From: Candidatus Omnitrophota bacterium | Lineage (GTDB): Bacteria > Omnitrophota > Omnitrophia > Omnitrophales > Aquincolibacteriaceae | Assembly: GCA_035352955.1 (NCBI GenBank) | Contig: DAOPYQ010000002.1 | Span: 140,518-204,517 of the forward strand | DNA length: 64,000 nt | Reading direction: 5' to 3' | In this document: piece after piece, positions 1 to 64,000 of the stretch | Numbering within the stretch: position 1 is the first letter of the stretch | How the letters are laid out: the number at the start of each line of letters is the position of its first letter | Position numbers and translations under genes: made by a program | The notes under the pieces: model-generated | The model's input: only the letters and a program-made list of their open reading frames with translations | Told to the model about the DNA's origin: nothing | Database searches by the model: none

Positions 1-2006
1 GACCATGTTGTGGAATTGTCAGCCGGCGCAACGAGCACCCCGTTCACGTAGACCGAGCTATAGGCGTCCTTGGCGCCCGAGATCGTCACGCTTTTCCCGT
101 TGAAGACCGCCGGAGTCGCAGGATCCAGCGCCGGCATCGCCGGAGCCACCGTTCCCGCGAGGGCCCTCGTCGCCCCGATCCGATAAACTTCAACTTCGCT
201 GTTTTGAAGGCGCGTGAGGCTTGGAATATCAGCCGTGCTCATCGAAACAGGCGATAGACTGATCCAAATATCGGGCGCTCCGCTCCAGGTAAAATAGACA
301 TGCGTTTTCACGGGAACGAACATGACCCCTTCCTGCACGAGAACTTTAGCCACTGTCGACCGACGCGCAAATTCGTTATACCGCGTTTCCATCGTCGCCA
401 TCGCCCAGCTTTGAGAAGCCCAGGTCGTATAGGGATTGGCCGTGGAGAAATGAGGCGTTGCCAAAAGACCGGCAAAAGCCATGACGCTCTGAGGGTCCAT
501 CCCCTCCAAGACCGCCAGATTATTTTTAAAATCCGCAGCATCAAATCCCGTCCCGACGCTCGGTTTGTTCGCCGCGTAGGATGTTAGCTGAGCATCCGAA
601 ATCGTCGGAGCGATGACCTGGCTTGTGGCAAAAAGCATCTTGGCAAGCGCTTGATCCCGAGCGCTCAGTCCGGAAAGCAAAATCGTCCGTTGCGCCGTGG
701 TATAGGTGGAGAGAGCCCATTGAAACGCCGCGCGCGACTGAAATAACGCATCATAAAAATTAGCCGGCATCGCAGGTTTCGTCAAAAGATCCTCAAGCGT
801 CCTGGAAAACTCCCGCGCGGCCGCGACGCCATCATTGTTGATGATGGTATCTTTATAAGTCGCCGTATTTCCCAATTGATCCCGGACTTGGTAAGAGACT
901 TCATTCGTCCCGAGGCGCGAGGGCAGCGTCACCGCACGCGTGGCGGCAAAGGCTTCCCACTCGGTCCAGGTCGTCCCGCCGTCCATTGAAAAACGCATCG
1001 CGTCAACCCCGGATCCGGAATCCGCGGCTTTTAAATTCAAAGTGACGGAGACAGAACTCGTGGACGCGGCGCCGTTATTGATCGCGACGGAGCCGGTCGG
1101 AGCGGTGGTATCACGGGTGATCTTAACGTACTGGGTCGCGGAGGAAATCCCAAGCGCGCTTTTCGCGACCAGAGAGATCGAATTGACCCCTTCCGATGAC
1201 AACTTAACACCCGAAGCCGTCCATGTGGTCGAAGCATCCGCCAAAGCGACCAGAATACCTTTCACATACACGGAACTATAGGCTTCCTTGGTTCCCGTAA
1301 GCGTCACAGTTGTCTGGTTCGTCAAAAGCGATGTCGCGGGGTCTGCCTGAGGCAATGCCGGCGCCGCAAGATCCAATCCGTTGAGTTTTACATAGAATGT
1401 TCCGCTCCGGTAAGTCGAGGTAGTATCGGTCTGATCCACAAAAAAATGGATCGCTTTGATGCGGGAACGGTCCAAGGCCGGATCGAGAAGCGATAAATCC
1501 ATGCTCCAATAGCGCTGGGACGAAGAAGACACCTGGGTTAGCTCAAACGTGCCGAAGTTCCCGTTTGCGTCTTCGAAACGAACATTCACCGTCTGCGCGT
1601 AGCCTAAAAGCCCTACGGTAATTTTCGCGAGGGAAGAAAGATCCCCTGTTTCCTGACCCGCGGTGCCGTAATTATCAAAATCCACGGTCATCCCCGACAC
1701 GGCACCCGCCGGCCTGACATCGTATTTTACCCCGATCGTTGTTGCCGAAAGGCTCAGGGAGCTGGTGCTGCTCGATCCCGCCATAACATACGGCAGCGGC
1801 GTCCCCGGAAGCGTCGTCACATTCGTACTGGTGAGACCCGGCGTGTAAGGAACTGTCACCGGCGCTGCGGCCGATTCGGCAACAAAAGCCTTCTCCGGGA
1901 CAGGATCATAAAGAGGAGCGTTGGGGTTGATCGGATCCGCGTAAAGAACAGGCATAGAAAAAAAGGCCATCGTAACGGCAAGCATCAACGCAAATGCAGA
2001 TCGCAT
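1..2006 (-). CDS. Secreted Ig-like repeat surface protein, partial (C-terminus lies beyond the window start). The N-terminus has signal peptide MRSAFALMLAVTMAFFSMPVLYA.
   Basis: Hand translation of the minus strand from ATG 2006..2004 gives an uninterrupted ~668-codon frame to position 1. RBS AAGGGGAG sits upstream. Internal repeats (…GxKxAYSSVYVxGxLVAxADxSTTW… twice) and a Big-like segment (TTAPTGSVAINNGAASTSSVSVTLNLKAADSGSGVDAMRFSMDGGTTWTEW) are present. Absent from the ORF track because it has no in-window stop. Confidence 0.7.
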   Translation of the reverse strand, partial: MRSAFALMLAVTMAFFSMPVLYADPINPNAPLYDPVPEKAFVAESAAAPVTVPYTPGLTSTNVTTLPGTPLPYVMAGSSSTSSLSLSATTIGVKYDVRPAGAVSGMTVDFDNYGTAGQETGDLSSLAKITVGLLGYAQTVNVRFEDANGNFGTFELTQVSSSSQRYWSMDLSLLDPALDRSRIKAIHFFVDQTDTTSTYRSGTFYVKLNGLDLAAPALPQADPATSLLTNQTTVTLTGTKEAYSSVYVKGILVALADASTTWTASGVKLSSEGVNSISLVAKSALGISSATQYVKITRDTTAPTGSVAINNGAASTSSVSVTLNLKAADSGSGVDAMRFSMDGGTTWTEWEAFAATRAVTLPSRLGTNEVSYQVRDQLGNTATYKDTIINNDGVAAAREFSRTLEDLLTKPAMPANFYDALFQSRAAFQWALSTYTTAQRTILLSGLSARDQALAKMLFATSQVIAPTISDAQLTSYAANKPSVGTGFDAADFKNNLAVLEGMDPQSVMAFAGLLATPHFSTANPYTTWASQSWAMATMETRYNEFARRSTVAKVLVQEGVMFVPVKTHVYFTWSGAPDIWISLSPVSMSTADIPSLTRLQNSEVEVYRIGATRALAGTVAPAMPALDPATPAVFNGKSVTISGAKDAYSSVYVNGVLVAPADNSTTW

Positions 2007-2175
2007 AGGTTCTCCCCTTGAAGAGTTTCAGGATTCGTGAGGTTAAAAAAGATGCCAAAAGATAACAGACGAACCTTGATCAGGCAAGGGAAACAGCGGT
2101 GCCTTTGTAGAGAGAAACCCGCTTTAAAAAGGGGCTAACAGAAACGCTATGGGAAAGACAGGAATGCTAGAAAAA

Positions 2176-2215
2176 GCACAAAAAAAAAGGGACGGTTCTC
2201 TGTGAGAACCGTCCC
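2176..2215 (-). terminator. Rho-independent terminator downstream of the autotransporter gene
   Basis: Perfect hairpin gggacggttctc-tgt-gagaaccgtccc (2189..2215), followed on the minus strand by a T-run (A-run 2176..2188 on the plus strand), directly 3' of the stop at 2228. Confidence 0.6.
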
Positions 2216-2227
2216 TTCATGGTGCTA

Positions 2228-5200
2228 TTAGAAATCGAAACGCGCGGTAGCGTAGTAGGTATTGCTCGCGTACTCGTCCTTGAGCTCCAGATCGTAGTTT
2301 GCCGTCAAGGTCATGTTCCCTTTGTTCAGGAACGCGAGTTCGCTGCCGAGCAACAAACCGCTCTTCGCCGGCTTGGCGCCCTGCGTGTTAAACGCAGGAC
2401 CACCGCCCTGGAACGATGCCGTGCTCTCGAACTGATCGCCGATGTAATCGTACATCCAGGCGGCTTTCAGCGCCGGGATGAACGTTCCCATCTTCTTCGA
2501 CACGATCGGGTACGCGAACCGGGTACCGAGAGCCTGCAAGAGCTCATTATAACCTTCCCCGTTCACGTTCAAATTCAACGCGTCCGCGCCCTTCTCCTTG
2601 TACTCGTTCATGCGGAGATAGCTGTATTGCAATGACGCAAACGGCGTCACCTCAAGGTTTTTCGTCTCCTTAAAGACGAAGGTGTAACCTGATTCCAACT
2701 TCGTCGTGTACTGCTGGCCGTGGTGATCCGCTTTGGCCAAGCGCCTCGTCGTAGGCGTCAGCCAGATCTCGCGACGGCTATCGTAGTTATTTTCCGTGAA
2801 CGCGATCGTCCCATCTACGTACCAGTTATCCTCAACCTGGTTACGCACCGCTTCCCGGGAATTCTTATTGCTGTGCCGGGCTTTGCAAAGATCCGTGGAA
2901 TCATAGCTTCCATAGATCGCGGCCTGCCAGCTGTCGATCGTGTTCGACGGACTCCCCGGAGTCTTGGAATTCACTTTCGCAAGACCATAACCGCCGGCAA
3001 GCCCCAGGCGAACGTGATTGTCCAACATCTTGTCCGTACCGAGAGTGGTCCCGAACAGATTGGCCTTGTAACCTTCAATGCCTTTCCGGGCATCCTGCTT
3101 CACGTGACTGCCAAGGCCCTGGATCCAGACCCCCATTCCCTCGATCATGTCCCCCGTCGAGACACCTCCCATACTATTCCTCGCGTTACCAAGACGGTTG
3201 CTCACGCTTCCCATGAAGAGATCGGTAGCCGCGAGACTGCCCTGTTCCGCGCCTCCGCTCGGATCGGGATTCATCGTATCGAGGGCGTTCCCGATTTGAT
3301 CGGGAGGAAGGGTGTCCAAGGTGTTGAGGACGTTCAACATATCCCCTGTCGCTCCGTTCTGGCCGGCCTGTTCAAGCGCGGCTCCAGCTGCCTGACCGTT
3401 CGAGTTCGCGGTCGTATTCTGGTTGTAGGCTCCCGAACGCACCGCCGTCAGGATCAGGTCTCCGCCGGACGCGGAACCCGTGAAAGTAACGATGGAACTG
3501 CTTGAGTTGATCGTCAAATTCGCCGGAGTAATCGTGCCTCCCGCCGCGCCGTCCACAATCTTGAACGTCGTACCGCCGGCAATGTACTCACTGCCCACGG
3601 TAACATTAATGGTGCTCGCGGCAGTCATCGTCGCGTTCCCCGCCGTCGCCACAATGTTCCCGAACACCGACGCACTGTCGATGTTCAGATTCAGCGACGC
3701 ACCGGCACCCTGCGTGTAAGCCCCCGTCAGAAGGGTCAGGGTGTTAGAGCCGAGCGTCAGACCCGCGTTGTTGGTCACCGCACCGCCCGTTGAAAGAGAA
3801 TTGTTGTACGAAAGAGTCCCGGCGCTCACTAACGTCGTGCCATCATACGTGTTGGCATTCCCGAACGTCAAAGTTCCGGTACCGACCTTCGTAATCCCCC
3901 CAGTCCCGCTGATCACACCGGAGTAAGTCGTGCTTGTTGCATCGCCCACCGTCAGCGTTCCGCTTCCGAGCGTCACGTTACCGCCCGTGGTTCCGCCTCC
4001 GGAAAGAGATCCGACCGTCTGGTTAAAATCGTCCAGATCAAGGGCCGCCGAACCGACATTCGCAAGCGTTACCGCGGAACCGGAGCCAAAAGCCTTGCCC
4101 CCGGCCGCCGCGCCGGCCCTTAAGATACCGGCCGTGACCGTCGTAGTTCCGGTATAAAGATTGGTCCCCGAAAGCACAAGCGCCGATGTCGCGCTATTCT
4201 GGACAACGCCCGTGACGTTCGTCCCGATCACACCCGTGACCGCGCTTGTGCCGGTGCTGGTCCCCGAATTCGTGACCGTCCCGGTATTGTTGACCGCCCC
4301 CAACGTTACGCCCGAGGCAAGGTTGCTGTTGTTTTTCAGGGTCAGATTACCGGTCCCCGCGACGGCGCTGGAAACCGTCAATGCCGCACCACCGGCAGCG
4401 TTCGTAAGCGTCGTACCGGCCGTGTTCACGGTTAAGGCTGTCGTTTGGACCGTCAAGCCTGAGGTCGTGCTATTCTGAGTGATCCCCGTCACATTCGCGC
4501 CCACGCCGCCACTAATGATATTAGTGGCATTTCCAGCGCCTGAGTTTGTGATTGTGCCGGTGTTATTGACGCTCGTTCCGGACAGAGTGATCGCGTTACC
4601 CGCGGTAGCGTCCAGGGTGAGATTGCCTGCTCCGGTGATCCCACCCGTGAGCTCGAGTGTCGAACCGGCGGTGGACAAGGTAAGGGCGTGAGTGTTGAGC
4701 CCCACCGCGCCGCTAAAGATGCTGGCCGCGCTTGAGGTGATCGTTGCCGTGCCCGTGTTCCCGCCTGCGATCGAGATCGCGTTAGCAAACGTTCCGGCAA
4801 GACCCCCGTTCAACGTAGCGTTGTTCGCGCCGGCAGAGTCACCCACCGTGATCGTACCCGTGCCAAAAGCGGCCGCATTGGTGGTTCCCGAAAGCGTCCC
4901 CGCCTTGATCGTGGTGCCACCACCATAGGTGTTGTTCCCGGAAAGAACTGTAGTCCCGGCACCTTCTTTCGTAACGGCACTGCTGGCACCGGCAAGGACG
5001 GCGCTGACCGTCCCGGTATTCGTCAGGGAATAGGAACTCCCCGTAAGTTTTCCCGCGCCGCTGACCGTACCACCTGAAATCGTAACAGCGCCGACCGTTT
5101 CGTCTGTCGCAACATCAAGCGTGCCTCCGGTAACTACCACCGCCGAGGTGTCCTTAATGGCAGCTCCGTCCGAGAGAGTTAACGTTCCTTCTTCAACGGT

Positions 5201-5830
5201 GGTCGTTCCGCCATAGGTATTTGTCCCGGAAAGGACCCAAGTCCCGATTCCGTTCTTTCTCACGTGCAGCGAAGCCCCGCTAATGTCACCGCTGATCGTG
5301 TTGCTCCCGGTATCCGAGCCATTCAACGTAAGCTGGCCCATCCCCGAACCAGTGACCGAGCCCGTAACATTCATCACAAAAGCATCATTGGCGCTGTTAT
5401 TCGTAAAGGTCGCACTTCCGGCTAACGTGACATCCGCCGCGATCGTTTGGGTGGTAACCACATTGTCATTCATGACGATCGATCCGCCGTCATCGATCGT
5501 AAGCGTGTCCGTTCCCGCGCGTCCTATCGTGTAGCTCGCAAGATCCGCCGCTGAATTGTCAAATTGGATGTCCCTTATCGTTTTCGCCCCAGGGGTACCC
5601 GGAGGATCAAACCGGTTATCAAGAGAAATCAAAGTATGTCCGCTTCCGTCTGAGCTAAATGTCGCCTTCTCGCCTGTGCCAGGAATGGTGTTGTTCAGCC
5701 AGTTTCCCGTACTTCCCCAAACGCCATCGCCTCCGCCACCGGTCCAAACACTACCGTCTCCCGCAAGCGCCGAAACCGCGGGAAAAAGAAAACAAAAAGA
5801 TACCAACGCGATCAATAAGTTCTTTTTCAT
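2228..5830 (-). CDS. Autotransporter adhesin: signal peptide, long Gly/Thr/Ser-rich passenger with autotransporter-associated beta-strand (PATR-like) repeats, and a C-terminal beta-barrel translocator.
   Basis: 1200-aa ORF with N-terminal MKKNLLIALVSFCFLFPAVSALA. Repeated motifs xNTYxGGTTVxxGTLxL. C-terminal ~280 aa resemble an autotransporter beta-domain and end in an aromatic residue (…ATARFDF). RBS AGGAG. Confidence 0.8.
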   Translation of the reverse strand: MKKNLLIALVSFCFLFPAVSALAGDGSVWTGGGGDGVWGSTGNWLNNTIPGTGEKATFSSDGSGHTLISLDNRFDPPGTPGAKTIRDIQFDNSAADLASYTIGRAGTDTLTIDDGGSIVMNDNVVTTQTIAADVTLAGSATFTNNSANDAFVMNVTGSVTGSGMGQLTLNGSDTGSNTISGDISGASLHVRKNGIGTWVLSGTNTYGGTTTVEEGTLTLSDGAAIKDTSAVVVTGGTLDVATDETVGAVTISGGTVSGAGKLTGSSYSLTNTGTVSAVLAGASSAVTKEGAGTTVLSGNNTYGGGTTIKAGTLSGTTNAAAFGTGTITVGDSAGANNATLNGGLAGTFANAISIAGGNTGTATITSSAASIFSGAVGLNTHALTLSTAGSTLELTGGITGAGNLTLDATAGNAITLSGTSVNNTGTITNSGAGNATNIISGGVGANVTGITQNSTTSGLTVQTTALTVNTAGTTLTNAAGGAALTVSSAVAGTGNLTLKNNSNLASGVTLGAVNNTGTVTNSGTSTGTSAVTGVIGTNVTGVVQNSATSALVLSGTNLYTGTTTVTAGILRAGAAAGGKAFGSGSAVTLANVGSAALDLDDFNQTVGSLSGGGTTGGNVTLGSGTLTVGDATSTTYSGVISGTGGITKVGTGTLTFGNANTYDGTTLVSAGTLSYNNSLSTGGAVTNNAGLTLGSNTLTLLTGAYTQGAGASLNLNIDSASVFGNIVATAGNATMTAASTINVTVGSEYIAGGTTFKIVDGAAGGTITPANLTINSSSSIVTFTGSASGGDLILTAVRSGAYNQNTTANSNGQAAGAALEQAGQNGATGDMLNVLNTLDTLPPDQIGNALDTMNPDPSGGAEQGSLAATDLFMGSVSNRLGNARNSMGGVSTGDMIEGMGVWIQGLGSHVKQDARKGIEGYKANLFGTTLGTDKMLDNHVRLGLAGGYGLAKVNSKTPGSPSNTIDSWQAAIYGSYDSTDLCKARHSNKNSREAVRNQVEDNWYVDGTIAFTENNYDSRREIWLTPTTRRLAKADHHGQQYTTKLESGYTFVFKETKNLEVTPFASLQYSYLRMNEYKEKGADALNLNVNGEGYNELLQALGTRFAYPIVSKKMGTFIPALKAAWMYDYIGDQFESTASFQGGGPAFNTQGAKPAKSGLLLGSELAFLNKGNMTLTANYDLELKDEYASNTYYATARFDF

Positions 5831-6077
5831 GAGGAGACTCCTAAGTTGTTGTTCAAAATCTCACTTAAGAAAAGGCTTGGGACCCGGCGTAAATTCAGCC
5901 TGCCCGAAACCCCTTAAAGACACCTAAAAAACCAAAAAAGGGCTCTGAGACCTATCGTAATTTACGGCCAATCTTCCAAAAACTCAAGGAGAAAGCCTCG
6001 CTTGAAGAAATTTCTGTTTGGAGGATGACCCCAGCGTTATAAGATATCCGCGAAGTTAGAATTCGGAGCTTTTCCCT

Positions 6078-7211
6078 ATGGACGAAAAACCGGTATTAAG
6101 CGTGATTCTCCCCTGCCTTAACGAAGAGGCCGGCTTGGAATTCTGCCTCCCCAGGATCAAATCCGTCCTCTCCCGGGTCAACGTCCCTTCGGAAATGATC
6201 GTGATCGACAACGGGTCTAGCGACCGAAGCGCCGAAATCGCCTTGAGAAGCGGTGCACGGGTCGTGCAGGAACCCGTGCCAGGATATGGCGCGGCGTGCA
6301 TGAAAGGGCTTGAAAGCGCCCGGGGAGAATATTGCTTTATCGCCGACGCGGACGGTTCTTACGATTTTGAGGAAATTCCTAAATTTCTGGCGGCACTCGC
6401 CGGAGGGTGGGACTTTGTCATCGGGAACCGGTTTAAGGGCAGAATCGATCCGGGGGCCATGCCTTGGTCACACCGCCACATCGGCAACCCGGTGCTTTCC
6501 TCCGTTCTGAGACTTTTTTTCAATACCAAGATCCACGACACGCACTGCGGTATGCGCGCGATCACCCAAAAAGCGTACCAAAACCTCGGTTTGATGACGA
6601 CCGGCATGGAATTCGCCTCAGAAATGATCGTGATGGCCTTGAAAAAAAATCTCCGGATCTTCGAGATTCCCGTCAATTACCATGTCAGGAAAGGCATTTC
6701 GAAGCTAAAGCGGATCTCCGACGGATGGCGGCACCTCCGGTTCATGCTCCTCTACAAACCCTTTTTTCTGTTCTTTGTCCCCGGGATATTGATGCTTTCC
6801 TTGGGATTGATCTCCCTGCCTCTTTTTTATTTCGATGCCGTCAGCCTTCCCGGGATCCGGTTCTATTATCACCCGATGTTCCTTTCTTCGCTTTTTATCA
6901 TCACGGGATTCCAGCTGGTCCTCTTCGCGCTCTTTGCAAAAACCTACGCGATCACCCATCTAGACGACACTCCGGTCCTCGAAAGATTTTACCGGCATAT
7001 GAACATCGAACGGGCCAGCCTTGTAGGGCTAGCCTGCATAGGGCTTGGAGGATTCGTCTACTTGGCGATTTTTGTGAAATGGGTGGGGACCAACCTGGGA
7101 GCCCTTAATGAAGTTAAGAACGCGATCCTGGCTCTCACGCTCATGGTGCTTGGGATCCAAACGGTTTTCTCCGCTTTCATGCTCAGCATCCTCGGGATCA
7201 AACGGAAATAA
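6078..7211 (+). CDS. Family-2 glycosyltransferase with C-terminal transmembrane helices (polyprenyl-phosphate sugar transferase-like, DPM1/GtrB/ArnC class)
   Basis: N-terminal LSVILPCLNEE…VIDNGSSD…DADGSY GT-A motifs and 3-4 C-terminal hydrophobic helices. Confidence 0.75.
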   Translation: MDEKPVLSVILPCLNEEAGLEFCLPRIKSVLSRVNVPSEMIVIDNGSSDRSAEIALRSGARVVQEPVPGYGAACMKGLESARGEYCFIADADGSYDFEEIPKFLAALAGGWDFVIGNRFKGRIDPGAMPWSHRHIGNPVLSSVLRLFFNTKIHDTHCGMRAITQKAYQNLGLMTTGMEFASEMIVMALKKNLRIFEIPVNYHVRKGISKLKRISDGWRHLRFMLLYKPFFLFFVPGILMLSLGLISLPLFYFDAVSLPGIRFYYHPMFLSSLFIITGFQLVLFALFAKTYAITHLDDTPVLERFYRHMNIERASLVGLACIGLGGFVYLAIFVKWVGTNLGALNEVKNAILALTLMVLGIQTVFSAFMLSILGIKRK

Positions 7212-7234
7212 CGATCCCGCGGGCCGGAAAAGGC

Positions 7235-8254
7235 TTATACGTTCCCTGGAAAAAACTTCCGCCACCGGCTGATCACCCTGGTAAAGGGAACGGTCCGGAA
7301 ACAACGCTTTCGGAAATTCAGAAGCCCCTCCGCGGCAGCGATCAATTTCAAACCCAGCTCCGGCTTCCCCCGGTAATACCGCGCCAGGTCCTCCTTTATA
7401 AAATGAAGGATTTCGTCAAAGGGCTTTTCTGACAGCAACAAGACCTCGCCGAAACCGAAAAGATGCTCCGGAAGTTTTTCGGGAAAATGCTTGGCGAGAA
7501 ACCTCAACCGGTTCTTCAAAATAAGCGCCGGTCTCAAAACGCTTTTCTTCCGGGATCCATGTAACCGGTGCCGCACAAGACTGCGCGGCGCGAAAATCAC
7601 TTTGTATCCGAGTCCTCGTAACCGGTAATTCATGTCCAGATCTTCCGAATACATGCGAAAATCCTCATCAAACAACCCAGCTTCTTCCAATGCCTCTTTT
7701 TTATAAAGCACCGCAACATTGGAAACGCTGATCACTTCTTCGGTCTCGGAATATTGCCCCCGATCGCGTTCTCCAAGACCGCGGTCGCCCCAATGATAAT
7801 TGGGAAGCTGTTCATGTCCGCAACTTTGGATCCTTCCGTCCATGAAAAGCACTTTGCTGCCCACCGCCCCGACATCTTCTAAAGATTGAGCCGCCCGGAC
7901 AAGTTCGATCAGCCATCGCCGGTCGACCTTCGTATCGTTGTTCAGTAACGCGACATACTCCCCGCGCGTTTCCCGGATCCCGAGATTGTTCGCGCGGCAA
8001 TAGTTGTTGCACTCATTCTGAAGGAGCCGAACCTCCGGATAATTCCGGCGAAGATACTTCAACGAACCGTCTGTGGAACCGTTATCGATCACAAACACTT
8101 CGCGCCGGTCGCCGGGATAATCCAGTTTCCGCAGTTCCTCCAGGCATTCTTTCAGCAAACGCTTCCCGTTGTAATGAACGATAAGGATCGTTACGAACGG
8201 AAGCGCTTTCTCCTGTTTCGGATCCTCAGCTCGCATGAACCGGATTCCTTTCAC
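7235..8254 (-). CDS. Family-2 glycosyltransferase
   Basis: VTILIVHYNGKRLLKECL…FVIDNGSTDGS… GT-A fold motifs and a DxD-like LNNDT. Its 5' end overlaps the upstream gene by 29 nt (8226..8254). Confidence 0.75.
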   Translation of the reverse strand: MKGIRFMRAEDPKQEKALPFVTILIVHYNGKRLLKECLEELRKLDYPGDRREVFVIDNGSTDGSLKYLRRNYPEVRLLQNECNNYCRANNLGIRETRGEYVALLNNDTKVDRRWLIELVRAAQSLEDVGAVGSKVLFMDGRIQSCGHEQLPNYHWGDRGLGERDRGQYSETEEVISVSNVAVLYKKEALEEAGLFDEDFRMYSEDLDMNYRLRGLGYKVIFAPRSLVRHRLHGSRKKSVLRPALILKNRLRFLAKHFPEKLPEHLFGFGEVLLLSEKPFDEILHFIKEDLARYYRGKPELGLKLIAAAEGLLNFRKRCFRTVPFTRVISRWRKFFPGNV

Positions 8255-9368
8255 ACCCCGGCGCGGGGCTCAAAGATATTTGTTCTTTGATCTTTTCAAT
8301 AAACACTGCCGTGTCAAATTCCCGGGCGCGCACCCGGCAGGCCTCGCGGTATTTCGCGGGATCCGCATCCAATTCTTTTCCGAGCATTTGGATCGTCCCG
8401 CGAAGTTTGTCTTCATCAATATCCCGGATCAAAACACCCGTTTTAGCGTGAACCACCGTCTCACGGTAACCACCTTCCTCCGGGGCAATGACCGGCTTGC
8501 CCGAAGCCATCGCCTCCACGACATTCATGCCAAAGTCCTCGTCCTGCGCAGTCGTAATAAAACCCTTACAATGTGCGTACAATTCTACCAGTTCTTCGTG
8601 AGAGACCCAGCTTTTGATCTCGACATTCTCCGGTTTTATCCTCGTACAATAGGCCGCATAGTCAAGAAAATGGTTCGACTGCTCGTAGCTCCCGACAATG
8701 ATCAGCCGCTCCCCGGGAAGTCCCGCAAAAGCATTCATCTGAAGGTCGATCCTCTTGTGCCGGATAAGCCGGTTCACCGAAAGCCAGTAACCCTCCGGCG
8801 GCGCATAGCGGAATTTTGAAGTCTCGACCGGCGGATGAATCACAACGGCTTCTTTGCCGAGAAATTTCGCCACTCTTTTTTTTGTATTTTCCGAATTGCA
8901 AACCACCCGCTCCACGGCTTTGACATATTTCCGGTTAAGATAACGGTTCACAATAACCCAAAGATCAAAAAATAACCGCCCCCAGAATGGAACCATTGTT
9001 TTTCTCACGTACGAATAAAGGTCCCATATCTCGCGGATCGGCGAATGGACATACCAGAGATTGGAACGGTTCTTCACCGCTCCCGACATGGCCCAGTCGC
9101 CGGCGATAACAAAAAAGTCGTATTTCTTTTTCAGGTCCAACCGCCGGAACTTCCCCAGGGCGATCTGCTGCCGCCAAGGCGGGTTGAGCGGGATCTTTCC
9201 GATCGAGAAAATCCTCGGGAGCACGTCGGCGAACCCCATGCTGCGGATCTTCTCGGGATCCGTGTTGGTCGTATAAATATCGGCGTTCAATTCCCGGGCA
9301 AGCGTCAGAGAAACGATCTCCGCCCCTCCGATGTTATCGATAAAATTGTGGAAGATCGCGATCCTCAT
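8226..9368 (-). CDS. Family-4 (GT-B) glycosyltransferase
   Basis: Start chosen at MRIAIFHNF (ATG 9368..9366), which forms an ATGA overlap with the stop of the upstream TMTC-like gene. C-terminal EAMASGKPVIAPEEGGYRETV retaining-GT4 motif. Confidence 0.7.
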   Translation of the reverse strand: MRIAIFHNFIDNIGGAEIVSLTLARELNADIYTTNTDPEKIRSMGFADVLPRIFSIGKIPLNPPWRQQIALGKFRRLDLKKKYDFFVIAGDWAMSGAVKNRSNLWYVHSPIREIWDLYSYVRKTMVPFWGRLFFDLWVIVNRYLNRKYVKAVERVVCNSENTKKRVAKFLGKEAVVIHPPVETSKFRYAPPEGYWLSVNRLIRHKRIDLQMNAFAGLPGERLIIVGSYEQSNHFLDYAAYCTRIKPENVEIKSWVSHEELVELYAHCKGFITTAQDEDFGMNVVEAMASGKPVIAPEEGGYRETVVHAKTGVLIRDIDEDKLRGTIQMLGKELDADPAKYREACRVRAREFDTAVFIEKIKEQISLSPAPGCERNPVHAS

Positions 9369-11212
9369 GAAGAATGCCGCTCCCGTTTCTTTTTTTTTGC
9401 CAATCGCAAATTCCTCTGGGCTGCCCCATAGCAAGGGTTGATCCGGACAGCCGTCTGGAACGCATTCCCGGCTTTTTCGTATTGCCCCATCATGCCGTAG
9501 GTCACTCCAAGATTGTTCCACGCTTCACCAAACAGGGGGGCTCTTTTGATAGCTTTTGTACCATAACGAATGGCATTTTCCATATCTCCGACCATTGCGT
9601 AGGCGTATCCCAGATTGCTGTACGCTTGAGCCCTTGTCGGATCCAACTCGATCGCTTGATGGCAATACCGGATTTCCCGGACATAATCCCCCATTTGTCC
9701 GTAAACCGCTCCCAAATTCGTATAAAGCTGTGCCAACGGTTCCTTGTACCCAGGCTGATATTTTAACGCCGTTTCATAAGCCGTGATTGCCTGCCTGTAG
9801 GCCCCCCTCTTTCGATAAGCGACCCCAAGGTTCACGTAAGGCCTGGCCTTATGCGGCGATTTTTTAATACAGTCCTTCCAAAACCGGATCTCATGGCCCC
9901 AGACATCGTTCCGCAAGAACGTCAGCCATGAAAAAACAAGAATCCATCCCGTCATGATCAAAAAAAAGATCCTTCGGTTCCGCAAAATATCATAAAGACC
10001 CGCACAAAGAGCCATGAGAAAACCGATCGAAGGAAGATAAAGCCGGTGTTCCATCATCGGGTCCTTCAACGGGATAAAACTCGACGTCACGGAAAGTGTC
10101 AGAAAAAACCACAGAACCCCGAAAGCGACCAGCGGGAAACGACGCGCCGCCCATACCGCGCTGCAAAGAACCGAGAAAAGGACAATAGCATTAACAAGGA
10201 CCGGGCCGTCGAACCATCCGGAAACCCATCGGATATCCGGATCGAAATTCTGCCTTAAAGGCACGAGCAACAGCCCGATATAGCGCGGGATCACTTCAAG
10301 CTGCGTCAGAAAATATTTCCCGCTCGTAATACCCATGCGCGCATGGGATTCGAATAGAGCATTAAATTTCACCGGCAAAAACCACAGAACTACCAAAAAC
10401 AAAAAACAAACGCCCGCCATCGAGATCCAGAACGTTTTTCTGGACGCCCTTGGTTCGCTCAAAGCGTTCGCTGAAACCGGCTCTTTCAGAAAAACCCATT
10501 CCACCAGAAAAATCGCCCCCGGCAACGTGAAGACCGTTTCTTTGGTAAACGCCCCCAACAGCGCCGACACCGTCGCAAGAATAAAACAAAACGCTTTTGA
10601 AAAACCGCGCGACGCATCCAATCGTCCTTTCAAATACAGGCAAAGCGACAGCATATAAAAAAAGCCGGCAAGGCATTCGAACCGCTGACTGATATAAGTC
10701 ACCGCCTGCGTCTGGATCGGATGGACCGCGAACAGCGCGCCCGTCAAAAAGGCAAACTTTCTCCCGTGCTCCGCGATCCCGCTTCCCCGCATGCGGGGCG
10801 TTTTAAAAATCAGCAAGAGCAACACTATCACCAATAGAGAGACCGCCGTATGGATCGCGACATTGACCAGGTGATAGCCGATCACCCTATACCGGCCCAC
10901 ACGATAGTTCATCGCGAACGAAGTAAATCCCACGATCCTCGCGCGATAGCTTTGAATCTTCCAGAGCTCCGGAGAGCCGATCTGGCGGATCGCGGGATTC
11001 TTGAGGATGTACTCTTCGTCATCGAATAAAAACGGCGCCCGCAGAGTATTGGAGTAAAGTAGGAACCCCCAAACACAAAGACTGATCAACGAGATCAGGA
11101 CCATCCCATTCTTTTTTTTCAGCTCCAAAAGGCCCTTCGCTTTCCCGAAAAGGACACTCCCCGCTTCTAAGGTCCCCTTCGGCTCTAAATGATTCCGGAA
11201 TTCCTTTTCCAA
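9365..11212 (-). CDS. TMTC-like GT-C membrane protein: N-terminal DUF1736/PMT-like multi-TM domain plus C-terminal TPR repeats (putative O-mannosyl/glycosyl-transferase)
   Basis: FLFDDEEYILKNP and GYHLVNVAIH motifs characteristic of DUF1736/TMTC. Around 10 TM helices. C-terminal ~200 aa consist of TPR repeats (…NLGVAYRKRGAYRQAITAYETALKYQP…). Confidence 0.65.
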   Translation of the reverse strand: MEKEFRNHLEPKGTLEAGSVLFGKAKGLLELKKKNGMVLISLISLCVWGFLLYSNTLRAPFLFDDEEYILKNPAIRQIGSPELWKIQSYRARIVGFTSFAMNYRVGRYRVIGYHLVNVAIHTAVSLLVIVLLLLIFKTPRMRGSGIAEHGRKFAFLTGALFAVHPIQTQAVTYISQRFECLAGFFYMLSLCLYLKGRLDASRGFSKAFCFILATVSALLGAFTKETVFTLPGAIFLVEWVFLKEPVSANALSEPRASRKTFWISMAGVCFLFLVVLWFLPVKFNALFESHARMGITSGKYFLTQLEVIPRYIGLLLVPLRQNFDPDIRWVSGWFDGPVLVNAIVLFSVLCSAVWAARRFPLVAFGVLWFFLTLSVTSSFIPLKDPMMEHRLYLPSIGFLMALCAGLYDILRNRRIFFLIMTGWILVFSWLTFLRNDVWGHEIRFWKDCIKKSPHKARPYVNLGVAYRKRGAYRQAITAYETALKYQPGYKEPLAQLYTNLGAVYGQMGDYVREIRYCHQAIELDPTRAQAYSNLGYAYAMVGDMENAIRYGTKAIKRAPLFGEAWNNLGVTYGMMGQYEKAGNAFQTAVRINPCYGAAQRNLRLAKKKKRERHSS

Positions 11213-11362
11213 TTGGTCACTTCACCCAAAGAGGATATCGCTTAAAAAATTTATTCGGCGCCGTACCGCTCCGCCACGCTTCAGATCTCTGCGCCGACGA
11301 TCGTTTTTTTCTGAAAAAATGCCCGTCAGCAAGCAAGTCTTCTTCACCGATAATTTCTTTTT

Positions 11363-12103
11363 CTATTCATATCGCGTCGGATCTTGTTTCAGTCGCGCCA
11401 AAACTTTTGGGACATCTTGAGGTTCATCCACCGAAATCGAGTCGGTGGAAAGCTCGATCATCCTGACCCTGACTCCCATCTCAAGAAATCTCAAGATCTC
11501 TATATCCTCGATCCGTTCCAGGGGAGTTTTAGCGGAAGCTCCCCCGAACCGCAAAAGCACCTCTTTGGGGAAAGCATAAACGCACACCTGTCTCCAGGCA
11601 TTGAGAAGCCCTACCTTTCCACTCGCGGGGATCGGTGCTCGCGACATATAAAGGAGCTGACCATCTTTTCCGAAAGCAACTTTGGGGATGTTCCGGCTGA
11701 GGAATAAGCCTTCCTCTTTTATCGGGCAATATCCGTTCAAAATTTCCCCGGGAAATTTGGGGAGAATTTCCAGGATCTTAGAGATATCCTTCGGATTGAA
11801 CACCGGTTCATCCCCCTGGACATTGATATAGTAGTCAGCCTCAACCGCCCTACTGGCTTCAGCAACACGATCTGTTCCCGTCAAACAACTCGCGGACGTC
11901 ATAATAACATTCATCCCATGCTCCCGGCAGTGAGACGCGATCCGCTCATCGTCCGTCGCAACAAAAATATCCCGCCGATCGAAAGCCTTGGCGCATTGCC
12001 CAAATGTTCGCTGGATCATTGTTTTCCCCATCAGATCGATCAGCGGTTTTCCGGGCAACCGGGAGGATTGGAATCTAACCGGGATCACCAAAACAATTTT
12101 CAT
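11363..12103 (-). CDS. kdsB: 3-deoxy-manno-octulosonate cytidylyltransferase (CMP-Kdo synthetase, KdsB/KpsU family)
   Basis: IPVRFQSSRLPGKPL and INVQGDEP motifs match the CMP-Kdo synthetase family; 246 aa. Confidence 0.6.
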   Translation of the reverse strand: MKIVLVIPVRFQSSRLPGKPLIDLMGKTMIQRTFGQCAKAFDRRDIFVATDDERIASHCREHGMNVIMTSASCLTGTDRVAEASRAVEADYYINVQGDEPVFNPKDISKILEILPKFPGEILNGYCPIKEEGLFLSRNIPKVAFGKDGQLLYMSRAPIPASGKVGLLNAWRQVCVYAFPKEVLLRFGGASAKTPLERIEDIEILRFLEMGVRVRMIELSTDSISVDEPQDVPKVLARLKQDPTRYE

Positions 12104-12653
12104 CGGTCGGCCATGTCTCTTTTCGTTTGAAGTGGCTTTGCATCTTCCCGAACCGGCTTTGTCTTATCTAAAATGCCGGCACTTTTAAAAGTTCGCACTT
12201 TTTTCCGAATCTCTCATGAAACCACAGCGCAAGAATCTGGCGCCCCGCCTTGCCATGGCAACAATCTTCCTTCGCAAACAATCCCCGGGAATCACAAACC
12301 ATCGGACCGCTCAGATTGGAAGACTCCGCTTTCCGTAAACGCATCTCAATCCACAAGCATCGCCCTTGGCCCAGCATCTTCGAACTGATGTTTTCCGAAA
12401 ACTCTTGCGACGCAAATGCCATTGACAACGAAAATGGCCCTCGCAAAACTCTTAGCCAAGTCAACTACGCCCTCTTTGTTGATAGACTCTAGGGTGAACC
12501 CGTTCATTAACTTAAATCCAGAGAGTAAAACAAGGGTTCTCGGCTAAGATGTTACACAGGAAATCGCACCTAAGCTGGAAATCCTCTCCTGAACCTTTCG
12601 GAGAATATTTCCCAAAAGATTTGCGAGGGAAGAACCCGTGCCGCAGCAACTCT

Positions 12654-14474
12654 TCATAATTTTTGAGCCTGCCATTGCTTATAAAACAACCCTTTCCGAT
12701 CGATCAGCTCTGTCAAGGTCCCTGACTCCGCAACCCGTCCTTTATCCAGATAAATGATCTTATTGGCTTTCCGAATGGTCGAAAGCCTGTGGGCGATTAC
12801 GATCAGTGTTTTTTCACGGCTTGTTTCCAAGATAAATTCATTAATACGGGCCTCGGTCCCGGAGTCCAGAGCGCTGGTCGCCTCATCCATGATCAAGATC
12901 TCCGGATCTTTAATCAGCGCCCGCGCGATCGACAACCTCTGGCGCTCCCCGCCGGAAAGGCGGGTCCCCCGTTCTCCGACAAGCGTCTCATATTTTTGAG
13001 GCATTTTTCCCACAAAATCCTGGATCTGGACCTTTCCCCCAAGCTCATGAAGCCGTTCTTCCGAGATTTCTCCGGAAACCCCGTAAACGATGTTGTTCCG
13101 GATCGTATCATTGAAAAGAAGGACCTCCTGGCTTATGAGCGCCATGCGCCCTCGGAGTGACGCTATCTCGTAGTCGCGGATATCCCGCCCGTCCACAAAA
13201 ATGGCCTCCGGCGGGCAATCGTAGAACCTCAACAGCAGGTTCACAAGCGTGCTCTTCCCGGAACCCGAGGGCCCCACGATCGCAACGACCGACTGCCGGG
13301 GGATCGAAAAATTGACCTTGTCCAGGACGTACGCCTCCTTTTCTCCGTACCGGAAAGAAAGCTCCCTGAACTCGATCGCCTTCTTGAGTCCCGTGAATTC
13401 CACGGAACCACTTTCGACACCGGCATGGCCCTTGTGATAAAGGACCTGCTCAATATCATGAATGGCCGAAGCGGCGTTCGCGGACCCAAGCTTGAATGTG
13501 TTGATCGCATTGAATCCCGGAATCACCCGCATCGCAAGATAGAAAAAGACGAATGCCTGCGACGGGTCCGGAGCATGATCAAACTTCATCACGATCGCCA
13601 ACCCGAAGGCGAGACACAGAATCCCGGTCACGGAACCAAGATCCGACACAGGCCCCGCCAAGCTGGTCAACCGCTGCGTCTTAAAGGAATGATCGACCTC
13701 CTCTTCGCTGGCTTTGGAGAACCGGGCGATCTCTTCCCGCTCTTTCACAAAACTCCGGATCACCGGCATGCAGTAGAGCATATTGAAGATCCGTTCGTGA
13801 AGGTTCTTGGCATAGCGATCGTGCTCTCGCGAGGCCTCACGAATCCTCCGAATGATGTTCTGGGTCAAAAATTCGGTCAGCGGGAAGGCCACAGCCGCCA
13901 CACAGGTCAATTTCCACGATAGATGGGCCATCATGCTGATATACGCCACAAGGAGAAGGGCCTGGACGATAAAATGCTGAAATAACTGGAACTGAGATTC
14001 GATCAGACTGGTGGCCTTGGTCAGGACGGTCTGCAGGAAAGCGGTTGTGTTCTTATCGTAAAAACTTTTGCTGTAGCTTAGGCATTTTTCAACCAACAAC
14101 CGGCGGATATTCGCCGTAGCATACCGGGCCTGGGTTTGGCTGCAAAACGACGCGAAATACAAAAAAACATTCTTCGCGATCGTAACGAGATAGAACCAGA
14201 CCACCAGCAACGCGAATAACCGCGTCGAGGTACGGAAAAGACCTGGAAACCGCATCACAAAAAAACGAAGGACCGGAAGGTGCCCTACGTGCTTAAAATC
14301 CCCGCGCAGGATCCCTCCCGTCAGCGGCAATAGCAACTGGGCGGCATAAAGCGCTAGCAAACTGAAACAGAAAGAAAAAATGACGGACAGGGCCAAAAAC
14401 CACATGTTGACCCGCCCCATTTTCAGGAACGCGATAAGCTTTTTTGTGTTCTGAAAGACTTCACTCTGCGACAT
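12654..14474 (-). CDS. ABC exporter with fused permease and ATPase (MsbA/PglK-like lipid or lipid-linked glycan flippase)
   Basis: Six N-terminal TM helices. Walker A GPSGSGKST, signature LSGGERQRLSIARAL, Walker B ILIMDEATSALD. Start taken at MSQSEV (14474); the ORF could extend to 14519. Confidence 0.75.
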   Translation of the reverse strand: MSQSEVFQNTKKLIAFLKMGRVNMWFLALSVIFSFCFSLLALYAAQLLLPLTGGILRGDFKHVGHLPVLRFFVMRFPGLFRTSTRLFALLVVWFYLVTIAKNVFLYFASFCSQTQARYATANIRRLLVEKCLSYSKSFYDKNTTAFLQTVLTKATSLIESQFQLFQHFIVQALLLVAYISMMAHLSWKLTCVAAVAFPLTEFLTQNIIRRIREASREHDRYAKNLHERIFNMLYCMPVIRSFVKEREEIARFSKASEEEVDHSFKTQRLTSLAGPVSDLGSVTGILCLAFGLAIVMKFDHAPDPSQAFVFFYLAMRVIPGFNAINTFKLGSANAASAIHDIEQVLYHKGHAGVESGSVEFTGLKKAIEFRELSFRYGEKEAYVLDKVNFSIPRQSVVAIVGPSGSGKSTLVNLLLRFYDCPPEAIFVDGRDIRDYEIASLRGRMALISQEVLLFNDTIRNNIVYGVSGEISEERLHELGGKVQIQDFVGKMPQKYETLVGERGTRLSGGERQRLSIARALIKDPEILIMDEATSALDSGTEARINEFILETSREKTLIVIAHRLSTIRKANKIIYLDKGRVAESGTLTELIDRKGLFYKQWQAQKL

Positions 14475-14527
14475 TCTTCTTGTCCTTGTTTTAGCAGAAA
14501 AGGGCCCGCCCCGTTCCACTCAGTAAC

Positions 14528-15355
14528 CTACCCCTGCATTCCCAAAAAGTCCCTCACGCGGTACTTCTCGGCATGGATTTTATCACGGACCCTTTGCCAA
14601 AACGAGCGGTCCGGTCCTTCCTGGAACGGCTCAAAACAAACCGGACGGGCAACAAACCCGCTCTTTTCCACCACCCGAGATAAAAGTCTCTCGATCGCGT
14701 GAGCCAAAGTTCCGTTACGCCGAATCGATACCTCACACGGAAAATCTTCCATACCCAAACCCAATTCATATAAAGGAGCCAAGGCCCTCGGGCGGAACCA
14801 GAACATGGATCCTGCCGGGAAAACGACGGCTTTCGTCGCCGGAAGTTCGAGCCCCAAGCGCCCCGCAAGCACCGAACAGATCTTCCAGTTGTTGCTCCAG
14901 GATTCCTTCTCAAGGCCCCCCCCGAGGATCGGGATCACTTCAGGATAGACCATCCCCAACCGTTCGTTTTCCTCGAACATCCGCAAAATCGCCGCGACTG
15001 TTCCGGCAGACCCGGCGAGATTTTCAAGAAGATAACGTCCCCATTCTTTGAGCCACAAGCGGTGAGGACTCTTTTTGGTGTGGACCTTGAGAACAAGATC
15101 ATAACCGGAATAAATTTCCCCGAATTCGCAGAGGAACGGCGCGATATCAAAACCGCGATTCAGGACGCCCTTCAAGAAGATCTTTTTCCCGGGGAACGCC
15201 TCCGACAAAACGCTTCGGACCTTCTTCACAGAAGCCGCGGGAGCTGACGCGTACAGATCGAATTCCCGGGGAATATTCTTCAAATAGCCGGCGATCATTC
15301 CAGCCTGCTCCTCGTAGAAAAAATGTCCTACGACGGCGATCCTGAAAGGGGTCAT
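14528..15355 (-). CDS. RgpF-like (rhamnan synthesis protein F family) glycosyltransferase domain protein
   Basis: MTPFRIAVVGHFFYEE… resembles the N-terminal domain of the 1203-aa protein (RIAIVVHCYYPE…). Start ATG 15355 forms an ATGA overlap with the upstream gene's stop. Confidence 0.5.
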   Translation of the reverse strand: MTPFRIAVVGHFFYEEQAGMIAGYLKNIPREFDLYASAPAASVKKVRSVLSEAFPGKKIFLKGVLNRGFDIAPFLCEFGEIYSGYDLVLKVHTKKSPHRLWLKEWGRYLLENLAGSAGTVAAILRMFEENERLGMVYPEVIPILGGGLEKESWSNNWKICSVLAGRLGLELPATKAVVFPAGSMFWFRPRALAPLYELGLGMEDFPCEVSIRRNGTLAHAIERLLSRVVEKSGFVARPVCFEPFQEGPDRSFWQRVRDKIHAEKYRVRDFLGMQG

Positions 15356-16605
15356 TGAAGATCCTTCGCGATATTCCGGCCCATCGCACGAACGAGGATG
15401 GCTACTCCCTCGTTCCCCACATGACAACAGTCGTCAACATAAAGGGGTTCCGGATGATCCGAAAAAACCCTGGTCAGATCATAGAATTTAACGCCGGCAT
15501 CAGAAAGAGCCTTCCCCATCTCTGAAAGATAGGGGTAACCTTCTTCCGCGGACTTTTTATATACATGGCGTTCGTTTATTGCAATACGGCGCTCTTGATC
15601 TCTTATAGGTTTTGTCCCTAGAACGTATTGATTGGGCTGGAGAAAGTGGTAATACCGGATCCCGTTTGCATTACAGATCCTGTGCATTTGAAGCGAACAC
15701 CGCTCCCAGAACGCTGCGAGGTCCTGATACATCGTGCGATCATCCGCATAAGACCGCTGCGGTCCCATCATAGCGTAAGAATCCCGGACCGGTCGTTCCC
15801 CGGCGCTCAGCTTCTGCATATCCTGAAAGATCTTGGCGGATAGCGACCCATCGATAAGCCGAAAGACCAACTGCATGGTAAAGCTGTAACGGAAAAGATT
15901 CATTGAAAAAACGTCCGCCACGGTTTTGCGGGTCTTCTTCAAACGAATGAGATCGGCCCTTCTCAGGATCTCCTCGGGACCGCCAACCTCCCGGAAAAGC
16001 CGCCATCTCCATCTGCGCGGAAAAAACAAACATGTTTTGTCGGGAAGATTTTCGGTTACGGGAAGAACGATATCGTTGAAGCCGTCTAGATTAATGATCA
16101 TGTCGAAGGCCCCGTCCAACGCCAACATGTAATTCAAGATCATCAATTGCTGCGGCTGTTTATATCCCCCGAAAGCGAAATTCAGAAGAACGATCTTTTT
16201 ATCCTTCAAGGCAGGGATTTTTTTCAACTCATCCCTCAAGGCCTCCATGCCCAAAAAACTAACGCTCATCGCAACCGATCCGCCGAAAACGGCAACAATA
16301 TATTGTTCGTCCGACTCGCGCTGAAAAGGGATTCCTTCGCTCTGGTGACAACGGCCCACAAAACCGTATTCGGAAGTACATGGCGCGTGTTTCGAATCCC
16401 GGGGCCCGAGAACATACCCAATATAGGGATGAGCCACCTCGTTTTGCAGAGACAATGGAAAATTCGGTCGGCCTTTTGGAAAAGGACCGTCATGAACATC
16501 CACCCGGTCGAGGAACAATTTCCCGAACGCAAAAGAAAAAAGCTCCAGGACCAACGCGCTTAAAATGATCGTGGCACAGAAAAAAACGACTTTCTTGAAT
16601 TTCAT
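15352..16605 (-). CDS. Membrane-anchored SGNH/GDSL-like hydrolase/acyltransferase (putative polysaccharide O-acyl modification)
   Basis: N-terminal TM helix. SGNH blocks FGGS (I), DGFND (III) and C-terminal DDCCH (DxxH, V). Confidence 0.5.
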   Translation of the reverse strand: MKFKKVVFFCATIILSALVLELFSFAFGKLFLDRVDVHDGPFPKGRPNFPLSLQNEVAHPYIGYVLGPRDSKHAPCTSEYGFVGRCHQSEGIPFQRESDEQYIVAVFGGSVAMSVSFLGMEALRDELKKIPALKDKKIVLLNFAFGGYKQPQQLMILNYMLALDGAFDMIINLDGFNDIVLPVTENLPDKTCLFFPRRWRWRLFREVGGPEEILRRADLIRLKKTRKTVADVFSMNLFRYSFTMQLVFRLIDGSLSAKIFQDMQKLSAGERPVRDSYAMMGPQRSYADDRTMYQDLAAFWERCSLQMHRICNANGIRYYHFLQPNQYVLGTKPIRDQERRIAINERHVYKKSAEEGYPYLSEMGKALSDAGVKFYDLTRVFSDHPEPLYVDDCCHVGNEGVAILVRAMGRNIAKDLQ

Positions 16606-16658
16606 GTTCGCTGTCTTTCTTTTAAACGATCTGGATTCCCGCGTCGCCGGGAAATAAT

Positions 16659-17729
16659 CTACGCATGAGAAGGTTCCGGCGGCTTAGCTCTTCCCTTGAT
16701 CCATCTCAAAAATTCCGGTTGGATACACTCCGCGGCAAAACGGTTGCCGGCGATGTTCCAGTGAGTATCGTTCGGTTTGTAGAAACCCGCACGATCGCGA
16801 AACGCGTTCAACAGATCCACATAAGGGACCCCTTGTTCCGAAAGATACCGGCGGAGCAACTTGTTGGGAGCGTCCCATTCCATTTTCTCAGAAAGAACAT
16901 CTTTAGGGAACTTCCTTGAGAGTTGCCGCTGCAGGTCCTGGTCGACCTGCATCTGATCGGGGATCAGGACGAAAGCGATCAAGATCCCTTTCTCACGGCA
17001 CAAAGCGATCATCTCATCCAACTGAGCGCGAACAAACGGCCATCTTGGTTTCAGCTTCCAACTTTCTTTTCCAAAGTTAATGCTTCGTTTTTTTTCGATC
17101 TCAAGAAACGCTTCTTCCTTAAATGTGGCGGCGCCATCCCGGTACACCGGAGCAGGCAAAAGCGGCTGGCGAACAGATTCAAAAAAAACTTTCCCGTTGG
17201 TGAAAAGACGGACCGTTAATAAAGCGTCCGCCCAACTACGCGGTTGGGGTATCGTGTCCAAAAAATCGTTCCCGACAAAAAAAGATACCACCACGGCATC
17301 GGGATGAAAGAACAAAGCCTCATGCCGGAGCACAGACAAATACTCCACCGGCCCGGCTCCGGGAACTCCCATATTCAGGATCTCGATATCAAGCCCCTGG
17401 GCAACACCCCACTCCTCCAACAGTGTCCAATAGTTATCTTTATGGGGCACAATCCCGTACACAAAGGAATCCCCAAGGGCTACGACACGAATACGATGTT
17501 TTTTTTGAAGCGTAAAATCGTGGTCCTTGAATCCAAGATTTTTGCGGCCCGGCTTCTTCCTCAGATGGTTTTTGATTAAAAGCTGTCGTTTCCCAAGATC
17601 GTGCAGAAGTGGCATGGGAATAAAATATTGAGCCGCACGAAGCCCCAGCTCGAATACCAGAAAACTAAAAAAGATCCCGAAAAGGAGCGCAATCCCCCGT
17701 TTGCCCCATTTGGCAGAAAATATGGACAC
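16659..17729 (-). CDS. Membrane-anchored SGNH/GDSL hydrolase (AlgX/AlgJ-like)
   Basis: N-terminal TM. Blocks VVALGDSFVYG (I), MGVPGAGP (II), GNDFLD (III), DTHWN (V). Confidence 0.6.
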   Translation of the reverse strand: MSIFSAKWGKRGIALLFGIFFSFLVFELGLRAAQYFIPMPLLHDLGKRQLLIKNHLRKKPGRKNLGFKDHDFTLQKKHRIRVVALGDSFVYGIVPHKDNYWTLLEEWGVAQGLDIEILNMGVPGAGPVEYLSVLRHEALFFHPDAVVVSFFVGNDFLDTIPQPRSWADALLTVRLFTNGKVFFESVRQPLLPAPVYRDGAATFKEEAFLEIEKKRSINFGKESWKLKPRWPFVRAQLDEMIALCREKGILIAFVLIPDQMQVDQDLQRQLSRKFPKDVLSEKMEWDAPNKLLRRYLSEQGVPYVDLLNAFRDRAGFYKPNDTHWNIAGNRFAAECIQPEFLRWIKGRAKPPEPSHA

Positions 17730-17762
17730 TTTATCAGTCTCCTTCCTCAGCTATGAAACGCT

Positions 17763-18851
17763 TCACTGCGGGACCGGACGGCGTCCTTCCGCCTCGCCAA
17801 ACCGCTTGTAATGCTCATAAGGATCCATGCCGCTCGCCGCGACATCCGGATTTTGTTCTAAATACCACTTGGCATTGAATGTCCGGCGAGGCCAAAAACG
17901 CCGCCAAAAGTTCTCCCCCGTATCTTTTTTTAATTCCGCGATGAGCCGCGCTCTGATACTAGGGGCAAACTCGAACAACCTCTCTAACTGCCGGTCATTT
18001 TCCTTTTGAATATTGTTAATCGTTCCGAGGGTAAATTCTCCGTTCCGTCTTAGTTCCCGGTCCGGATTGACATAGATCAGATCCCTGAAATTATCAGGAA
18101 CGACGCAAACCTTTGTCCCCTTCCGGACAGCCATTCCCCAAAACCACACATCATCGTTGCTGAAAGCGATCCTGTTGAACGATGCTTCGTCGAACACCCT
18201 TGCGTCGAGGCAATGCGGCGGGTACAAAACACCCCCGCTTCCCGTAAAAAAATTGAGAAAAGACGGCGACACATTCCGGACGCATTGCTGCCATCCGGCA
18301 TAAGGCCGCAACTCGTCCCGCGGGATCCATGCCACCCGATGGGCCCTGTGACAATGAATAGCGGCCGGCTCTTTTAAGTAAGAGGCGTAAAGCCGTTCCA
18401 GCCAATCCCGCGGATAAAAAATGTCATCATCCGCCGTCACAACAACATCCTCCGGGAATTCACGCAGTGCCGGGATAAGTTTCTTATATTGCCTGAGATC
18501 CTTGCACCACCGGATCGTCAGCCCGCACCGCACCAGTCCCAGAACCTGAGCGGGAACATTTTTTTCCTTGTTCGGAAACTGTTCTTCCGCCAGCCACAAA
18601 ATAACGGCGTCCGGCGAAACCGTCTGGTCCAGCAAGGAATAAAGGCAAAAGTGGATGTCATGCATTCTCTCGGGAAAGGAAGTGAGCGAAATGATCAATT
18701 TCGGTTTCCTTGGGACCGAAGTGAGGCTTTTTCCGGAAAATGCCGCGATCCGCGGAGCGACGACTTCCTTATCGATATACCGGATCGAATATCCCGGACG
18801 GATTTCCAAGTCCCGAATTGCGTCTCCACAAAGGTTTTTTTCTGCCGTCAT
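17763..18851 (-). CDS. Putative glycosyltransferase (DxD-type) with C-terminal WY..PDV..HY..G.AEGR module
   Basis: LIISLTSFPERM… and VVTADDDIFYP (DxD). The last 38 aa, FNAKWYLEQNPDVAASGMDPYEHYKRFGEAEGRRPVPQ, match the repeated module found in neighbouring enzymes. Confidence 0.5.
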   Translation of the reverse strand: MTAEKNLCGDAIRDLEIRPGYSIRYIDKEVVAPRIAAFSGKSLTSVPRKPKLIISLTSFPERMHDIHFCLYSLLDQTVSPDAVILWLAEEQFPNKEKNVPAQVLGLVRCGLTIRWCKDLRQYKKLIPALREFPEDVVVTADDDIFYPRDWLERLYASYLKEPAAIHCHRAHRVAWIPRDELRPYAGWQQCVRNVSPSFLNFFTGSGGVLYPPHCLDARVFDEASFNRIAFSNDDVWFWGMAVRKGTKVCVVPDNFRDLIYVNPDRELRRNGEFTLGTINNIQKENDRQLERLFEFAPSIRARLIAELKKDTGENFWRRFWPRRTFNAKWYLEQNPDVAASGMDPYEHYKRFGEAEGRRPVPQ

Positions 18852-21800
18852 CGAATGTTCTCCGCTTTCGTGGTCCGCTTTCCGGCTATCCGCCCGCTCA
18901 CCTGGCCATAGATCGAATCAAGCGCTTTCGCAAGGTTCTCAAGCGAATAATTTCCGACGATCTCCCGGCCCGCCTTCCCGAATTGGGCGATCAGCTCCGG
19001 ATTCTTGCAGAACTGTTCCACCCGGTCAGCCACCGCCCGAATGTTCCGGAACGGGACCAGATACCCCGACCCTTGATCCTGAACCAGTTCCGGAAGGGCG
19101 CCCCCACGATAAGCGATCACCGGACGGCGAGCAGCCATACCCTCGGCGACCGAACGGCCGAAAGATTCCGCGAAAAGCGACAGGTTCAGCACCACATTGA
19201 CCTCCGAAACCGCCGCAACGGGCGTCTCCTTATAGCCGGCAAACCGGACATTCCCAAGCATTTTCGCTCCCTGGTATTCTTTTTTTAATCGTTGTATATC
19301 TTTTCCGTCTTCGGGACCGATCAACATAAAAACGGCCTGCGGGACCGAGCCCTCGCAAAGCTTGGCGATCTCCATCAGATCAAAAATGCCTTTTTTCCGG
19401 ATATTGCTGCTGATCAGACCGAACACGATCGCTCGCGGGTCCACGGTATTGGAAATATCCAGAAGATCCGTTCGCACCACATTGGGTGCGACAAAAACCC
19501 GCTTCCCCGGGCCCAACATTTCGGCCGTTTTCCGGGAATTGGCGACCAGGAAATCGGCGTTCGCGTGGATCTGTTTTAAAACTTCTCGGGGCTTGAGACC
19601 AAATTGCAGAGCCAGCGGCTGGTCCTCCAGAATGATCTCACGAACGTGCATCAAACTGACTGTTCCCGCATTTCGCGCCGCGAGCAAAGGTTCCCGGAGC
19701 ATCAACGTGTTCACATGGACCAACCCGATCGAATGAAAATCAATGATCGAACGGAAGCGGGCGACCACGGAATTTTCCGTCGCAACTCCCCGCGTCCACA
19801 GCCTGCAACGGAAAACATAGACCCCGCTCACAAATTTCCGCACTTCCTCCAGGTAAGAAGGGCCAGGAACGGAAGGAAAGGTCACAAAAACGTTAAGGTC
19901 CAAAGAGCTCAACGCTTCCAGGACATCCAGAAAACTGCGCTCCGCCCCGAACAGTTGCTTATTCGCCGCATGAGCGCATAACAACACGGACATCCTCCCG
20001 TCTTTCAGGGCCGTTATCCCGGGCACATAGCTGTCCTCACAGGGAACATCTCCTGCGGAAAGATCCCCGACCCAGAAACGAAAAGGATGGGCGCATTCCG
20101 GCCGTTTGTTTTCTACCGGGACATCCGCACCCACCAAGACGGGCGCGTGTATCGCGACCCCGTCCTTCAGATAATCGTTCGCATCCACCGTCCATCCGGC
20201 GACCTCAAAACCGTCTTGCCGATAATAGGCCGTGTCATCTGGTTCTATTTTTCCTTGCCATCTTCCAAAAAATTCACGCCGGTTATGCAAATTGTAAAGC
20301 CCTCTCCCCGGCGTTCTTCCTTCATCATGAAGAACTGTGGAAGTCGCCTCATACCAGCACACTCTCCCGGTTCCCCGCGTTAGGCGAAGACAAAGATCGA
20401 TATCCTCATGTCCGTCGACAAAAGAGGGGTCGAAGCCTTTGACCGCGGCAAAATCCGTGGCTCTCACCGCCAAGCACGCCCCGACCACTGCCTGAAAAGC
20501 GCGGCTCCGGTCCAAAAACGGCTGCCCGTTCCTGCTCCCCTGATAGATCGGATAAGGGATCACGCTCCACTGGGAAAAAACCATCCCGACGTTCTGCACG
20601 CGCCCGTCCGAATAAATCAGTCGGGGTTGCACGGCCGCGACCTTGGGATCGGAAAAAGGCGCTATCAGACGATCTAACCATCCCGGGGTCACGATCGTAT
20701 CGTTGTTCAGAAAAATAATTGTACCTCCGCGGCTGTGCCGGAAACCGATATTGGAACCCAGCGCGAAATGGTAATTCCTTTCGTTTTCCACGAGCCGAAT
20801 CCGCGGATCACTCCCCGCAAGCGTCCTGAACACCGCCCTGTCTTTCGCGGAACTGCCGTTATCCACGAGAATGATCTCATACGGGACCGCAGCGCCCTCG
20901 CCCAGGATCGAACGGACACAACGCTCCGTCAATGCGCCCTCACCGAAGGCGGGGATCACGATCGAAACCAACCGTTCGTCTCTCGAAACTGCTCGGACCG
21001 TCTCCCAGGGAACAAGCTCACCGCCAAGGACCGCCAGGGGATAATGCGGTGCCTTTCTTTTCTCGTCTTCAAGCCGCCATCGAAAACGGACCCGATCGCG
21101 TGCGCCCCGCGTCAGATAGTCCACAAAAGGTTCAACGTCCCGTTTCACGACGTCTGGATTCAATTTTCGATATTCGTTAGGCGAGAAATAACGGTTTGGC
21201 CACAATCCCTCGTGAGTTCCATACAAAAGATAGTGAATGACCCGATTGGTGTCAGGGTGAAAGTAGCTTTCGCATTTCTGAACATAATAATTCTCATCAA
21301 AAAGACCGCTCTGACGGATTGTTGTCTCATCCTTCTCCAACCGCGCAAACTGCTGCAACACATTGGTGGTACTCGCTTTCCCAGCGGAAGATAAGATGTC
21401 GATCACCGACAAACATCCGTCGCTCGGCCGTGATGTCCTGAGATGAAGCAGCCCTACTTTTTCGTTACGATAAACAGGGATCAAGCCGAAGAACCTTTCC
21501 AAAGCGTGTTCTAGCCTTCCGTCCATCCGGTACTCTCCCACCTGTCCCTCCAGAAAAGAGTCCGCAAAACCGCTCAGCTTCTCCAATGCCTCGGGCCTGA
21601 CCCAGAACATCGTCCCCGCAAAAAATCCCCACTCTGTTTTCGGAACTGTCTGACCGTAAAGTTCTTGAGCGAGTTTTTTCAGACCCTGGTAGTTCTCGTA
21701 CATAAGTCGCGGCCCGGACTGGAACAATGGGGCAGGACCGACCATGCAAAGTGTTGGATTTTTTACAAACGCCTCAACCGCCTCTGCAAAATTCGCGTCC

Positions 21801-22459
21801 GAGCCCACCAGCATTTCCAGCATGATCTTACGCCACAGGTCCCCTCCGCCGGGCAATCGGCCGTCCCCCTTTTTGGTATGCAATTTGCACACGACCGCAT
21901 ATTTTTTTTGGATCAAGGTGGGGATCAACGACAAAAAGGGACCGATATCCATCCCGCGGTTGGCGCCAAAATAGAAATGAGCTTTGGGAAAAGATTTCGA
22001 TACGGCAGCTCTTACGAGGGCTTCGCGCTCCGAAGGCGCCGTAATGAAAAGATCAAAGCGGTAACGCAACGCCTCCAATTTCGCTCCGATCTGGGGCCAC
22101 AGCTCAGGATAATAACAATGAACCACAATGGCAATCCGCGGCGAGTGGGGCCCCTCTTCCAAAAAACAAGCAGCCTTGCCATTTTCCTCGAAGGCTGCCT
22201 CCTCAATCGAGCAAGGAGTCCGCCCTTCCGCGCGACCGCTGCAAGCATAATGATGAAAAGGGTCTCTACCACTCAACGCAATATCAGGGTTTCTCTCGAG
22301 ATACCAATCTGCATCAAAACGAAGCCCGTGGATCCGGAGGTGGATCTTTGCCCAAAGCATAAGAATTTTGACATAAAGAAACCAAAGGGCGTCTTTCACT
22401 ATGGCCGGTAATGAACCTGTTCCTTTTTTTTCTCCGATCCTCTTATGCCGGTTCTTCAC
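18848..22459 (-). CDS. Giant three-domain glycosyltransferase: N-terminal WY modules, RgpF-like domain, GT2 domain and C-terminal GT4 domain
   Basis: 1203 aa. DADWYLERNPDIALSGRDPFHHYACSGRAEGRTP near the N-terminus. RIAIVVHCYYPELW (RgpF-like). SIVIPAFGEG…ILVDNGSS (GT2). C-terminal FAESFGRSVAEGMAARRPVIAYRGGALPELV (GT4). ATGA overlaps at both ends. Confidence 0.7.
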   Translation of the reverse strand: MKNRHKRIGEKKGTGSLPAIVKDALWFLYVKILMLWAKIHLRIHGLRFDADWYLERNPDIALSGRDPFHHYACSGRAEGRTPCSIEEAAFEENGKAACFLEEGPHSPRIAIVVHCYYPELWPQIGAKLEALRYRFDLFITAPSEREALVRAAVSKSFPKAHFYFGANRGMDIGPFLSLIPTLIQKKYAVVCKLHTKKGDGRLPGGGDLWRKIMLEMLVGSDANFAEAVEAFVKNPTLCMVGPAPLFQSGPRLMYENYQGLKKLAQELYGQTVPKTEWGFFAGTMFWVRPEALEKLSGFADSFLEGQVGEYRMDGRLEHALERFFGLIPVYRNEKVGLLHLRTSRPSDGCLSVIDILSSAGKASTTNVLQQFARLEKDETTIRQSGLFDENYYVQKCESYFHPDTNRVIHYLLYGTHEGLWPNRYFSPNEYRKLNPDVVKRDVEPFVDYLTRGARDRVRFRWRLEDEKRKAPHYPLAVLGGELVPWETVRAVSRDERLVSIVIPAFGEGALTERCVRSILGEGAAVPYEIILVDNGSSAKDRAVFRTLAGSDPRIRLVENERNYHFALGSNIGFRHSRGGTIIFLNNDTIVTPGWLDRLIAPFSDPKVAAVQPRLIYSDGRVQNVGMVFSQWSVIPYPIYQGSRNGQPFLDRSRAFQAVVGACLAVRATDFAAVKGFDPSFVDGHEDIDLCLRLTRGTGRVCWYEATSTVLHDEGRTPGRGLYNLHNRREFFGRWQGKIEPDDTAYYRQDGFEVAGWTVDANDYLKDGVAIHAPVLVGADVPVENKRPECAHPFRFWVGDLSAGDVPCEDSYVPGITALKDGRMSVLLCAHAANKQLFGAERSFLDVLEALSSLDLNVFVTFPSVPGPSYLEEVRKFVSGVYVFRCRLWTRGVATENSVVARFRSIIDFHSIGLVHVNTLMLREPLLAARNAGTVSLMHVREIILEDQPLALQFGLKPREVLKQIHANADFLVANSRKTAEMLGPGKRVFVAPNVVRTDLLDISNTVDPRAIVFGLISSNIRKKGIFDLMEIAKLCEGSVPQAVFMLIGPEDGKDIQRLKKEYQGAKMLGNVRFAGYKETPVAAVSEVNVVLNLSLFAESFGRSVAEGMAARRPVIAYRGGALPELVQDQGSGYLVPFRNIRAVADRVEQFCKNPELIAQFGKAGREIVGNYSLENLAKALDSIYGQVSGRIAGKRTTKAENIR

Positions 22460-24312
22460 GCCTCTTGTTTTCCCTTCACACTAACCGTTTCAAATCCTAA
22501 AGATCTGCATCCCTGAAAGGGCTCGGAAATAACATGTTCAACGGGAACATGTTTATAAGAAAAAACAGGGCACCGTTCCTCTCGCCCTCCTTTTTTCGTC
22601 AGAACAAGATCGATCGTTCCGCTGCCCCATCCGAAAGGGTCCCCGTCAAAAGCGAACCGGTCGGGACTTCTTAGATAAAGACTGGGCCATGCCACCGGTT
22701 TCAAAAATAGCCGAAGCGCGGCACGCCGCCCAAAGATTTTTTCTACAAAACCTCTTTCATCGACGACGCTCGCCGCTAAAACAGTGCTTCCCGCGATAGT
22801 TACGAGAAAATGCTTCGCCCCGCGAGGGATCTTTTTCAGGATCTCCGGATCCCTGACATCCAGCAAAAGATCGTAGCTCTCTTGACCAGCATATCGGACG
22901 GTCAGCACGACACCCTCCGAAAAAACGCTTTCTCCGAGAATTTTTGAGGGGGCGCGAACCGATCCTACGGGTATTCTTTTTTGTTGTCCGTTTTCTGTAA
23001 ACGTTAAAAAAACTCTCCTGAAATCCTCGATCGGGAATGACAGCGGCAAAAACACGACGTTGAACGGATCCGCAGATGCCAAAAGAAAAAAACCTCTGAC
23101 ATTCCGTCGGCCAAGTCGCCCTTCTTTCAGAAAAGGCCTCGCTTGGTCTGCGAATAATTCCGCGACGATTCTTCCTCCCGCGTTGAAAGAAAGCTTTTCA
23201 TAATCGGAAAGCGCCCCCGTAAAACAGCCCCGAGGGGCCTTATTGAGCAAAGGCGTCAATCTCAGGGAAGAAAACCCCCATTTCCCCCTTCCTGTCAGAT
23301 AAGAAAACAGCTCCTCCGCAACGATCCGATTTCCCCATGCATTGGCATGATCAATATGCTCGTTGAAATACAAAAAGGAACCTAAAGAAGAGGGTCCCTG
23401 CGGAGCAAAAAAACTCACGTTCGGCAACGGAGTGAGCTTGCGTAATCCTTGTATCCAGTCTTCCTGAGCTAAAACAATCACATGCTTTGTCTTTGCGGCC
23501 GTTTCCTTAAAAATAGCCGCATAAATAGGCAAAAGTTCTTCCTGGGAGGAACTGGACCATTGATAGTAAAATGGGTTTCGTCTCGAATGAAGATTCGAGG
23601 GCAACACAGCCCGCAAAGCCATGGGCATTCCCTGGTCATACCTCAAATACTGCAGCGGGCACAGGACTTGATTGTAAATTCTGGAAGCCTGGTTACGATC
23701 GCTCCCAAAAACAGACAGAAGGGTAAGCTGGTCATTCTTAAGAATATAGCGCGCATGAAGCGGTCCGTACGAAAAAGGGTGCTGAAAAGAGAGGTCCCTA
23801 TCATAAGGGATGTCATGAATGGTCAGGATCACGCAGTCCAGATCCCGGGAACGGCTGATCAGCTTCCACAACAGAAACTCCTGAAACAATCCGTAGCGGT
23901 TCCCGCCCAAATTAATGACCTTCACACGCGTCAACCCGGCCGCCTTGAACCTTTCTTGAAGAAGTCCCGGATAGGTATAAGCGTCCTGCCCCAGACGCCC
24001 CCCGCTCCGCGTCATTGATCCTCCGAAAATCCCTATCTTGACCGTTCCAGGACCCTCTTGTTCGAGAAGATCCTTAAGATAAGTTGGTTCCATGCTTCCG
24101 TCTTTGGAATCGCCTTGATAGTTGAACCAACCGAGATCGAGATACTCCTGCTGGCTGACGGCGAATTCTTTCCTGAAGGTCGTCGCCAAACTCTCCTGAA
24201 AGACCTTGGGACCCTTTAAACTGCGAAACGCCGCGCGGTATCCGGCGACATACCCCATCCCAAGTAAGGTCACGAGGAGCCCGGCCAGCAATACAGAAAT
24301 AATCTTCTTCAT
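22456..24312 (-). CDS. Membrane-anchored SGNH-like hydrolase/acyltransferase with large C-terminal extension
   Basis: Start at MKKIISVLLAGLLVTLLG (TM/signal). VKIGIFGGSMTRSGG (block I-like GGS) and a DHANAWGNR region. C-terminal ~300 aa have unknown function. Confidence 0.4.
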   Translation of the reverse strand: MKKIISVLLAGLLVTLLGMGYVAGYRAAFRSLKGPKVFQESLATTFRKEFAVSQQEYLDLGWFNYQGDSKDGSMEPTYLKDLLEQEGPGTVKIGIFGGSMTRSGGRLGQDAYTYPGLLQERFKAAGLTRVKVINLGGNRYGLFQEFLLWKLISRSRDLDCVILTIHDIPYDRDLSFQHPFSYGPLHARYILKNDQLTLLSVFGSDRNQASRIYNQVLCPLQYLRYDQGMPMALRAVLPSNLHSRRNPFYYQWSSSSQEELLPIYAAIFKETAAKTKHVIVLAQEDWIQGLRKLTPLPNVSFFAPQGPSSLGSFLYFNEHIDHANAWGNRIVAEELFSYLTGRGKWGFSSLRLTPLLNKAPRGCFTGALSDYEKLSFNAGGRIVAELFADQARPFLKEGRLGRRNVRGFFLLASADPFNVVFLPLSFPIEDFRRVFLTFTENGQQKRIPVGSVRAPSKILGESVFSEGVVLTVRYAGQESYDLLLDVRDPEILKKIPRGAKHFLVTIAGSTVLAASVVDERGFVEKIFGRRAALRLFLKPVAWPSLYLRSPDRFAFDGDPFGWGSGTIDLVLTKKGGREERCPVFSYKHVPVEHVISEPFQGCRSLGFETVSVKGKQEA

Positions 24313-24457
24313 AGAATTCCAAATCAGTTGATCTGATAGATGAAACCGCCCTCCTGAGGGCCGCTTGTGATGATCATAAGGAACAACGTCAGCAAAAAGA
24401 GCGCCATCAAAAGAATAGCGCCCCACAGCACATATTTCCCGAAAGAGATCTTTCCCA

Positions 24458-25438
24458 TTATTTCGTTCCTTGAGAGGAGCCGTTAATGAATTCCCAAGAA
24501 TGCTCGGCGATCAATCGGTGTCCTTCCTTATTGGGATGCGCATCATCACGGGCAACCCAAAGGTCCATGGGCTTTACAATGCCGGAAAAGCGGGGGGCCA
24601 GGTCCAAAACATCGATATGATGGGATCTTAAAAAATCCGCGATCATTTGGTGTTCTTTTTGAAAAGGATAACGGACCAGCTCATGAAGCTCGGGCAGCAA
24701 TACCACCTGCAGTTCGATGTGATTCTTACGGCAGACATCCTGAAGCAAAAGAAAAGCATCCTGAGCACGGGAAAGCCCGGGGTTATTTTTCTGATACAAG
24801 CTGGCATAGTACGCCTGGTATCCTCCGCGAGAAGGAAACAATCTCTCCGCCAAAAGATGCCCGCGGGACCAATAAAGCGTCGCGAGCTGGGAATACCCCA
24901 TGAACCACCATCGGGATTTCCGGGGAGTGATCTCCGCATCATTGATAAAATAAAAAACAACCACTTTGTCGGGCCTGTATTTCAATCCCCTTTCAAGGAA
25001 AAGGTGGACTTCCTGCTCCGTATTATAGTTCCCGGCCCCGAAATTGAGGATCTCGGTCGGTGTGATACGGTTCAATTTTTCTTCCAGAAGACTCTTGAAG
25101 CTGTCCCCCTCTTCGACGCCCCAGCCCAACGTCAGAGAATCTCCGAGCAAAGCGATCCTCCGTTCCGGCCCCCGCGCAACCGTATGCTCCCGGTCCCGAA
25201 GTCCTTCCGAATTGGTCCGGACCTGCACCCCCATCAACTGGAGACTCTTGTCCGGACGGTGGACGTGACCGATCCTGGGATCCGGAGAATCTTTCTTCAA
25301 TTCCAGGGAATAACGGGCCATCTCCACGTCATAGACTGTCCGGGTTTTCAAAAAGACCCGTATGAAAACCTCTCCGGCAACAAGGCAGAGCAATACCAGA
25401 ACACCTATCATGAAAAGATTTTTTAAAAATAGCTTCAT
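24458..25438 (-). CDS. Membrane-anchored SGNH/GDSL hydrolase
   Basis: N-terminal TM. IALLGDSLTLGWG (I), FGAGNYN (II), FYFINDAE (III), DDAHPN (V). Confidence 0.6.
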   Translation of the reverse strand: MKLFLKNLFMIGVLVLLCLVAGEVFIRVFLKTRTVYDVEMARYSLELKKDSPDPRIGHVHRPDKSLQLMGVQVRTNSEGLRDREHTVARGPERRIALLGDSLTLGWGVEEGDSFKSLLEEKLNRITPTEILNFGAGNYNTEQEVHLFLERGLKYRPDKVVVFYFINDAEITPRKSRWWFMGYSQLATLYWSRGHLLAERLFPSRGGYQAYYASLYQKNNPGLSRAQDAFLLLQDVCRKNHIELQVVLLPELHELVRYPFQKEHQMIADFLRSHHIDVLDLAPRFSGIVKPMDLWVARDDAHPNKEGHRLIAEHSWEFINGSSQGTK

Positions 25439-25457
25439 CGATCGTCTTTCCCCGGTC

Positions 25458-27089
25458 TCAGGAATGGATCTTCCGGCGTTCTTTTTTCCCGAACCTTAAA
25501 TAATGCGCTTCCGCTTTTTCTTTCGTGTTGATCCCCGCTCTTTGCAGATCCGGATAGTGACCGACATAGAACTGCCAATCAAAAGAATGAAGTCCATCCC
25601 CGGGATCGATCGTCAAAACCGCTGTAACCGGATCCCCACGGAGCGCCATCCGCAACGGAAAAAGCCCCATAGGCTCCCTCCGCTCGTTGACGATCCGCAA
25701 CACATATTCCGACGAATATTCTTTTTTGATGACCGGAACTTCGTTCAAATCCCAATCCTGGGGATACTGGTATTTGTCCATATAAGGAACAAAAAGGGGC
25801 CGGAAGAATTCCACATCCGCCGGAGTAAACCAGTCCTTCCATCCTCCGTAAGTCTTGCTGCGGACCACCCTCCGCCAGGCAGCGCTCACCTGCGCGTCAG
25901 GATCCACCTTCAATTCCAGAAAATCCTCCAGAGGCCGCACCTTCTTATCCACAAAATCCTCATATTTCATGATAAACGCCGGCCGCAAGAACTCCTGGAC
26001 TTCCTGAAACATCCGAATCCCTTCGGGGATCCGGTGAAGGCGGATGCGCTCTGCCCAAAGGCTTTTTACCGGAACGGAGTGCGGATCTTTTTCTTTCCTG
26101 ACGAGCAAAGTCAGCAGCCGCTGCAAGGCTCCAAGGTTTTCACAGATCAGAAGCGAATCGAACAGCAGATTGCTCAGGATCCTGTCCCGGGGATCCCTCG
26201 TGATCAGCACTTTCTTGTCGAATCCCGCGAACGACGGAAGGTCGAGCCCGGGATTAAAAACGATCTTGGCAAGCACCCCGGAGTCCCGGTCCTTCTCCTC
26301 GGGAATGTATTGATGAGGCTCGAACAGCGCCCGGGCATCCGCCGGCATCCCGGATTTCACGGCAAAAAAGAGAGCCGTGGTCCCCGATTTGCTTTGACCG
26401 ACCAGCAAGATCTTCGGAACGCGGGATCGGCTGGCCGCCAACGCGGGATCGATCACTTCGTGGAATAAATTTCCGTAGACCTTCCGCTCGATCGCCGCCC
26501 ATCGCGGATTTTGATCGTACATTCTTTTGATGTCCTGGGGGCTGAAGCACCGCAAGACCACGCTTTCCGCACTCACGTATCCGGTGCCGAGAAAATCCTT
26601 GGCTGCATGCAACGCGATATCCGCTCCGCGGTTCAACCGTATTTCCCGTATCTTGATCTTGACAGAATCGGGGATTGAAATGAACTTCTGCAGGGTCTTG
26701 ATAAAATCCTCAGCAAGATACTCCACCCGCAACCAATGATCAATCCCCGAATCCAGGAACGGTGCCAGCACCTGATCGGCAGACGCCTTCCCGGTCATTC
26801 CGACAAGACCTTCCGTGATCCGCTCCCGGTCGATCTTCTGAAGATGATCCCGCCGGTACAAATGGTTCCAACGGCTCACAAGCCACATCGGCAACCGCCG
26901 GATGTTCAGGATTCTTGGCTTGCCGGCGCAAAGATCCGGATGATCCGAAAAGAATTTGTGTTTATCGGGATCTTCCTTGCCGTGGGCCAACAGAATATCC
27001 TTGAGCCCTAGAAGATCGAACATGGCCTTCGTGCTGTCGCCGCCCGTTTTTCCCAGATGTCCCCAGCAAAATCTTTCCGTAATGAACAT
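25458..27089 (-). CDS. Di-domain sulfotransferase with C-terminal WY..PDL..HY module
   Basis: N-terminal GHLGKTGGDST matches the 5'-PSB KTGG(T/S) motif of carbohydrate sulfotransferases (HS6ST-like). Second domain LLVGQSKSGTTALF (5'-PSB PKSGTT-like) plus ITRDPRDRILS (3'-PB RDP(R/K)D). C-terminus FDWQFYVGHYPDLQRAGINTKEKAEAHYLRFG. Confidence 0.65.
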   Translation of the reverse strand: MFITERFCWGHLGKTGGDSTKAMFDLLGLKDILLAHGKEDPDKHKFFSDHPDLCAGKPRILNIRRLPMWLVSRWNHLYRRDHLQKIDRERITEGLVGMTGKASADQVLAPFLDSGIDHWLRVEYLAEDFIKTLQKFISIPDSVKIKIREIRLNRGADIALHAAKDFLGTGYVSAESVVLRCFSPQDIKRMYDQNPRWAAIERKVYGNLFHEVIDPALAASRSRVPKILLVGQSKSGTTALFFAVKSGMPADARALFEPHQYIPEEKDRDSGVLAKIVFNPGLDLPSFAGFDKKVLITRDPRDRILSNLLFDSLLICENLGALQRLLTLLVRKEKDPHSVPVKSLWAERIRLHRIPEGIRMFQEVQEFLRPAFIMKYEDFVDKKVRPLEDFLELKVDPDAQVSAAWRRVVRSKTYGGWKDWFTPADVEFFRPLFVPYMDKYQYPQDWDLNEVPVIKKEYSSEYVLRIVNERREPMGLFPLRMALRGDPVTAVLTIDPGDGLHSFDWQFYVGHYPDLQRAGINTKEKAEAHYLRFGKKERRKIHS

Positions 27090-27109
27090 ACCCGATCCTT
27101 GACCGTCGT

Positions 27110-30100
27110 TCAGGCGTTAGCCGGAACGGAACTCCCGCATTGTTTTTCAACCGTTCCGCGCGGCGGCCAAGCAAGCCGATAATCCGCGCTATCAAGCGTC
27201 AAATTGGGATTGTAGGCAGGATCCTTCAACAGCAGATCCCCCCAGGTTTTTTTCATGTAATCACACTCGGAAATAAACCGCGTTTGCGTCTCCGGAGAAC
27301 GATCGTTCCCGCGCGTCGCGGCCTCCCTGTGCCAAAGCTCCGCATACGGCGTCCAGACGTTCCGATATCCCGCTTCACGAATGCGAATGCAAAGGTCTAC
27401 ATCGTTATAAGCAATGGGAAGATCGTATTCATTAAATCCTCCCATCCTCTCGAACAGAGATTTCCGGATCATAAGGCAGGCCGCCGTCACGGCCGAAAAA
27501 GACTGCAGCAGCTCCGCCCGGCCGAGATAACCGGGCGCCCCGCGCCGCAACCCGCGATGAGAATGTGAAGCGATCCCGCCAAGCCCGAGAATGACACCCC
27601 CGTGCTGGAGGGTACGATCGAGATACCACAACCTCGCCCCGACCGCGCCCACCCCGGGCTGAACTGCCAGGCTCACAAGCTCCGAGAGCCATCCGGAAGA
27701 GATCACTTCGATATCATTGTTGAGAAAACAGACCAATTCTCCGGCGGCAGCCCGGACGGCCGCGTTGTTGAGCGCCGAATAATTAAAAGGCCTCCCGTCA
27801 CGGATCACCCGGATTTTTTTGTTGTGCGCAAGATGCTCAAGATACCGAAGCGTTCCGGGATCGTCCGAACCGTTATCAATGATAAGAATCTCATAATGGG
27901 AATAGAGTGTTTTCCGAAGAATACTTTTGACGCATTTTTGGATCAAGGGTAACCCGTTCCGTGTAAGAATCATCAAGCTCACAAACGGTAAGGGAGCCGG
28001 AAGATCGTAACGCACACGGTACCCGTGATCTTTCATCATCTTCGCGCGGGCCCCGATCTTCCGCCTCTGAAGAAATTCATTTAAGGCCTTTTCTCCGGCT
28101 AGGCGGGCATAGGGCTTGGACCCTCCGGATCTCGCGGCCTCGCTCGCCTTATGAATACGCCAATGATAGAGCACCTGCGGGATATGCCGGATCTTGTCGC
28201 CGCCGATCACCTCCAGACAACGCAAGGCCAGATCATAGTCTTGGGATCCTTCCATGCCGACCCGGAGCCCTCCGATCTCGCGGAGCAGTTGCGTTTGGTA
28301 AACCCCGAGATGAGAAATCATGTTATGCGACAGGAACAGATCATAATTCCAGTCGCTTTTAAAATAAGGCTCCACCCGCCGCGATTCTTCATCGATCTTG
28401 TCTTCGTCGGAATAGATCAGACAAGTTTCGGGGTGCTGTTGAAGAACCTCCGCGACCCGGAACAGGGCGCACTCGGACAGCAGATCATCATGATCAAGCA
28501 AAGCAACCCATTTCCCTTCAGCCAGTTGCAGAGCGCTGTTGGACGCGGCTGAAATGTGACCGTTCTTTTCGCGAAAGACGACCTTGATGCGCGGGTCTTT
28601 TTTGATATAGCGTTCCAAAAGCGTCCGGACCTCGGGATCCGTGGATGCGTCGTCGGCAATGCAGAGTTCCCAGTCGGGATAGATCTGGCTCCGCACAGAT
28701 TCGATCGCTTCCTGGAGCCAGAGGATCTTCGGGTTATAGACAGGCATCAAAACAGAAAGCAGGGGGCGGAACTTGAACGCTTCGGCCGCACGACGCATCC
28801 GCCCGCGCGTTTCGTCGGTCAGCGTATCGTACAAAGCGATCCAGCGGCCGTAACCGTACACATCCCAGGTCATGTCCTCAAAGGTCCGTCCCTCTTTTTT
28901 CCCCTTCCGGAGATAGTGCAACAGCGGATTTTCCCCGGAAGCCACAACATCGGGATAATCTTTCAGATACTTGCCGCCGTCAAAACGAAGGCTTGGAGAA
29001 CGCCCTTCGGTCCCTCCGATCGTCAGATAATGTTCGAGGGGATCCCTGCCGGCCCGGGCAACGTCTGAATAGGTTTTCAAATACCATTCGCGATCGAAAA
29101 ACCCCGAATATTTCACGCAATGCATGTCGGAAAGATTTTGCAAGAAGGGGTCTCCCAAAGCCCCGTAGATCCGTAACGCGAGATTTCTGAGCTTGCCGGG
29201 CCGCAGCCGGTTGATCCCCATCAACAACGGACACAACTTCTTTCCCTGCGGAAACGGCCGGTACCCTTTCTTTTTCCCGTCACGCAGATAATGCTCCAAC
29301 GGATTGACCCCGGCCCCGGCAACTTCCGGATATTCTTTCAGATACCACACGCCGTCAAAATATGGCCCCGGCAGACGGCCTTCGCGCCAACCGTGCGTAA
29401 GATAATGTTCCAAGGGATCTCTTTTGGCACGGGCCACATCGGGATATTTTGTGAGATACCATTCCCCGTCAAAAAAACCGGAGCGCTGAATGACCTCTGT
29501 GTGAGAAAGTCCCCATCCCATCGTTTTACCGAACCAGACGCCAAGCCTTTTCATCCACGCCGGAACCCAACGCCCCGCGACCGTGAAAAAATACCAATCC
29601 TCCGAAGCCCGGATCGCTTGTATTTCGTCCCGAAGACTCCGGACTTCCTGATCGCTTTTCGCCGCGGCCGATTCAAACTCTACCGCTCTTTGTTGTTGTT
29701 CGGCGGCGGCTTGCTGGTAGAAGCAAAGATGTTTCTTAAGATAGGCGCCATCGATCCCCCAGCTCAAAAGATCTTCCGCCATACGCGGGGACCGGGTACA
29801 TAATCTTTCATACTCGCCTCTCTTGGACGCGCAACCCGAGGACAAAACCGAACGGATCCGTTCCCAATGATATCGGTAAGCGGCCGTCACTTCTTCGGAA
29901 AGACGGATAGGAACCGGCACCTTTTCGATCCCCGCCAGTTGTCCCCATGAATCCAGAAAATGTTTTTCCGGCGTCTCTTTCTGCCCGATCGTCCCGAGAA
30001 AACTCTGATATTTGTGAGCGGGATACGGCGGAATCATGATTGCCGGGATCCCGTAGGAAACGGCCGTGATGAATCCGTGCAGTGAATTACCAAAATAACC

Positions 30101-30907
30101 GGCGGCATGGGCGATCAACCCGGCCGCGCGCCGGACCGAACCGGGATGGGGGATCGTCACGCAATCCCTGAAATGCGCCGCAAGACGTTCATACAGCGCG
30201 TTTTCCATGATCCACGGCGTCAACGAAAGCAGGACAGGGCGGGCGCGGCGGAGAGAAAGAACCCGTTCAATGCCTTTCCGGATCGCATCCCCCTGAGACA
30301 AAGAGCACTGTCCATTGATCTCGAAAATAAAATAGGTCCCGTCGATCTCCCGGGGATGCTTGGGCCACATTTGCGAGATCCCAAGCGCCGAATCGGGCGT
30401 CACGCGGATCTCACGCCCGGCGGCAAAGTCAAAGAGATACCGGGTGCTCTCTTCATCGCGAACTGAAAGATACTCCGAAACCTTCAGGCAATGCCGGACA
30501 AATTCTACCGAAACTTCGTCGACTGCCCACGGGCATCCCGGCGCGTTCCAGGCTAAAGGAACGGAAAGACGGGACGCCATCACCCCGGCCCCCAGCCACA
30601 ATCCCGGTAAAGCGGCCACGGACGCCATCTCATTTTGCGCCCAGGAACCGATCCTCCAGGGGACAGTCTGGAGAATATCCCCGCCGCCGATCAGGATCCC
30701 GTCCCAGACCTTATCCTTCGCTTTTTCGAAGGAAAGGATCCGGCAGGCATCCTTCCAGGGAGGCGCCGCATCCTCTGGAGCAATGTGGATCAGCGAAAAA
30801 TCCTTCCCTAAAAAATGCTCCGCAATGTGCGGGAGCAACAGATCGCCGTAACTGTCGTGATTAAAAGCTCCCAGATGGGCGATGGTCTTCATGGTTGGAT
30901 CTTCCAT
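27110..30907 (-). CDS. Giant multidomain enzyme: polysaccharide pyruvyl transferase domain, four tandem WY..PDV..HY..G..EGR modules and two GT2 glycosyltransferase domains
   Basis: 1265 aa. N-terminal HLGAFNHDSYGDLLLPHI…ILIGGGDILQ (PS_pyruv_trans/CsaB-like). GFFDGEWYLTKYPDVARAKRDPLEHYLTHGWREGRLPG, plus three further copies. LLSVLMPVYNPK…IADDASTD (GT2 #1). VSLMILTRNG…IIDNGSDD (GT2 #2). Confidence 0.7.
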   Translation of the reverse strand: MEDPTMKTIAHLGAFNHDSYGDLLLPHIAEHFLGKDFSLIHIAPEDAAPPWKDACRILSFEKAKDKVWDGILIGGGDILQTVPWRIGSWAQNEMASVAALPGLWLGAGVMASRLSVPLAWNAPGCPWAVDEVSVEFVRHCLKVSEYLSVRDEESTRYLFDFAAGREIRVTPDSALGISQMWPKHPREIDGTYFIFEINGQCSLSQGDAIRKGIERVLSLRRARPVLLSLTPWIMENALYERLAAHFRDCVTIPHPGSVRRAAGLIAHAAGYFGNSLHGFITAVSYGIPAIMIPPYPAHKYQSFLGTIGQKETPEKHFLDSWGQLAGIEKVPVPIRLSEEVTAAYRYHWERIRSVLSSGCASKRGEYERLCTRSPRMAEDLLSWGIDGAYLKKHLCFYQQAAAEQQQRAVEFESAAAKSDQEVRSLRDEIQAIRASEDWYFFTVAGRWVPAWMKRLGVWFGKTMGWGLSHTEVIQRSGFFDGEWYLTKYPDVARAKRDPLEHYLTHGWREGRLPGPYFDGVWYLKEYPEVAGAGVNPLEHYLRDGKKKGYRPFPQGKKLCPLLMGINRLRPGKLRNLALRIYGALGDPFLQNLSDMHCVKYSGFFDREWYLKTYSDVARAGRDPLEHYLTIGGTEGRSPSLRFDGGKYLKDYPDVVASGENPLLHYLRKGKKEGRTFEDMTWDVYGYGRWIALYDTLTDETRGRMRRAAEAFKFRPLLSVLMPVYNPKILWLQEAIESVRSQIYPDWELCIADDASTDPEVRTLLERYIKKDPRIKVVFREKNGHISAASNSALQLAEGKWVALLDHDDLLSECALFRVAEVLQQHPETCLIYSDEDKIDEESRRVEPYFKSDWNYDLFLSHNMISHLGVYQTQLLREIGGLRVGMEGSQDYDLALRCLEVIGGDKIRHIPQVLYHWRIHKASEAARSGGSKPYARLAGEKALNEFLQRRKIGARAKMMKDHGYRVRYDLPAPLPFVSLMILTRNGLPLIQKCVKSILRKTLYSHYEILIIDNGSDDPGTLRYLEHLAHNKKIRVIRDGRPFNYSALNNAAVRAAAGELVCFLNNDIEVISSGWLSELVSLAVQPGVGAVGARLWYLDRTLQHGGVILGLGGIASHSHRGLRRGAPGYLGRAELLQSFSAVTAACLMIRKSLFERMGGFNEYDLPIAYNDVDLCIRIREAGYRNVWTPYAELWHREAATRGNDRSPETQTRFISECDYMKKTWGDLLLKDPAYNPNLTLDSADYRLAWPPRGTVEKQCGSSVPANA

Positions 30908-30958
30908 TTCATGGGCTTTATTGGCGTCGCAAAATTCCTGAACAATGTGAGGGGCATT

Positions 30959-32881
30959 CTAGCCCAAAAATCCGCCCCGGGCGAGATAACGTATGATCTG
31001 GTCGGCGGCAATATCCGCGGACAGAACCGCCGTATCCAAGAGTAAGGCGGGAGCTTCAGGGACTTCATAGGGAGCATTCACGCCGGTGAACTCCGTGATC
31101 AAGCCGGCGCGGGCCTTTTCATAGAGGCCCTTCGGGTCTCGCTTCTCGCAGACTTCCACCGGCGCATCAAGAAAAATCTCTATGAATCGGTCCCGTCCGA
31201 TGATCTCCCCGGCTTTGGCCCGGTCCTCCCGGTACGGCGAGATAAACGCCGTGATCACGATCACGCCGGCTTCATTTAAAAGCCGTGCCACTTCGGCCAC
31301 ACGACGGATATTCTCGCTCCGGTCTTGCGGCGAGAACCCGAGGTCCCGATTAAGTCCATGCCTCACATTGTCGCCGTCCAGGACGTAACACAAATGCCCT
31401 GCCGCCATGAGCTTCTTCTCAACTTCATAAGCTACGGTAGATTTCCCGGAACCACTCAGCCCGGTCAGCCACAATGTCGCCGGTTTTTGTTTCAGGAGCC
31501 GTTCCCGCTCCTGATGGGGAACGTCCCCTTCCTGTCGGTGGATCAAAGCGCTTTGAGAAACAGCCGTATCGTCCGGACGAACCATGGAAGACAACCGTCC
31601 CCGTTCAATGATCATACCGGCCGCGACCGTTGCGTGCGTCATCGGATCGATCAGGATGAAACTTCCGGTCTGCCGGTTCCGGGTATATTCATCGCAAAAC
31701 ACGGACCGGAAACACTGCACGGTCACCCGACCGATCTCGTTCAGTTTCAGTTCCGCCGCCTTCTTGCGGCTCAAGGTCCCGGGATCGATCCGGAACGGAA
31801 GACGCGTGATCGAACACTTAAAAAGTTGCGTGGTGTGTTTGATCCAGTAGACTTTTCCGAGAGCAAGCGGCGACGGATCCATCCAGACCAGGATCGATTC
31901 GATTTCGCGGCGGATCTGCGGCAAGTTCCCCGAATGGACCAGCATGTCGCCGCGCGTGATATCGATCTCGTCTTCGAGCGTGACCGTGACCGACTGCGGC
32001 GCGAAAGCGTACGGCACCGCGCCGTCCGGACCGCGAATCGAACGGATGCGCGTCCGCCTCTGGGACGGAAGCGCGAGAACTTCATCCCCTTTCCGGATCA
32101 CTCCCGACGCGATCCGCCCGGCATAACCGCGAAAATCCTGCCCCGGCCTTAACACATATTGCACGGGGAACCGGAGATCGATCAGGTTCCGGTCGCTTAA
32201 GACATGTACGTTCTCAAGATGGTTCAAAAGCGCCGGGCCGTCATACCATTTCATGTGCCGGCTTTTCCGGACGACATTATCGCCTTTCAACGCGCTAACC
32301 GGAATATAGACCGTGTCCGGAACATTGAGCTTTTCCGCGAATCCTTCGAAATCGCGTGCGATCTTCCGGAAAACTTTTTCCGAATAACCCACGAGGTCCA
32401 TTTTATTGACCGCGATCACCATATGTTTGATGCCGAGGAGCGACGCGATGAACGCGTGCCGTTTGGATTGGAGAAGCACGCCCCGCCGCGCATCGATCAG
32501 AATAACGGCAAGGTCCGCCGTGGACGCGCCGGTCGCCATGTTCCGCGTGTACTGTTCGTGCCCCGGCGTGTCCGCAATAATAAAATGCCGTTGGGGGGTT
32601 GAAAAATAGCGGTAGGCAACGTCGATCGTGATCGCCTGCTCGCGTTCGGCTTTCAGACCGTCCATCACGAGCGAAAGATCGAGGGCTTCACGCTTCAGCC
32701 GCGCGGAATCTTTCCGAACCGCGGCCAGCTGGTCCTCATAAAGACCATGCGCCTCGTAAAGCAACCGGCCGATCAGCGTGGATTTTCCATCATCCACGCT
32801 CCCTGCCGTCGAAAACCGCAAGAGATCCGCTTCCCGGCCTTGCTTAAGAACCTTTTCTTTTCTGCGGGAGGCCTTTTTCAT
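30959..32881 (-). CDS. cysNC: Bifunctional sulfate adenylyltransferase subunit 1 / adenylylsulfate (APS) kinase
   Basis: N-terminal GTPase GSVDDGKSTLIGRLL…DTPGHEQY. C-terminal APS kinase P-loop LWLTGLSGSGKSTVA. TGATG overlap with cysD. Confidence 0.9.
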   Translation of the reverse strand: MKKASRRKEKVLKQGREADLLRFSTAGSVDDGKSTLIGRLLYEAHGLYEDQLAAVRKDSARLKREALDLSLVMDGLKAEREQAITIDVAYRYFSTPQRHFIIADTPGHEQYTRNMATGASTADLAVILIDARRGVLLQSKRHAFIASLLGIKHMVIAVNKMDLVGYSEKVFRKIARDFEGFAEKLNVPDTVYIPVSALKGDNVVRKSRHMKWYDGPALLNHLENVHVLSDRNLIDLRFPVQYVLRPGQDFRGYAGRIASGVIRKGDEVLALPSQRRTRIRSIRGPDGAVPYAFAPQSVTVTLEDEIDITRGDMLVHSGNLPQIRREIESILVWMDPSPLALGKVYWIKHTTQLFKCSITRLPFRIDPGTLSRKKAAELKLNEIGRVTVQCFRSVFCDEYTRNRQTGSFILIDPMTHATVAAGMIIERGRLSSMVRPDDTAVSQSALIHRQEGDVPHQERERLLKQKPATLWLTGLSGSGKSTVAYEVEKKLMAAGHLCYVLDGDNVRHGLNRDLGFSPQDRSENIRRVAEVARLLNEAGVIVITAFISPYREDRAKAGEIIGRDRFIEIFLDAPVEVCEKRDPKGLYEKARAGLITEFTGVNAPYEVPEAPALLLDTAVLSADIAADQIIRYLARGGFLG

Positions 32882-33786
32882 CAGAAATATCCTTCCCGTT
32901 TTTTCTGTTCCATGGACGCATCCTGGTCATGGTCGATCAGCCGCGTGATCCGCTCGGAATGATTCACAGCCATGATCTCTTCGATGATCGCGGGCACCGT
33001 CGCCGCCGTCGACCGGACCGCTCCCGTACAGGGATAGCACCCTAGCGTCCGGAACCGGCACATGACTTTTTGCGGCTTTTCACCCTTCCGCAGAGGGACG
33101 GGCCCATCCAGCGGGATCAGCTGTCCTTCCCGGACGATCATCTCGCGAAGCTTGGCAAAATACATGGGAACCACGGGGATCTTTTCCTGATGGATGTACT
33201 GCCAGACATCCAGTTCGATCCAGTTGGAAAGCGGGAACACGCGAATGCTTTCCCCCTGATTGACCTTCGTGTTGTAGAGGTTCCAAAGCTCCGGCCGCTG
33301 GTTCTTCGGGTCCCATTGCCCGAATTCATCGCGAAAGGAAAACACGCGTTCTTTCGCGCGGGATTTTTCTTCATCCCGCCGAGCGCCGCCGAACGCGGCG
33401 TCGAATCCGCCTTCCTTGATCGCGTTCAGAAGCGCCTGCGTCTTCAGGAGCGAGCAACATTTCACCGTCCCCAGGTCCCAGGGATTCGCCCCCTGATCGA
33501 GCGCTTCGCGAAAAATATAGACGCGGAGATCGGCGCCGATCTTCCGGGCGAACCGGTCGCGGAAAGCGATCATCTCCTTGAATTTCATCGTGGTGTCGAC
33601 ATGCAAAAGCGGGAATGGGATCGGCCCGGGAGCGAAGGCTTTCTGCGCGAGACGGACCATGACAGAAGAATCTTTCCCGACCGAATAGAGCATGACCGGG
33701 CGCTCAAAAGACGCGGCCACTTCCCGCAGGATGTGAATACTCTCCGCCTCAAGAAGCCGGAGTTTGCTGAGCCGATAGTTTTCCAT
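32881..33786 (-). CDS. cysD: Sulfate adenylyltransferase subunit 2
   Basis: PAPS-reductase-fold motif [17 protein letters not shown]; 301 aa; translationally coupled to cysNC. Confidence 0.9.
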
Positions 33787-33815
33787 GATCTCTTACGAGC
33801 CGGAGGAGAGTTCGG

Positions 33816-34676
33816 TTAGAAACTTTTCATTGTCTTGATCAACGTAAAAACCCCGAGAATAATGGTCAGCGTTGCGATAAGTCCCTTGAGGAGCTTCGGG
33901 CTCATGATCTTGACGTTCTTCGCGGCAAGCGGCGTCGCGCAAACCGCCCCGCTGATGATCATGGCCGCCACTCGCCAATCGATGCTGTTTTTTGCCGTCA
34001 GAAGATAGATCGTGACTCCCAAAGCGCAAGTGATGCCCTCCGCCATGGACGTGATCCCGACAGCGTTCTTTCCTTCCACGCCGGAAAGCATTTGTCCGCT
34101 CACCACCAAAGGCCCGTATCCTCCGCCCGTTAGCCCCTTGTTGAAAGACGCCAGCAATCCGAGCCCGACGATCTTTTTCCAGGAATACGCGAATTGTTTA
34201 TTGAAACAGACCACGATCAGGATCCCCATCGCGATCACCATGACACTGATATAGAGGGAAGTCCATTTTTGCGGCAAAACCTTCGCCGTAAAGACCGCGC
34301 CGGACGATCCGAGAATCGTCGCGGACAAGAGCAGAAGAACGACTTTCAGATGAGAAGAGATCTGGATCCCGTACGTGTGGTGATCGGGATTCACCGGCCC
34401 CGGAAGCCGGAGACTGTCTTTCATACGCTGAAAATCCAGGACCTTGAAATGAAAATCCACGTTCCCTTCCCGATGGTGGAACGCGCCCGAAAGAACCCCC
34501 GTGATCAGCTCGGAAAGCAGGACTGCCGGGACGATCTGGATGGGCGTGAAACCGAAAAGCATCAGGACCGGCGTCATGGTCGTACCGTATCCCATCCCTA
34601 GCGTGGAGTCCATGTATTCGCAGCAAAATGCAATGAGAACTATAACGGCGATCATTTGCAATGTTATGTCCGGCAT
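33816..34676 (-). CDS. TSUP (TauE/SafE) family anion permease, probable sulfate/sulfite transporter
   Basis: 8 TM helices with an internal duplication and Gly-rich helices typical of PF01925. Sits immediately upstream of cysD in the same orientation. Confidence 0.65.
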   Translation of the reverse strand: MPDITLQMIAVIVLIAFCCEYMDSTLGMGYGTTMTPVLMLFGFTPIQIVPAVLLSELITGVLSGAFHHREGNVDFHFKVLDFQRMKDSLRLPGPVNPDHHTYGIQISSHLKVVLLLLSATILGSSGAVFTAKVLPQKWTSLYISVMVIAMGILIVVCFNKQFAYSWKKIVGLGLLASFNKGLTGGGYGPLVVSGQMLSGVEGKNAVGITSMAEGITCALGVTIYLLTAKNSIDWRVAAMIISGAVCATPLAAKNVKIMSPKLLKGLIATLTIILGVFTLIKTMKSF

Positions 34677-34736
34677 AATCCCTCCTTATGGGTTAAAGAG
34701 GGATTAGATTATCAAATTTAGAGGGGAGGGTCTAAT

Positions 34737-36476
34737 TCAATCGCTGGAGAGACAGGTCTGGTTCTTGCCGGCAGCTTTGGCTTTGAGGAGGGCTTCCTGG
34801 GCGCGCTCGATGACTTTGTTGGGATTCCGTTCACCCGGCTTCAGGACGGAAACACCGGCGCTGACGCTCACGGAAAAACCCTTGGGGCCGCCCTCGAACG
34901 TCACTTTCTCGATCGCCTTCCGGATACGCTCGGCGATCCCGAATGTCGCCGTCGCAAGATTAAATCCCACGAGCAAAACGATGAATTCTTCATCTCCGTA
35001 CCTTCCTGCCACATCCGGAAGGGCACGTCCCTTCGTGCGGATCGAGTTGTGAATCACTTCGGCAACTTTCTTGAGAACAATGTTTCCCGTCCGGTAACCG
35101 TAAGTATCATTGATCTGTTTAAAATCATCCAGATCGAACAGGATCACCGCGAAAGGCTTCCGGAACGTCTGGGCATAATGCATGGCCTGCGCAAGGAACG
35201 TGGACACATAGCGCATGACATAAAGCCCCGTCAGCTCATCCCGCAACGCAAGATTCAGAAAATAGAGCCGTTCCCGGTACTCAGCGACCCGGGTCAGGAG
35301 AAAGGACAAAAGGAAAAAAGCAAAAACCAGCGTCAGCGGCACCGCCACCCCGAGCCACAATCCGCTCACCGCAAAAACCAGGTACGAGAAAACGATCCAG
35401 ACAAGTCCCAGAACGATCCCCCCGGTCACGGAAAAAACGAGCCGAAAAGGAATGAACAGCCATCCCGCTAGGATCCCGAGGACAAGCAACAGGAAGGCCT
35501 GGAACCAGGGCGACGGCACCCGGATGAATTGCCGGGTCAAGATCGTATTGATGATGTTGCCCACGACGCCGATCCCCGGGCTGCTTTGATCCAAGGGGGT
35601 CATTTTGCTGTCAGAAACCGTTAACCCGATCAAACAGATCTTGCCTTTAATATCTTCCGCACCGATCGAAGCGGGCTGCCCCTTCGTGCCCAGCGCGTAA
35701 CTGTTGAGGATATCGCTGTAGGAATAATAGCCGACGACATCGTTCCATTTTTTCGCCCAATGGATCATCAGGTTGTTCCTGGCATCGCGTGGAAAATCAC
35801 ATTTTTCGGGCGTTGGAACCGGCTTGCCGAGATAATCGTAAGCGACCAGGATCCCGAGGTGCGGCACGAGTTTCTGGTTGAATTTTACAAAAGGATAGAT
35901 CCGGCGAATGACATTGTCCGCGTCCTGGCTGTAATTGATGTGCCCGATCCCCTTGACCTTCCCGCTGAACACCGCGTCAGACTGGTTCACATAATAGTAA
36001 TTCTTGAATCCTTCGGATTCGAAAGAGATCGGCAAGTAGACATTCGGCGTCTTTTGGAGCTCCTCGACAAGCGCCTGATCATCCTCAGCCGCGCCCCCTC
36101 CCTGTGTCAGGAAAAGATTAAAAACGATCGCCTTCGCTCCCCATTCCCTCAGGATCCGCGTCATGGCCGCGTAATACCTTTTCGGCCAGGGGAAAGCCTT
36201 AACGGTCTGGAGGCTTTTTTTGTCGATCCCGATGTAAACGATCCCGGGATCCGTGGCCGGCTGGGGCTGGCGTTTCAAATACTGATCATAAAAATAATTA
36301 TCGACGGGCTGGAAAAAAGGGGCCTTGGAAAAGTTCAGGCAAAGGGCCAGGATCAGGACGAACCCGAGGAGTTGGATCAGCCGGAGCGGCGTGAAGAAAA
36401 CGACAAGCCGGCGCAGAGGCTCCGTCGCGGAACCCCGACGCTTCTGGACAAGACCTTCCGGTGTTTTCGACATAGA
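34737..36476 (-). CDS. CHASE2 sensor domain / GGDEF-domain membrane protein (diguanylate cyclase-like, non-canonical GDEEF active-site motif)
   Basis: Periplasmic CHASE2-like region followed by TM helices. C-terminal GGDEF domain with …DVAGRYGDEEFIVLL (RYG-D-EEF instead of RYGG(D/E)EF). Start taken at MSKTPEG (36476). Confidence 0.65.
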   Translation of the reverse strand, partial: SMSKTPEGLVQKRRGSATEPLRRLVVFFTPLRLIQLLGFVLILALCLNFSKAPFFQPVDNYFYDQYLKRQPQPATDPGIVYIGIDKKSLQTVKAFPWPKRYYAAMTRILREWGAKAIVFNLFLTQGGGAAEDDQALVEELQKTPNVYLPISFESEGFKNYYYVNQSDAVFSGKVKGIGHINYSQDADNVIRRIYPFVKFNQKLVPHLGILVAYDYLGKPVPTPEKCDFPRDARNNLMIHWAKKWNDVVGYYSYSDILNSYALGTKGQPASIGAEDIKGKICLIGLTVSDSKMTPLDQSSPGIGVVGNIINTILTRQFIRVPSPWFQAFLLLVLGILAGWLFIPFRLVFSVTGGIVLGLVWIVFSYLVFAVSGLWLGVAVPLTLVFAFFLLSFLLTRVAEYRERLYFLNLALRDELTGLYVMRYVSTFLAQAMHYAQTFRKPFAVILFDLDDFKQINDTYGYRTGNIVLKKVAEVIHNSIRTKGRALPDVAGRYGDEEFIVLLVGFNLATATFGIAERIRKAIEKVTFEGGPKGFSVSVSAGVSVLKPGERNPNKVIERAQEALLKAKAAGKNQTCLSSD

Positions 36477-36662
36477 CACGCCCTTATGGTAAAACTCTAA
36501 GCAGAACAGGTCAATAGAAGTAACGACCATCTACGGCCAAACCTGACAAAAAATCTCTTCATCTTCTGAAAAAACCACGGCTCAGAGCCTCGTCTGAAAA
36601 ATATCCGGTAACCTTTTAAGATTCTCACGGTATAATCCTTTTCCCTAAAGGAGGGATTAATC

Positions 36663-37367
36663 GTGATAAGAAAAGAATGGTTTCGTCCTAAAAAGTTGCG
36701 CGTCCTGCTGGCGTGGATCGGAGCTCCGCTGCTCATCTATTTTTCCAGAATGACCGACTTCAGTTACCGGTGGGGTGCCGTGCTCATGATCCTCGGCGAA
36801 TTGATCCGCATCTGGTCCCTCGGCTTCATGGAAAAAAAAGAAGCGAAACTCGCCACAAGCGGCCCTTATGCCTTTGTCCGCAACCCTCTCTATATAGGAA
36901 ATTTCTTCCTGGGACTCGGCGTCATTGTCATCACCGCCAACTGGATCATGACACTCGTCTTCCTCATCGGCTTTTTTGCGATCTACCTGGGAACGATCCG
37001 CCATGAGGAAGAGGCCCTCCGGAAATTGCTCGGGAAACCTTATGAAGAGTATTGCAAAAACGTCCCCGCATTATTCCCCCGGCTGACACCTTACGTAGCG
37101 CCGGAAAAAACGTCTTTTGACTGGAAGCGCGCTTTCAAACACCACGAGTACGTCACGCTCCTCGGGGTCGCCCTGGCCCTGTGCGGCATCCATCTTTACG
37201 ACGAACTGCTGATCGAGAAAGACACCGTCGTCTCACAGTCGGGACTGATCGCCGTCATTTCGATCCTCGGCCTCATGCTCGCGTTCGAACGGTTGTTCAT
37301 CAGCAACTTCAATAAAATGTTCGCGGAAGGGCTCCCCAATCTTTTTCACAAAAAAAGCAATAAGTGA
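36663..37367 (+). CDS. Isoprenylcysteine carboxyl methyltransferase (ICMT)/phospholipid methyltransferase family membrane protein
   Basis: SGPYAFVRNPLYIGNFF motif and multi-TM topology. Confidence 0.6.
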   Translation: MIRKEWFRPKKLRVLLAWIGAPLLIYFSRMTDFSYRWGAVLMILGELIRIWSLGFMEKKEAKLATSGPYAFVRNPLYIGNFFLGLGVIVITANWIMTLVFLIGFFAIYLGTIRHEEEALRKLLGKPYEEYCKNVPALFPRLTPYVAPEKTSFDWKRAFKHHEYVTLLGVALALCGIHLYDELLIEKDTVVSQSGLIAVISILGLMLAFERLFISNFNKMFAEGLPNLFHKKSNK

Positions 37368-37405
37368 TTGACCAACGCTCCGGGGAAAAAATATAATCCC
37401 TTATC

Positions 37406-38857
37406 ATGATCGATTTTAAAAATAAGGTTCTGATAATCGGCTTCGGCTCCGTCGGAAAATGCACGCTGCCGATCCTCCTGAAACACCTCCGCATTCCCTT
37501 CAAGAATATCACCGTTATCGATTTCGCCGACAAGCGCAAAGAACTTGCCCCCTGGATCAAAAAAGGCATCCGCTACTCGCAGGAACGGCTCAACCCCGTC
37601 AATGTCGCGCGCACGCTTTCTAAATATGTCTCCCCGGGAGGGATGGTGATCGACCTCGCCTGGAACATCGACTCGCTCGACATGCTCGCCTGGTGCCACG
37701 ACAACAAGGTGCTCTACATAAACACCTCCGTCGAAGAATGGGACCCCTACGCGAACATCGAAAAAAAGACCCCCCTCGAAAAATCGCTTTATTTCAAGCA
37801 GATGGAGATCCGGAAAATGACCGCCAAATGGAACGGCGATTCCACGACGGCGGTGCTCGACCACGGCGCAAACCCCGGTCTCATCTCCCATTTCACGAAA
37901 CAGGCCCTGCTCGACATCGCTGAAAAGATCGTCCACGAAAAATCGACGCGGAAAGCGGAACGCGGGATCCTGGAACGGCTGATCCGCGAAGAAAAATTCC
38001 ATCATCTTTCCATGAAGCTCGGCGTCAAGACCATCCATGTAAGTGAGCGCGACACCCAGATCACGGACCGGCCGAAAGAAGTCGATGAATTCGTCGGGAC
38101 CTGGTCGATCGAAGGCCTCCGCGAAGAAGGGACCTCCCCCGTCGAGATCGGCTGGGGAACGCATGAAAAAGAACTGCCGCCGCTTGCGACCATTCCCGAC
38201 TACGGACCGCAGAACCAGATCTTCCTCTCCCAGATGGGCATGAACACCTGGGTCCGCTCGTGGGTGCCGAATTACGAGATCGTCGGCATGGTCATCCGCC
38301 ACGGCGAGGCCTTCAGTATTTCCGAAAAGCTCACCGTCTGGAAAAAAGGACGTCCGGTCTACCGCCCGACCGTCCATTATGTCTACATGCCTTGCAACGA
38401 AACCCTTTCGTCCCTTCATGAACTTCGCTGCCGCAACTACGAACTCCAGCCGAAATGCCGCATTATGTCGGATGAGATCATCAAGGGTGCGGACATCCTC
38501 GGTTCGCTCGTGATGGGCCACCGCTACAATTCCTGGTGGACCGGAAGTATCCTGACGATCGAAGAATCCCGCGAACTCGTCCCGCACCAGAACGCCACCA
38601 CGATCCAGGTCGCGATCGGCGTCGTATCGGCGATCTGCTGGATGGTCAAAAACACGAATAAAGGCGCCTGCGTTCCGGACGATCTTCCGCATAAGGAGAT
38701 CCTCGAAACCGCAAAACCTTATCTCGGCACTTTCGTTTCCGAGGCCAACGACTGGACGCCCTTTGAAAATTACCAGGTCTTTTTCAGGGAAAATCCGGAC
38801 GCATTCCTCGATAAGAAAAACCCCTGGTGTTGCAAGAACTTCAAGTTCAAGCAGTAA
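37406..38857 (+). CDS. hss: Homospermidine synthase (saccharopine dehydrogenase superfamily)
   Basis: IIGFGSVGKCTLPIL Rossmann. Also IHVSERDTQ, TWSIEGL, EIGWGTH, WVRSW, RPTVHYVYMPCNETLSSLHE, QNATTIQV and DWTP, all collinear with bacterial homospermidine synthase hallmarks. 483 aa. Confidence 0.8.
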   Translation: MIDFKNKVLIIGFGSVGKCTLPILLKHLRIPFKNITVIDFADKRKELAPWIKKGIRYSQERLNPVNVARTLSKYVSPGGMVIDLAWNIDSLDMLAWCHDNKVLYINTSVEEWDPYANIEKKTPLEKSLYFKQMEIRKMTAKWNGDSTTAVLDHGANPGLISHFTKQALLDIAEKIVHEKSTRKAERGILERLIREEKFHHLSMKLGVKTIHVSERDTQITDRPKEVDEFVGTWSIEGLREEGTSPVEIGWGTHEKELPPLATIPDYGPQNQIFLSQMGMNTWVRSWVPNYEIVGMVIRHGEAFSISEKLTVWKKGRPVYRPTVHYVYMPCNETLSSLHELRCRNYELQPKCRIMSDEIIKGADILGSLVMGHRYNSWWTGSILTIEESRELVPHQNATTIQVAIGVVSAICWMVKNTNKGACVPDDLPHKEILETAKPYLGTFVSEANDWTPFENYQVFFRENPDAFLDKKNPWCCKNFKFKQ

Positions 38858-38868
38858 CGCCAAATTTA

Positions 38869-39215
38869 TGATCAAAAAAAGATCCCGACAGGAAATCGAG
38901 ACGAGAAAGAACATGCGCGGCGGGACCGGCGAAGTCACGATCCGGAATTATTTCAAGCCGGAGGAGATCAAAGCCCGCACCCGACTTTGCGCGGAAATGA
39001 CTCTTCCCCCCGGCGCCAGCATCGGCCTCCACGATCATGTCGAAGAAGACGAAATCTACCTCATCCAGAAAGGCACCGGCATCATGACGGATGGCGGCAA
39101 AGAAGTCACGGTCGAAGCCGGAGACGCGATCCTTACGGGCCAGGGAGCCTCTCACTCGATCCGGAACTCCGGAACCGAAGATCTCGTCGTCACCGCCATC
39201 ATCATCAAATACTAA
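38869..39215 (+). CDS. Cupin-domain protein
   Basis: GASIGLHDHVEEDEIYLIQKG…VTVEAGDAI cupin_2 motifs. Start taken at MIKKRSRQ. Confidence 0.55.
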
Positions 39216-39244
39216 AAAACCCGTCACACCGTATCAGGGACCCT

Positions 39245-40357
39245 ATGAACTCTCTTTTTCCGGCGAATGTCTTCACCCCGCCAAAAATTCTTTTCCGGAA
39301 AGGCTCCGTCGTTGAACTCTTAAAGGAGGCCGCCGAATTCGGCCCTCGGGGGATCCTCGTCCACGGCGCCTCGTTTGAAAGATCCGGTGTCCGGGAAAAG
39401 GTCCTCGAAACTTCCGCCGCGGCTCAGCTCCGGCTTGATTTTTTTTGCCGCTCCGCCGCAGAGCCCACGCTCGAGGAGATCAGTGCCATCATTCAAAAAG
39501 GCCGTTTCCTGAAAGCGGACTGGATCGCGGGCATCGGCGGCGGAAGCGTGCTCGACCTCGCCAAAGCGGCCGCGGGGCTTTTCCACGCGAAAGAAGCGCC
39601 GGGTTATTATCAGGAAGGCGGCGCACTGGCCGAAAAAGGGATCCCCTGGATCGCCGTCCCCACCACCGCCGGAAGCGGCTCGGAAGCGACACTGAATTCC
39701 GTCATCATCAACCCGGAAAAAAAAGTGAAGCTTTCGATCCGGCATACTAATTTCCTCGCCGCGAAAGTCATTCTGGACCCGGAGCTGCTCCGCGGAGCTC
39801 CGTTCCAGGTCCTCTGCCACTCCGGCATGGACGCACTGGTTCAGGCCTATGAATCCTTCATCTCGAAAAATTCCACCTGGTTCAGTGAAAATTACGCGTT
39901 GAAGGCCATCCAGTTGATCAACCGCCACATCGTTCCGGCCCTGACGAACGGCAAAGACGAAGACCTTGAGGCGATGATGCTGGGAAGCTTTCTTTCCGGT
40001 CTGGCCTTTTCTCACTCGCGCCTCGGAGTGATCCACGGCATCGCGCACCCGCTCGGCGTCCTCTACGGCCTTCCGCACGGGCTGATCTGCTCGGTCTGCT
40101 TTGCGCCTTCGATCAAACTGAATCTCCCGGTCATCCGCCAGAAATACGACATTATGAGCCGGGCCGTCGGCATGGATTTCCTGGTCAGGATCACGGAACT
40201 CGTCACAACGCTGAAGATCGTTTCCCCCTTCAAAGGCAAACCGGTCCTCGAAAAAGAAACGATCGTCTCCGAAACCCTCAGGTCCGGCTCCACCGCCGCA
40301 AACCCAAAGACCGTTACCCGCGAAGACGTGGAATTCCTTCTGCGGGAGATCTTTTAA
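39245..40357 (+). CDS. Iron-containing alcohol dehydrogenase family protein
   Basis: GIGGGSVLDLAKAAAG and metal-binding His motifs (HGIAHPLG); 370 aa. Start at MNSLFPANV. Confidence 0.75.
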   Translation: MNSLFPANVFTPPKILFRKGSVVELLKEAAEFGPRGILVHGASFERSGVREKVLETSAAAQLRLDFFCRSAAEPTLEEISAIIQKGRFLKADWIAGIGGGSVLDLAKAAAGLFHAKEAPGYYQEGGALAEKGIPWIAVPTTAGSGSEATLNSVIINPEKKVKLSIRHTNFLAAKVILDPELLRGAPFQVLCHSGMDALVQAYESFISKNSTWFSENYALKAIQLINRHIVPALTNGKDEDLEAMMLGSFLSGLAFSHSRLGVIHGIAHPLGVLYGLPHGLICSVCFAPSIKLNLPVIRQKYDIMSRAVGMDFLVRITELVTTLKIVSPFKGKPVLEKETIVSETLRSGSTAANPKTVTREDVEFLLREIF

Positions 40358-40380
40358 AAGAAGGGCGACCTCCATTCTTG

Positions 40381-40452
40381 AGCGCAACGCTCAACGGACA
40401 ACGCACAACGTCAAAACCTTTTAAAATCGTTGCGCGTTGTGCGCCATACGTT
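40381..40452. repeat. CAACG/CGTTG-rich element forming an imperfect 12-bp-stem hairpin (caacgcacaacg …17 nt… cgttgcgcgttg); probable terminator/regulatory element. Related to the elements at 52276 and 54062.
   Basis: Seven CAACG/CGTTG pentamers in ~75 nt; followed by a T-rich tract. Confidence 0.4.
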
Positions 40453-40500
40453 GCGCGCAAAAATATTCTTTTATTTTTGCATTTATGTTAGCATGAATTT

Positions 40501-41385
40501 ATGAACCATTTTTTTCAGTACATGGCTGTTTTGCTCCTGACGCTGCTTGCCAAAGCCCTCCCGGTGGAAATCTCGACCTGGATCGCCCGCCGCGTCGGCG
40601 ACCTTTCTTATCTGATCCTCGCAAAACGGCGGAAGATCGCCCTTGAGAACGTCACCCGCGCCTTTGGCGACTCGATGCCTCTTGCCCGGAAAAAACAGAT
40701 CGTCCATTCAGCCTTCGAGAGCGCCTCGCTTTCCATGATGGAACTTTTCATCGTCGAAAAGATCAAGAAGGACGTCGAAAAACGGATCACGCTCCACGGC
40801 AATGAGTTCATGGAAAAAGCCTTTTCCGGAAACAAAGGCGTGGTTCTTGTGATCTCGCACCTGGGCTCGTGGGAATATCTTTCTTTCCTTCCTTATTTCA
40901 CCAAGCGTCCTTGGGCCGTCGTGGTCAAGGATATCAAGAACCCCTATCTGGACAAAGCCATCGACGCCATGCGCCGCATCATGACCGTGGTCCCGATCCC
41001 CAAAAACAGTTCGATCCGGACCATTCTCAAAGAACTCAAAAGCGGCCACGGCGTGGCGATCCTGATCGACCAGTGGGCCGGCGACCAGGGGATCTGGAGC
41101 GACTTCTTCAATATCGGCACGTCGACCACGTCGATCCCCGCACGCTTGGCAGAAAAGACGGGATGCGCGCTGGTCCCCGCTTATTGCCTTCGGAAGAGCA
41201 GCGGACGCTACGAGATCCATATTGATCCGGCGCTTCCGGTCAACACCTGCGAGGCCGGTTGGGAAAGCCTGATCACAAAACAGCTGAATGAGGTCCTGGA
41301 AAACCAGATCCGGAAATATCCCGAGCAATGGCTTTGGGGGCACCGGCGGTGGAAGGACCGGAGCATTTCGAGAACGGCTGAATGA
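40501..41385 (+). CDS. lpxL: Lipid A biosynthesis lauroyl/myristoyl acyltransferase (LpxL/HtrB family)
   Basis: N-terminal TM helix, HLGSWE (HX4E-like) motif and C-terminal QWLWGHRRWK hallmark. Confidence 0.75.
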   Translation: MNHFFQYMAVLLLTLLAKALPVEISTWIARRVGDLSYLILAKRRKIALENVTRAFGDSMPLARKKQIVHSAFESASLSMMELFIVEKIKKDVEKRITLHGNEFMEKAFSGNKGVVLVISHLGSWEYLSFLPYFTKRPWAVVVKDIKNPYLDKAIDAMRRIMTVVPIPKNSSIRTILKELKSGHGVAILIDQWAGDQGIWSDFFNIGTSTTSIPARLAEKTGCALVPAYCLRKSSGRYEIHIDPALPVNTCEAGWESLITKQLNEVLENQIRKYPEQWLWGHRRWKDRSISRTAE

Positions 41386-42548
41386 ACCTTGAGATCAAGA
41401 TCGAAAAACTCGTCTTTGGCGGCGACGGTCTCGGTTTCGTCGACGGCAAGGCCTGCTTCGTCGCGGGCGCGGTCCCCGGAGAAAAGGTCCTCGCCCGCGT
41501 CTCGAACGACAAACCGAACTACTGCAAAGCGTCGCTTTTGCGCGTCCTCGAACCCGCCCCCGAACGCATCATCCCCCCCTGTCCGTACGTCGAACGCTGC
41601 GGCGGCTGCCAATACCAGCACCTCCCCTACGCGGAAGAGCTTCGCTGGAAAGAAAACCAGGTCCGCGAAAGTTTTCAGCAGGCGTTCCGCGAGCATTGCC
41701 CGCCGATCGAACCGATCCAGCGCGGCGCGAACGATTACACCTACCGCACGAGCATCACGCTCCACCGGACTCAGCAAAAGGGCCACAAACCCCAGCGCCT
41801 CGGTTTCATCGGCCGCGACAACCGCTCGGTCATCCTGATCGACCGCTGCCTGCTCGCGGACGAAACGCTGAAGAACGTTTTTACAGCGGAACATATGCTG
41901 ACGAAGAACGAGGAAAAACGCGTGTTCAAGGCCGGCGAAGGCGGGCGTGTCTACACGAGCGAGAACGAAAAGCTTTATCGCGTGATCGTCGGCGAAATCC
42001 CGTTCTGGACGGATTCGCTCGGATTTTTCCAAAACAATCTCGGCGTGACGGACCTGATCGGACGCAAGCTCGGCGAATGGGTGCGGGAGATCCAACCCGC
42101 TCGATTTCTGGACCTTTACTCGGGCGTGGGAACGTTCTCATTGCTTGCGGCACCGGAAGTGCAGGAGATCCACTGTTTCGAGGAGAACCCGTACAGCATG
42201 ACGTGCGTAGAGAAGAACTTCAAGGCGCTCGGCGTGACGCTCGCGGGGATCCACCCGGGCAAAGTGGAAAAACGTTTCCCTCACTTCATGGTCCACAACC
42301 ACAAGGAGCGGACATTGATTTTTCTCGACCCGCCGCGCCAGGGTATCGCCTCATCGCTCGCGGAATTCCTGGCAAAAGAAGAGGTTGCGGAGAATATCGC
42401 TTTTCTTGCCTGCGATCTCCCGATCCTGATCCGCGATCTCCGGCTCCTGCTCACGCAGGGCCGCTACGCCATCCGGACCGTCATTCCGTTCGACATGTTC
42501 CCCCGCACCAAACACATCGAGATCCTCTGCTGGCTGCAAAAGATCTAA
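41382..42548 (+). CDS. rlmD: 23S rRNA (uracil-5)-methyltransferase RlmD/RumA family (TRAM domain, 4Fe-4S Cys cluster, SAM methyltransferase)
   Basis: TRAM-like N-terminus (GDGLGFVDGKACFVAGAVPGEKV). CPYVERCGGCQYQHL Fe-S cysteines. C-terminal methyltransferase fold. ATGA overlap with lpxL. Confidence 0.75.
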   Translation: MNLEIKIEKLVFGGDGLGFVDGKACFVAGAVPGEKVLARVSNDKPNYCKASLLRVLEPAPERIIPPCPYVERCGGCQYQHLPYAEELRWKENQVRESFQQAFREHCPPIEPIQRGANDYTYRTSITLHRTQQKGHKPQRLGFIGRDNRSVILIDRCLLADETLKNVFTAEHMLTKNEEKRVFKAGEGGRVYTSENEKLYRVIVGEIPFWTDSLGFFQNNLGVTDLIGRKLGEWVREIQPARFLDLYSGVGTFSLLAAPEVQEIHCFEENPYSMTCVEKNFKALGVTLAGIHPGKVEKRFPHFMVHNHKERTLIFLDPPRQGIASSLAEFLAKEEVAENIAFLACDLPILIRDLRLLLTQGRYAIRTVIPFDMFPRTKHIEILCWLQKI

Positions 42549-42640
42549 CCGCAAACAACAATCCACAGACTGCAGACCACAAAAACTCGGGTCCCAAGCT
42601 CCAATCGAGGCCCGGGGATTTGAGAACCTAGGACCGTTGT

Positions 42641-43465
42641 TTATCCAGCTTTAAGAAATGCATCCACGGCTTTAACGAACGCTTCACGCTCTTCGATGTG
42701 AATGTTATGAGCCGCGCCCGGGACGGGCTGAAAAATGCCTCCGGGGAGCTCCCGGGCAAGCGCTTCGGCTTCTTCGGGGAGGATCAGAACATCTTCCGCT
42801 CCTTCCAAAACAAGCGTTCTGGCCTTGACCCTGTTCAGGCGGTCACGCGTGTCAAAGGCGGAGATGGCATCGATCTGCCCCTTGAATCCGGGGAGCTGCT
42901 GTTTGTAGCGGTTCCGAAGTCCCTTTTTGATGAGAGCCGCGATAAAAGTTTCGCGGGCAAGCGAACTCTTGGCAAAAAGCCAGGGTGTCCATTCGCGGAG
43001 CCAGGCTTCCGGATCGGTCCCCTCCTGCAATTCCCTGTAGAATTTCAGAAAAAGCTCATTGTTCCGTGCGGAGGAAACGGCAGCCGTGCTCGCCAGCACA
43101 AGCCGGTCGAGACGTTCGGGATAGCGGATCGCGAATTCCTGCGCGACGTACCCGCCCAGCGAATGCCCCAGGATATGCGCCTTGGGGACCTTCAAATGAT
43201 CGAGAAGCCGCAGGACATCCTCGGCCATGGCCGCCACCGTGTACGGCTTCTCGGGGATCTTGCTCCGGCCCGCGCCGCGGTTATCGATCGTGATCGTCTG
43301 ATAATGTTTCGGAAGCCTCGCGATCACCCCGCTCCAGCTCGCGCCGTCGGCCCCGAGGCCTGCGATCAGAACCAGCGGCGTCCCCTCCCCGCACACCTCA
43401 TAATAAAGAGGCACCTCGCCCGCAAGCATCGCCCCATGACTTTGTCGCCTATCGTGTATGATCAT
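42641..43465 (-). CDS. Alpha/beta-fold hydrolase
   Basis: GHSLGGYVA nucleophile elbow and LVLIAGLGADGASW. Confidence 0.65.
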   Translation of the reverse strand: MIIHDRRQSHGAMLAGEVPLYYEVCGEGTPLVLIAGLGADGASWSGVIARLPKHYQTITIDNRGAGRSKIPEKPYTVAAMAEDVLRLLDHLKVPKAHILGHSLGGYVAQEFAIRYPERLDRLVLASTAAVSSARNNELFLKFYRELQEGTDPEAWLREWTPWLFAKSSLARETFIAALIKKGLRNRYKQQLPGFKGQIDAISAFDTRDRLNRVKARTLVLEGAEDVLILPEEAEALARELPGGIFQPVPGAAHNIHIEEREAFVKAVDAFLKAG

Positions 43466-43534
43466 CGTCTCCGTCTCAATGAAAGCTCTGAATGTCCGTC
43501 ACATGTTTCTTCTTGTAGAGGAACTCTTTCTCGA

Positions 43535-44272
43535 TCAACGGCCGCGCGATTTCAGCCCGCCAAAGATCGACAACTCAAAGATCTTGAAAAAACAATCCAC
43601 CTGGCGGAATCCGATCTTGCGGAGCCACCGGCATTGCGCTTCCACCGGCGCGAGGATATTCGTGTCCAGAAGCTGGTTGTGATAAAAATCCCGGCTGACC
43701 TTCTCCCGGGTGAAGGAGCGGTCCAGGCGCCGAAGCCGCGCGTAAAGAGCATCGATGAAGTATTCGCTGAAGATCTTCTGGATCTCCGGGGTCGCGGACT
43801 GCACGTGCTCCAGGTTCAGAAAAAGCCCTCCCGGCGCGAGCAGATCATAGATCTGCCGATAGATCTCCTTTTTCTTCCGGTCGGTCTGATGATGGATCGA
43901 AAGCCCGGAAACGATCAGATCGAACCGGCCGTGACCGGCCACCGACCGCGGCCAGGCGGATTTTCCGTAGTCCCCTTGAATGAAGGAAAGGTGCTTGTGG
44001 TTCCGGGGCGCCTTCTTCCGCGCGGCCTCGATCATCGTCTTGGAAAAATCGAGGAACACCCCCTTCGCCCGCGGGTATTCGTCCAGGACCGCCCAGCCCA
44101 AATGCCCGTCGCCGCAACCCAGGTCGAGAAAGCTCGTCACTTTCTTACGCATTTTACGGATTAAAGTAAGAAGCACTTCCGTCTGGACTTTCGCGAGGGG
44201 GATCGCCGCGCGAACGATCTTCAAATACCGCTTCCCCAGTTTCTCATCTTTCCACAGATCCACTTTTTTCAT
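43535..44272 (-). CDS. Class I SAM-dependent methyltransferase
   Basis: LDLGCGDGHLG motif I, and LAPGGLFL. Confidence 0.65.
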   Translation of the reverse strand: MKKVDLWKDEKLGKRYLKIVRAAIPLAKVQTEVLLTLIRKMRKKVTSFLDLGCGDGHLGWAVLDEYPRAKGVFLDFSKTMIEAARKKAPRNHKHLSFIQGDYGKSAWPRSVAGHGRFDLIVSGLSIHHQTDRKKKEIYRQIYDLLAPGGLFLNLEHVQSATPEIQKIFSEYFIDALYARLRRLDRSFTREKVSRDFYHNQLLDTNILAPVEAQCRWLRKIGFRQVDCFFKIFELSIFGGLKSRGR

Positions 44273-44363
44273 AGCGCCCTTCCTTCACTCGAATTTATGA
44301 ATACTTACCAGGACGATCGATCCGCGGCAACCCGGCCCATTTTACCAATAACTTATTTTCGGC

Positions 44364-44585
44364 TTATTTGACCCGAAGGTGAAGACGAAGATCCAGAACA
44401 TGGCTCAGCCGGAGAAGGAGGTCGAGTGAAAGATTCTGAAGCCCCCGCTCAATTCTGGAAATATTGGCCTGCCGCGTACCTAACTCCCGGGCCAAACCCT
44501 GCTGCGTCAGCCCCTGCCTGAGCCTCGCCTTCGCCACAGCCCTTCCGATCTCTCTCTGTAATGCTACAAGCGACGTCTTTGCCAT
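44364..44585 (-). CDS. XRE-family helix-turn-helix transcriptional regulator
   Basis: LRQGLTQQGLARELGTRQANISRIERG HTH_3 motif; 73 aa. Confidence 0.7.
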   Translation of the reverse strand: MAKTSLVALQREIGRAVAKARLRQGLTQQGLARELGTRQANISRIERGLQNLSLDLLLRLSHVLDLRLHLRVK

Positions 44586-44619
44586 AGCTAACAGCCTCCG
44601 GGACTTCCCCCTTTTGCCG

Positions 44620-45085
44620 GAACTCTTCGCCCCACACTAACTCTACGACCGACACTAACTTTACGGCCGACACGAACCCTTCAACCGAAGCGAACTCTTC
44701 GACCCACACTAACTCTCCGTCCTACACAACTCTCCGGCCTACGCAACTCTCCGACCAGCGCTAATTCTCCGCCTACACGAACTCTGCAGCCGGCACGAAC
44801 CCTTCAACCGAAGCGAACTCTTCGACCAGAACTAACTTTCCGACCCACACTAACTCTCCGTCCCACACGACTCTCCGGCCTACGCAACTCTCCGACCAGC
44901 GCTAATTCTCCGCCTACACGAACTCTGCCGCCGGCACGAACACCTCAACCGAAGCGAACTCTCCGGCCAGAACTGACTTTCCGGCCCACACTAACTCGTC
45001 CGTCAACACCAGTTCTCCAGCCAACTCAAATTCTCCGTCTTACACAACTTTCTGTCCCACACGGTTCTCCGCACCACACCCCCAC
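44620..45085. repeat. Array of ~26 tandem degenerate 17-18-bp repeats (consensus ~YACACNAACTCTYCGRCC) with a higher-order ~123-141-bp periodicity (~3.5 copies)
   Basis: Read directly. The landmark cacgaac(c/a)c(c/t)tcaaccgaagcgaactc recurs at 44671, 44794 and 44935. One frame is open across the array but has no start codon. Confidence 0.85.
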
Positions 45086-45092
45086 GGCTATT

Positions 45093-45122
45093 TTGCCGTA
45101 TATCATATATGATATACGGCAA
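45093..45122. promoter_or_regulatory. 30-bp perfect palindrome TTGCCGTATATCATATATGATATACGGCAA (candidate operator for a dimeric HTH regulator, or hairpin)
   Basis: Checked base by base: the reverse complement equals the sequence itself. Lies between the repeat array and the 3' end of the minus-strand island genes, ~500 bp upstream of the XRE gene start. Confidence 0.8.
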
Positions 45123-45252
45123 GAAACCCATGGAATTGAACTCGGTCGGCTTATGAGTGTCCGGGCTACAGACTTCGAACGGACTGAGACCTGGCGGTGT
45201 CGTAGAAAGAACGTTGGCCTCCCTGCCGGGGGCCAAACGGAGGTCCGCGGTC

Positions 45253-45441
45253 CTATTTTGCGGCGGATTTGAACATCCAGAGCGCGAGGAGGAACGCCAC
45301 CGCCGCTCCCACAAAACTCAATTCCACGGGAATCGCGGTTTGCCCCACCGTTACCGGCGTTTTCAACAAATACCTCACGGCATGCGCCAGCGCCACCGCG
45401 AGAAAGATGACTCCCGAAACCATCAACGGCCTTTTCTGCAT
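45253..45441 (-). CDS. Small two-helix membrane protein (hypothetical)
   Basis: MQKRPLMVSGVIFLAVALAHAVRYLL…VGAAVAFLLALWMF; RBS GGGG upstream of ATG 45441. Confidence 0.35.
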   Translation of the reverse strand: MQKRPLMVSGVIFLAVALAHAVRYLLKTPVTVGQTAIPVELSFVGAAVAFLLALWMFKSAAK

Positions 45442-45556
45442 GTTTCCCCTCCCGCTGTTAACCTCTCGATGTCGTGTACGGCACACCTTGAGAAGTGACG
45501 GCATCACATTTGATTAACCGAATCAAATGCCTCCCGGACGACGTTCGATCCACAAG

Positions 45557-47635
45557 CTACTTTTTTTTACCACTAGGTGTCGCTCCGAGTCGGAAGTACA
45601 ACCGCTCATAAGTGTCGAGCAACTTATCCATCATTTTGTCAGCAGCATCCACTCTTTCAGGGCTTCGCAATTTAGAAAGCAGGTCGATCAACGCCTTTGC
45701 TGGCAACTTGATCACTACGGTTCTTTCATGCTCGTGATATATTTCACGAACCCAATCCAATTCCTTACCTTTTTCCAAATTCACGCTCTCAGCTCGATTA
45801 ACAATAAAACCAAGGCGTCCATACTCTCCCGTCAAGTAAGATAACATTTGCCTATATTCTTGAGGCCCCAGATCAGCTGAGAAATTTTTAATCTCAAATA
45901 TTACTTGGCGAACGCCATAGTCATGGAGAATCCGCTGCCACGCATCTGTTTTCCCGTTATTTCGCGCAACAACATCCCTACGTTGCGTCGCGTTTTTATT
46001 AGGATGCAGCTCGGCGCTCACTAGCCCCCCAGCAAATACAATTTTTAATACTGTCAAACACCACTCCTCAAACTCTGTTGCGCCGGTGTCGCCATGAGGA
46101 ATTTTTGCCAGCTCCGCCATTAGTTGGCCCAATTTCTTTTTTCTGATTTCGGGGGTTTCAGACGACACTTCGATATCGTACTCATCGTGGATTTCATCAA
46201 CTTCCGCCGCTGGCAGTTTTTCCTCTTCGAGATTCAACGCGATCCAATAGCATGGATGCACAAGCAATTCCGTCTCTCTAACAACCAAAAAATCAGGATC
46301 TTTCCCATCGTGACAAAAAACAAAACTCGAGGCATCGTTCTTCCACACCCCTAAAAAACCAACGCTAAAAAGACACTTAACAATTTCTTCTGGCCTCTGA
46401 AATATTTTTAAGGTTTGAATTTCAACAGGCTTGAGGCTCTCATTGTTTATAATGTCATAAAGCAATTTTTCTATACTTCCAAAGGTGTTTTTTGCGCTGG
46501 CACCCGCAAACGCGTGTACGCAAAGACTCAAGCCTGGCACTATCCCTTCATATTCTTTCTTCAGGTCATCAAGACGCGAACAAGAAATTTCTCTAGCAGA
46601 CACATCAATATCATCTTCGTAGATTTCATTTCGTTTGTTCGACAGAGCATGGTTAAAAGCTCTATTCATTAAAACGATCAGATCTCTCGGCCGATATAGC
46701 GTCTGACGTAAGCATCGTCTGAAGCCCGTCATGCCACTCAATTCGCGAAAAGCTATTGCATTCCACACTTTAATGCTTTTATCATTCTCGATATTAAAAA
46801 CTTTTTGTATTCGGCTGCAAATCATATCGAGCAAATGTTGCTCATCCCAATGCAATCTCAAAACATCACCTTCGATATTTCGGGAATAATCAGGATCCTG
46901 CAACTGAATTGCTCTAAAAATATTGTCGCGTAGAAATGCGGTCGCTGTCGTCCTGGGCAAACTCGTACTAAGCTGGTCCAGGGCATAAAGCAGCCCTGTC
47001 AAAATAGCAACCCCCAACGAATCCGGCTCATACCCATCGTCTAATCTGTCAGCTAGAATTTTTACGGAGTAGTGTGCGCCATCAAGCACATTTGCTGCCA
47101 TTTTTTGGAGAGAGGTAATACCCAACGACGTTGTTAACGCGGCTATTCTCCGTTCAACAGGAACGGAGGTATCTACTTTTTCTTCTAAGGCCGAATATAG
47201 CCGTGCCGTTAGACTTTCCCCGCGGCGAGACCAACCTTGCGCCAAGATACGGATATCTGCTTTCTGCTCAGAATTTAATTTGTAATTATTCATACAAGCT
47301 ACAAGAATTTCATTCAGAACAGCATATTGCCACGCAATGTTACATGCCGCGCGCAAATAATTTTGTTTTTCTCCAAACAAAGAAACGAGACTGCGTAAAC
47401 CTATAACGTCTGCTTCTCCAGGGGTTAGATCAATTACTGTAGTCTTGACCGCATCATGCAAATAGCTCTTTAGCTTATAGTGAAGAGCACTCTTCCCCGT
47501 TCCTCTCCGGCCAACGACAATACGCCTTTTACTTTCTTCAATCAGCGATCTGTATTCGGAGGTTTCATAGAAAGCATGGTCTAGCATGTATTGATCTAAT
47601 TCTGCCCGTAAGTCACCCAATGGATTAGTTTTCAT
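45557..47635 (-). CDS. P-loop NTPase fused to a C-terminal Mrr-like PD-(D/E)xK restriction-endonuclease domain (candidate defence/toxin protein) in a low-GC island
   Basis: Walker A VGRRGTGKSAL and Walker B ILADRLDDGY. C-terminus FEEWCLTVLKIVFAGG…RRDVVARN…VIFEIKNFS fits Mrr_cat (E…D…(E)xK). Gene GC ~43% versus ~58% for the surrounding genes. Confidence 0.6.
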   Translation of the reverse strand: MKTNPLGDLRAELDQYMLDHAFYETSEYRSLIEESKRRIVVGRRGTGKSALHYKLKSYLHDAVKTTVIDLTPGEADVIGLRSLVSLFGEKQNYLRAACNIAWQYAVLNEILVACMNNYKLNSEQKADIRILAQGWSRRGESLTARLYSALEEKVDTSVPVERRIAALTTSLGITSLQKMAANVLDGAHYSVKILADRLDDGYEPDSLGVAILTGLLYALDQLSTSLPRTTATAFLRDNIFRAIQLQDPDYSRNIEGDVLRLHWDEQHLLDMICSRIQKVFNIENDKSIKVWNAIAFRELSGMTGFRRCLRQTLYRPRDLIVLMNRAFNHALSNKRNEIYEDDIDVSAREISCSRLDDLKKEYEGIVPGLSLCVHAFAGASAKNTFGSIEKLLYDIINNESLKPVEIQTLKIFQRPEEIVKCLFSVGFLGVWKNDASSFVFCHDGKDPDFLVVRETELLVHPCYWIALNLEEEKLPAAEVDEIHDEYDIEVSSETPEIRKKKLGQLMAELAKIPHGDTGATEFEEWCLTVLKIVFAGGLVSAELHPNKNATQRRDVVARNNGKTDAWQRILHDYGVRQVIFEIKNFSADLGPQEYRQMLSYLTGEYGRLGFIVNRAESVNLEKGKELDWVREIYHEHERTVVIKLPAKALIDLLSKLRSPERVDAADKMMDKLLDTYERLYFRLGATPSGKKK

Positions 47636-47844
47636 GTCAATCCTTCCTTTTTAAAATCACCGCACAATACAAGTAATAGCCCCTTCGAACGAATAATTAC
47701 TCGCTAACGCGAACCACTGAATTCCGGGGGCACATTACTTAATGCTATTCCCTCACCCGAACTGCGAGACCTTTTCGCAAGAGTTCGTTATTGAGATAAT
47801 CACCTCGCCAAGCTGAGATTCTTCGCTTTGCTCAGAATGACGAA

Positions 47845-47880
47845 AACAAAAAAGGCGGTTTCCCTTTTGAGGAAACCGCC
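47845..47880 (-). terminator. Rho-independent terminator-like hairpin (minus-strand orientation) inside the island's non-coding remnant
   Basis: ggcggtttcc-cttttga-ggaaaccgcc perfect 10-bp stem, preceded on the plus strand by aacaaaaaa (U-run on the minus strand). Confidence 0.5.
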
Positions 47881-48293
47881 TCAGACAATGCAAAAAGACG
47901 AGAATCCCACCGCCCCAAGCTGATAGCCTGGAGCGTACCCGGCTCTCGCGCTGTTCGCTCGTGTCCGGTTACGGGCACTCGATCAAAAAAAACACTGCGT
48001 GAATTCTCTGCTCCTACATCCCAAGTTTCAAGGAAAATTAGCGATTTTTTTCGGAAAATTCTTTTACTCGCTTCCCCGAACGGGAAAAGTTTCAAGGGAT
48101 ATTACGGCCGCAGTCCACGGACTGCAGACTGAAGACCGGAGACGGAAAATCTGTGTTCTCGGATCTGACAGACTCTTTCCTAAAATGTTCCTCGAACACG
48201 CCGATCAATTTCGTTCAATTTATAGCATTCATGGAATTCTTTTTAAATCATATTTTATTTGATTAATCGTGAATCTCATGATATCCTTTCCTT

Positions 48294-48842
48294 ATGAGAA
48301 ACAAATCGGAACTCATAAAGCTTGAGAAAGTCACCCGAAGAATCTTCCTTATCCGTGGCCAGCGCGTAATCATGGACTCCGACCTGGCCGGGGTCTACGG
48401 CGTTAAGACCAAATCTCTGAACTTGGCCGTCAAACGTAACGGCGCGAAATTCCCCGCCGATTTCATGTTCCAGTTGACCCGCAAGGAGGACGAAACTTTG
48501 AGGTTTCAAATTGAAACCTCAAAAAAGACACGGGGCGGCAGACGTTACCTGCCCTACGCCTTCACCGAACACGGGGCCATCATGGCAGCGAATGTCCTGA
48601 ACAGCCCCCACGCGATACAAATGAGCGTTTTTGTGGTGAGAGCTTTTATCAAAATGCGGTCTTTGTTATCGGACAACAAAAAACTCGCCGAAGAACTGAG
48701 GGCGCTGGAAAAGAAGCTGACCGGACGGCTGAATGTTCATGAAATCGCGATCGTGGATGTTTTGCGAAAGCTCATGAAATTACTCGAGCCCCCACCCGAA
48801 GTCCCCATTCCCGAGAAGCCGCCCATTGGGTTCCAACCGTAG
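48294..48842 (+). CDS. ORF6N-domain protein (phage/mobile-element associated KilA-N-like DNA-binding protein)
   Basis: IRGQRVIMDSDLAGVYGVKTKSLNLAVKRNGAKFPADFMFQLT…GGRRYLPYAFTEHGAIMAANVL is collinear with ORF6N family proteins. Confidence 0.7.
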   Translation: MRNKSELIKLEKVTRRIFLIRGQRVIMDSDLAGVYGVKTKSLNLAVKRNGAKFPADFMFQLTRKEDETLRFQIETSKKTRGGRRYLPYAFTEHGAIMAANVLNSPHAIQMSVFVVRAFIKMRSLLSDNKKLAEELRALEKKLTGRLNVHEIAIVDVLRKLMKLLEPPPEVPIPEKPPIGFQP

Positions 48843-48876
48843 ACCTACCCCGCAGGGACGATAAAAAGCATCGAGG

Positions 48877-50049
48877 TCAGCTCTGTACTTTGACGGCTAG
48901 TCCCTTTTGCAAAAGTTCGTTGTTGAGGTAGAGCTGTTTGCCGTCCTTTGAGGTTACCCAGACGTCGGCTAAGTACCTGTCATATTTGTCGGACTTGGTG
49001 GTTTTAATCAATATTGCGGGACACGGGCCACGGTCCACGGAACACGCCAGGACCTGCTCGACAAAGGCTTTGGCTTCCTTCCCTTCCTTGCTGATCAGTT
49101 CCGGGCAGTCAATAGCGCGAAGGCGCAGGGTCTGGACACTGCGGACGCCAAAGCCGAGGTCGACCACGGCTTCCAGCGTGTCTCCGTCGAGCACCCTTTT
49201 CACCCAGGCGCGGTAAGTGTAAAGGTCCCCTTCCGTGCGTTTGGAAAGACGGATCAAATCCGCGGGCGCGGAGCCTCCTCCCGCGAACGGAGGCGTGGAT
49301 TCGATCAGAGCGCCTTCTTTGAAACGGAGATCCTTGGAGGTCTTGTAATAATTGGAAAACCCAAGATCAATCACCACCTTACCGGTCTCGGGACCCGACA
49401 GGGCTTTGACGACGCGGTACGTCCCGGGCTTCCCGGGTTCGGCTTTGAGCGAGGGAGAAGATTCCACCGGCTCTGCGGCGGCGCGGGCTTCGGCCTTCGC
49501 CTTCCCGACCTTGACCTTCTTCACTTCCTCGCGGGTTTGGTCGCGGTTCCATTTCTCTTTCACCGCTTTTGCGGCAAGGGTTTCCCTTTCTTTGGGATCG
49601 TTGACCGCAAGAAGGGCCTGGTACTGGCTCCAGCTCAATTCATCGGCCGGCCGATGAATTGGGTACGTCCGCGCGAATTGGAGCATGTAGCGTAGTTCGG
49701 TCTCACTCTGGCCAAGGTCCGCGGCAAGACGCTTCATAACCTGTTGGCCGTAGTCCGCGCGCTCTTTGTGCTGGAGGACATGCGTGTCAATGAGCTTGCC
49801 GATCTCCCACGCTTCGCGGACCTTCTCCTGGTCGACGGCCTTCTCGACACGGGCCACGCTCTGCGCCCGGGCGTCTCTCACGGCCGTCAGGAGTTCCTCA
49901 TAAGTCGTCACGGACGCCGCGGCGGGCGCAGCGCCCGGGCCGGCGACTTCTTTGGGAGTTTCTTTTTTCCCGGGGGTTTCGGCAAAGACAAGCGCGGGTG
50001 AAACAAGAAGCAACGCGAGGGATAAAGCGGAGAGAGCTGTCCTTTTCAT
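48877..50049 (-). CDS. Secreted nuclease: signal peptide + DUF1016_N (YhcG N-terminal-like) domain + C-terminal staphylococcal-nuclease (SNase/thermonuclease) domain
   Basis: Start MKRTALSALSLALLLVSPALVFA (RBS AGGAAAGG). REAWEIGKLI…ADYGQQVMKRLAADLG…LSWSQYQALL resembles DUF1016_N. C-terminal VLDGDTLEAV…RLRAIDCPE…DKYDRYLADV matches SNase catalytic motifs. Confidence 0.65.
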   Translation of the reverse strand: MKRTALSALSLALLLVSPALVFAETPGKKETPKEVAGPGAAPAAASVTTYEELLTAVRDARAQSVARVEKAVDQEKVREAWEIGKLIDTHVLQHKERADYGQQVMKRLAADLGQSETELRYMLQFARTYPIHRPADELSWSQYQALLAVNDPKERETLAAKAVKEKWNRDQTREEVKKVKVGKAKAEARAAAEPVESSPSLKAEPGKPGTYRVVKALSGPETGKVVIDLGFSNYYKTSKDLRFKEGALIESTPPFAGGGSAPADLIRLSKRTEGDLYTYRAWVKRVLDGDTLEAVVDLGFGVRSVQTLRLRAIDCPELISKEGKEAKAFVEQVLACSVDRGPCPAILIKTTKSDKYDRYLADVWVTSKDGKQLYLNNELLQKGLAVKVQS

Positions 50050-50232
50050 GGAGAACCTTTCCTTAATGAGAGACCGGCTTCCAAAGAATGAGAAACCGAG
50101 GTGAGAATATTCTTCCCCGCCCCGCCTTGCAACACTTTTTATGGGGCTTCCCCCCGGGGCAGAAAATGCGGCCAAAACTTGCAATATGTGTGCGCACATA
50201 TTATACTTGTATTAGAAAATAAGGAGGACCCT

Positions 50233-50457
50233 ATGCCGAACATGACACTCTCGATCCCTGCCGACCTGAAGGCAAAAATGGACCGTTTCAGGGAGATCAA
50301 CTGGTCCGAGGTCGCGAGACAGGCGATCTTTCAAAAGACCCTTGTCATGGACCGAATGAATCAGCTGATGTCCTCCAGTAAGATCAGTGAGCCGGAAACC
50401 GTCTACGAAGCCCGCAAGATCAGCCGCAAGGTCGCGAAAAAACACAAAGCATCCTGA
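50233..50457 (+). CDS. Putative antitoxin (small RHH/VapB-like protein)
   Basis: 74-aa ORF with strong RBS AAGGAGG. Its stop overlaps the downstream PIN gene start (TGATATGG). Confidence 0.45.
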   Translation: MPNMTLSIPADLKAKMDRFREINWSEVARQAIFQKTLVMDRMNQLMSSSKISEPETVYEARKISRKVAKKHKAS

Positions 50458-50458
50458 T

Positions 50459-50872
50459 ATGGAGCTGGTGGTCGACGCCAACATTCTTCTGGCGGGCTTC
50501 ATGAAAACCGCCGTGACGCGGGAACTTCTTCTGGACTCCCGGCTAAAGCTGCACGCGCCGGAATATTTGGTCTATGAAACCCGAAAACACCTTCTCGGAA
50601 ATTCCGACCTGAAACGCCGCATCGGTCTTTCCGCCAGTGAGATCGATAAGATATGGTTCCTTCTTACCCAGAATATCGAATCCCACGCACAGGGAGACTA
50701 CCAAAAAGCCCACGCAACGGCACTCAAACTTGCGCCCCATGCCGAGGATGCTCCTTACCTCGCATTGGCGCTGAGCATGAACATACCCGTGTGGTCGAAT
50801 GACAAGGCGATGGCCATGCAGCCCAGGATCCGAATCCTGACGACACGCGACATTCTTGTCATGCTCCGTTAG
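50459..50872 (+). CDS. PIN-domain toxin (VapC-like)
   Basis: MELVVDANILLAGFM… N-terminal PIN acidic-residue pattern; 137 aa; tightly coupled to the preceding small ORF. Confidence 0.55.
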   Translation: MELVVDANILLAGFMKTAVTRELLLDSRLKLHAPEYLVYETRKHLLGNSDLKRRIGLSASEIDKIWFLLTQNIESHAQGDYQKAHATALKLAPHAEDAPYLALALSMNIPVWSNDKAMAMQPRIRILTTRDILVMLR

Positions 50873-51041
50873 CCTCTGTGAATGGACGAATACCGGCAGG
50901 ACATAGTTTCAAAAGAAGTGGATCGATCCTCTCCCGTCCCCTCTCCATGGAAATCCAGGATCGGTTTCTATTTCTGATTTTATCCTGAATCTGGAAACCT
51001 CAACGGGAAGACCGGGCTGAAGATCGGGGGAAAAGAGTCGT

Positions 51042-52238
51042 CTAGACCGCGGAACCAACAACAGCGCCGCTGGCCCAGGCCCAGGCGAGCTGGTAGCCGC
51101 CGCGGGCGCCCTGGAGATCGAGCATCTCTCCCGCAAAATAAAGGCCTTTCTGCAATTTCGATCCGAGCGTTACGGGGTCGATTTCATCCAGCGCGACGCC
51201 GCCGGCCGTGAATTCCGCTTCGTTCCAGCCGCGCGTGCCGTTCACTTTGAATTCCTTGTGTTTCAATAAGGGGGACAGTCCCCTTAAAGTCGTCAGGGGG
51301 ACCGTCCCCTTTAAGCCAAGAGCCATCGAGAGCTTATGCGGCAGGATCCCTTCGAGAAGATGTTCGGCCGGCATTCCGCGCGCAAGCCGCCTTTCAAGTT
51401 CTTTCGCAAGTTCTTCCTCCGTCATGAACGGCACAAGGTCCGCGATCACCGACACTTTGTTGATCCTGTCGCGATTCATGGCGATCGAGATCTCTTCACT
51501 CACGTCAAGGACCGCCGTGCCCGAAAGCCCGTACTGCGTGAAAAGGAGTTCGCCCGAGGCCGTCCGGAAATTCTTGTTCTGAATGCGGCTCGTCACCGTC
51601 GCGCGGACTTTCTGCCCCTGCAGAAAATGACACCACGGGTCCTTCACAAGGAGCGGCACCGTGCTCGGCACCGGCTCCGTGATCGAATGGCCGAACTTTT
51701 TCGCGAGCGCGTAGGCCTCACCGTCGGAACCGAGCGCCGGATACGATTTCCCGCCGGCACAAAGGATCACTTTTTTCGCTCCAAAACGTTCCTCGCCCGC
51801 GGTCCTCAGCTCAAAACCTCCCGCCACCGCGCGGATATCCCGCACATGACAATCGAGTTTGACCGGAACCTCCAACCGCGAGATTTCAAGTTCCAGCACT
51901 TTCAGGACCGACGCCGCCTGGTTCGTCACCGGGAAAATGCGACCGTCCGGTTCCGTATAGACCTCAAGGCCGAGCTCCTTGAAAAAACCAAGAATGGCCT
52001 CTTTGCCGAATTTTTCAAACACGGAAGCGACGAGCTTTTGCGCGTCCGGGTTATAAAAAGAAGGGTCCGTCTTTTCATTCAGAAGATTGCAGCGGCCGGC
52101 GCCGGTCACGAGGAGTTTTTTCCCGAGCTTCGGCATTTTCTCGCAAAGGAGTACGGAATCGCCTTTCCGCTTCGCAAAAATGGCGGCGACCATGCCCGCC
52201 GCCCCGCCCCCCACAATGATCACATCGTAAGATTTCAT
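51042..52238 (-). CDS. HI0933/BaiN-like FAD-dependent flavoprotein (aminoacetone oxidase family)
   Basis: YDVIIVGGGAAGMVAAIFAKRKG Rossmann motif and NAD/FAD-binding GAGRCNL; 398 aa. Confidence 0.8.
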   Translation of the reverse strand: MKSYDVIIVGGGAAGMVAAIFAKRKGDSVLLCEKMPKLGKKLLVTGAGRCNLLNEKTDPSFYNPDAQKLVASVFEKFGKEAILGFFKELGLEVYTEPDGRIFPVTNQAASVLKVLELEISRLEVPVKLDCHVRDIRAVAGGFELRTAGEERFGAKKVILCAGGKSYPALGSDGEAYALAKKFGHSITEPVPSTVPLLVKDPWCHFLQGQKVRATVTSRIQNKNFRTASGELLFTQYGLSGTAVLDVSEEISIAMNRDRINKVSVIADLVPFMTEEELAKELERRLARGMPAEHLLEGILPHKLSMALGLKGTVPLTTLRGLSPLLKHKEFKVNGTRGWNEAEFTAGGVALDEIDPVTLGSKLQKGLYFAGEMLDLQGARGGYQLAWAWASGAVVGSAV

Positions 52239-52268
52239 CTTTACTCCATTCGCGTAACGAACCCGTTT

Positions 52269-54041
52269 TTAGTTTTTGCGTTGCGCGTTGCCCGTTCTCC
52301 GTTGTGCGAGCTTCGGTTGCACCATCAGGCGCTGCGCCTCGCGCTCTTTATAAGTTTTGGCCGAGGCCACCGCCTCGCCCGTAAAAGGATGCTTCCCCGT
52401 ATAATACATGCAGGATGAAACAGTCATCGGCAACGGCATAAAATCCTGTACTTGTTCCGGGTGCAGGCGGTGCTCTTTCAAGTACGCCGCAAGCTCGCGC
52501 GCCTCCCGGACCCCGGACCCCGGATGCGAGCAGATCCAGTAATTCACGAGGTATTGTTCCTTGCCGGCGCGGGCGCTGAAAGTCCTGAAACGCTCCCTGA
52601 ATTTTTCGTAAACTTTCATCGACGGCTTATTCATCAATTTAAGGAGCGGTTCGGACGCATGTTCCGGCGCAACCTTGAGCTGACCGCTCACATGGTTCCG
52701 GCACAGCGCTTCGAGATACCCGTCGGATGTTTTGTCGACCAAAAGATCGTAGCGCAACCCGCTCTGGACAAAAAGATGCTTCACGTTCGGGATCTTAAGG
52801 ACCTCGTTCCATAATGCAACCGTCTTCTCATAGCCGAGTTTGAGACTCCCGCATTTCGAGGGCATCATGCACTGTTTGTTCCGGCAAGCCCCGGCGATGC
52901 CCCATTGATCGCACTCAGCGCCGTAAAGGTTCGCGGTCGGCCCGCCGATGTCGGTAATCGTTCCTTTGAATTCTTTCATCCCCGCAAGCAACCGCACTTC
53001 TTTCAGGATCGACTCCTTGCTCCGGCTCTGGATCATCCGGCCCTGGTGCGCGAAAAGCGAACAAAAACTGCACTCCCCCGCGCAACCGCGATGGGCCGTG
53101 ATCGAAAACCGTACTGTCTCAAAACCGGGGACGCCGCCTTGCTTGTCATACAGAGGATGCCAGGCCCTGACAAAGGGTAATTGATAAATATGATCGAGTT
53201 CGGCCGTGGTGAGCGGGAACGGGGGCGGCTGCTGGATCAAAAACCGGTTCCCATATTTTTGTACGACCGGCCGGCCCCGGACCGGATCGCCCTCAAGATA
53301 CGCCAGACGAAAGGCCTCATTGAATTTATCGGGATTCGCGCTCACCTCGTCAAAGGAAGGAAGCATGACGGCATCCTCGAACCCTTCGAGACCGTTCCGT
53401 AAAACGGCCGTGCCACGGATATTGTCCAGACCCTTTTCAAGGGCCGGCCTTGAAATTCCGGGACCGGATTTCAGAAGGGTGTCCATACGCCGGGCAACCT
53501 CGACGATCTGCTTTTCGGCCATCCCGTAGATCAGCATGTCGGCTTTTGAATCAACAAGAACGGAGCGCCGTACCGCTTCGTCCCAATAATCAAAATGCGC
53601 GAGACGGCGAAGGCTCGCCTCGATCCCACCGATCACGACCGGAACGCCGGGGAAAAGGCCTTTGATCTTGCTGGTATAAACGATCGTTGCGCGGTTCGGC
53701 CGGAGTCCGGGCTTCCCGCCGGGAGAATAGTCGTCTTTGCGGCGGGGTTTTTTGCTGGCGGTATAATTGCTGACCATCGAATCCATATTTCCGGCCGCGA
53801 CGCTGAAAAAAAGCCGCGGCCGCCCGAGTTTTTGAAAATCCGAGGAAGTTTTCCAATCCGGCTGGGCCATGACCCCGACCCTGAACCCGGCGTCCTCCAA
53901 CACCCGGCCGATAAGGGCCGTTCCGTAGGAAGGATGGTCCACGTAAGCGTCGCCGGTCACCAGGATGATGTCACATTCTTTCCAGCCCCGGCGGGCCATG
54001 TCTTCTTGGGAAACAGGCAAAAACTTCGAACGATCACTCAT
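52269..54041 (-). CDS. ygiQ: YgiQ-family (UPF0313) radical SAM protein
   Basis: N-terminal MSDRSKFLPVSQEDMARRGWKECDIILVTGDAYVDHPSYG. CxxxCxxC cluster (CAGECSFCSL); ~590 aa. Start taken at MSDRSK (54041). The 3'-terminal codons overlap the CAACG element at 52276. Confidence 0.8.
   Translation of the reverse strand: MSDRSKFLPVSQEDMARRGWKECDIILVTGDAYVDHPSYGTALIGRVLEDAGFRVGVMAQPDWKTSSDFQKLGRPRLFFSVAAGNMDSMVSNYTASKKPRRKDDYSPGGKPGLRPNRATIVYTSKIKGLFPGVPVVIGGIEASLRRLAHFDYWDEAVRRSVLVDSKADMLIYGMAEKQIVEVARRMDTLLKSGPGISRPALEKGLDNIRGTAVLRNGLEGFEDAVMLPSFDEVSANPDKFNEAFRLAYLEGDPVRGRPVVQKYGNRFLIQQPPPFPLTTAELDHIYQLPFVRAWHPLYDKQGGVPGFETVRFSITAHRGCAGECSFCSLFAHQGRMIQSRSKESILKEVRLLAGMKEFKGTITDIGGPTANLYGAECDQWGIAGACRNKQCMMPSKCGSLKLGYEKTVALWNEVLKIPNVKHLFVQSGLRYDLLVDKTSDGYLEALCRNHVSGQLKVAPEHASEPLLKLMNKPSMKVYEKFRERFRTFSARAGKEQYLVNYWICSHPGSGVREARELAAYLKEHRLHPEQVQDFMPLPMTVSSCMYYTGKHPFTGEAVASAKTYKEREAQRLMVQPKLAQRRTGNAQRKN
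52276..52323. repeat. CAACG/CGTTG-rich element overlapping the last ~15 codons of ygiQ
   Basis: ttgcgttgcgcgttgcccgttctccgttgtgcgagcttcggttgcacc; related to the elements at 40381 and 54062. Confidence 0.35.
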
Positions 54042-54061
54042 GCGGTGATTATACCTTTTAA

Positions 54062-54152
54062 TCAGCGCAGCGCACAACGCGCAAAGAACAACGTCTTCGT
54101 TGAACGCAAGTCGTTCTCCAACCAACGCCCCGGAAATTTTGACCGTTGCGCG
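54062..54152. repeat. CAACG/CGTTG-rich element in the divergent ygiQ / permease promoter region
   Basis: cagcgcagcgcacaacgcgcaaagaacaacgtcttcgttgaacgcaag…gaccgttgcgcgcc. Confidence 0.35.
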
Positions 54153-54154
54153 CC

Positions 54155-54170
54155 TGCCTGCCGGCAGGCA
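54155..54170. promoter_or_regulatory. 16-bp perfect GC-rich palindrome TGCCTGCCGGCAGGCA in the divergent promoter region
   Basis: Reverse complement identical to the sequence; ~80 bp upstream of the 54246 start. Confidence 0.6.
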
Positions 54171-54245
54171 AGTTGCACTCTAGTGATTGATTTCTCCTAG
54201 AGGCGCGATTAAGATGGCACGTCTGGAAAAGGAGTCTGTGCAAAA

Positions 54246-55121
54246 ATGATGGAAGCATTCTGGGAAGCCTGGAACGAAACCCTCGCCATGATCCCATGGC
54301 TGGTGGGGATCTACGTCCTTCTCGAGATCGTCGAACGGAAGTACGAGCACTTGATCACGGGACGGCTCAGCAAAGCTTCCCGAGGCGGACCGCTCCTCGG
54401 CGCTCTGTTCGGTTGTATCCCGCAATGCGGTTTTTCAGTGATCGCCGCCGCCCTTTACGGACAACGCACGATCTCGCTCGGGACACTGCTCGCCGTCTTT
54501 CTCTCAACCTCCGACGAAGCCGTCCCGATCCTTATGACTCAATCCGCTCAATGGGGCATCGTCGTCCGGCTTTTACTGACAAAGGTTCTGATCGCCACGA
54601 TTGCCGGATACGCCATAGATTTCTTTCTCCGGAGTTCGTCCCGCGAAAAGAAAGCGGCCCTACATGATCCCGTGGTCTGCGAGTCCAGTCACAGCCACTG
54701 CTGCGGCCGCGATCATTCCTGCAAAGAAACCTGGTGGAAATCTTTTATTCTTTTCCCCCTGAAACATGCCTTTCAGGTCTTTCTTTTCATCCTCGTAGCC
54801 TCGTGGATCCTCAACGGGATCGTCCTTGTCGCCGGTCAGGAGCGACTGACCAACATTTTACTTGCTCATAATCCGTTTCAACCTATCATATCCGTACTTG
54901 TTGGCCTAATCCCCACCTGCGCGGCCTCGGTCACCATCACCGAGCTCTTTCTCAAAGGCGGGATCAGCTTTGGCTCGGCAGTCGCCGGCCTTTGCGCAGG
55001 GGCCGGCCTCGGCACTTTGGTCCTGATCCGGGAGAACAAAGATCACCGGGAGACCCTCAAGATCATCGGCCTCCTTGCGGGCATAAGTCTCCTGGCCGGT
55101 TTTATTCTCAATCTTTTCTAA
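54246..55121 (+). CDS. Cys-motif polytopic membrane permease (putative ArsP_2-like 10-TM heavy-metal exporter) with internal duplication
   Basis: Two repeats carrying GCIPQCGFSVIAAAL and GLIPTCAASVTITEL, plus a His/Cys-rich loop (HSHCCGRDHSC). Confidence 0.4.
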   Translation: MMEAFWEAWNETLAMIPWLVGIYVLLEIVERKYEHLITGRLSKASRGGPLLGALFGCIPQCGFSVIAAALYGQRTISLGTLLAVFLSTSDEAVPILMTQSAQWGIVVRLLLTKVLIATIAGYAIDFFLRSSSREKKAALHDPVVCESSHSHCCGRDHSCKETWWKSFILFPLKHAFQVFLFILVASWILNGIVLVAGQERLTNILLAHNPFQPIISVLVGLIPTCAASVTITELFLKGGISFGSAVAGLCAGAGLGTLVLIRENKDHRETLKIIGLLAGISLLAGFILNLF

Positions 55122-55141
55122 AAAATCACGGAATCCGCATT

Positions 55142-56062
55142 ATGGAACAGAAGCAAAAAGGCTCCGTTGTCGCTGCGGAGGGACATTCCCAACGGGAAAA
55201 ACAATGGGCCGCCAATAGCTCCGTCCTCGCGGCCGTCGGCCTGACCAGTTTCAAGATCATCGTCGGCATTTCGACCGGCAGCCTCGGTATTCTTGCGGAA
55301 GCTGCCCACTCCGCCCTTGATTTCGTGGCGGCCGCCATGACCGCCGTAGCCGTCAAAATTTCCGGCAAACCGGCAGACCCGGAACATCCGTACGGCCACG
55401 GAAAAGTTGAGAACCTTTCGGCCCTCTTTGAAACCCTCCTCCTTTTGATCACGTGTTTCTGGATCATTTCGAGCGCCGTCCGGCGTGTTTTCTCGGGAAA
55501 GGTCGAGATCGTCGTGAACCTCTGGTCGTTCCTCGTGATCTTCATTTCGATCGTGGTAGATATCTCGCGCTCCCGGATGCTTTCCAAAGCGGCTAAAAAG
55601 TACAACAGCCAGGCCCTCGAGGCGGACGCCCTGCATTTCGGCACGGACATCTGGAGTTCTCTCGTGGTTCTCGTGGGGCTCCTTTGCGTCAAACTGGGCG
55701 AATGGCTAAAAGGCTATGACTGGCTGAACTACGCGGATTCGGTGGCCGCGATCGGCGTCGGGCTGATCGTGATCGTGCTATGCGCCAAGCTGGGCATGGA
55801 AACGATCCATGCACTTCTGGATTCCGCGCCGAAAGGGCTGGACCAAAAGATCATCACCGCGGTGGAGGCCCTGCCCGCGGTCGTCGATTGCCACCATGTC
55901 CGTATCCGCCACTCCGGCCCGCAGATCTTCATCGATTTTCATGTCCTTCTGAATGGCGATCAAACCCTGCGAGACGCCCACAAACTTACGGAAGAGATCG
56001 AAGCGGTCGTGCGCGGCCTCGTACCGAACGCCGACGTCACGGTCCATCCCGAACCTGACTAA
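55142..56062 (+). CDS. Cation diffusion facilitator (CDF) family metal efflux transporter
   Basis: HSALDFVAAAMTAVAVK…HPYGHGKVENLSALFE CDF signature. Start taken at MEQKQKG. Confidence 0.8.
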   Translation: MEQKQKGSVVAAEGHSQREKQWAANSSVLAAVGLTSFKIIVGISTGSLGILAEAAHSALDFVAAAMTAVAVKISGKPADPEHPYGHGKVENLSALFETLLLLITCFWIISSAVRRVFSGKVEIVVNLWSFLVIFISIVVDISRSRMLSKAAKKYNSQALEADALHFGTDIWSSLVVLVGLLCVKLGEWLKGYDWLNYADSVAAIGVGLIVIVLCAKLGMETIHALLDSAPKGLDQKIITAVEALPAVVDCHHVRIRHSGPQIFIDFHVLLNGDQTLRDAHKLTEEIEAVVRGLVPNADVTVHPEPD

Positions 56063-56094
56063 CGCCAAAACACGAGACTCTTCAAAGAGATATC

Positions 56095-57372
56095 ATGAAT
56101 TTCTGGGCAAATCTTTTCTATAAGTACCGGCGCTGGTGGAAGGCCTTCAAGATGTACCTCATCCTTGCAGGCCCCGGTCTGATCGTCATGATCGCCGACA
56201 ATGACGCCGGTGGGATCACAACCTACGCCGCCACCGGTGCGAAGTACGGCTACCACCTTCTGTGGTTCCTCGTCATCCTTGGCCCCATCGCCTACTATGT
56301 CCAGGAAATGACGGTGCGGCTCGGCGCGGTCACAAAGCGTGGCCACGCGGAAGCTATCTTTTTCGCGTTCGGTTCTTTTTGGGGCTGGTTCTCGCTTCTC
56401 GATCTGATCCTGACCGACTGGCTCACGCTCATCACCGAATTCATCGGCATGACCGCGGCCATGAGCATCTTCCACGTCCCGGGTTGGCTCACTGTCACCG
56501 TAGTCTGCGGGATCATGGGATTCATGGTTTTGCAGGGACGCTATTGGACCTGGGAGAAGATCGCTATCCTTTTTTGCACCGTCAATCTGATCTACATCCC
56601 AGCCGCGTTCATGGTCCACCCCTCTGTGGGCAACGTCCTCAAGAACTGCGTGGTCCCCCACCTGCCTCCCGGAGGCTTTACGAACGAACTTTTCTTTTTA
56701 CTGATGGCCAACGTCGGGACCACGATCGCTCCCTGGATGGTCTTTTTCCAGCAAAGTGCCGTCGTCGACAAAGGCATGCAGGAAAAAGATATCGGGATGG
56801 GGCGGCTAGACACGGCCCTGGGCTCTCTTTTTACGATTTTAATCGCCACATTTGTGATTATCGTGACCGGAACGGTTCTCCGCGGAATGAACATTGAAAG
56901 TGCGGGGCAAGCGGCCATTGAGCTCATGAAAACCAACAAGTATCTCGGTACGTTCCTGGCGATCGGTCTTTTTGACGCAGGATTCCTCGGCGCAATCTGC
57001 ATTTCGCTGGCAAGTTCCTGGGCGTTCGGAGAGGTGTTCGGCTGGGCGCATTCCCTGAACAAGAACGTGAAGGAAGCCCCCTGGTTTTATGCGTTCTATT
57101 TCTTCGCCATTATTTCGGCGGGGGTCGTGGTCCTGATTCCCGGCGCACCGTTGGTCTTGATCACCCTCTTCGTCCAGGTGATCGCCGTCACCCTCCTTCC
57201 GGCCGCGCTTGTCTTTTTGATCATCCTCCTGAACGATGAAGCTTCCATGGGAAAATACAAAAATACGTTGTGGCAGAACATCATTAATATTACGATTGTG
57301 ACCGCGATCATCGCGCTGTCGACCGCGTACGGCATCAGCGCCCTTTTCCCGAACCTTTTCAAGGGGTCTTAA
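56095..57372 (+). CDS. mntH: NRAMP-family divalent metal (Mn2+/Fe2+) transporter
   Basis: GPGLIVMIADNDAGGITTYAATGAKYGYHLLW matches the NRAMP DPGN/consensus-transport motif region; ~11 TM helices. Confidence 0.8.
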   Translation: MNFWANLFYKYRRWWKAFKMYLILAGPGLIVMIADNDAGGITTYAATGAKYGYHLLWFLVILGPIAYYVQEMTVRLGAVTKRGHAEAIFFAFGSFWGWFSLLDLILTDWLTLITEFIGMTAAMSIFHVPGWLTVTVVCGIMGFMVLQGRYWTWEKIAILFCTVNLIYIPAAFMVHPSVGNVLKNCVVPHLPPGGFTNELFFLLMANVGTTIAPWMVFFQQSAVVDKGMQEKDIGMGRLDTALGSLFTILIATFVIIVTGTVLRGMNIESAGQAAIELMKTNKYLGTFLAIGLFDAGFLGAICISLASSWAFGEVFGWAHSLNKNVKEAPWFYAFYFFAIISAGVVVLIPGAPLVLITLFVQVIAVTLLPAALVFLIILLNDEASMGKYKNTLWQNIINITIVTAIIALSTAYGISALFPNLFKGS

Positions 57373-57375
57373 GCC

Positions 57376-57585
57376 ATGGGATCTTTCCTGTATGAATTTT
57401 TCATCAATGGGATCAAAAAATTCTTCGAAAACACTTTCGCCCAGATCGCAGAGATCAACCGGAAATACGCCGTCCCGCAGGTCAAAACCAACAAGTGGAC
57501 AAACTTCGCGCTTTTGATGCTTCGCGGTTATCTGATCTTGCTGATCGCAATCCTGTTTTTAAAATTCTTCACGCTTTTAAAGTAA
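57376..57585 (+). CDS. Small hypothetical membrane protein
   Basis: 69 aa with a C-terminal TM helix; starts 4 nt after the mntH stop. Confidence 0.3.
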   Translation: MGSFLYEFFINGIKKFFENTFAQIAEINRKYAVPQVKTNKWTNFALLMLRGYLILLIAILFLKFFTLLK

Positions 57586-57594
57586 GAGGCCTCC

Positions 57595-58944
57595 ATGAAC
57601 AGTTCCATTCCGTTGAGGGACGAACCCGAGCATGTTCATTTCCTAAGCGAGATCGTCGGGACTAAGGTCTTTTGGGGCGACCGGAAGATCGGCAAGCTAG
57701 CGGACTTTGTGATCGTCGACAAGGACAAGGTCGCCGAGGTCACGCATTTCTATATTGCCCGCCCGTTCGGCGACCCCTCCCTTCTGATCCCGTGGGAAAA
57801 GATCGAATCCATCACCTACAAGGGGATCCAGGTCGACATCGAGGATATGAAGAACTATGAGACCAATCCTCCGGAAGGCGCGATCCTCCTCAAGGATTAC
57901 ATCCTCGACAAGAAGGTCCTGGATATCGAAGGACGCGAGGTCGAGGTCGTTTACGACGTCCGGATGGTCCTGCGGAACAAAAAATTCTATATCAGTGGCG
58001 TGGATCTGAGCCGCTACGGTTTCCTGCGGCGGATCGGTCTGAAAGGATTCGCCAATTTCGTCCATTCGCTCGCCTTCAGCATCGGCGCGCGGAGTCTTTA
58101 TTCCGAACACATGAAAGGTTTCGCCAATTTCCTGTACGGTCTCGCCAATAAGGTGAAGGACCGCACGCTTCCCTGGACCTACATCCAGCCACTGCCGGAA
58201 CAGATCAGCAGTTTCAAAGGAGACGTCAAGCTGAAGGTCCTGAAGGAAAAACTCGCCGACATGCCTCCGGTGGACCTTGCCGATATCCTCGAGGAACTCG
58301 ACCACGATCAGCGTGTGACGCTTTTTGACCAATTGGATATGGAACACGCTTCGGACACACTCGAAGAGATCGATCCCAACGTCCAAAGAGCTCTCGTTTC
58401 TTCGATGAAAAAAGAGAAGGTCGCCCAGTTGATCAATGACATGACCCCGGGGCAGGCCGCCGATATTCTCTCCGCGCTTCCGCTTTCCGAAGCGCACGCG
58501 ATCCTGAAACTGCTCGACAAGGAACAATTCGAAAAAGTCAGTTCCATCGTGGAAAAACAGGACGAGAAAGCGCTGAATTACGCTACGATGGATATTCTAA
58601 AATTCCGGCCGGAGACCACCACGGCAGCGGCCCTGGACGAATATCAGAAGATCGCTAAGGGCAAGAATGTGATCATGTACCTCTATGTTGTCGATAGCGA
58701 CGACAGGATCCTGGGTATTATCGACCTCACGCAATTATTACTGGCTCAGGACAACACCCCGCTGAAAGACGTGATGATCGACCAGATCATCGCTTTGAAA
58801 CCCGACAGCACGCTGAAGGAAGCTTCGGCAATGTTCATCCGCTACGGGTTCCGCGCTCTTCCCATCATTGATGAGGACCGGAAAATCCTCGGCGTAGTTC
58901 CCTATCGCGACGTGATGAACCTGAAACACCGTTTCGTCGACTGA
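57595..58944 (+). CDS. Soluble PRC-barrel / MgtE-N domain / tandem CBS domain protein (MgtE-like regulatory module without the membrane domain)
   Basis: N-terminal PRC-barrel-like segment. MgtE_N region (…DLADILEELDHDQRVTLFDQL…AADILSALP…) and a C-terminal CBS pair (ILGIIDLTQLL…ILGVVPYRDV). Confidence 0.6.
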   Translation: MNSSIPLRDEPEHVHFLSEIVGTKVFWGDRKIGKLADFVIVDKDKVAEVTHFYIARPFGDPSLLIPWEKIESITYKGIQVDIEDMKNYETNPPEGAILLKDYILDKKVLDIEGREVEVVYDVRMVLRNKKFYISGVDLSRYGFLRRIGLKGFANFVHSLAFSIGARSLYSEHMKGFANFLYGLANKVKDRTLPWTYIQPLPEQISSFKGDVKLKVLKEKLADMPPVDLADILEELDHDQRVTLFDQLDMEHASDTLEEIDPNVQRALVSSMKKEKVAQLINDMTPGQAADILSALPLSEAHAILKLLDKEQFEKVSSIVEKQDEKALNYATMDILKFRPETTTAAALDEYQKIAKGKNVIMYLYVVDSDDRILGIIDLTQLLLAQDNTPLKDVMIDQIIALKPDSTLKEASAMFIRYGFRALPIIDEDRKILGVVPYRDVMNLKHRFVD

Positions 58945-59021
58945 CGCGCCGCTTTCAAAGTTCCTCTTTCCCCCGATTTAAGATACAATCTCCTCGCCTA
59001 TCCAACCTTGAGGAGATTTCT

Positions 59022-59294
59022 ATGGATCTGAAAGTATTTTTAGCGACACTCTCTGCTATTTTTTTCGCGGAACTCGCGGATAAAACCCAACTCGTCGGGA
59101 TCGCAATGTCCTCCAAGACGGGAAAACCGGTCTCGGTCTTCCTCGGCTCGATCGCCGGCTACGCGCTTGTCACATTGATCTCCGTCATTCTCGGTTCGGT
59201 GCTTGCGAAATACATCCGTCCGGAATGGATCCGCTATGCCGGCGCAACCGCATTTGTGGTCGTCGGCTTTTTAATGTTTTTCAACAAAATCTAA
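59022..59294 (+). CDS. UPF0016 (GDT1/TMEM165) family single-repeat membrane protein, putative Mn2+/Ca2+:H+ transporter
   Basis: ELADKTQL matches the E-x-G-D-(K/R)-(T/S) family motif; 3 TM helices; 90 aa. Confidence 0.65.
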   Translation: MDLKVFLATLSAIFFAELADKTQLVGIAMSSKTGKPVSVFLGSIAGYALVTLISVILGSVLAKYIRPEWIRYAGATAFVVVGFLMFFNKI

Positions 59295-59311
59295 CTCGAG
59301 AAAGGAGTACT

Positions 59312-59401
59312 CATGGCCAAGAAAGCAAAGAAAGCGCCCAAGAAGGCTAAAAAGGCGAAGAAATCCTCCAAAAAATCCAGTTGCGGTTGCTGCTGCCGCT
59401 A
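59312..59401 (+). CDS. Tiny Lys-rich peptide with Cys-rich tail (MAKKAKKAPKKAKKAKKSSKKSSCGCCCR, 29 aa)
   Basis: Strong RBS AAGGAG 6 nt upstream. Frame verified codon by codon. Too short to appear in the ORF track. Confidence 0.45.
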
Positions 59402-59414
59402 GATCCGAGAGTTT

Positions 59415-59570
59415 TATGAACGACCGCAACAAAAAAACAGAAACGAAAAAAGGTTTCTTTTCGAAGCTCATGGAAAAACTCGATAAGAGACTCGAAGAAA
59501 AATCGAAAAAGACCGGCTGTGGCTGCAAACCTAAGGGCCCTGAAGCAGGCGGGGATTCATGCTGCAACTA
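59415..59570 (+). CDS. Small basic peptide with CGC…CC tail (MNDRNKKTETKKGFFSKLMEKLDKRLEEKSKKTGCGCKPKGPEAGGDSCCN, 51 aa)
   Basis: Follows the first peptide after 13 nt. Its 3' end overlaps the start of the ArsP-like permease gene in another frame. Confidence 0.4.
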
Positions 59571-60521
59571 GCCGTCGACCGGTGGGTCTACGGGATCTTA
59601 CGGCTTCCGCCCGGAACAAAATGGGCGGAAGCCGTCGATTTTTTCATTTACGACTCGATCAAAATCCTCGTCCTTCTTTTCGTCATGATCGCAGCGATCG
59701 GCATCCTCCGCTCTTACCTTCCGCAGGAAAAGATCAAGGGATGGATCGGCGAAAAAAAGAACTGGGGGAATTTTTTCGCGTCACTTTTCGGAGCCGTCAC
59801 CCCGTTCTGTTCGTGCTCTTCGATCCCGCTCTTTCTGAGCTTCCTGAAAGCCGGCATTCCTCTCGGCATCACGTTCTCGTTCCTGATCACTTCCCCGCTC
59901 ATTAATGAATATCTCGTGGTCCTGATGCTCGGGTTCTTCGGCTGGAAGATCACCCTCGCCTATATCTTGAGCGGGATGGCGATCGGCATCGTCTGCGGGA
60001 TCATGCTTGGAAAAATGAACCTGGAAATCCACCTCGTGGAAGACCTGCTGCCGGGGAATTCCGAGGCCGCCCAAGGGCTCCCTCTCCGCGGGTTCAAAGA
60101 CCGGGTTGTGTTCGGCGTTCGCGAGGCGTCTTCCATCCTGAAAAAACTCTGGCTCTGGGTCCTCGCGGGCGTTGGGATCGGAGCGCTGATCCACAATTAC
60201 GTCCCGGCACAAACGATCCAGGGGATCATCGCTAAGACGGGATTTTTGTCGGTTCCCATCGCAACGATCATCGGCGTGCCGATGTATGGAAGTTGCGCCA
60301 CGATTGTCCCTATCGCGGTCGTGCTTTTCCAAAAAGGCGTCCCCCTCGGAACCGCACTTTCTTTCATGATGGCAGTTTCGGCGCTAAGCCTTCCCGAAGC
60401 GATCATGTTGCGCCGCGCTATGAAGTTGCCTTTGATCGCGATCTTTTTCGGGATCACAACGCTCGGCATTATTTTCACAGGCTATCTGATCAACTTTCTT
60501 CAGCCGGTGCTCGTCCGATGA
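59559..60521 (+). CDS. ArsP-like permease (DUF318 predicted permease with TPFCSCS motif)
   Basis: FGAVTPFCSCSSIPLF conserved Cys motif; 8-10 TM helices; 320 aa. Confidence 0.7.
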   Translation: MLQLAVDRWVYGILRLPPGTKWAEAVDFFIYDSIKILVLLFVMIAAIGILRSYLPQEKIKGWIGEKKNWGNFFASLFGAVTPFCSCSSIPLFLSFLKAGIPLGITFSFLITSPLINEYLVVLMLGFFGWKITLAYILSGMAIGIVCGIMLGKMNLEIHLVEDLLPGNSEAAQGLPLRGFKDRVVFGVREASSILKKLWLWVLAGVGIGALIHNYVPAQTIQGIIAKTGFLSVPIATIIGVPMYGSCATIVPIAVVLFQKGVPLGTALSFMMAVSALSLPEAIMLRRAMKLPLIAIFFGITTLGIIFTGYLINFLQPVLVR

Positions 60522-61240
60522 CAAACCATCGCATGACCCGTTGTCCCGTCCTCTTCGAAGACGAACATCTGATCGTGATCAATAAACCCGAAGGGGTCCT
60601 CTCTCATCCGAACCCGGGGCACCCGGGCGCTACTTCCGCGTTTGAAGGAAATTACGATCTAGCCGAACGAAAGTTTGAAATCCCCGGAAGTCCGCTCTGG
60701 CTCATCCACCGCTTGGACCAGGATACTTCGGGGATCCTTCTTGCCGCGAAGAACGGTAAGAGCGCCAAGATCTGCCGCGAGGCTTTTGAAAAACGGGAAG
60801 TGGAAAAAGATTATGTCGCACTGGTTTCAAGAAAACCGATGCCTCCGCAGGGGCAGTGGCGGGATTCGCTCGTCGAACGCCGGATGGGAAGCAGCGTCCG
60901 GACGGCCATCGGTCGATCCGGCCCCCCCAACGCATTTCTGACTTACAAGATGAAAGAGTTTTTTCCGAAGTTCAATCTCTCGCTCACCGAATTCAGGCTC
61001 GTGACCGGGAAAACGCACCAGATCCGCGTGCAATCGGTTTATCACGGCCATCCGATCGCCGGCGACCGGATCTACGGGAATTTCGGTTTAAACAAAGAAC
61101 TGCGGGACGCCCTCGGCCTGAAACGGCTCTTCCTCCACGCCTGGCGCCTTCTGATCAAACATCCCGCCAGCGGTCAACTCCTCGAGATCGAATCCCTGCT
61201 GCCCGACGATCTTGAAAATTGTTTTCTAAGGTTAAAATAA
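60518..61240 (+). CDS. RluA-family pseudouridine synthase
   Basis: HLIVINKPEGVLSHP, HRLDQDTSGILLAAK (catalytic Asp), and KTHQIRVQ. ATGA overlap with the permease stop. Confidence 0.7.
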   Translation: MTNHRMTRCPVLFEDEHLIVINKPEGVLSHPNPGHPGATSAFEGNYDLAERKFEIPGSPLWLIHRLDQDTSGILLAAKNGKSAKICREAFEKREVEKDYVALVSRKPMPPQGQWRDSLVERRMGSSVRTAIGRSGPPNAFLTYKMKEFFPKFNLSLTEFRLVTGKTHQIRVQSVYHGHPIAGDRIYGNFGLNKELRDALGLKRLFLHAWRLLIKHPASGQLLEIESLLPDDLENCFLRLK

Positions 61241-61293
61241 AAGACTCTGCCCCATTTTTCAAAAAATAAGCTCTAAGAGATCAGCCCAAGCAG

Positions 61294-61782
61294 CTATTCC
61301 ACGTCTTCCCAGCCGGTCGGAGAAGTGTGAAGTGTTCCTCCCCCGATCCTTCCCGGAAGATCTTCGCGCCACCAGTAATATTTAATCGCCGGAGCTCCGT
61401 TTTCCATAATCATGTCGATCCCGATTTTATGATTCCAGTCATTGGCCGGACTGCTCGCGGGATTAAATCCGAGTCCGAACCCGACCCAGGCCGCCGTCCC
61501 CTGCACATACCATCCGTAATAACTTCCCCCGGGAAAAGCATTGGAATAATTCACTTTAATATCGAGTTTGCTCAAATCCGGCGTGAACTCCCCATAGAGG
61601 GAAGCATACCGCGCTTCCGACCTCGCGATCACTCCGCAAATTTGCATAGCTTCGGCAAGCTTGGCCTTTTTCGTTTGCGCGAACATCCTCGGAAGGGTCA
61701 ATCCAGCGAGTACGGCGATGATGACCACGACGATCAGCACCTCAATAAGCGTAAATCCTCTCATCTTTCTCTTCCCTGTCAT
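61294..61782 (-). CDS. Prepilin-type N-terminal cleavage/methylation domain protein (type IV pilin / pseudopilin-like)
   Basis: MTGKRKMRG|FTLIEVLIVVVIIAVLAGL class III signal peptide. Confidence 0.7.
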   Translation of the reverse strand: MTGKRKMRGFTLIEVLIVVVIIAVLAGLTLPRMFAQTKKAKLAEAMQICGVIARSEARYASLYGEFTPDLSKLDIKVNYSNAFPGGSYYGWYVQGTAAWVGFGLGFNPASSPANDWNHKIGIDMIMENGAPAIKYYWWREDLPGRIGGGTLHTSPTGWEDVE

Positions 61783-61891
61783 AGCCCGCGGTCCTCGCCT
61801 CCTCACACAACATCCTTAGAAAGTAGTTTGAAACACTAGTATCCGCCTTTATTATCGTACTTTTATGGGAAAATCTTCTCGGGAGAATTCA

Positions 61892-63529
61892 ATGAAAATT
61901 CTGCTGCTCCAGCCGCCGGTCCGGGACTTTTATGATACGGACATCCGTCTCCAGCCGATCGGTTTGGCTTATCTGAAAGCTGCCGTCCAAAAGCATTTTC
62001 CGTCCATCGAGATCATAATCAAAGCCTACCACCACAGCCGCCACCGCAGAACGATCCCGCTCCCCAAAGAACTTTCTTATCTGAAAGACTTTTACGCAAA
62101 AGATGATAAAAGCCCGTTCTCTTCGTTCCATCATTTCTACCATTTCGGCACTGACTTTGAAACGATCGCAGAAGAGGTTGCGAAAGAAAAACCGGATCTC
62201 GTAGGGATCTCGGCTCTTTTTGCCCCGTATTACCGTGAAGCACTGGCATGCGCCGCTGCGATCAAGAAAAGATGGCCGGCCCCTGTCATCCTCGGCGGGT
62301 CTTTTGTCTCCACCCTGCCCGAGCTCATGCTATCGCATCCGGCGGTCGATTTCGTGATCCGAGGCGAAGGCGAACGGGCCTTTATTGAATTCCTCAAAGC
62401 TTTTAAGGCGCCTGGCACCCTTTCAAAGATTCCGAACTTGGGTTTCAAGAAGAACGGAAAAATGATTTTTAATCCTCTTGAAGAAACCTTCCCGCTCAAA
62501 GACCTCCCCTTCCCCGATCTGTCGGATCTTCCGAAAGAGGACTATCTTTTCGAACGCAAACCACTTTGTTTCATCATTACGTCACGCGGCTGCCCTTACC
62601 GCTGCTCTTTCTGCTCGGTCCGACAGACTTTCGGCCATCATTACCGCCGGCGTTCCACCGAAAACATCCTCGCGGAAATGACGCGGCGTTACGCGGAAGG
62701 ATACCGTGTTTTTGACTTTGAAGACGATAATTTCGCCTTCGACAAAAAAGAAACCCTGCGGCTTTGTGAAAAGATCGCGAAGGCCTTTCCTCTCAAGGAC
62801 GTCCAGCTCCTCGCGATGAATGGGATCTGTTACTGGACGCTCGACGATGAAATCCTGGAAGGGATGCGAAAGGCGGGGTTCACCCACTTGAATTTGTCGC
62901 TGGTTAGCACGAATGCGAAACTTTTGAAAACGGCGCGCCGGCCGCTCCACAAGAAAAAGTATCTGGCGGTCGTCCGGAAAGCCTCCGGACTCGGTTTCAA
63001 GATCGTTTCGTACCAGATCCTCGGCCTGCCGGGAGATACCGTACCCTCAATGATCAGAACGCTTGTCTTCAACGCCGGGCTGCCTATCCTTATAGGTGCA
63101 TCCCCCTTTTATCTGATCCCCTGTTCCCCCGTTGCGGAATCGTTCGGAGCACCGGATGAAACGGATCTTGTAAAAGCACGCCTCACGGCCATGGCGATCG
63201 AAACCCAAGCATTCACCCGTGACGATATTTACACGCTCTTCATTACGACCCGGATCCTGAACTTTCTGAAGGGTCTCCCGCTGAAAGCAACGAAAGTCCC
63301 GCTCAAAAAAGCCCTGGCCGCGGCGGAAAAACAGGATCCGCGCTCCTTCAAAGGAGCCGAAATCCTCCGCAAGTTGTTCTTAGAAAAGAAGTTCTACGCC
63401 GCAACTTCAAAAGGGTTCGAGGTCCTCCCGAAATTTAAACCGAAACTCTTCTTTCAATTGTGGCGCCAACTGGATAGCATCCAAACCCAAGAGAACAAAA
63501 CTATCCAAACCCGGGGAGGTGTTTTATGA
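61892..63529 (+). CDS. B12-binding-domain radical SAM enzyme
   Basis: N-terminal B12-binding-like MKILLLQPP…IGLAYL. CxxxCxxC (SRGCPYRCSFCS). Start taken at MKILLL (61892). ATGA overlap with downstream tspO. Confidence 0.7.
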   Translation: MKILLLQPPVRDFYDTDIRLQPIGLAYLKAAVQKHFPSIEIIIKAYHHSRHRRTIPLPKELSYLKDFYAKDDKSPFSSFHHFYHFGTDFETIAEEVAKEKPDLVGISALFAPYYREALACAAAIKKRWPAPVILGGSFVSTLPELMLSHPAVDFVIRGEGERAFIEFLKAFKAPGTLSKIPNLGFKKNGKMIFNPLEETFPLKDLPFPDLSDLPKEDYLFERKPLCFIITSRGCPYRCSFCSVRQTFGHHYRRRSTENILAEMTRRYAEGYRVFDFEDDNFAFDKKETLRLCEKIAKAFPLKDVQLLAMNGICYWTLDDEILEGMRKAGFTHLNLSLVSTNAKLLKTARRPLHKKKYLAVVRKASGLGFKIVSYQILGLPGDTVPSMIRTLVFNAGLPILIGASPFYLIPCSPVAESFGAPDETDLVKARLTAMAIETQAFTRDDIYTLFITTRILNFLKGLPLKATKVPLKKALAAAEKQDPRSFKGAEILRKLFLEKKFYAATSKGFEVLPKFKPKLFFQLWRQLDSIQTQENKTIQTRGGVL

Positions 63530-64000
63530 AACTGACACATCTGATGAAATTCCTTTTCGCGCTCGTGCTCTGCCAGGGGGCCGGCATGGTAGGAGCGGTG
63601 TACACGATCCCTGCGATCCCCGGTTGGTACGCCCAGCTGCAAAAACCGTTCTTTTCTCCGCCGAATTGGATCTTCGGACCCGTGTGGACACTGCTTTTCA
63701 CCCTGATGGCGATCGCCGCCTATCTTGTCTGGAGCAAAGGCCTGGGCGAACCGGCGGTCAGGAAAGCCCTCGTCAGCTTCCTTCTTCAGCTCGCTCTGAA
63801 CAGTCTCTGGTGCTTCCTCTTTTTTGGCCTCCGTTCTCCCCTCTACGGACTGGCCGAGATTCTTCTTCTCTGGGCCATGATTTTGGTTACAATACTCCAA
63901 TTCTTCAGAATCTCAAGGCCGGCCGGCTGGCTCCTCATTCCTTATCTTCTTTGGGTGAGCTTCGCGACCAGCCTGAATCTCGGGATTTTCATTTTAAATA
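63527..64000 (+). CDS. tspO: TspO/MBR tryptophan-rich sensory protein (translocator protein), partial; 3' end lies beyond the window
   Basis: WYAQLQKPFFSPPNWIFGPVWTLLFTLMAIAAYLVW matches the TspO signature. Not in the ORF track because it has no in-window stop. Confidence 0.8.

Follow-up and report, generated by a model that had tools for sequence, protein, structure and literature searches.

A tandem array of short, degenerate repeats lies between the gene for a small XRE-family regulator and a palindrome in the genome of a Candidatus Omnitrophota bacterium, raising the question of what such a sequence is and what, if anything, it does there. The original prediction offered iteron-like sites for binding the regulator, a nucleoid or phase-variation element, or the remnant of a repeat-protein gene. 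We have analyzed the array within a stretch of 64,000 nucleotides (the window, to which all positions refer), together with homologous loci and large sequence collections. The coordinates of the features are collected in Table 1.

Structure and distribution of the repeat array

The array can be parsed by hand into 26 degenerate units of 17-18 bp, arranged head to tail. The consensus of the unit on the + strand is AACTCTyCGrCCnACACk, in which AACTCT, C8, CC11-12 and C17 are near-invariant and position 13 is fully degenerate. Seven of the units (6, 7, 9, 14, 15, 17 and 24) are 17-mers, and the others are 18-mers. Tandem Repeats Finder calls a period of 18 over 44621-45002, with 21.5 copies and 71% matches, and two higher-order periods, one of 141 bp (91% matches, 44673-45004) and one of 123 bp. 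In a distance matrix the units fall into blocks comprising units 4-10, 11-18 and 19-21, which are mutual copies at these same offsets of 123 and 141 bp. Units 4 and 11, 8 and 16, and 9 and 17 are identical pairs, and 7/15 and 10/18 are one base apart. Degeneracy is greatest in units 22-26, those closest to the palindrome. Thus the contiguous array of about 26 units of 18 bp described previously is real, as is its higher-order periodicity. It is not a CRISPR array, as had been noted; the units abut without spacers, and no cas domains are found among the Pfam hits and called genes.

Table 1. Features in and around the array, in window coordinates
Feature	Position	Strand	Remarks	Basis
XRE-family helix-turn-helix gene, 73 aa, controller/antitoxin-like type	44364..44585	-		Pfam, PADLOC
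Native XRE leader	44586..44611	-	GGGGGAAGTCCCGGAGGCTGTTAGCT on gene strand, then ATG	read from sequence
Direct-repeat copy near XRE, 8 bp	44612..44619		TTTTGCCG on + strand, CGGCAAAA on gene strand	
Minisatellite, 26 degenerate units of 17-18 bp	44619..45088	none		Tandem Repeats Finder, unit parsing, distance matrix, uniqueness in window
Higher-order block, units 4-10	44675-44797			unit parsing, distance matrix
Higher-order block, units 11-18	44798-44938			unit parsing, distance matrix
Higher-order block, units 19-21	44939-44992			unit parsing, distance matrix
Direct-repeat copy near palindrome, 8 bp	45091..45098		overlaps outer 4 nt of palindrome	
Perfect 26-bp palindrome GCCGTATATCATATATGATATACGGC	45095..45120		imperfect arms over 45082-45133	inverted-repeat scan
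62-aa hydrophobic protein gene, upstream of palindrome	45253..45441	- (as XRE)		called gene in GCA_964411105.1
692-aa P-loop ATPase gene, Sll1717 family	45557..47635	-		NCBIfam NF047389, PADLOC PDC-M36A

The array is reproduced in other assemblies. A second long assembly, GCA_964411105.1, matches the window without a difference over 15,088 bp, the entire array among them. The XRE-side junction, up to 44700, is reproduced in short-read contigs from two sequencing runs (SRR5007244 and SRR4236661), and the palindrome-side junction in an SRR5007244 contig that enters the array down to 44899; the SRR4236661 contig on that side ends at 45093, outside the array. The short-read contigs that enter the array end where the duplicated blocks start (44700 and 44899), so that the copy number within 44701-44898 is given by the long contigs only.

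No related array is found elsewhere. Within the window a 12-nt core of the unit, allowing up to two mismatches, has 20 matches, compared with 7.0 expected and a maximum of 15 in 100 shuffles; 12 of the 20 lie inside the array. We examined 14 homologous loci encoding XRE proteins of 63-84% identity, and in none of them is there a tandem array upstream of the gene. A three-unit degenerate pattern returned 28 unrelated short 17/18-bp repeats from 185,579 species genomes, none from Omnitrophota, and a 23-base pattern gave one match in metagenome contigs, to an unrelated perfect 17-mer repeat. Exact-pattern scans of genome, metagenome and viral collections revealed no related array, and blastn gave no match to the array in plasmids. 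The search for other copies of the 18-mer that had been proposed is thus negative in the window and in all of these collections, and a dispersed repeat family was rejected. Two viral arrays (L043 and L046) contain 28 copies of an 18-bp repeat and share the 12-mer GGCCGGAGAGTT. They are a coding hexapeptide repeat, AGEFIK, within a 305-aa phage ORF, and because that frame would put the variable sites of our array at second codon positions we treat the likeness as coincidence. In the closest relative (L007), a candidate proto-array on the upstream side of the palindrome was also rejected, since the shared 8-9-mers are not significant.

The feature is therefore a degenerate 18-bp minisatellite of about 470-480 bp found in this Omnitrophota lineage only. 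It resembles intergenic minisatellites (VNTR loci, including typing loci of the MIRU/ETR type) in having head-to-tail imperfect units within the range of 10-100 bp, in being non-coding, in near-identical 123/141-bp blocks consistent with growth by slippage or unequal recombination, and in breaking short-read assemblies. It differs from them in the unusual degeneracy of its units, in its clear higher-order structure, and in lying exactly between a conserved presumptive operator and its gene. VNTR loci are defined by polymorphism in copy number; here the two long assemblies are identical over the array, and the short-read contigs break off within it.

The XRE gene and its presumptive operator

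The array occupies the 5' upstream region of the XRE gene. The encoded protein matches HTH_3 in Pfam (4.9e-13), together with HTH_31 and HTH_37, and HTH_VI, R-M 'control protein' and capH-like entries in PADLOC. A GGAGG Shine-Dalgarno sequence is located at 44595-44599. Apart from the array, the layout of the leader is that of the homologues, with the palindrome followed by CGGCAA.A, a G-rich stretch, the Shine-Dalgarno sequence and the ATG.

At the other end of the array there is indeed a palindrome, previously described as being of 30 bp, but its perfect part is a 26-mer with imperfect arms. In 12 of the 14 homologous loci, 15-51 nt separate the end of the palindrome core (up to three mismatches in 18) from the XRE start codon downstream, whereas in the window the gap is 513 nt. 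In the closest relative (84% identity), where XRE is likewise followed by methyltransferase and hydrolase genes, the palindrome is 24 nt from the ATG. Three loci (L005, L006 and L012) have extra copies preceding neighboring genes, with several per locus, and the palindrome has no match in viral contigs. Its retention at such a position in 12 of 14 loci indicates that it is almost certainly the conserved operator of this XRE family, and it is possibly the promoter as well. The array thus separates the regulator's own presumptive operator from its start codon, a relationship that the original prediction had missed. The palindrome, rather than the array, resembles the operators of autoregulated C-protein and XRE repressors. 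Like these it is a perfect inverted repeat that in the homologues lies directly upstream of the regulator gene, is conserved across the family and recurs before adjacent genes; the putative operator in the window differs in having been moved 0.5 kb from its gene by the array.

Beyond the palindrome lies the gene for a 62-aa hydrophobic protein that has no family matches, followed by that for an Sll1717-family ATPase, which scores 240 bits with NCBIfam NF047389 (cutoff 75). The latter is the first gene of a low-GC defense islet extending from about 45.5 to 50.9 kb, with a GC content of 43-48%.

Coding, RNA and protein-binding potential

The array is non-coding as it stands, as originally proposed. 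It has no start codon, ribosome-binding site or flanking coding sequence, no gene is called over it in the annotation of GCA_964411105.1, and it has no Pfam match. The minus frames of the array contain 4, 6 and 11 stops, and the short ORF reported on the opposite strand, VEEFASVEGFVS, is present at 44449-44709. On the + strand one frame is stop-free for 226 codons between a TAA at 44589, adjoining the XRE start, and a stop at 45272. There is no ATG, GTG or TTG for 167 codons, the first being at 45093. A long open frame lacking these codons therefore exists as described, but it is not notable. By chance alone, shuffling the order of the units leaves the + frame fully open in 30% of cases, and dinucleotide shuffling in 19%, and on this basis we reject its openness as evidence of coding. 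A hexapeptide-repeat gene would have units of constant length divisible by three, whereas seven of the 26 units here are 17 nt and would shift the reading frame. The array is not currently a protein gene.

The suggestion that it is the remnant of such a gene finds some support. Substitutions are unevenly spread over the unit (p<5e-5), with positions 1, 4, 7, 10, 13 and 16 taking 56 of the 99 changes. When the units are read in the TLRPTL frame, or in the minus frame with the same wobble positions, 35 of 62 changes are synonymous, a count that was not reached once in 2000 simulations with uniform random placement (p<5e-4). Under a conservative null that preserves the unevenness, p=0.05. Between the higher-order copies, eight of 11 differences fall at wobble-class positions (binomial p about 0.009); of the same 11 recent changes, only six are synonymous when read in the + frame as it stands. 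The block lengths of 123 and 141 are both divisible by three, and translation of the C-rich + strand gives a Pro/Thr-rich hexapeptide, TLRPT[L/R], without stops. The uneven conservation of positions within the unit would also fit selection for a DNA motif.

A full HMMER scan using the + translation gave ten low-complexity matches to Pro/Thr-rich linkers (TVKPTx, TVRPTx). The best of these has an E-value of 4.6e-9 and 44% identity, and is a low-complexity resemblance; since any C-rich repeat translates into Pro/Thr-rich sequence, the likeness may be compositional. A word-indexed protein search with the array translation found no homologue, and searches covering 5.8 billion proteins and 1.84 billion cluster representatives did not turn up a source gene. 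The idealized minus-frame peptide (SVGRRV)n gave a single low-complexity match (P0040), probably a spurious ORF. The array shares its period of 18 bp with known hexapeptide-coding repeats (the TVKPTx linkers of secreted proteins and the phage AGEFIK repeat in L043), and is like them in its hexapeptide reading, its multiple-of-three blocks and the apparent concentration of its variation at third positions. It differs in lacking a start, a ribosome-binding site or a non-repeat domain, and in its seven 17-mers; every unit of the AGEFIK repeat is exactly 18 nt. The period-3 changes together with the stop-free hexapeptide on the C-rich strand suggest that the array probably began as a piece of hexapeptide-repeat coding sequence. 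That it descends from such a piece, now orphaned, is a tentative conclusion from the pattern of substitution, and we put its likelihood a little short of even.

Folding of the array gave z-scores of -0.31 and +0.05, no signal relative to shuffled sequence, and a permissive Rfam scan of a 4-kb region gave no match within it. The only match in that region is at chance level (E=0.75, 45255-45334). On these results we reject a structured RNA on either strand. A consensus scan found no sigma-70-like promoter in or beside the array, the promoters of Omnitrophota being uncharacterized. Two terminator-like sites were found, both within the 62-aa gene and at the frequency expected by chance, and an intrinsic terminator in or beside the array was rejected on this basis.

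With a period of 18 and 26 units, the array falls within the range of 17-22 bp direct repeats that is typical of iterons. It is like both iterons and the centromeres of type II/III partition systems (parC, tubC) in being non-coding and in lying beside the gene for a small DNA-binding protein. It differs in that it is chromosomal, irregular in unit length and not conserved in relatives, there being no array at the 14 homologous loci, and its 26 units are far above the usual copy number of 3-10. Nor does it have an initiator or partition gene as a neighbor. The genes up to 10 kb away in both directions, and over most of the window, are housekeeping and defense only, with no Rep initiator among the Pfam hits and called genes, and no ParA, ParM, TubZ or adaptor partner is present among about 35 ORFs tested. 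The nearest match to the DnaA box TTATCCACA (up to one mismatch) is more than 13 kb away, and no AT-rich tract adjoins the array apart from the AT-rich 18-bp core of the palindrome. The idea that the units are iteron-like sites for the XRE protein is unlikely, because the conserved presumptive site of that protein is the palindrome, whose half-site is not matched by any unit even when three mismatches in 13 are allowed. In the reading that we prefer, the array serves neither as a set of binding sites nor as a gene for RNA or protein.

Origin of the array and its probable effect

How did the array come to lie in this position? Copies of an 8-bp direct repeat flank it at both ends, and the XRE-side copy shares its last base with base 1 of the array (44619). 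If the array and one copy of the repeat are removed, the architecture of the relatives is restored, with the palindrome followed by CGGCAAAA, GGGGGAAGTCCCGGAGGCTGTTAGCT and ATG. The bracketing repeat and the rebuilt empty site point to DNA that was inserted or expanded in place, and the 123/141-bp blocks to later growth by unequal recombination or slippage. In 3.4% of shuffles the 41-nt windows at the two boundaries have an 8-mer in common, so the support that the direct repeat lends to insertion is of moderate significance (p about 0.03). On the array side of the palindrome-side copy, the adjoining 9 nt extend the symmetry of the palindrome (9 of 13 extra matches) and may therefore belong to the native sequence. 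If so, the second CGGCAAAA might be what remains of a further palindrome copy, now lost, rather than a target-site duplication. Beyond the 8-bp repeat we find no homology between the two junctions. Local alignment of the units with the native ribosome-binding site and leader scores no better than random or shuffled sequence, and tandem duplication of these elements was rejected as a source of the units. There are no terminal inverted repeats of the MITE or IS type, the palindrome being the sole inverted repeat in 44300-45600, and no dispersed copies of this type in the window or the collections scanned.

Overall we lean, with modest confidence, to the explanation that this is a lineage-specific minisatellite in the leader, inserted or expanded there, of probable coding ancestry and with a passive effect in cis. 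DNA would have been inserted or expanded between the palindrome and the XRE ribosome-binding site, and then enlarged by unequal recombination or slippage. As a passive consequence in cis, the operator, and probably the promoter, would now be about 0.5 kb from the start codon. If the XRE gene is still transcribed from the region of the palindrome, its leader would be about 510 nt in length. The gene strand of the array has a G content of 43% and a C content of 14.5% and contains 18 GGA and 12 GGAG motifs, and the gene-strand leader also holds many out-of-frame GTG/TTG codons. A long leader that is G-rich and unstructured would be expected to weaken or uncouple the autoregulated expression of the repressor. 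Most probably, then, the array is a relic, passive and non-coding, and not a regulatory device of a new kind.

It might instead be a purely non-coding satellite, formed by slippage or non-genic capture and drifting neutrally, with its period-3 pattern and open frame as by-products of a C-rich 18-bp unit. This would be consistent with the p value of the conservative test, the frequency of open frames in both kinds of shuffle, the failure to find a homologous gene and the abundance of 17-nt units. It sits less well with the four most variable wobble-class sites, which are the four-fold degenerate positions of Leu, Arg, Pro and Thr, with the occurrence of most of the recent block-copy differences in the same class of position, and with the three 1-nt deletions per block, which total 3 nt and so restore the frame. 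We think such an origin rather unlikely. Present-day translation of the + frame (44592-45272) into a Pro/Thr-rich repeat protein from a non-canonical start is extremely improbable, despite the 226 open codons, the in-frame blocks, the period-3 substitutions and the weak likeness to linker repeats. Its strand, with about 14% G, offers no purine-rich ribosome-binding site; the frame is closed by a stop 3 nt past the XRE start codon, and it crosses the palindrome and lies antisense to the XRE leader. Moreover, its openness is readily obtained by chance, nearly half of the recent changes are non-synonymous, and it has no conventional start, gene call, Pfam match or close homologue.

Two further alternatives would give the array a function in regulation. 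It could be a working set of iteron- or centromere-like sites that titrates, spreads or insulates a protein next to the defense islet, as the contiguous direct repeats of iteron-like length, the strongly position-specific conservation and the proximity to a regulator and that islet might suggest. We consider this improbable, given the palindrome as the conserved presumptive XRE site, the lack of a replication or partition partner or a nearby DnaA box, a mixture of 17- and 18-bp units that breaks fixed phasing, and the absence of the array from all the homologous loci and two large collections. Alternatively, the leader might have been selected as a cis-regulatory element, its GGAG/GGA motifs acting as decoys for ribosomes or a CsrA-like protein, or the G-rich strand forming R-loops or causing pausing, with copy number as a rheostat for XRE. 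The location between the presumptive operator/promoter and the ribosome-binding site and the G-rich gene strand, on which eight GGAG-like motifs have a start codon 4-8 nt downstream, are in keeping with such a role. Against it there is no folding signal, GGA is missing from about 10 of the 26 units, and XRE regulation does without this lineage-specific array in 14 relatives; we judge it very improbable. Because position-specific conservation persists between recently duplicated blocks, the array is perhaps still under selection. It could then be a tunable spacer between operator and repressor gene, bound by protein or prone to R-loops, or a C-strand repeat ORF without start or stop that is expressed in an unconventional way, but to this we give little credence. 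If the spacer reading were true, array length would set the level of XRE and hence the threshold of the neighboring defense genes.

If the preferred reading of a passive minisatellite of probable coding ancestry is correct, this locus provides a clean case from nature of a minisatellite within an autoregulated repressor's leader. Insertions of this sort could alter the wiring of a small control circuit bordering a defense island in an uncultivated phylum. The array would be of mechanistic interest only if it is under selection or if its length varies with phenotype. For annotation it serves as a caution, since its repeats are neither iterons nor CRISPR, and its long open frame is no gene. Perhaps more useful than the array is the by-product of its analysis, the definition of an XRE family together with its presumptive operator, a conserved palindrome of 26 bp. 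The two mark a variable slot that is occupied by TIR, Fic, Abi_2, KAP-NTPase or Sll1717-ATPase genes across Omnitrophota genomes.

Architecture and assembly of the array

The minisatellite upstream of the XRE gene is the one outstanding tandem repeat that Tandem Repeats Finder detects in the 64-kb window, with a period of 18 bp. Parsed by hand it consists of 26 abutting units with the plus-strand consensus AACTCTyCGrCCnACACk, of which seven (units 6, 7, 9, 14, 15, 17 and 24, numbered from the XRE side) are 17-mers and the remainder 18-mers. Allowing up to 2 mismatches, a 12-nt core of the unit has 20 matches in the window where 7.0 are expected, and 12 of the 20 lie inside the array. The same stretch also scores at periods of 141 bp (91% matches) and 123 bp. 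A unit-by-unit distance matrix resolves higher-order blocks comprising units 4-10, 11-18 and 19-21; units 4 and 11, 8 and 16, and 9 and 17 are identical, and units 7 and 15, and 10 and 18, are one base apart. The two periods arise because the second block has one additional unit. Each block carries three 1-nt deletions that sum to 3 nt, so that 123 and 141 bp are both divisible by three. It is clear that the array grows by block duplication. Thus the original prediction of about 26 contiguous units with periods of 123 and 141 bp, beside a palindrome, holds as an observation; its interpretation is partly supported.

Over 15,088 bp that include the array, a contig of assembly GCA_964411105.1 matches the window exactly, and since it ends at window position 49451 it belongs to a distinct assembly. 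Exact short-read unitigs reproduce the XRE-side junction in both SRR5007244 and SRR4236661. The palindrome-side junction is reproduced in SRR5007244, where the contig enters the array; that of SRR4236661 ends at 45093, short of it. Short-read contigs entering the array break at the start of the duplicated blocks, and the number of blocks within 44701-44898 is supported by long contigs only. The identical second assembly and the junctions show that the array is no artefact of assembly, with the copy number soft.

Of the 64 1-kb windows of the stretch, 63 have negative GC skew (the other is +0.004), and the cumulative skew drops almost monotonically to -6.3 over 1-64000. Long ORFs up to ~36 kb are mostly on the minus strand. 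Because of the negative skew and this bias, we place the window within one replichore, with a C-rich plus strand. Three long ORFs in a run of minus-strand genes lack any Pfam match up to an E-value of 1e-5.

Coordinates of the array, its surroundings and related features
Feature	Sequence	Position	Remarks
XRE gene	window	44364-44585	minus strand
Array	window	44619-45088	26 units
Period-18 tract	window	44621-45002	21.5 copies, 71% matches
Palindrome	window	45095-45120	perfect 26-mer, imperfect arms to 45082-45133
Repeat CGGCAAAA, palindrome end	window	45091-45098	gene strand
Repeat CGGCAAAA, before native leader	window	44612-44619	gene strand
86-codon ORF	window	44449-44709	minus strand; GTG start with GGAG before it, inside unit 5
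Stops bounding open frame	window	44589, 45272	plus strand
Unitigs, SRR5007244/SRR4236661	window	43578/43758-44700	exact
Unitig, SRR5007244	window	44899-47843	exact
Unitig, SRR4236661	window	45093-47846	exact
Rfam match	window	45255-45334	chance level
Variable slot	window	45557-50872	Sll1717-family P-loop ATPase
ORFs without Pfam match	window	15352-16605, 22456-24426, 25458-27089	417, 656, 543 aa
Palindrome	L004	5932	slot gene without assigned function
Palindrome	L005	5955, 6240	slot gene without assigned function
Palindrome	L006	4968/5962/6291	slot gene: TIR protein
Palindrome	L007	2059	
Palindrome	L012	3675, 4012	slot gene: KAP NTPase
Palindrome	L013	5	
Palindrome	L048	4960	slot gene: Fic protein
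Palindrome	L049	2360	slot gene: Abi_2 protein
Palindrome	L052/L053		
Viral 18-bp repeat GGCCGGAGGGTTTATCAA	L043	4549-5060	28 copies
Viral 18-bp repeat GGCCGGAGGGTTTATCAA	L046	8771-9282	28 copies
CGGAGGGAGAGTTG-core repeat	L017	1-72	
CGGAGGGAGAGTTG-core repeat	L022	33-98	
CGGAGGGAGAGTTG-core repeat	L023	5688-5738	
CGGAGGGAGAGTTG-core repeat	L030	1-85	

The XRE locus in relatives

As the XRE gene lies on the minus strand, the array occupies its 5' upstream region. A database source assigns the XRE protein to Candidatus Omnitrophota. We compared 14 loci from genomes and metagenomes that encode homologues of the 73-aa XRE protein (63-84% identity). The palindrome core TATATCATATATGATATA is present with up to 3 mismatches in 12 of these, its end lying 15-51 nt upstream of the true XRE start; after it recurs a leader made up of CGGCAA.A, a G-rich stretch and a Shine-Dalgarno sequence. 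Several loci have more than one copy, with copies preceding neighbouring genes: L005 has two, L006 three and L012 two. The pattern looks like that expected for the operator of an autoregulated XRE/controller protein with a small local regulon, making the palindrome a putative operator. In the window, 513 nt separate the core from the start codon. No tandem array is found upstream of XRE in any of the 14 loci, and in the closest relative (84% identity), which shares its downstream genes with the window, the palindrome and the ATG are 24 nt apart. Hence the array is an addition to the leader that is specific to this lineage.

The palindrome is conserved before the XRE family across Omnitrophota-type contigs. 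Contigs L009 and L011 encode an XRE protein identical to that of L007, L008 and L010, yet lack a 103-bp upstream segment bearing the palindrome, with the 5-bp direct repeat AACGG on either side of the indel. The presumptive operator is thus polymorphic between strains.

XRE stands at the edge of a variable slot whose upstream genes differ between genomes, and which looks like a defence-gene hotspot. The slot, with its differing defence-type genes, is bordered by XRE in the window and in L005, L006, L012, L048 and L049. The islet in the window (~45.5-50.9 kb; GC 43-48% through 46-49 kb) further holds ORF6N (PDC-S05), DUF1016+SNase (PDC-S02) and PIN_2 genes; the ORF6N and DUF1016+SNase genes recur near the slot, and a DNA ligase gene on its far side is common to L005, L006 and L012.

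Identity and origin of the array

An open plus-strand frame lacking ATG, GTG and TTG had been predicted, together with a short ORF on the opposite strand. Both are present, the former extending over 226 codons with the first such codon at 45093. Fully open frames also occur in 30% of unit-order shuffles and 19% of dinucleotide shuffles, and the long frame is a compositional effect. It has neither start codon nor ribosome-binding site, and a stop lying 3 nt past the start codon of XRE closes it; on the minus strand the frames contain 4, 6 and 11 stops. No gene is seen there in the deposited annotation or by Pfam, and the array is not a present-day gene. Nor is it a structured RNA: a permissive search of Rfam found nothing within the array and a single chance-level match in the 4-kb region, and folding energies match those of shuffles (z-scores -0.31 and +0.05 for the two strands). 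No unit resembles an operator half-site, contrary to the suggestion that the array comprises binding sites for the neighbouring XRE. The array is neither an origin nor a centromere, with no Rep or Par genes among ~35 ORFs tested across the window and no DnaA boxes near the array. Those ORFs include no transposase, integrase or reverse-transcriptase genes, and encode glycosyltransferases, sulfate-assimilation enzymes, transporters, radical-SAM enzymes and the small defence islet. The proposed search for other copies of the 18-mer found none related in the window, the genome, metagenome and viral collections, or plasmids. Without such copies, and without terminal inverted repeats, the element is neither a MITE nor an IS, and by comparison of leader and array it did not originate as a duplication of the native leader.

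The manner of arrival may be recorded at the boundaries, where the direct repeat CGGCAAAA brackets the array. Removing the intervening 479 bp leaves palindrome, CGGCAAAA, GGGGGAAGTCCCGGAGGCTGTTAGCT and ATG, the layout of the relatives. An 8-mer common to both 41-nt boundary windows occurs in 3.4% of shuffles, so the repeat is supportive, not conclusive, and the boundaries share no similarity past it. Immediately inward of the palindrome-side copy, 9 nt continue the symmetry of the palindrome (9 of 13 further matches) and may be native DNA. Alternatively, two palindromes may once have flanked a gene, as palindrome copies do in L006, the second then being lost except for its CGGCAAAA end.

Is the array the remnant of a repeat-protein gene? 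Substitutions among units are very unevenly spread (p<5e-5). Positions 2, 8, 11, 12 and 17 are nearly invariant, position 13 takes four bases about equally, and every third base (positions 1, 4, 7, 10, 13 and 16) holds 56 of 99 changes. The unit reads T-L-R-P-T-[L/R] on the plus strand and [S/R]-V-G-R-R-V in the minus-strand frame with the same wobble positions. With block copies collapsed, 35 of 62 changes are synonymous in either frame, a level reached in 0/2000 trials of uniform random placement; a stricter null that keeps the unevenness and permutes the varying positions gives p=0.05. Differences between block copies fall on the same class in 8 of 11 cases, six being synonymous in the actual plus frame. 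The plus translation had no match in a word-indexed search of 5.8 billion proteins, and HMMER, run in full over 1.84 billion representatives, produced ten weak matches, none at E<=1e-10 (best 4.6e-9, 44% identity). The five that were read are Pro-rich short-repeat linkers, three of TVKPTx/TVRPTx type; we treat this resemblance as weak because any C-rich repeat translates as Pro/Thr-rich. The minus-frame peptide matched one dubious ORF. The period-3 and synonymous pattern and the multiple-of-three blocks favour the remnant; the stricter null and the failure of the searches to find a source gene count against it. Descent from a hexapeptide-repeat coding sequence is, on this comparison of units, a tentative reading to which we give slightly less than an even chance.

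Two IMG/VR viral contigs carry an exactly 18-bp tandem repeat encoding the AGEFIK/AGGSIK hexapeptide-repeat domain of a 305-aa phage protein, adjoined by a helicase-like gene. It has a 12-mer in common with the window unit, but its reading frame is different. Short 17/18-bp repeats occur on four contigs of the Acidimicrobiia MAG LejiaB_2_63_13, three at contig ends, which suggests a dispersed satellite breaking that assembly.

Predicted effect on XRE

The array holds the palindrome and the XRE ribosome-binding site ~0.5 kb apart. In the relatives the palindrome would overlap or adjoin the promoter, which we place there because only 15-51 nt separate the palindrome from the start codon. On this view the array would be transcribed as a ~510-nt leader, which would be expected to lower XRE translation or uncouple XRE from operator control. 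Its gene strand has 43% G and 14.5% C, with 18 GGA and 12 GGAG motifs, and eight Shine-Dalgarno-like motifs have a start codon at initiation distance. XRE may instead now be driven by another promoter, although a consensus scan found none. The 86-codon ORF crosses the last units and the leader and continues into the XRE gene, out of frame with it; its translation, if it occurs, would run over the XRE start site.

We saw no signs that the array was selected for its effect on XRE, and a tolerated insertion is the parsimonious reading. It seems very improbable that the array serves a defence-control circuit, whether as a spacer of tunable length kept by selection or as an unconventional ORF. The array is a bacterial minisatellite, a known kind of element, whose position is informative and which shows a hint of coding ancestry.

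Follow-up and report, generated by a model that had tools for sequence, protein, structure and literature searches.

The controller (C) proteins of restriction-modification systems, among them C.BclI, C.AhdI, C.PvuII, and C.Esp1396I (PMC2175313, PMC3351150), are small XRE-type helix-turn-helix (HTH) proteins of ~70-80 aa under autogenous control through a dyad operator, the C-box, upstream of their own gene. CapH, which is found with CapP, is an XRE-type repressor that acts on immune operons, CBASS among them, and has a palindromic promoter site (bioRxiv 10.1101/2022.04.27.489752). HipB and HigA are small HTH_3 proteins that autoregulate via palindromes overlapping the promoter, and the phage Cro/CI proteins and SinR, which belong to the same fold family, bind as dimers to a dyad and occlude the -10 region. 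The locus described here bears some likeness to each of these. It lies in a 64-kb stretch of an Omnitrophota genome (the window, by which we mean the whole stretch of DNA that was analyzed), whose sequence is identical to that of a metagenome-assembled genome (MAG) contig in GCA_964411105.1 (L001), and it combines a gene for a 73-aa XRE protein with a 30-bp perfect palindrome on the upstream side of that gene. From comparison of related loci, we consider it probable that the palindrome is a cis-regulatory operator of the adjacent small XRE protein, that it overlaps a promoter, and that it is autoregulatory. All genes near the palindrome are on the minus strand, and the features referred to below are as follows.

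42641 to 43465, minus strand: alpha/beta hydrolase gene, downstream of the XRE gene.
43535 to 44272, minus strand: gene for a SAM-dependent methyltransferase of the BioC/UbiE class, downstream of the XRE gene.
44364 to 44585, minus strand: XRE-family HTH gene, 73 aa, the presumed palindrome binder (Pfam HTH_3 match).
44586 to 44611, minus strand: native leader, with a Shine-Dalgarno-like GGAGG before the XRE ATG (CCTCC at 44595-44599 on the plus strand).
44612 to 44619, minus strand: proximal copy of CGGCAAAA, corresponding to the end of the right arm of the palindrome plus flank (read in the sequence).
44620 to 45090, minus strand: tandem array of ~26-28 units of 18 bp, some of 17 bp (manual segmentation; TRF gives 44621-45004).
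45091 to 45098: distal copy of CGGCAAAA, the two copies bracketing the array.
45093 to 45122, no strand: perfect palindrome (sequence, shuffle control, and conservation of its core upstream of XRE homologues).
45100 to 45115, within the palindrome: 16-bp core ATATCATATATGATAT.
45082 to 45133, no strand: imperfect outward extension of the dyad, with 26-nt arms that are 85% complementary.
45253 to 45441, minus strand: 62-aa membrane open reading frame (ORF), on the upstream side.
45557 to 47635, minus strand: gene for a Sll1717-family P-loop ATPase, 692 aa (NCBIfam NF047389, 240 bits, cut-off 75).

The HTH is the sole domain of the 73-aa protein (HTH_3, PF01381: E 4.9e-13, 49.3 bits, cut-off 23). 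By PDB sequence match, its closest relatives of solved structure are C.BclI (E 4.8e-6), HipB (2e-4 to 6e-4), SinR, and C.AhdI, and that these are dimeric HTH proteins acting on palindromes upstream of their own genes is in favor of the operator reading. The closest PADLOC models are Control_protein (4.4e-7) and capH (9.8e-7); TIGR03070 matched at 2.7e-11, yet this is under the cut-off of that model.

Each of the described systems nevertheless differs from the Omnitrophota arrangement. Restriction-modification C proteins are encoded beside an endonuclease and a DNA methyltransferase, whereas neither is adjacent here, the methyltransferase of the locus being of the BioC/UbiE class. The C-box consists of paired dyads with GACT/AGTC, whereas here there is one long dyad of 26-30 bp of the ATATC...GATAT type, and, unlike in C-box systems, further copies of the site precede unrelated neighboring genes. 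The likeness to CapH lies in the XRE HTH, the defense-island context, and the palindromic site as well as in the PADLOC match; however, no CapP-type metallopeptidase is present in any of the locus gene tables, the S26 peptidase at one locus (L019) being of the signal-peptidase family, and the XRE gene follows the variable gene on the same strand instead of diverging from it. In contrast to HipB and HigA, the XRE gene has no conserved toxin partner, since the flanks differ from locus to locus and no HipA or RelE-type toxin was called. Finally, in contrast to phage Cro/CI, the site has no phage context. A 22-mer core of the palindrome gave 0 matches in viral contigs, and no inverted repeat was found upstream of three distant viral XRE homologues (34-56% identity); a viral origin was rejected on these two grounds.

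The palindrome itself, TTGCCGTATATCATATATGATATACGGCAA, was read off the window as its own reverse complement, with 15-nt arms, and is the longest perfect palindrome of the 64 kb, which confirms the original prediction of a perfect 30-bp palindrome. That prediction had also held a chance origin to be very unlikely, and this was borne out: in 200 first-order Markov shuffles of the whole window the longest arm did not exceed 12 nt and was usually 7-9 nt, so that chance is ruled out, and the analytic expectation for a palindrome with 15-nt arms is ~64000 x 4^-15, or roughly 6e-5. Its placement had likewise been described correctly, with the repeat array on one side and lower-GC genes on the other (GC falls to 0.43-0.48 at 46-49 kb of the window), and the distance to the XRE gene, given as about 500 bp, is 507 bp from the near edge of the palindrome to the ATG at 44585. 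Of the further half-site copies for which a search had been proposed, none was found elsewhere in the window (a 14-mer scan allowing ≤3 mismatches returned four matches, two of them the palindrome itself and two with 3 mismatches, versus 2.1 expected), and copies are present in other loci. The site is a single dyad with ATATC/GATAT half-sites, an AT-rich stem, and the flanks GAAACCC (plus strand) and AATAGCC (minus strand); the consensus of the palindrome is GCCGTATATCATATATGATATACGGC, and ATCATATATGAT was found in none of the papers searched. A second exceptional perfect palindrome, CAATTCATCGGCCGGCCGATGAATTG, occurs at 49636-49661 (13-nt arms versus the shuffle maximum of 12). It lies inside the DUF1016_N+SNase coding sequence (48877-50199, minus strand), and the residues it encodes are not conserved in the homologue at another locus (L007).

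On the downstream side of the XRE gene, the methyltransferase and the hydrolase are possibly co-regulated with it, and the XRE-methyltransferase pair is syntenic in four other loci (L012, L013, L014, and L023). On the upstream side, 45253 to 47635 is a variable position that is occupied by unrelated genes in other loci. The C terminus of the Sll1717 ATPase found there in the window resembles the PADLOC candidate PDC-M36A, and to the right of it are ORF6N, DUF1016_N+SNase, and PIN_2 genes. The ATPase gene together with the ORF6N (PADLOC PDC-S05), DUF1016_N+SNase (PDC-S02), and PIN_2 genes forms a lower-GC, defense-island-like block at 45557-50872, within which a 660-bp stretch (47636-48293) holds no called genes. 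A tRNA search of the 64-kb window found none, and Rfam searches at E up to 1 across 43-49 kb returned nothing except an unrelated weak raiA-hairpin match at 48.9 kb.

Comparison across genomes provides strong evidence for the operator reading. Thirty-nine XRE homologues with 63-100% identity, named Candidatus Omnitrophota, were collected, and contigs were traced via protein look-ups. Of the 13 independent loci with a homologue, 12 have the core ATATCATATATGATAT on the upstream side of the XRE gene, the locus homologues having 63-84% identity in Omnitrophota and ~45% in an Uhrbacteria MAG. Besides the window, the loci with the core (≤2 mismatches) before the XRE gene are L004/L025, L006, L012/13, L015, L016, L017, L018, L019, L020, L021/22, L023, and L024; the chance expectation of such core matches is ~0.04 per 150 kb, and the loci totaled 136 kb. 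Spacing is nearly constant. The distance from the center of the core to the XRE start codon is 20-38 nt in 11 other loci (once 60), or more exactly 20.5-37.5 nt with the exception of 60.5 nt in L015, and is 30.5 nt in L004, where the homologue has 71 aa. With L004/L025 and L006 set aside, the range in the remaining loci is 27.5-37.5 nt, again apart from L015. The gene upstream of the site, on the other hand, differs in each lineage (TIR, KAP NTPase, Abi_2, Fic, NiSOD, S26 signal peptidase, Sll1717 ATPase, or unknowns), which indicates that the site belongs to the XRE gene and not to the neighbor. In the aligned XRE loci, conserved columns extend from -13 to +15 relative to the dyad center and are followed by a purine-rich Shine-Dalgarno region, with no conservation further upstream of column -13 and no conserved -35. 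The sole variable position of the core is +/-3, where both arms have changed symmetrically in L021/22, giving ATATCtTATAaGATAT. Throughout the Omnitrophota XRE family the recognition helix, TRQANISRIERG, does not vary, in keeping with the invariant core of the site; the constancy of the helix makes its comparison with core variants uninformative. Taken together, the association of the core with XRE homologues in 12 of 13 loci, its near-fixed spacing, and the extra copies described below support the original prediction of an operator for a dimeric HTH protein.

Several observations stand against this reading. First, in L014 (1-270) the same XRE protein is encoded as in L012 (1970-2100), but ~100 bp including the palindrome are missing. 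The deletion is flanked by AACGG direct repeats and amounts to a natural operator-deletion variant; since the XRE gene is kept after loss of the palindrome, the site is dispensable, at least in the short term. Second, an exact scan for the 22-mer core, with one genome per species, yielded five loci (two Omnitrophota MAGs and one MAG each of Parcubacteria, Uhrbacteria, and Clostridia), and in three of these five (L005, L007, and L008) the 6.5-8 kb examined per locus contains no XRE homologue. In the Uhrbacteria MAG (L006, 249-1818), the 22-mer palindrome ends 10 nt before a 512-aa ORF that starts with an XRE HTH; this HTH is in frame with MurA, which may reflect a fusion or an assembly or frameshift artifact. 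In the Clostridia MAG (L008, 1432-1465) the core is part of a perfect 34-bp palindrome, and a gene for a GntR/FadR-type regulator begins 20 bp downstream of it. In the Parcubacteria MAG (L005, 5081-5110) it is part of a 30-bp palindrome that separates two convergent genes and has a T-run after it. The palindromes of L005 and L008 may be convergent or unrelated uses.

A working model for the operator can be proposed. A dimer of the 73-aa protein would bind the half-sites GCCGTATATC and GATATACGGC, separated by a 6-bp AT spacer, at a site that would overlap the promoter from which the regulator itself is transcribed. The motif TAnGAT, at +1 to +6 directly to the right of the dyad center, would serve as the -10 element, with the conserved A-run at +13 to +15, just past the palindrome, as the transcription start. 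The third base of the sigma-70 -10 hexamer is the least constrained, and the variable +/-3 position would be that base of a TAnGAT -10 element. A scan for consensus sigma-70 promoters called none at the site, however, and this, like the lack of a conserved -35, tells against the model. Because a bound dimer would occlude the promoter, we propose negative autoregulation, and the same XRE protein would control those other island genes that carry the site. From these sequence patterns we infer that the XRE protein binds there, that the site overlaps the promoter, and which sign the regulation has.

Control of the XRE gene by the site is less certain in the window than in the relatives, because the tandem array intervenes and the center of the palindrome is 522 nt from the XRE ATG. 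The array takes the place of a short leader, which measures ~7-25 nt in the relatives (~47 nt in L015). In the nearest relatives with XRE-methyltransferase synteny, L012 (84% identity) and L023 (77%), the leader is 20 and 18 nt, respectively, and follows CGGCAAAA directly. The native leader of the window aligns with the purine-rich leaders of homologous loci, and the two copies of CGGCAAAA on either side of the array point to its origin by duplication or insertion exactly where operator and leader meet. In this genome, an 18-bp minisatellite has expanded in the space that separates the putative operator from the Shine-Dalgarno sequence; should the site still serve as the promoter, the leader of the XRE mRNA would be ~510 nt long and made of repeats. 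The minus-strand consensus of the array is GGyCGGAGAGTTmGTGTn, and most units hold an SD-like GGAG or GAAG followed by GTG. A higher-order repeat of 141 bp is present 2.3 times with 91% identity. Neither the 12 other XRE loci nor viral contigs contain the array, no long ORF runs through it, and the z score of its predicted RNA fold (-1.9) comes mostly from the palindrome; a coding repeat, a structured RNA, and a repeat shared with other sequences were rejected as identities for it on these grounds. Short-read assemblies break inside the array (L002 and L003, at position 1) or exactly at the palindrome (L023, 1-26), so that these elements break up metagenome assemblies and will be under-represented in contig collections.

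Such an arrangement raises the alternative that the palindrome is a relic, an XRE operator by descent that was uncoupled from its gene by expansion of the array, so that the XRE gene now depends on read-through or a different promoter and the palindrome no longer has a function. The array and the 522-nt distance, both confined to this lineage, would fit this alternative, as would the XRE gene that exists without a palindrome in L014 and the absence of any match at the palindrome in a scan for consensus sigma-70 promoters. However, the copy in the window is perfect over its 15-nt arms and better than most XRE-proximal copies, which is not the appearance of decay and argues against long disuse, although the 91% identity of the higher-order repeat means that the expansion may be too recent for decay to show. 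Furthermore, the promoter scan turned up no alternative within the array or past it. On balance, we regard a relic as unlikely.

Additional copies of the site are pertinent to how far its regulatory reach may extend. In other genomes, every copy either adjoins an XRE gene or falls within the same island, the settings of L005 and L008 aside. Two or three copies occur within 1.4 kb in L004/L025, L016, and L018, with three core copies in L004. One copy lies 64 nt upstream of a 142-aa gene in L018. In L007, a locus without an XRE gene, another precedes an unrelated gene of 163 aa by 36 nt; others are found just after the XRE gene in L016 and past that gene's intrinsic terminator in L025. Copies in front of other island genes are what one would expect if the regulator had a small local regulon. 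In L004 (6546-6700, equivalent to L025 8964-9120), ~55-60 nt homologous to the XRE 5' end come after the first palindrome, beyond which the sequence is unrelated and leads into a TIR gene; this region is a truncated duplicate of the operator and the XRE 5' end. The island holding the palindrome and the XRE gene adjoins ligA in four Omnitrophota lineages (L004, L007, L016, and L018). Its gene contents differ each time (TIR, KAP NTPase, ORF6N, or unknowns), it ends at a DUF1016+SNase gene in L007 and L016, and it looks like a variable hotspot. A more far-reaching scheme, which we offer as speculation with a distinctly low chance of being right, is that the palindrome, the short leader, and the XRE 5' end make up a portable promoter/operator "socket" in Omnitrophota variable islands, into which defense-type genes (TIR, KAP NTPase, Abi_2, Fic, and Sll1717 ATPase) are swapped, the palindromes also acting as structure-prone recombination boundaries and the minisatellite tuning or switching XRE dosage and island expression.

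Alternatively, the palindrome could act as a nucleic acid hairpin, either as an RNA stem-loop in the 5' leader (a stabilizer, a processing site, or a translational element) or as a single-stranded DNA or cruciform structure. As single-stranded DNA it is predicted to form a stable hairpin (-13.4 kcal/mol, z = -5.1), and the copy between convergent genes in L005, with its T-run, is terminator-like. The outer arms also covary. Positions 9-14 differ between copies yet are complementary in 89 of 114 cells, versus 65 in shuffles (0 of 5000 shuffles reach this value), a count that carries some ascertainment bias, five of the loci having been found by the exact 22-mer. Among XRE-proximal copies alone, complementarity is found in 50 of 72 cells versus 44 in shuffles, and 132 of 5000 shuffles reach it, while two copies found without the 22-mer bias (the third palindrome of L004 and the second of L018) are perfect palindromes with 14-15-nt arms and different outer sequences. 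Such complementarity is not predicted by a pure protein-contact model. It could possibly stem from a hairpin or cruciform function or from quasi-palindrome correction; quasi-palindromes tend to mutate to perfect ones through template switching. Against a hairpin, the 16-bp core is invariant in sequence, and not just in pairing, across proteins that are 63-100% identical, whereas a pure stem would drift via compensatory change, and the site is strictly tied to one HTH family. In addition, if TAnGAT is the -10 element, the transcript would begin after the palindrome, and the site in the window has no U-run and no Rfam match. We therefore find a hairpin role very unlikely as the explanation of the site. 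An intrinsic terminator was considered separately and rejected, with no terminator-like site at 45093-45122, where the stem is AT-rich and no T-run follows.

Very unlikely, too, is a dif/pdif- or attC-like recombination or cassette-boundary site at which defense-type genes are exchanged beside a conserved XRE "anchor". The original prediction had named a recombination site as its alternative, and the support for one is circumstantial: the 28-bp conserved part does parse as 11 + 6 + 11 (TGCCGTATATC-ATATAT-GATATACGGCA), two copies 285-337 bp apart bracket the XRE gene in L004, L016, and L018, the adjoining genes are hypervariable and defense-like, L004 has a palindrome and a truncated XRE 5' end before its TIR gene, and the L014 deletion took out the site, but any dyad of such length parses in the same way, no recombinase is present in the window flanks (~19 kb to the right and ~10 kb to the left of the palindrome) or in any locus gene table, the sign of the GC skew is unchanged at the site, copies are several per locus and not one per chromosome, the L004 break falls inside the XRE coding region and not at the palindrome, and the L014 deletion lies between short direct repeats. 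Several more specific identities were rejected as well. A chromosomal dif/Xer site does not fit a skew that is negative on both sides or the 2-3 copies within 1.4 kb at some loci, and an integron attC site does not fit the lack of a tyrosine recombinase in the window flanks or copies that are near-perfect dyads with a fixed core. An att site at a tRNA was dismissed for want of a tRNA in the window, and a REP or MITE dispersed repeat was dismissed on the single copy in the 64-kb window and on copies elsewhere that lie by XRE genes or in the same island. The palindrome has some resemblance to the AT-centered tel sites of telomere resolution; a protelomerase site was nevertheless rejected, with no such gene called in the loci examined and the site tied to the XRE gene.

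In sum, as judged from sequence comparison, the pairing of the operator with the XRE gene would be ordinary self-regulation through a known kind of operator, here in an Omnitrophota family and in a variable, defense-like island. The sole oddity is the 0.5-kb minisatellite lying between operator and gene in this genome, which would matter only if it modulates expression. The operator would also mark a recurrent variable, defense-like island, located next to ligA in four loci. Omnitrophota is a phylum known mostly through metagenome-assembled genomes, and the operator pattern ATATCNTATANGATAT should be usable for finding regulons in such assemblies, within what is otherwise a standard autoregulatory design. 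Collectively, the palindrome consensus and the 73-aa XRE protein would give the Omnitrophota a concrete, testable regulator-operator pair.

What the first reader, a model, noticed from the sequence alone, without database searches (positions are those of the whole stretch)
48877..50049. Secreted DUF1016_N-SNase fusion: a YhcG-like N-terminal domain whose usual PD-(D/E)xK nuclease is replaced by a thermonuclease domain, behind a signal peptide
Residues ~60-200 align with the N-terminal domain of YhcG/DUF1016 proteins (REAWEIGKLI, ADYGQQVMKRLAADLG, LSWSQYQALL), which normally precedes a PD-(D/E)xK nuclease and is associated with mobile and defence islands.

Here the C-terminus instead carries staphylococcal-nuclease motifs (VLDGDTLEAV, RLRAIDCPE, DKYDRYLADV), and the protein starts with a classical signal peptide (MKRTALSALSLALLLVSPALVFA).

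A nuclease-module swap in a family usually considered cytoplasmic, plus export, suggests an extracellular or periplasmic DNA-degrading function (entry exclusion, eDNA or biofilm remodelling, nutrient scavenging) that may use the DUF1016_N domain as a DNA-recognition module.
Basis: partly seen in the sequence, partly recalled or inferred. Interest (0 to 1): 0.6.

Follow-up and report, generated by a model that had tools for sequence, protein, structure and literature searches.

The report
Exported DNA-binding thermonuclease of Omnitrophota
This gene from an uncultivated Omnitrophota bacterium encodes a staphylococcal-type nuclease joined to a ParB-like DNA-binding domain and an export signal; it belongs to a large uncharacterised family whose older branches stay inside the cell next to restriction systems, so this branch looks like a defence-type nuclease relocated outside the cytoplasm.

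Summary

The fusion is not a one-off. There are 932 50%-identity clusters at E<=1e-30, almost all named members from Candidatus Omnitrophota, and up to six diverged copies per genome.

The signal peptide is specific to one clade. The query's clade is about 80% SP-positive. Its mature part is Cys-poor and far less basic than in SP-less members. Nearly all deeper branches lack a signal peptide and sit in YhcG-type contexts, for example directly after a type I R-M operon.

Best reading: an exported, probably Ca2+-dependent nuclease tethered to a DNA-binding module, derived from a cytoplasmic defence-island nuclease. Its role (feeding on prey or environmental DNA, or periplasmic defence) is untested.

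Also noticed: the gene's 3' end is a recurrent insertion site, with displaced 3'-end relics in the window and at least six other loci.

Novelty: new variant of a known kind. Interest is moderate.

The parts
48877..50049 (-). Complete CDS (390 aa plus stop) of the exported DUF1016_N / beta-barrel / SNase protein
   Evidence: ORF and translation. 100% identical to P0001 on a 292-kb JGI contig, and 496 homologues.
50056..50064 (-). Shine-Dalgarno-like AAGGAAAGG, 6 nt before the ATG at 50049
   Evidence: Sequence. Homologues start at the equivalent Met.
49981..50049 (-). Signal peptide, residues 1-23 (MKR n-region, hydrophobic h-region, SPALVFA c-region; predicted cleavage VFA|E)
   Evidence: Heuristic anatomy. 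The same pattern is present in 171 family members: 94% have a net-positive n-region, 161/171 have a (-3,-1) motif, none has a lipobox. Predicted helix 3-22.
49912..49980 (-). Low-complexity P/A/E/K-rich linker, residues 24-46, predicted disordered
   Evidence: pLDDT <50 for residues 23-40. In the family the linker length ranges from 0 to 97 residues and is A/P/S/T/E-rich.
49465..49911 (-). Helical DUF1016_N domain (residues 47-195) with a ParB/KorB-type HTH DNA-binding fold, including a long first helix 50-92
49225..49437 (-). Small five-stranded beta-barrel (residues 205-275) of unassigned family, with an invariant G219 and DLGF 228-231
48880..49224 (-). SNase (thermonuclease) catalytic domain, residues 276-390, ending after helix alpha2; it lacks the alpha3 helix and the Y113/Y115 loop of S. 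aureus nuclease
47745..47798 (-). Relic copy of the gene's last 16-17 codons plus stop (YLNNELLRKGLAVRVRE*), ~1.08 kb downstream on the same strand
   Evidence: tblastn E=0.004 against the whole window, 81% aa identity. Sequence read directly. Analogous 3'-end relics occur in L005, L018, L021, L034, L065 and L072.
48294..48842 (+). ORF6N (KilA-N-like) gene lying between the gene's stop and the 3'-end relic; probable inserted cassette (context, not part of the protein)
   Evidence: Pfam ORF6N E=2e-30. PADLOC PDC-S05 E=2e-50. ORF6N homologues lie within two genes of the target in 4 of the other loci.

Best explanation
The gene encodes a nuclease that is exported across the inner membrane by the Sec pathway. 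The signal peptide is predicted to be cleaved after VFA23.

The mature protein has four parts:
- a flexible Pro/Ala-rich linker;
- a helical DUF1016_N domain with the fold of the ParB/KorB/SopB HTH DNA-binding domains;
- a small beta-barrel;
- a C-terminal staphylococcal-nuclease-type catalytic domain with the complete Ca2+-binding and catalytic set (equivalents of D21, D40, R35, E43, R87).

Proposed mechanism (inferred): in the periplasm or outside the cell, the helical domain, perhaps with the barrel, holds double-stranded DNA. The SNase domain then hydrolyses it in a Ca2+-dependent reaction. This compartment is where such enzymes normally find millimolar Ca2+, so the enzyme stays harmless in the cytoplasm.

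Evolution (inferred from distribution): the DUF1016_N-barrel-SNase fusion arose as a cytoplasmic analogue of YhcG, that is, DUF1016_N with its PD-(D/E)xK nuclease replaced. That form still sits beside R-M, toxin-antitoxin and Abi genes. One clade, expanded to several paralogues per genome in Omnitrophota, later gained the signal peptide and linker, lost cysteines and lost about 7 net positive charges from the DNA-binding domain.

Likely role: degradation of foreign DNA outside the cytoplasm. That could be prey, host or environmental DNA for these putatively predatory or parasitic nanobacteria, or incoming DNA.

Shown here: architecture, fold, residue conservation, signal-peptide anatomy, family size and distribution, and contexts. 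Inferred: export, activity, DNA binding and biological role.
For: Domains and folds:
- Pfam DUF1016_N and SNase above cut-off.
- AF2 model with mean pLDDT 86.4.

Catalytic residues: invariant in 63 sequences and in 171 SP plus 123 SP-less members.

Signal peptide:
- The start codon is supported by an SD sequence and by homologues.
- Of 171 SP members, 94% have a net-positive n-region, the uncharged stretch has a median of 20 residues, 161/171 have a (-3,-1) motif, none has a lipobox, and an acidic residue usually follows.
- The polarity (positive before, acidic after) places the body outside the cytoplasm.

Compartment-consistent composition:
- Cys mean is 0.36 in SP members against 1.54 in SP-less members.
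- Net charge is +2 against +12, with the difference mainly in DUF1016_N.

Clade structure: the query's cluster has 161 SP / 30 noSP / 6 ambiguous members, and nearly all of the ~34 deeper clusters are noSP.

SP-less contexts: directly after hsdM-hsdS-rhuM-macro-hsdR (L084), between HigB/HTH and AbiEii (L085), near an IS3 element (L083). This matches the known DUF1016 contexts (PMC3424549; PMC9881135).

Family size, taxonomy and paralogy.

Organism biology: Omnitrophota are proposed to be predators or parasites (PMC10066038).
Against: - No SignalP or experimental test of export was possible. The N-terminal helix could be an uncleaved signal anchor.
- The SNase domain lacks the C-terminal ~30 profile positions (the alpha3 helix and the Y113/Y115 loop). 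In S. aureus nuclease these contribute to stability and substrate contacts (from memory), so activity could be reduced or depend on packing against the other domains.
- The exported clade's DUF1016_N is much less basic than that of its cytoplasmic relatives, which may mean weaker or altered nucleic-acid binding.
- More than 75% of Omnitrophota genomes encode nucleotide biosynthesis, so nucleotide auxotrophy is not a strong driver.
- No secretion system, competence gene or other conserved partner accompanies the gene.
- The SP/noSP tree is unrooted average-linkage clustering, so 'gain' rather than multiple losses is a parsimony inference.
Confidence: 0.6

Rival explanations
1. Membrane-tethered rather than released. 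The N-terminal hydrophobic segment is an uncleaved signal anchor, so the nuclease is displayed on the periplasmic face of the inner membrane at the end of its flexible linker (as in S. aureus Nuc2). There it would act on DNA entering the periplasm, for uptake processing or as a barrier.
For: The uncharged stretch (median 20, IQR 18-23 residues) is at the long end for cleaved signal peptides. A variable low-complexity linker of 0-97 residues follows, which is typical of tethers. The n-region is positive and acidic residues follow, giving an N-in/C-out orientation.
Against: 161/171 members have a small-residue (-3,-1) motif, usually preceded by a helix-breaking Pro/Gly and followed by E/D/A. This is what SPase I substrates look like. 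The measured 20 residues include the c-region.
Confidence: 0.2
2. Still a defence-island nuclease in function. The exported clade performs an immunity role like its SP-less, R-M-associated relatives, but in the periplasm. It would cut invading phage, plasmid or competitor DNA (an 'extracytoplasmic restriction'), and the paralogue expansion would reflect an arms race.
For: The DUF1016_N part matches PADLOC defence-candidate PDC-S02. SP-less relatives sit in R-M, TA and Abi contexts. The window copy is flanked by a PIN/RHH pair, an ORF6N gene (PDC-S05) and a P-loop protein weakly similar to PDC-M36A. There are up to six diverged paralogues per genome, and the barrel domain is the most variable part.
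Against: Phage DNA is normally injected through a protected channel and is not exposed in the periplasm (general knowledge). No self/non-self discrimination partner such as a methylase is linked. PDC-S02 itself is an untested candidate. Several SP copies sit beside housekeeping genes: argG-argH-lysA, ligA, xerD, purL.
Confidence: 0.12
3. Non-catalytic or non-DNA function. The truncated SN-like domain serves as a binding module (as in Tudor-SN/eTudor proteins), and the less basic DUF1016_N binds something other than DNA. The protein would then be a periplasmic scaffold or adhesin.
Confidence: 0.06

Closest known systems
Staphylococcus aureus thermonuclease (Nuc, SNase; Pfam PF00565) and other secreted thermonuclease-family proteins (B. 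subtilis YncB type)
   Different: It carries ~250 extra N-terminal residues (DUF1016_N and a beta-barrel). It lacks the C-terminal alpha3 helix and the Y113/Y115 loop (Pfam profile positions 77-107 are absent). It has a 5-residue VVDLGFG insertion in the beta2-beta3 hairpin.
YhcG / DUF1016 family (PF17761 N-domain + PF06250 PD-(D/E)xK nuclease; PADLOC candidate PDC-S02)
   Same: Homologous N-terminal domain (Pfam E=4e-20; PADLOC E=1e-25). The overall logic is the same: an N-terminal helical module followed by a C-terminal nuclease. SP-less relatives of the target occupy the same niche in type I R-M/defence loci.
   Different: The PD-(D/E)xK domain is replaced by a beta-barrel plus an SNase domain. 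The window protein and its clade carry an export signal and a less basic, Cys-poor body.
ParB/Spo0J, KorB and SopB HTH DNA-binding domains
   Different: No ParB N-terminal CTPase domain and no C-terminal dimerisation domain. The sequence similarity is below the Pfam cut-off. The protein is not part of a partition operon.
Surface or secreted nucleases with accessory DNA-binding modules (S. aureus membrane-anchored Nuc2; streptococcal SpnA/SsnA with OB folds; Vibrio Xds and Shewanella ExeM with LTD/OB domains). Recalled from memory, not tested here.
   Same: The same design principle: an exported nuclease domain joined to extra nucleic-acid-binding domains and/or a tether.
   Different: The accessory domains differ; none is known to use a DUF1016_N/ParB-type HTH. 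Most also have different catalytic folds (EEP). PADLOC's 'SNc+LTD' profile matches only weakly (E=1e-4).

Membership tests
SNase / thermonuclease (PF00565) | Sequence match to the family profile above the curated threshold | tested here: met
   33.7 bits against cut-off 21, E=5.4e-8. PDB thermonuclease E=8e-5.
SNase / thermonuclease (PF00565) | OB-type five-stranded barrel with flanking helices | tested here: met
SNase / thermonuclease (PF00565) | Ca2+ ligands D21/D40 and catalytic R35, E43, R87 | tested here: met
   D290, D314, R309, E317 and R358 are invariant in A1. They are conserved at 89% or more in both the SP and noSP classes; the exception is D314N in 14/123 noSP members.
SNase / thermonuclease (PF00565) | Complete domain including the Y113/Y115 loop and C-terminal helix alpha3 | tested here: not met
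   The Pfam match covers profile positions 1-76 of 107 and the protein ends there. The model ends after alpha2, residues 375-381.
SNase / thermonuclease (PF00565) | Ca2+-dependent hydrolysis of DNA/RNA to 3'-phosphate products | not testable with these tools
   Requires enzymology.
YhcG / DUF1016 | DUF1016_N (PF17761) domain | tested here: met
   72.7 bits against cut-off 32.8. 24 PDC-S02 profiles match residues ~48-180.
YhcG / DUF1016 | C-terminal PD-(D/E)xK nuclease domain (PF06250) | tested here: not met
   No Pfam hit to PF06250 at E<=1. PDC-S02 profiles of ~350 positions match only at positions ~10-150. The C-terminus is an SNase domain instead.
YhcG / DUF1016 | Cytoplasmic protein embedded in R-M / mobile / defence loci | tested here: not met
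   The window protein has a signal peptide. Its SP-less relatives do fit this feature (L084, L085).
ParB/KorB-type HTH DNA-binding domain | Helical HTH fold of the ParB DNA-binding domain | tested here: met
ParB/KorB-type HTH DNA-binding domain | Sequence membership (Pfam HTH_ParB) and the ParB N-terminal domain | tested here: not met
   HTH_ParB scores 17.3 bits, below the 22.6 cut-off, and there is no ParB_N hit.
ParB/KorB-type HTH DNA-binding domain | Binds double-stranded DNA | not testable with these tools
   Requires EMSA or a structure with DNA.
Sec / signal peptidase I signal peptide | Positive n-region, hydrophobic h-region, small residues at -3/-1, no lipobox | tested here: met
   MKR + ALSALSLALLLVSPALVFA|E. 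Family-wide heuristics. SignalP was not available, so this is a rule-based test.
Sec / signal peptidase I signal peptide | Actual export and cleavage | not testable with these tools
   Requires reporter fusions or proteomics.
Polymorphic toxin system (considered because of the displaced 3' fragments) | Hypervariable C-terminal toxin domains with a cognate immunity gene immediately downstream | tested here: not met
   The C-terminal SNase is the best-conserved domain (mean pairwise identity 0.53). No conserved downstream partner was found in 82 loci.
Diversity-generating retroelement (considered because of the 3'-end repeat) | A template repeat differing from the gene's 3' end at adenines, plus a nearby reverse transcriptase | tested here: not met
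   The L065 repeat differences are T>G, C>T, C>T, G>A. Neighbouring genes have no RT domain.

The most novel reading that the evidence does not exclude
Omnitrophota have taken a cytoplasmic, R-M-associated DNA-targeting nuclease and relocated it outside the cytoplasm. They then expanded it into batteries of diverged paralogues that act as targeted weapons. These would either digest the chromosomes of the hosts or prey that these nanobacteria attach to, or form an 'extracytoplasmic restriction' layer that destroys foreign DNA before it reaches the cytoplasm. In this reading the conserved 3' end of these genes also serves as a dedicated docking site for small mobile cassettes and defence islands.
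Probability: 0.12. Interest if true: 0.75.

Novelty: new variant of a known kind. Interest (0 to 1): 0.45.

Why it matters
- It gives DUF1016_N, a widespread domain of unknown function in R-M and defence loci, a concrete structural identity as a ParB/KorB-type DNA-binding fold.
- It provides a natural experiment. The same three-domain nuclease exists in cytoplasmic and exported versions, sometimes in one genome, with compositional changes that track the compartment.
- For Omnitrophota, an uncultivated phylum thought to be largely predatory or parasitic, a multi-copy exported DNA-binding nuclease is a candidate effector or nutrient-acquisition enzyme. It could be tested in vitro without cultivating the organism.
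- The recurrent 3'-end relics mark a possible insertion hot-spot that could help delimit mobile and defence cassettes in these genomes.

Tried and rejected
- Internal duplication. I tested whether the middle barrel duplicates the N-terminal half of the SNase domain, because both carry TYR...V(V/I)DLGF. hhalign aligned only 9 columns at 49% probability, so this is not demonstrated.
- Conserved operon partner. Clustering 857 ORFs from 82 loci found none. The recurrent neighbours were generic (histidine kinases) or present in six loci or fewer: ORF6N, XerD-like, LigA, DUF4143 ATPase.
- Polymorphic-toxin and DGR explanations for the 3'-end relics were rejected.
- Other copies in the window: only the 16-codon relic was found.
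- Rfam and tRNA scans of 44-51 kb and 40-56 kb found nothing, so no tRNA-type attachment site.
- Literature searches for DUF1016, for Omnitrophota plus nuclease, and for RK2 ParB found no description of this fusion. The RK2 ParB/SNase relationship I recalled is disputed in PMC3482391, so I did not use it.
- The longer 440-aa reading from ATG 50199 was rejected. It has no SD sequence, its extension is not conserved, and it overlaps the divergent promoter region.

Full report
**1. Observation**

The interval 48877-50049 holds one intact ORF on the minus strand. The ORF can be extended to an ATG at 50199. The 50049 ATG is the real start, because it is preceded by AAGGAAAGG at 50056-50064 and homologues start at the equivalent MK(K/R).

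Pfam assigns two domains above their cut-offs:
- DUF1016_N at residues 62-177, 72.7 bits against a cut-off of 32.8, E=4.3e-20.
- SNase at residues 307-387, 33.7 bits against a cut-off of 21, E=5.4e-8.

S. aureus thermonuclease is the only solved relative found by sequence (E=8e-5).

**2. Anatomy**

An AlphaFold2 model built on a 63-sequence alignment is confident, with mean pLDDT 86.4. It shows, in order:
- an N-terminal helix (residues 3-22);
- a disordered linker (23-40);
- a helical domain (50-192) with a 43-residue first helix;
- a small beta domain (210-268, pLDDT ~95);
- an SNase-like domain (278-381).

The SNase equivalents of D19, D21, T22, R35, D40, E43, K84, Y85 and R87 are invariant in the alignment. 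The domain stops after helix alpha2, so Pfam profile positions 77-107 are absent. In S. aureus nuclease these correspond to the Y113/Y115 loop and helix alpha3. All family members end at the same place.

**3. Family**

The protein is not unique.
- A word-indexed search found 496 homologues. The best 120 have E<1e-93, and nearly all carry PF17761 plus PF00565.
- Named members are almost all Candidatus Omnitrophota MAG proteins, labelled 'DUF1016 N-terminal domain-containing protein', 'thermonuclease family protein' or 'endonuclease YncB'.
- An exhaustive profile search of 1.84 billion cluster representatives found 932 at E<=1e-30, and the top 150 all span the whole fusion.
- The window itself is Omnitrophota. 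The neighbouring YgiQ protein is 100% identical to an NCBI Omnitrophota MAG protein.
- Among GTDB species representatives there are 179 loci. The 79 kept come from 47 assemblies, with up to six copies per assembly. Copies within one genome are 49-87% identical, and the barrel is the most variable domain.

**4. Signal peptide: real, but clade-specific**

In close homologues the N-terminus always has K/R residues, a hydrophobic stretch and a small-x-small motif, even though the sequence itself diverges. I classified 336 family sequences by HMM coordinates. The result was 171 SP-like, 123 without any hydrophobic leader (median 15 residues before the first conserved helix), 35 fragments and 7 ambiguous.

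In the fetched loci I used the longest possible ORF, so the SP-less state of L063, L065, L066, L069, L072 and L080 is not a gene-calling artefact.

Average-linkage clustering puts the query in one cluster of 197 sequences: 161 SP, 30 noSP (several are truncated calls, but L003/P0072 is genuinely SP-less) and 6 ambiguous. Nearly all of the ~34 deeper clusters, about 100 sequences, are SP-less. One genome can hold both types, for example CAZEFF L049/L056 and JAFGHI L048/L061.

The SP class has the following anatomy:
- 94% have a net-positive n-region.
- The uncharged stretch has a median length of 20 residues.
- 161 of 171 have a (-3,-1) motif.
- None has a lipobox.
- The first charged residue afterwards is usually acidic.
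- An A/P/S/T/E-rich linker of 0-97 residues follows.

The conserved body also differs between the classes. Mean Cys count is 0.36 in SP members and 1.54 in SP-less members. Net charge is +2 against +12, and most of that difference lies in DUF1016_N (+1.2 against +8.2). Catalytic residues are kept in both classes.

**5. Context**

No operon partner is conserved across 82 loci.

SP-less members sit where YhcG proteins usually sit:
- L084 lies directly after hsdM-hsdS-rhuM-macro-hsdR.
- L085 lies between HigB/HTH and AbiEii.
- L083 lies near an IS3 element.

This agrees with published DUF1016 contexts (PMC3424549; PMC9881135). PADLOC matches only the N-domain of the target to its untested candidate PDC-S02.

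The window copy lies in a small variable patch between housekeeping genes. Those genes are YgiQ and an HI0933-like flavoprotein on one side and methyltransferases and a hydrolase on the other. The patch contains:
- a divergent RHH-like/PIN pair;
- a convergent ORF6N gene (PDC-S05);
- a 692-aa P-loop protein with no Pfam match;
- an XRE regulator.

Other SP copies lie next to argG-argH-lysA, ligA, xerD or purL.

**6. Noticed in passing: 3'-end relics**

In the window, 47745-47798 on the minus strand encodes YLNNELLRKGLAVRVRE*. This is a diverged copy of the gene's own last codons, ~1.08 kb downstream, with the ORF6N gene in between.

The same arrangement recurs in L005, L018, L021, L034, L065 and L072. 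In each case the fragment ends exactly at the C-terminus and lies downstream on the same strand. In L065 a 99-bp direct repeat (96% identical) flanks a ~1-kb insert that carries an HNH endonuclease gene. The repeat is the last 93 nt, the stop codon and 3 more nt, and it starts abruptly at the invariant R-Y-L-A-D codons. In L072 and in the window the gene after the relic belongs to the same otherwise unique protein cluster.

I read this as repeated insertion or recombination at the conserved 3' end, with the incoming DNA supplying a replacement gene end. Polymorphic-toxin and DGR explanations fail their defining tests.

**7. Mechanism and rivals**

The best-supported reading (confidence 0.6) is a Sec-exported, Ca2+-dependent SNase-type nuclease that is held on DNA by a ParB-like HTH module and perhaps by the barrel. 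It would derive from a cytoplasmic YhcG analogue. Architecture, fold, conservation and distribution are shown here. Export, activity, DNA binding and role are inferred.

Rivals:
- An uncleaved signal anchor that displays the enzyme on the membrane (0.2). This is a variant of the main reading.
- A periplasmic defence role (0.12).
- A non-catalytic scaffold (0.06). The invariant active site argues against it.

On the biological role, Omnitrophota are proposed to be predators or parasites, yet mostly retain nucleotide biosynthesis (PMC10066038). That favours attack on, or consumption of, foreign DNA over simple auxotrophy. Nothing here discriminates further.

**8. Comparison and novelty**

The protein works like a secreted thermonuclease and meets the SNase sequence, fold and active-site criteria, but it lacks the C-terminal third of the domain. 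It shares the N-domain of YhcG/DUF1016 but fails that family's PD-(D/E)xK criterion. It resembles the ParB/KorB DNA-binding domain by fold only.

Databases already hold hundreds of members under generic names, and no paper describing the fusion was found. I rate it a new variant of a known kind. Interest is moderate (0.45), for four reasons:
- the compartment switch within one nuclease family;
- the structural identity it gives DUF1016_N;
- the paralogue expansion in a putatively predatory phylum;
- the 3'-end insertion hot-spot.

Noticed in passing
window 47745-47798 (minus strand); also L005 12828-13100, L018 10074-10298, L021 7717-7896, L034 1699-1839, L065 2833-2931, L072 7094-7144: Diverged copies of the gene's own 3' end, always ending at the stop codon, lie downstream on the same strand. 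Inserted genes sit in between (ORF6N in the window; an HNH endonuclease flanked by a 96%-identical 99-bp direct repeat in L065). This suggests the conserved 3' end of this gene family is a recurrent insertion or recombination site where incoming DNA brings a replacement gene end.
   Followed up: partly
window 45557-47635 (minus strand); L072 7223-9649: A 692-aa P-loop protein (GRRGTGKS) has no Pfam match and only a weak PADLOC PDC-M36A hit to its C-terminus. Its only homologue among 82 loci (808 aa, L072) also lies immediately after a 3'-end relic of a DUF1016_N-SNase gene. It may be a defence-type cassette that travels with that junction.
   Followed up: partly
window 44621-45002: A non-coding tandem array of about 21.5 copies of an 18-nt unit (consensus AACTCTCCGACCGACACT, 71% matches, with higher-order 123/141-nt periodicity) lies between the XRE gene and the island. 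No long ORF spans it and there is no Rfam match.
   Followed up: partly
window 45082-45133: A 26+26-nt near-perfect palindrome (85% complementary, no spacer) lies just beyond the tandem array.
   Followed up: no
window 50233-50457 and 50459-50872 (plus strand): A divergently transcribed pair: a small RHH-like protein (MPNMTLSIPADLKAKMDRF...; a homologue lies near the target in L021) followed by a PIN_2 domain protein (Pfam E=2e-18). This is probably a toxin-antitoxin module immediately upstream of the nuclease gene.
   Followed up: partly
window 47852-47882 (minus strand): A strong terminator-like hairpin (13-bp stem plus a T tract) lies between the ORF6N cassette and the 3'-end relic.
   Followed up: no
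L014 8240-8791: A conventional stand-alone secreted thermonuclease (183 aa with a signal peptide) is encoded 1.2 kb downstream of a DUF1016_N-SNase paralogue in the same Omnitrophota genome.
   Followed up: no
L084 1-7044: An SP-less DUF1016_N-SNase gene sits directly downstream of hsdM-hsdS-rhuM-macro-hsdR. This is the position usually taken by YhcG/DUF1016 in type I R-M loci.
   Followed up: partly
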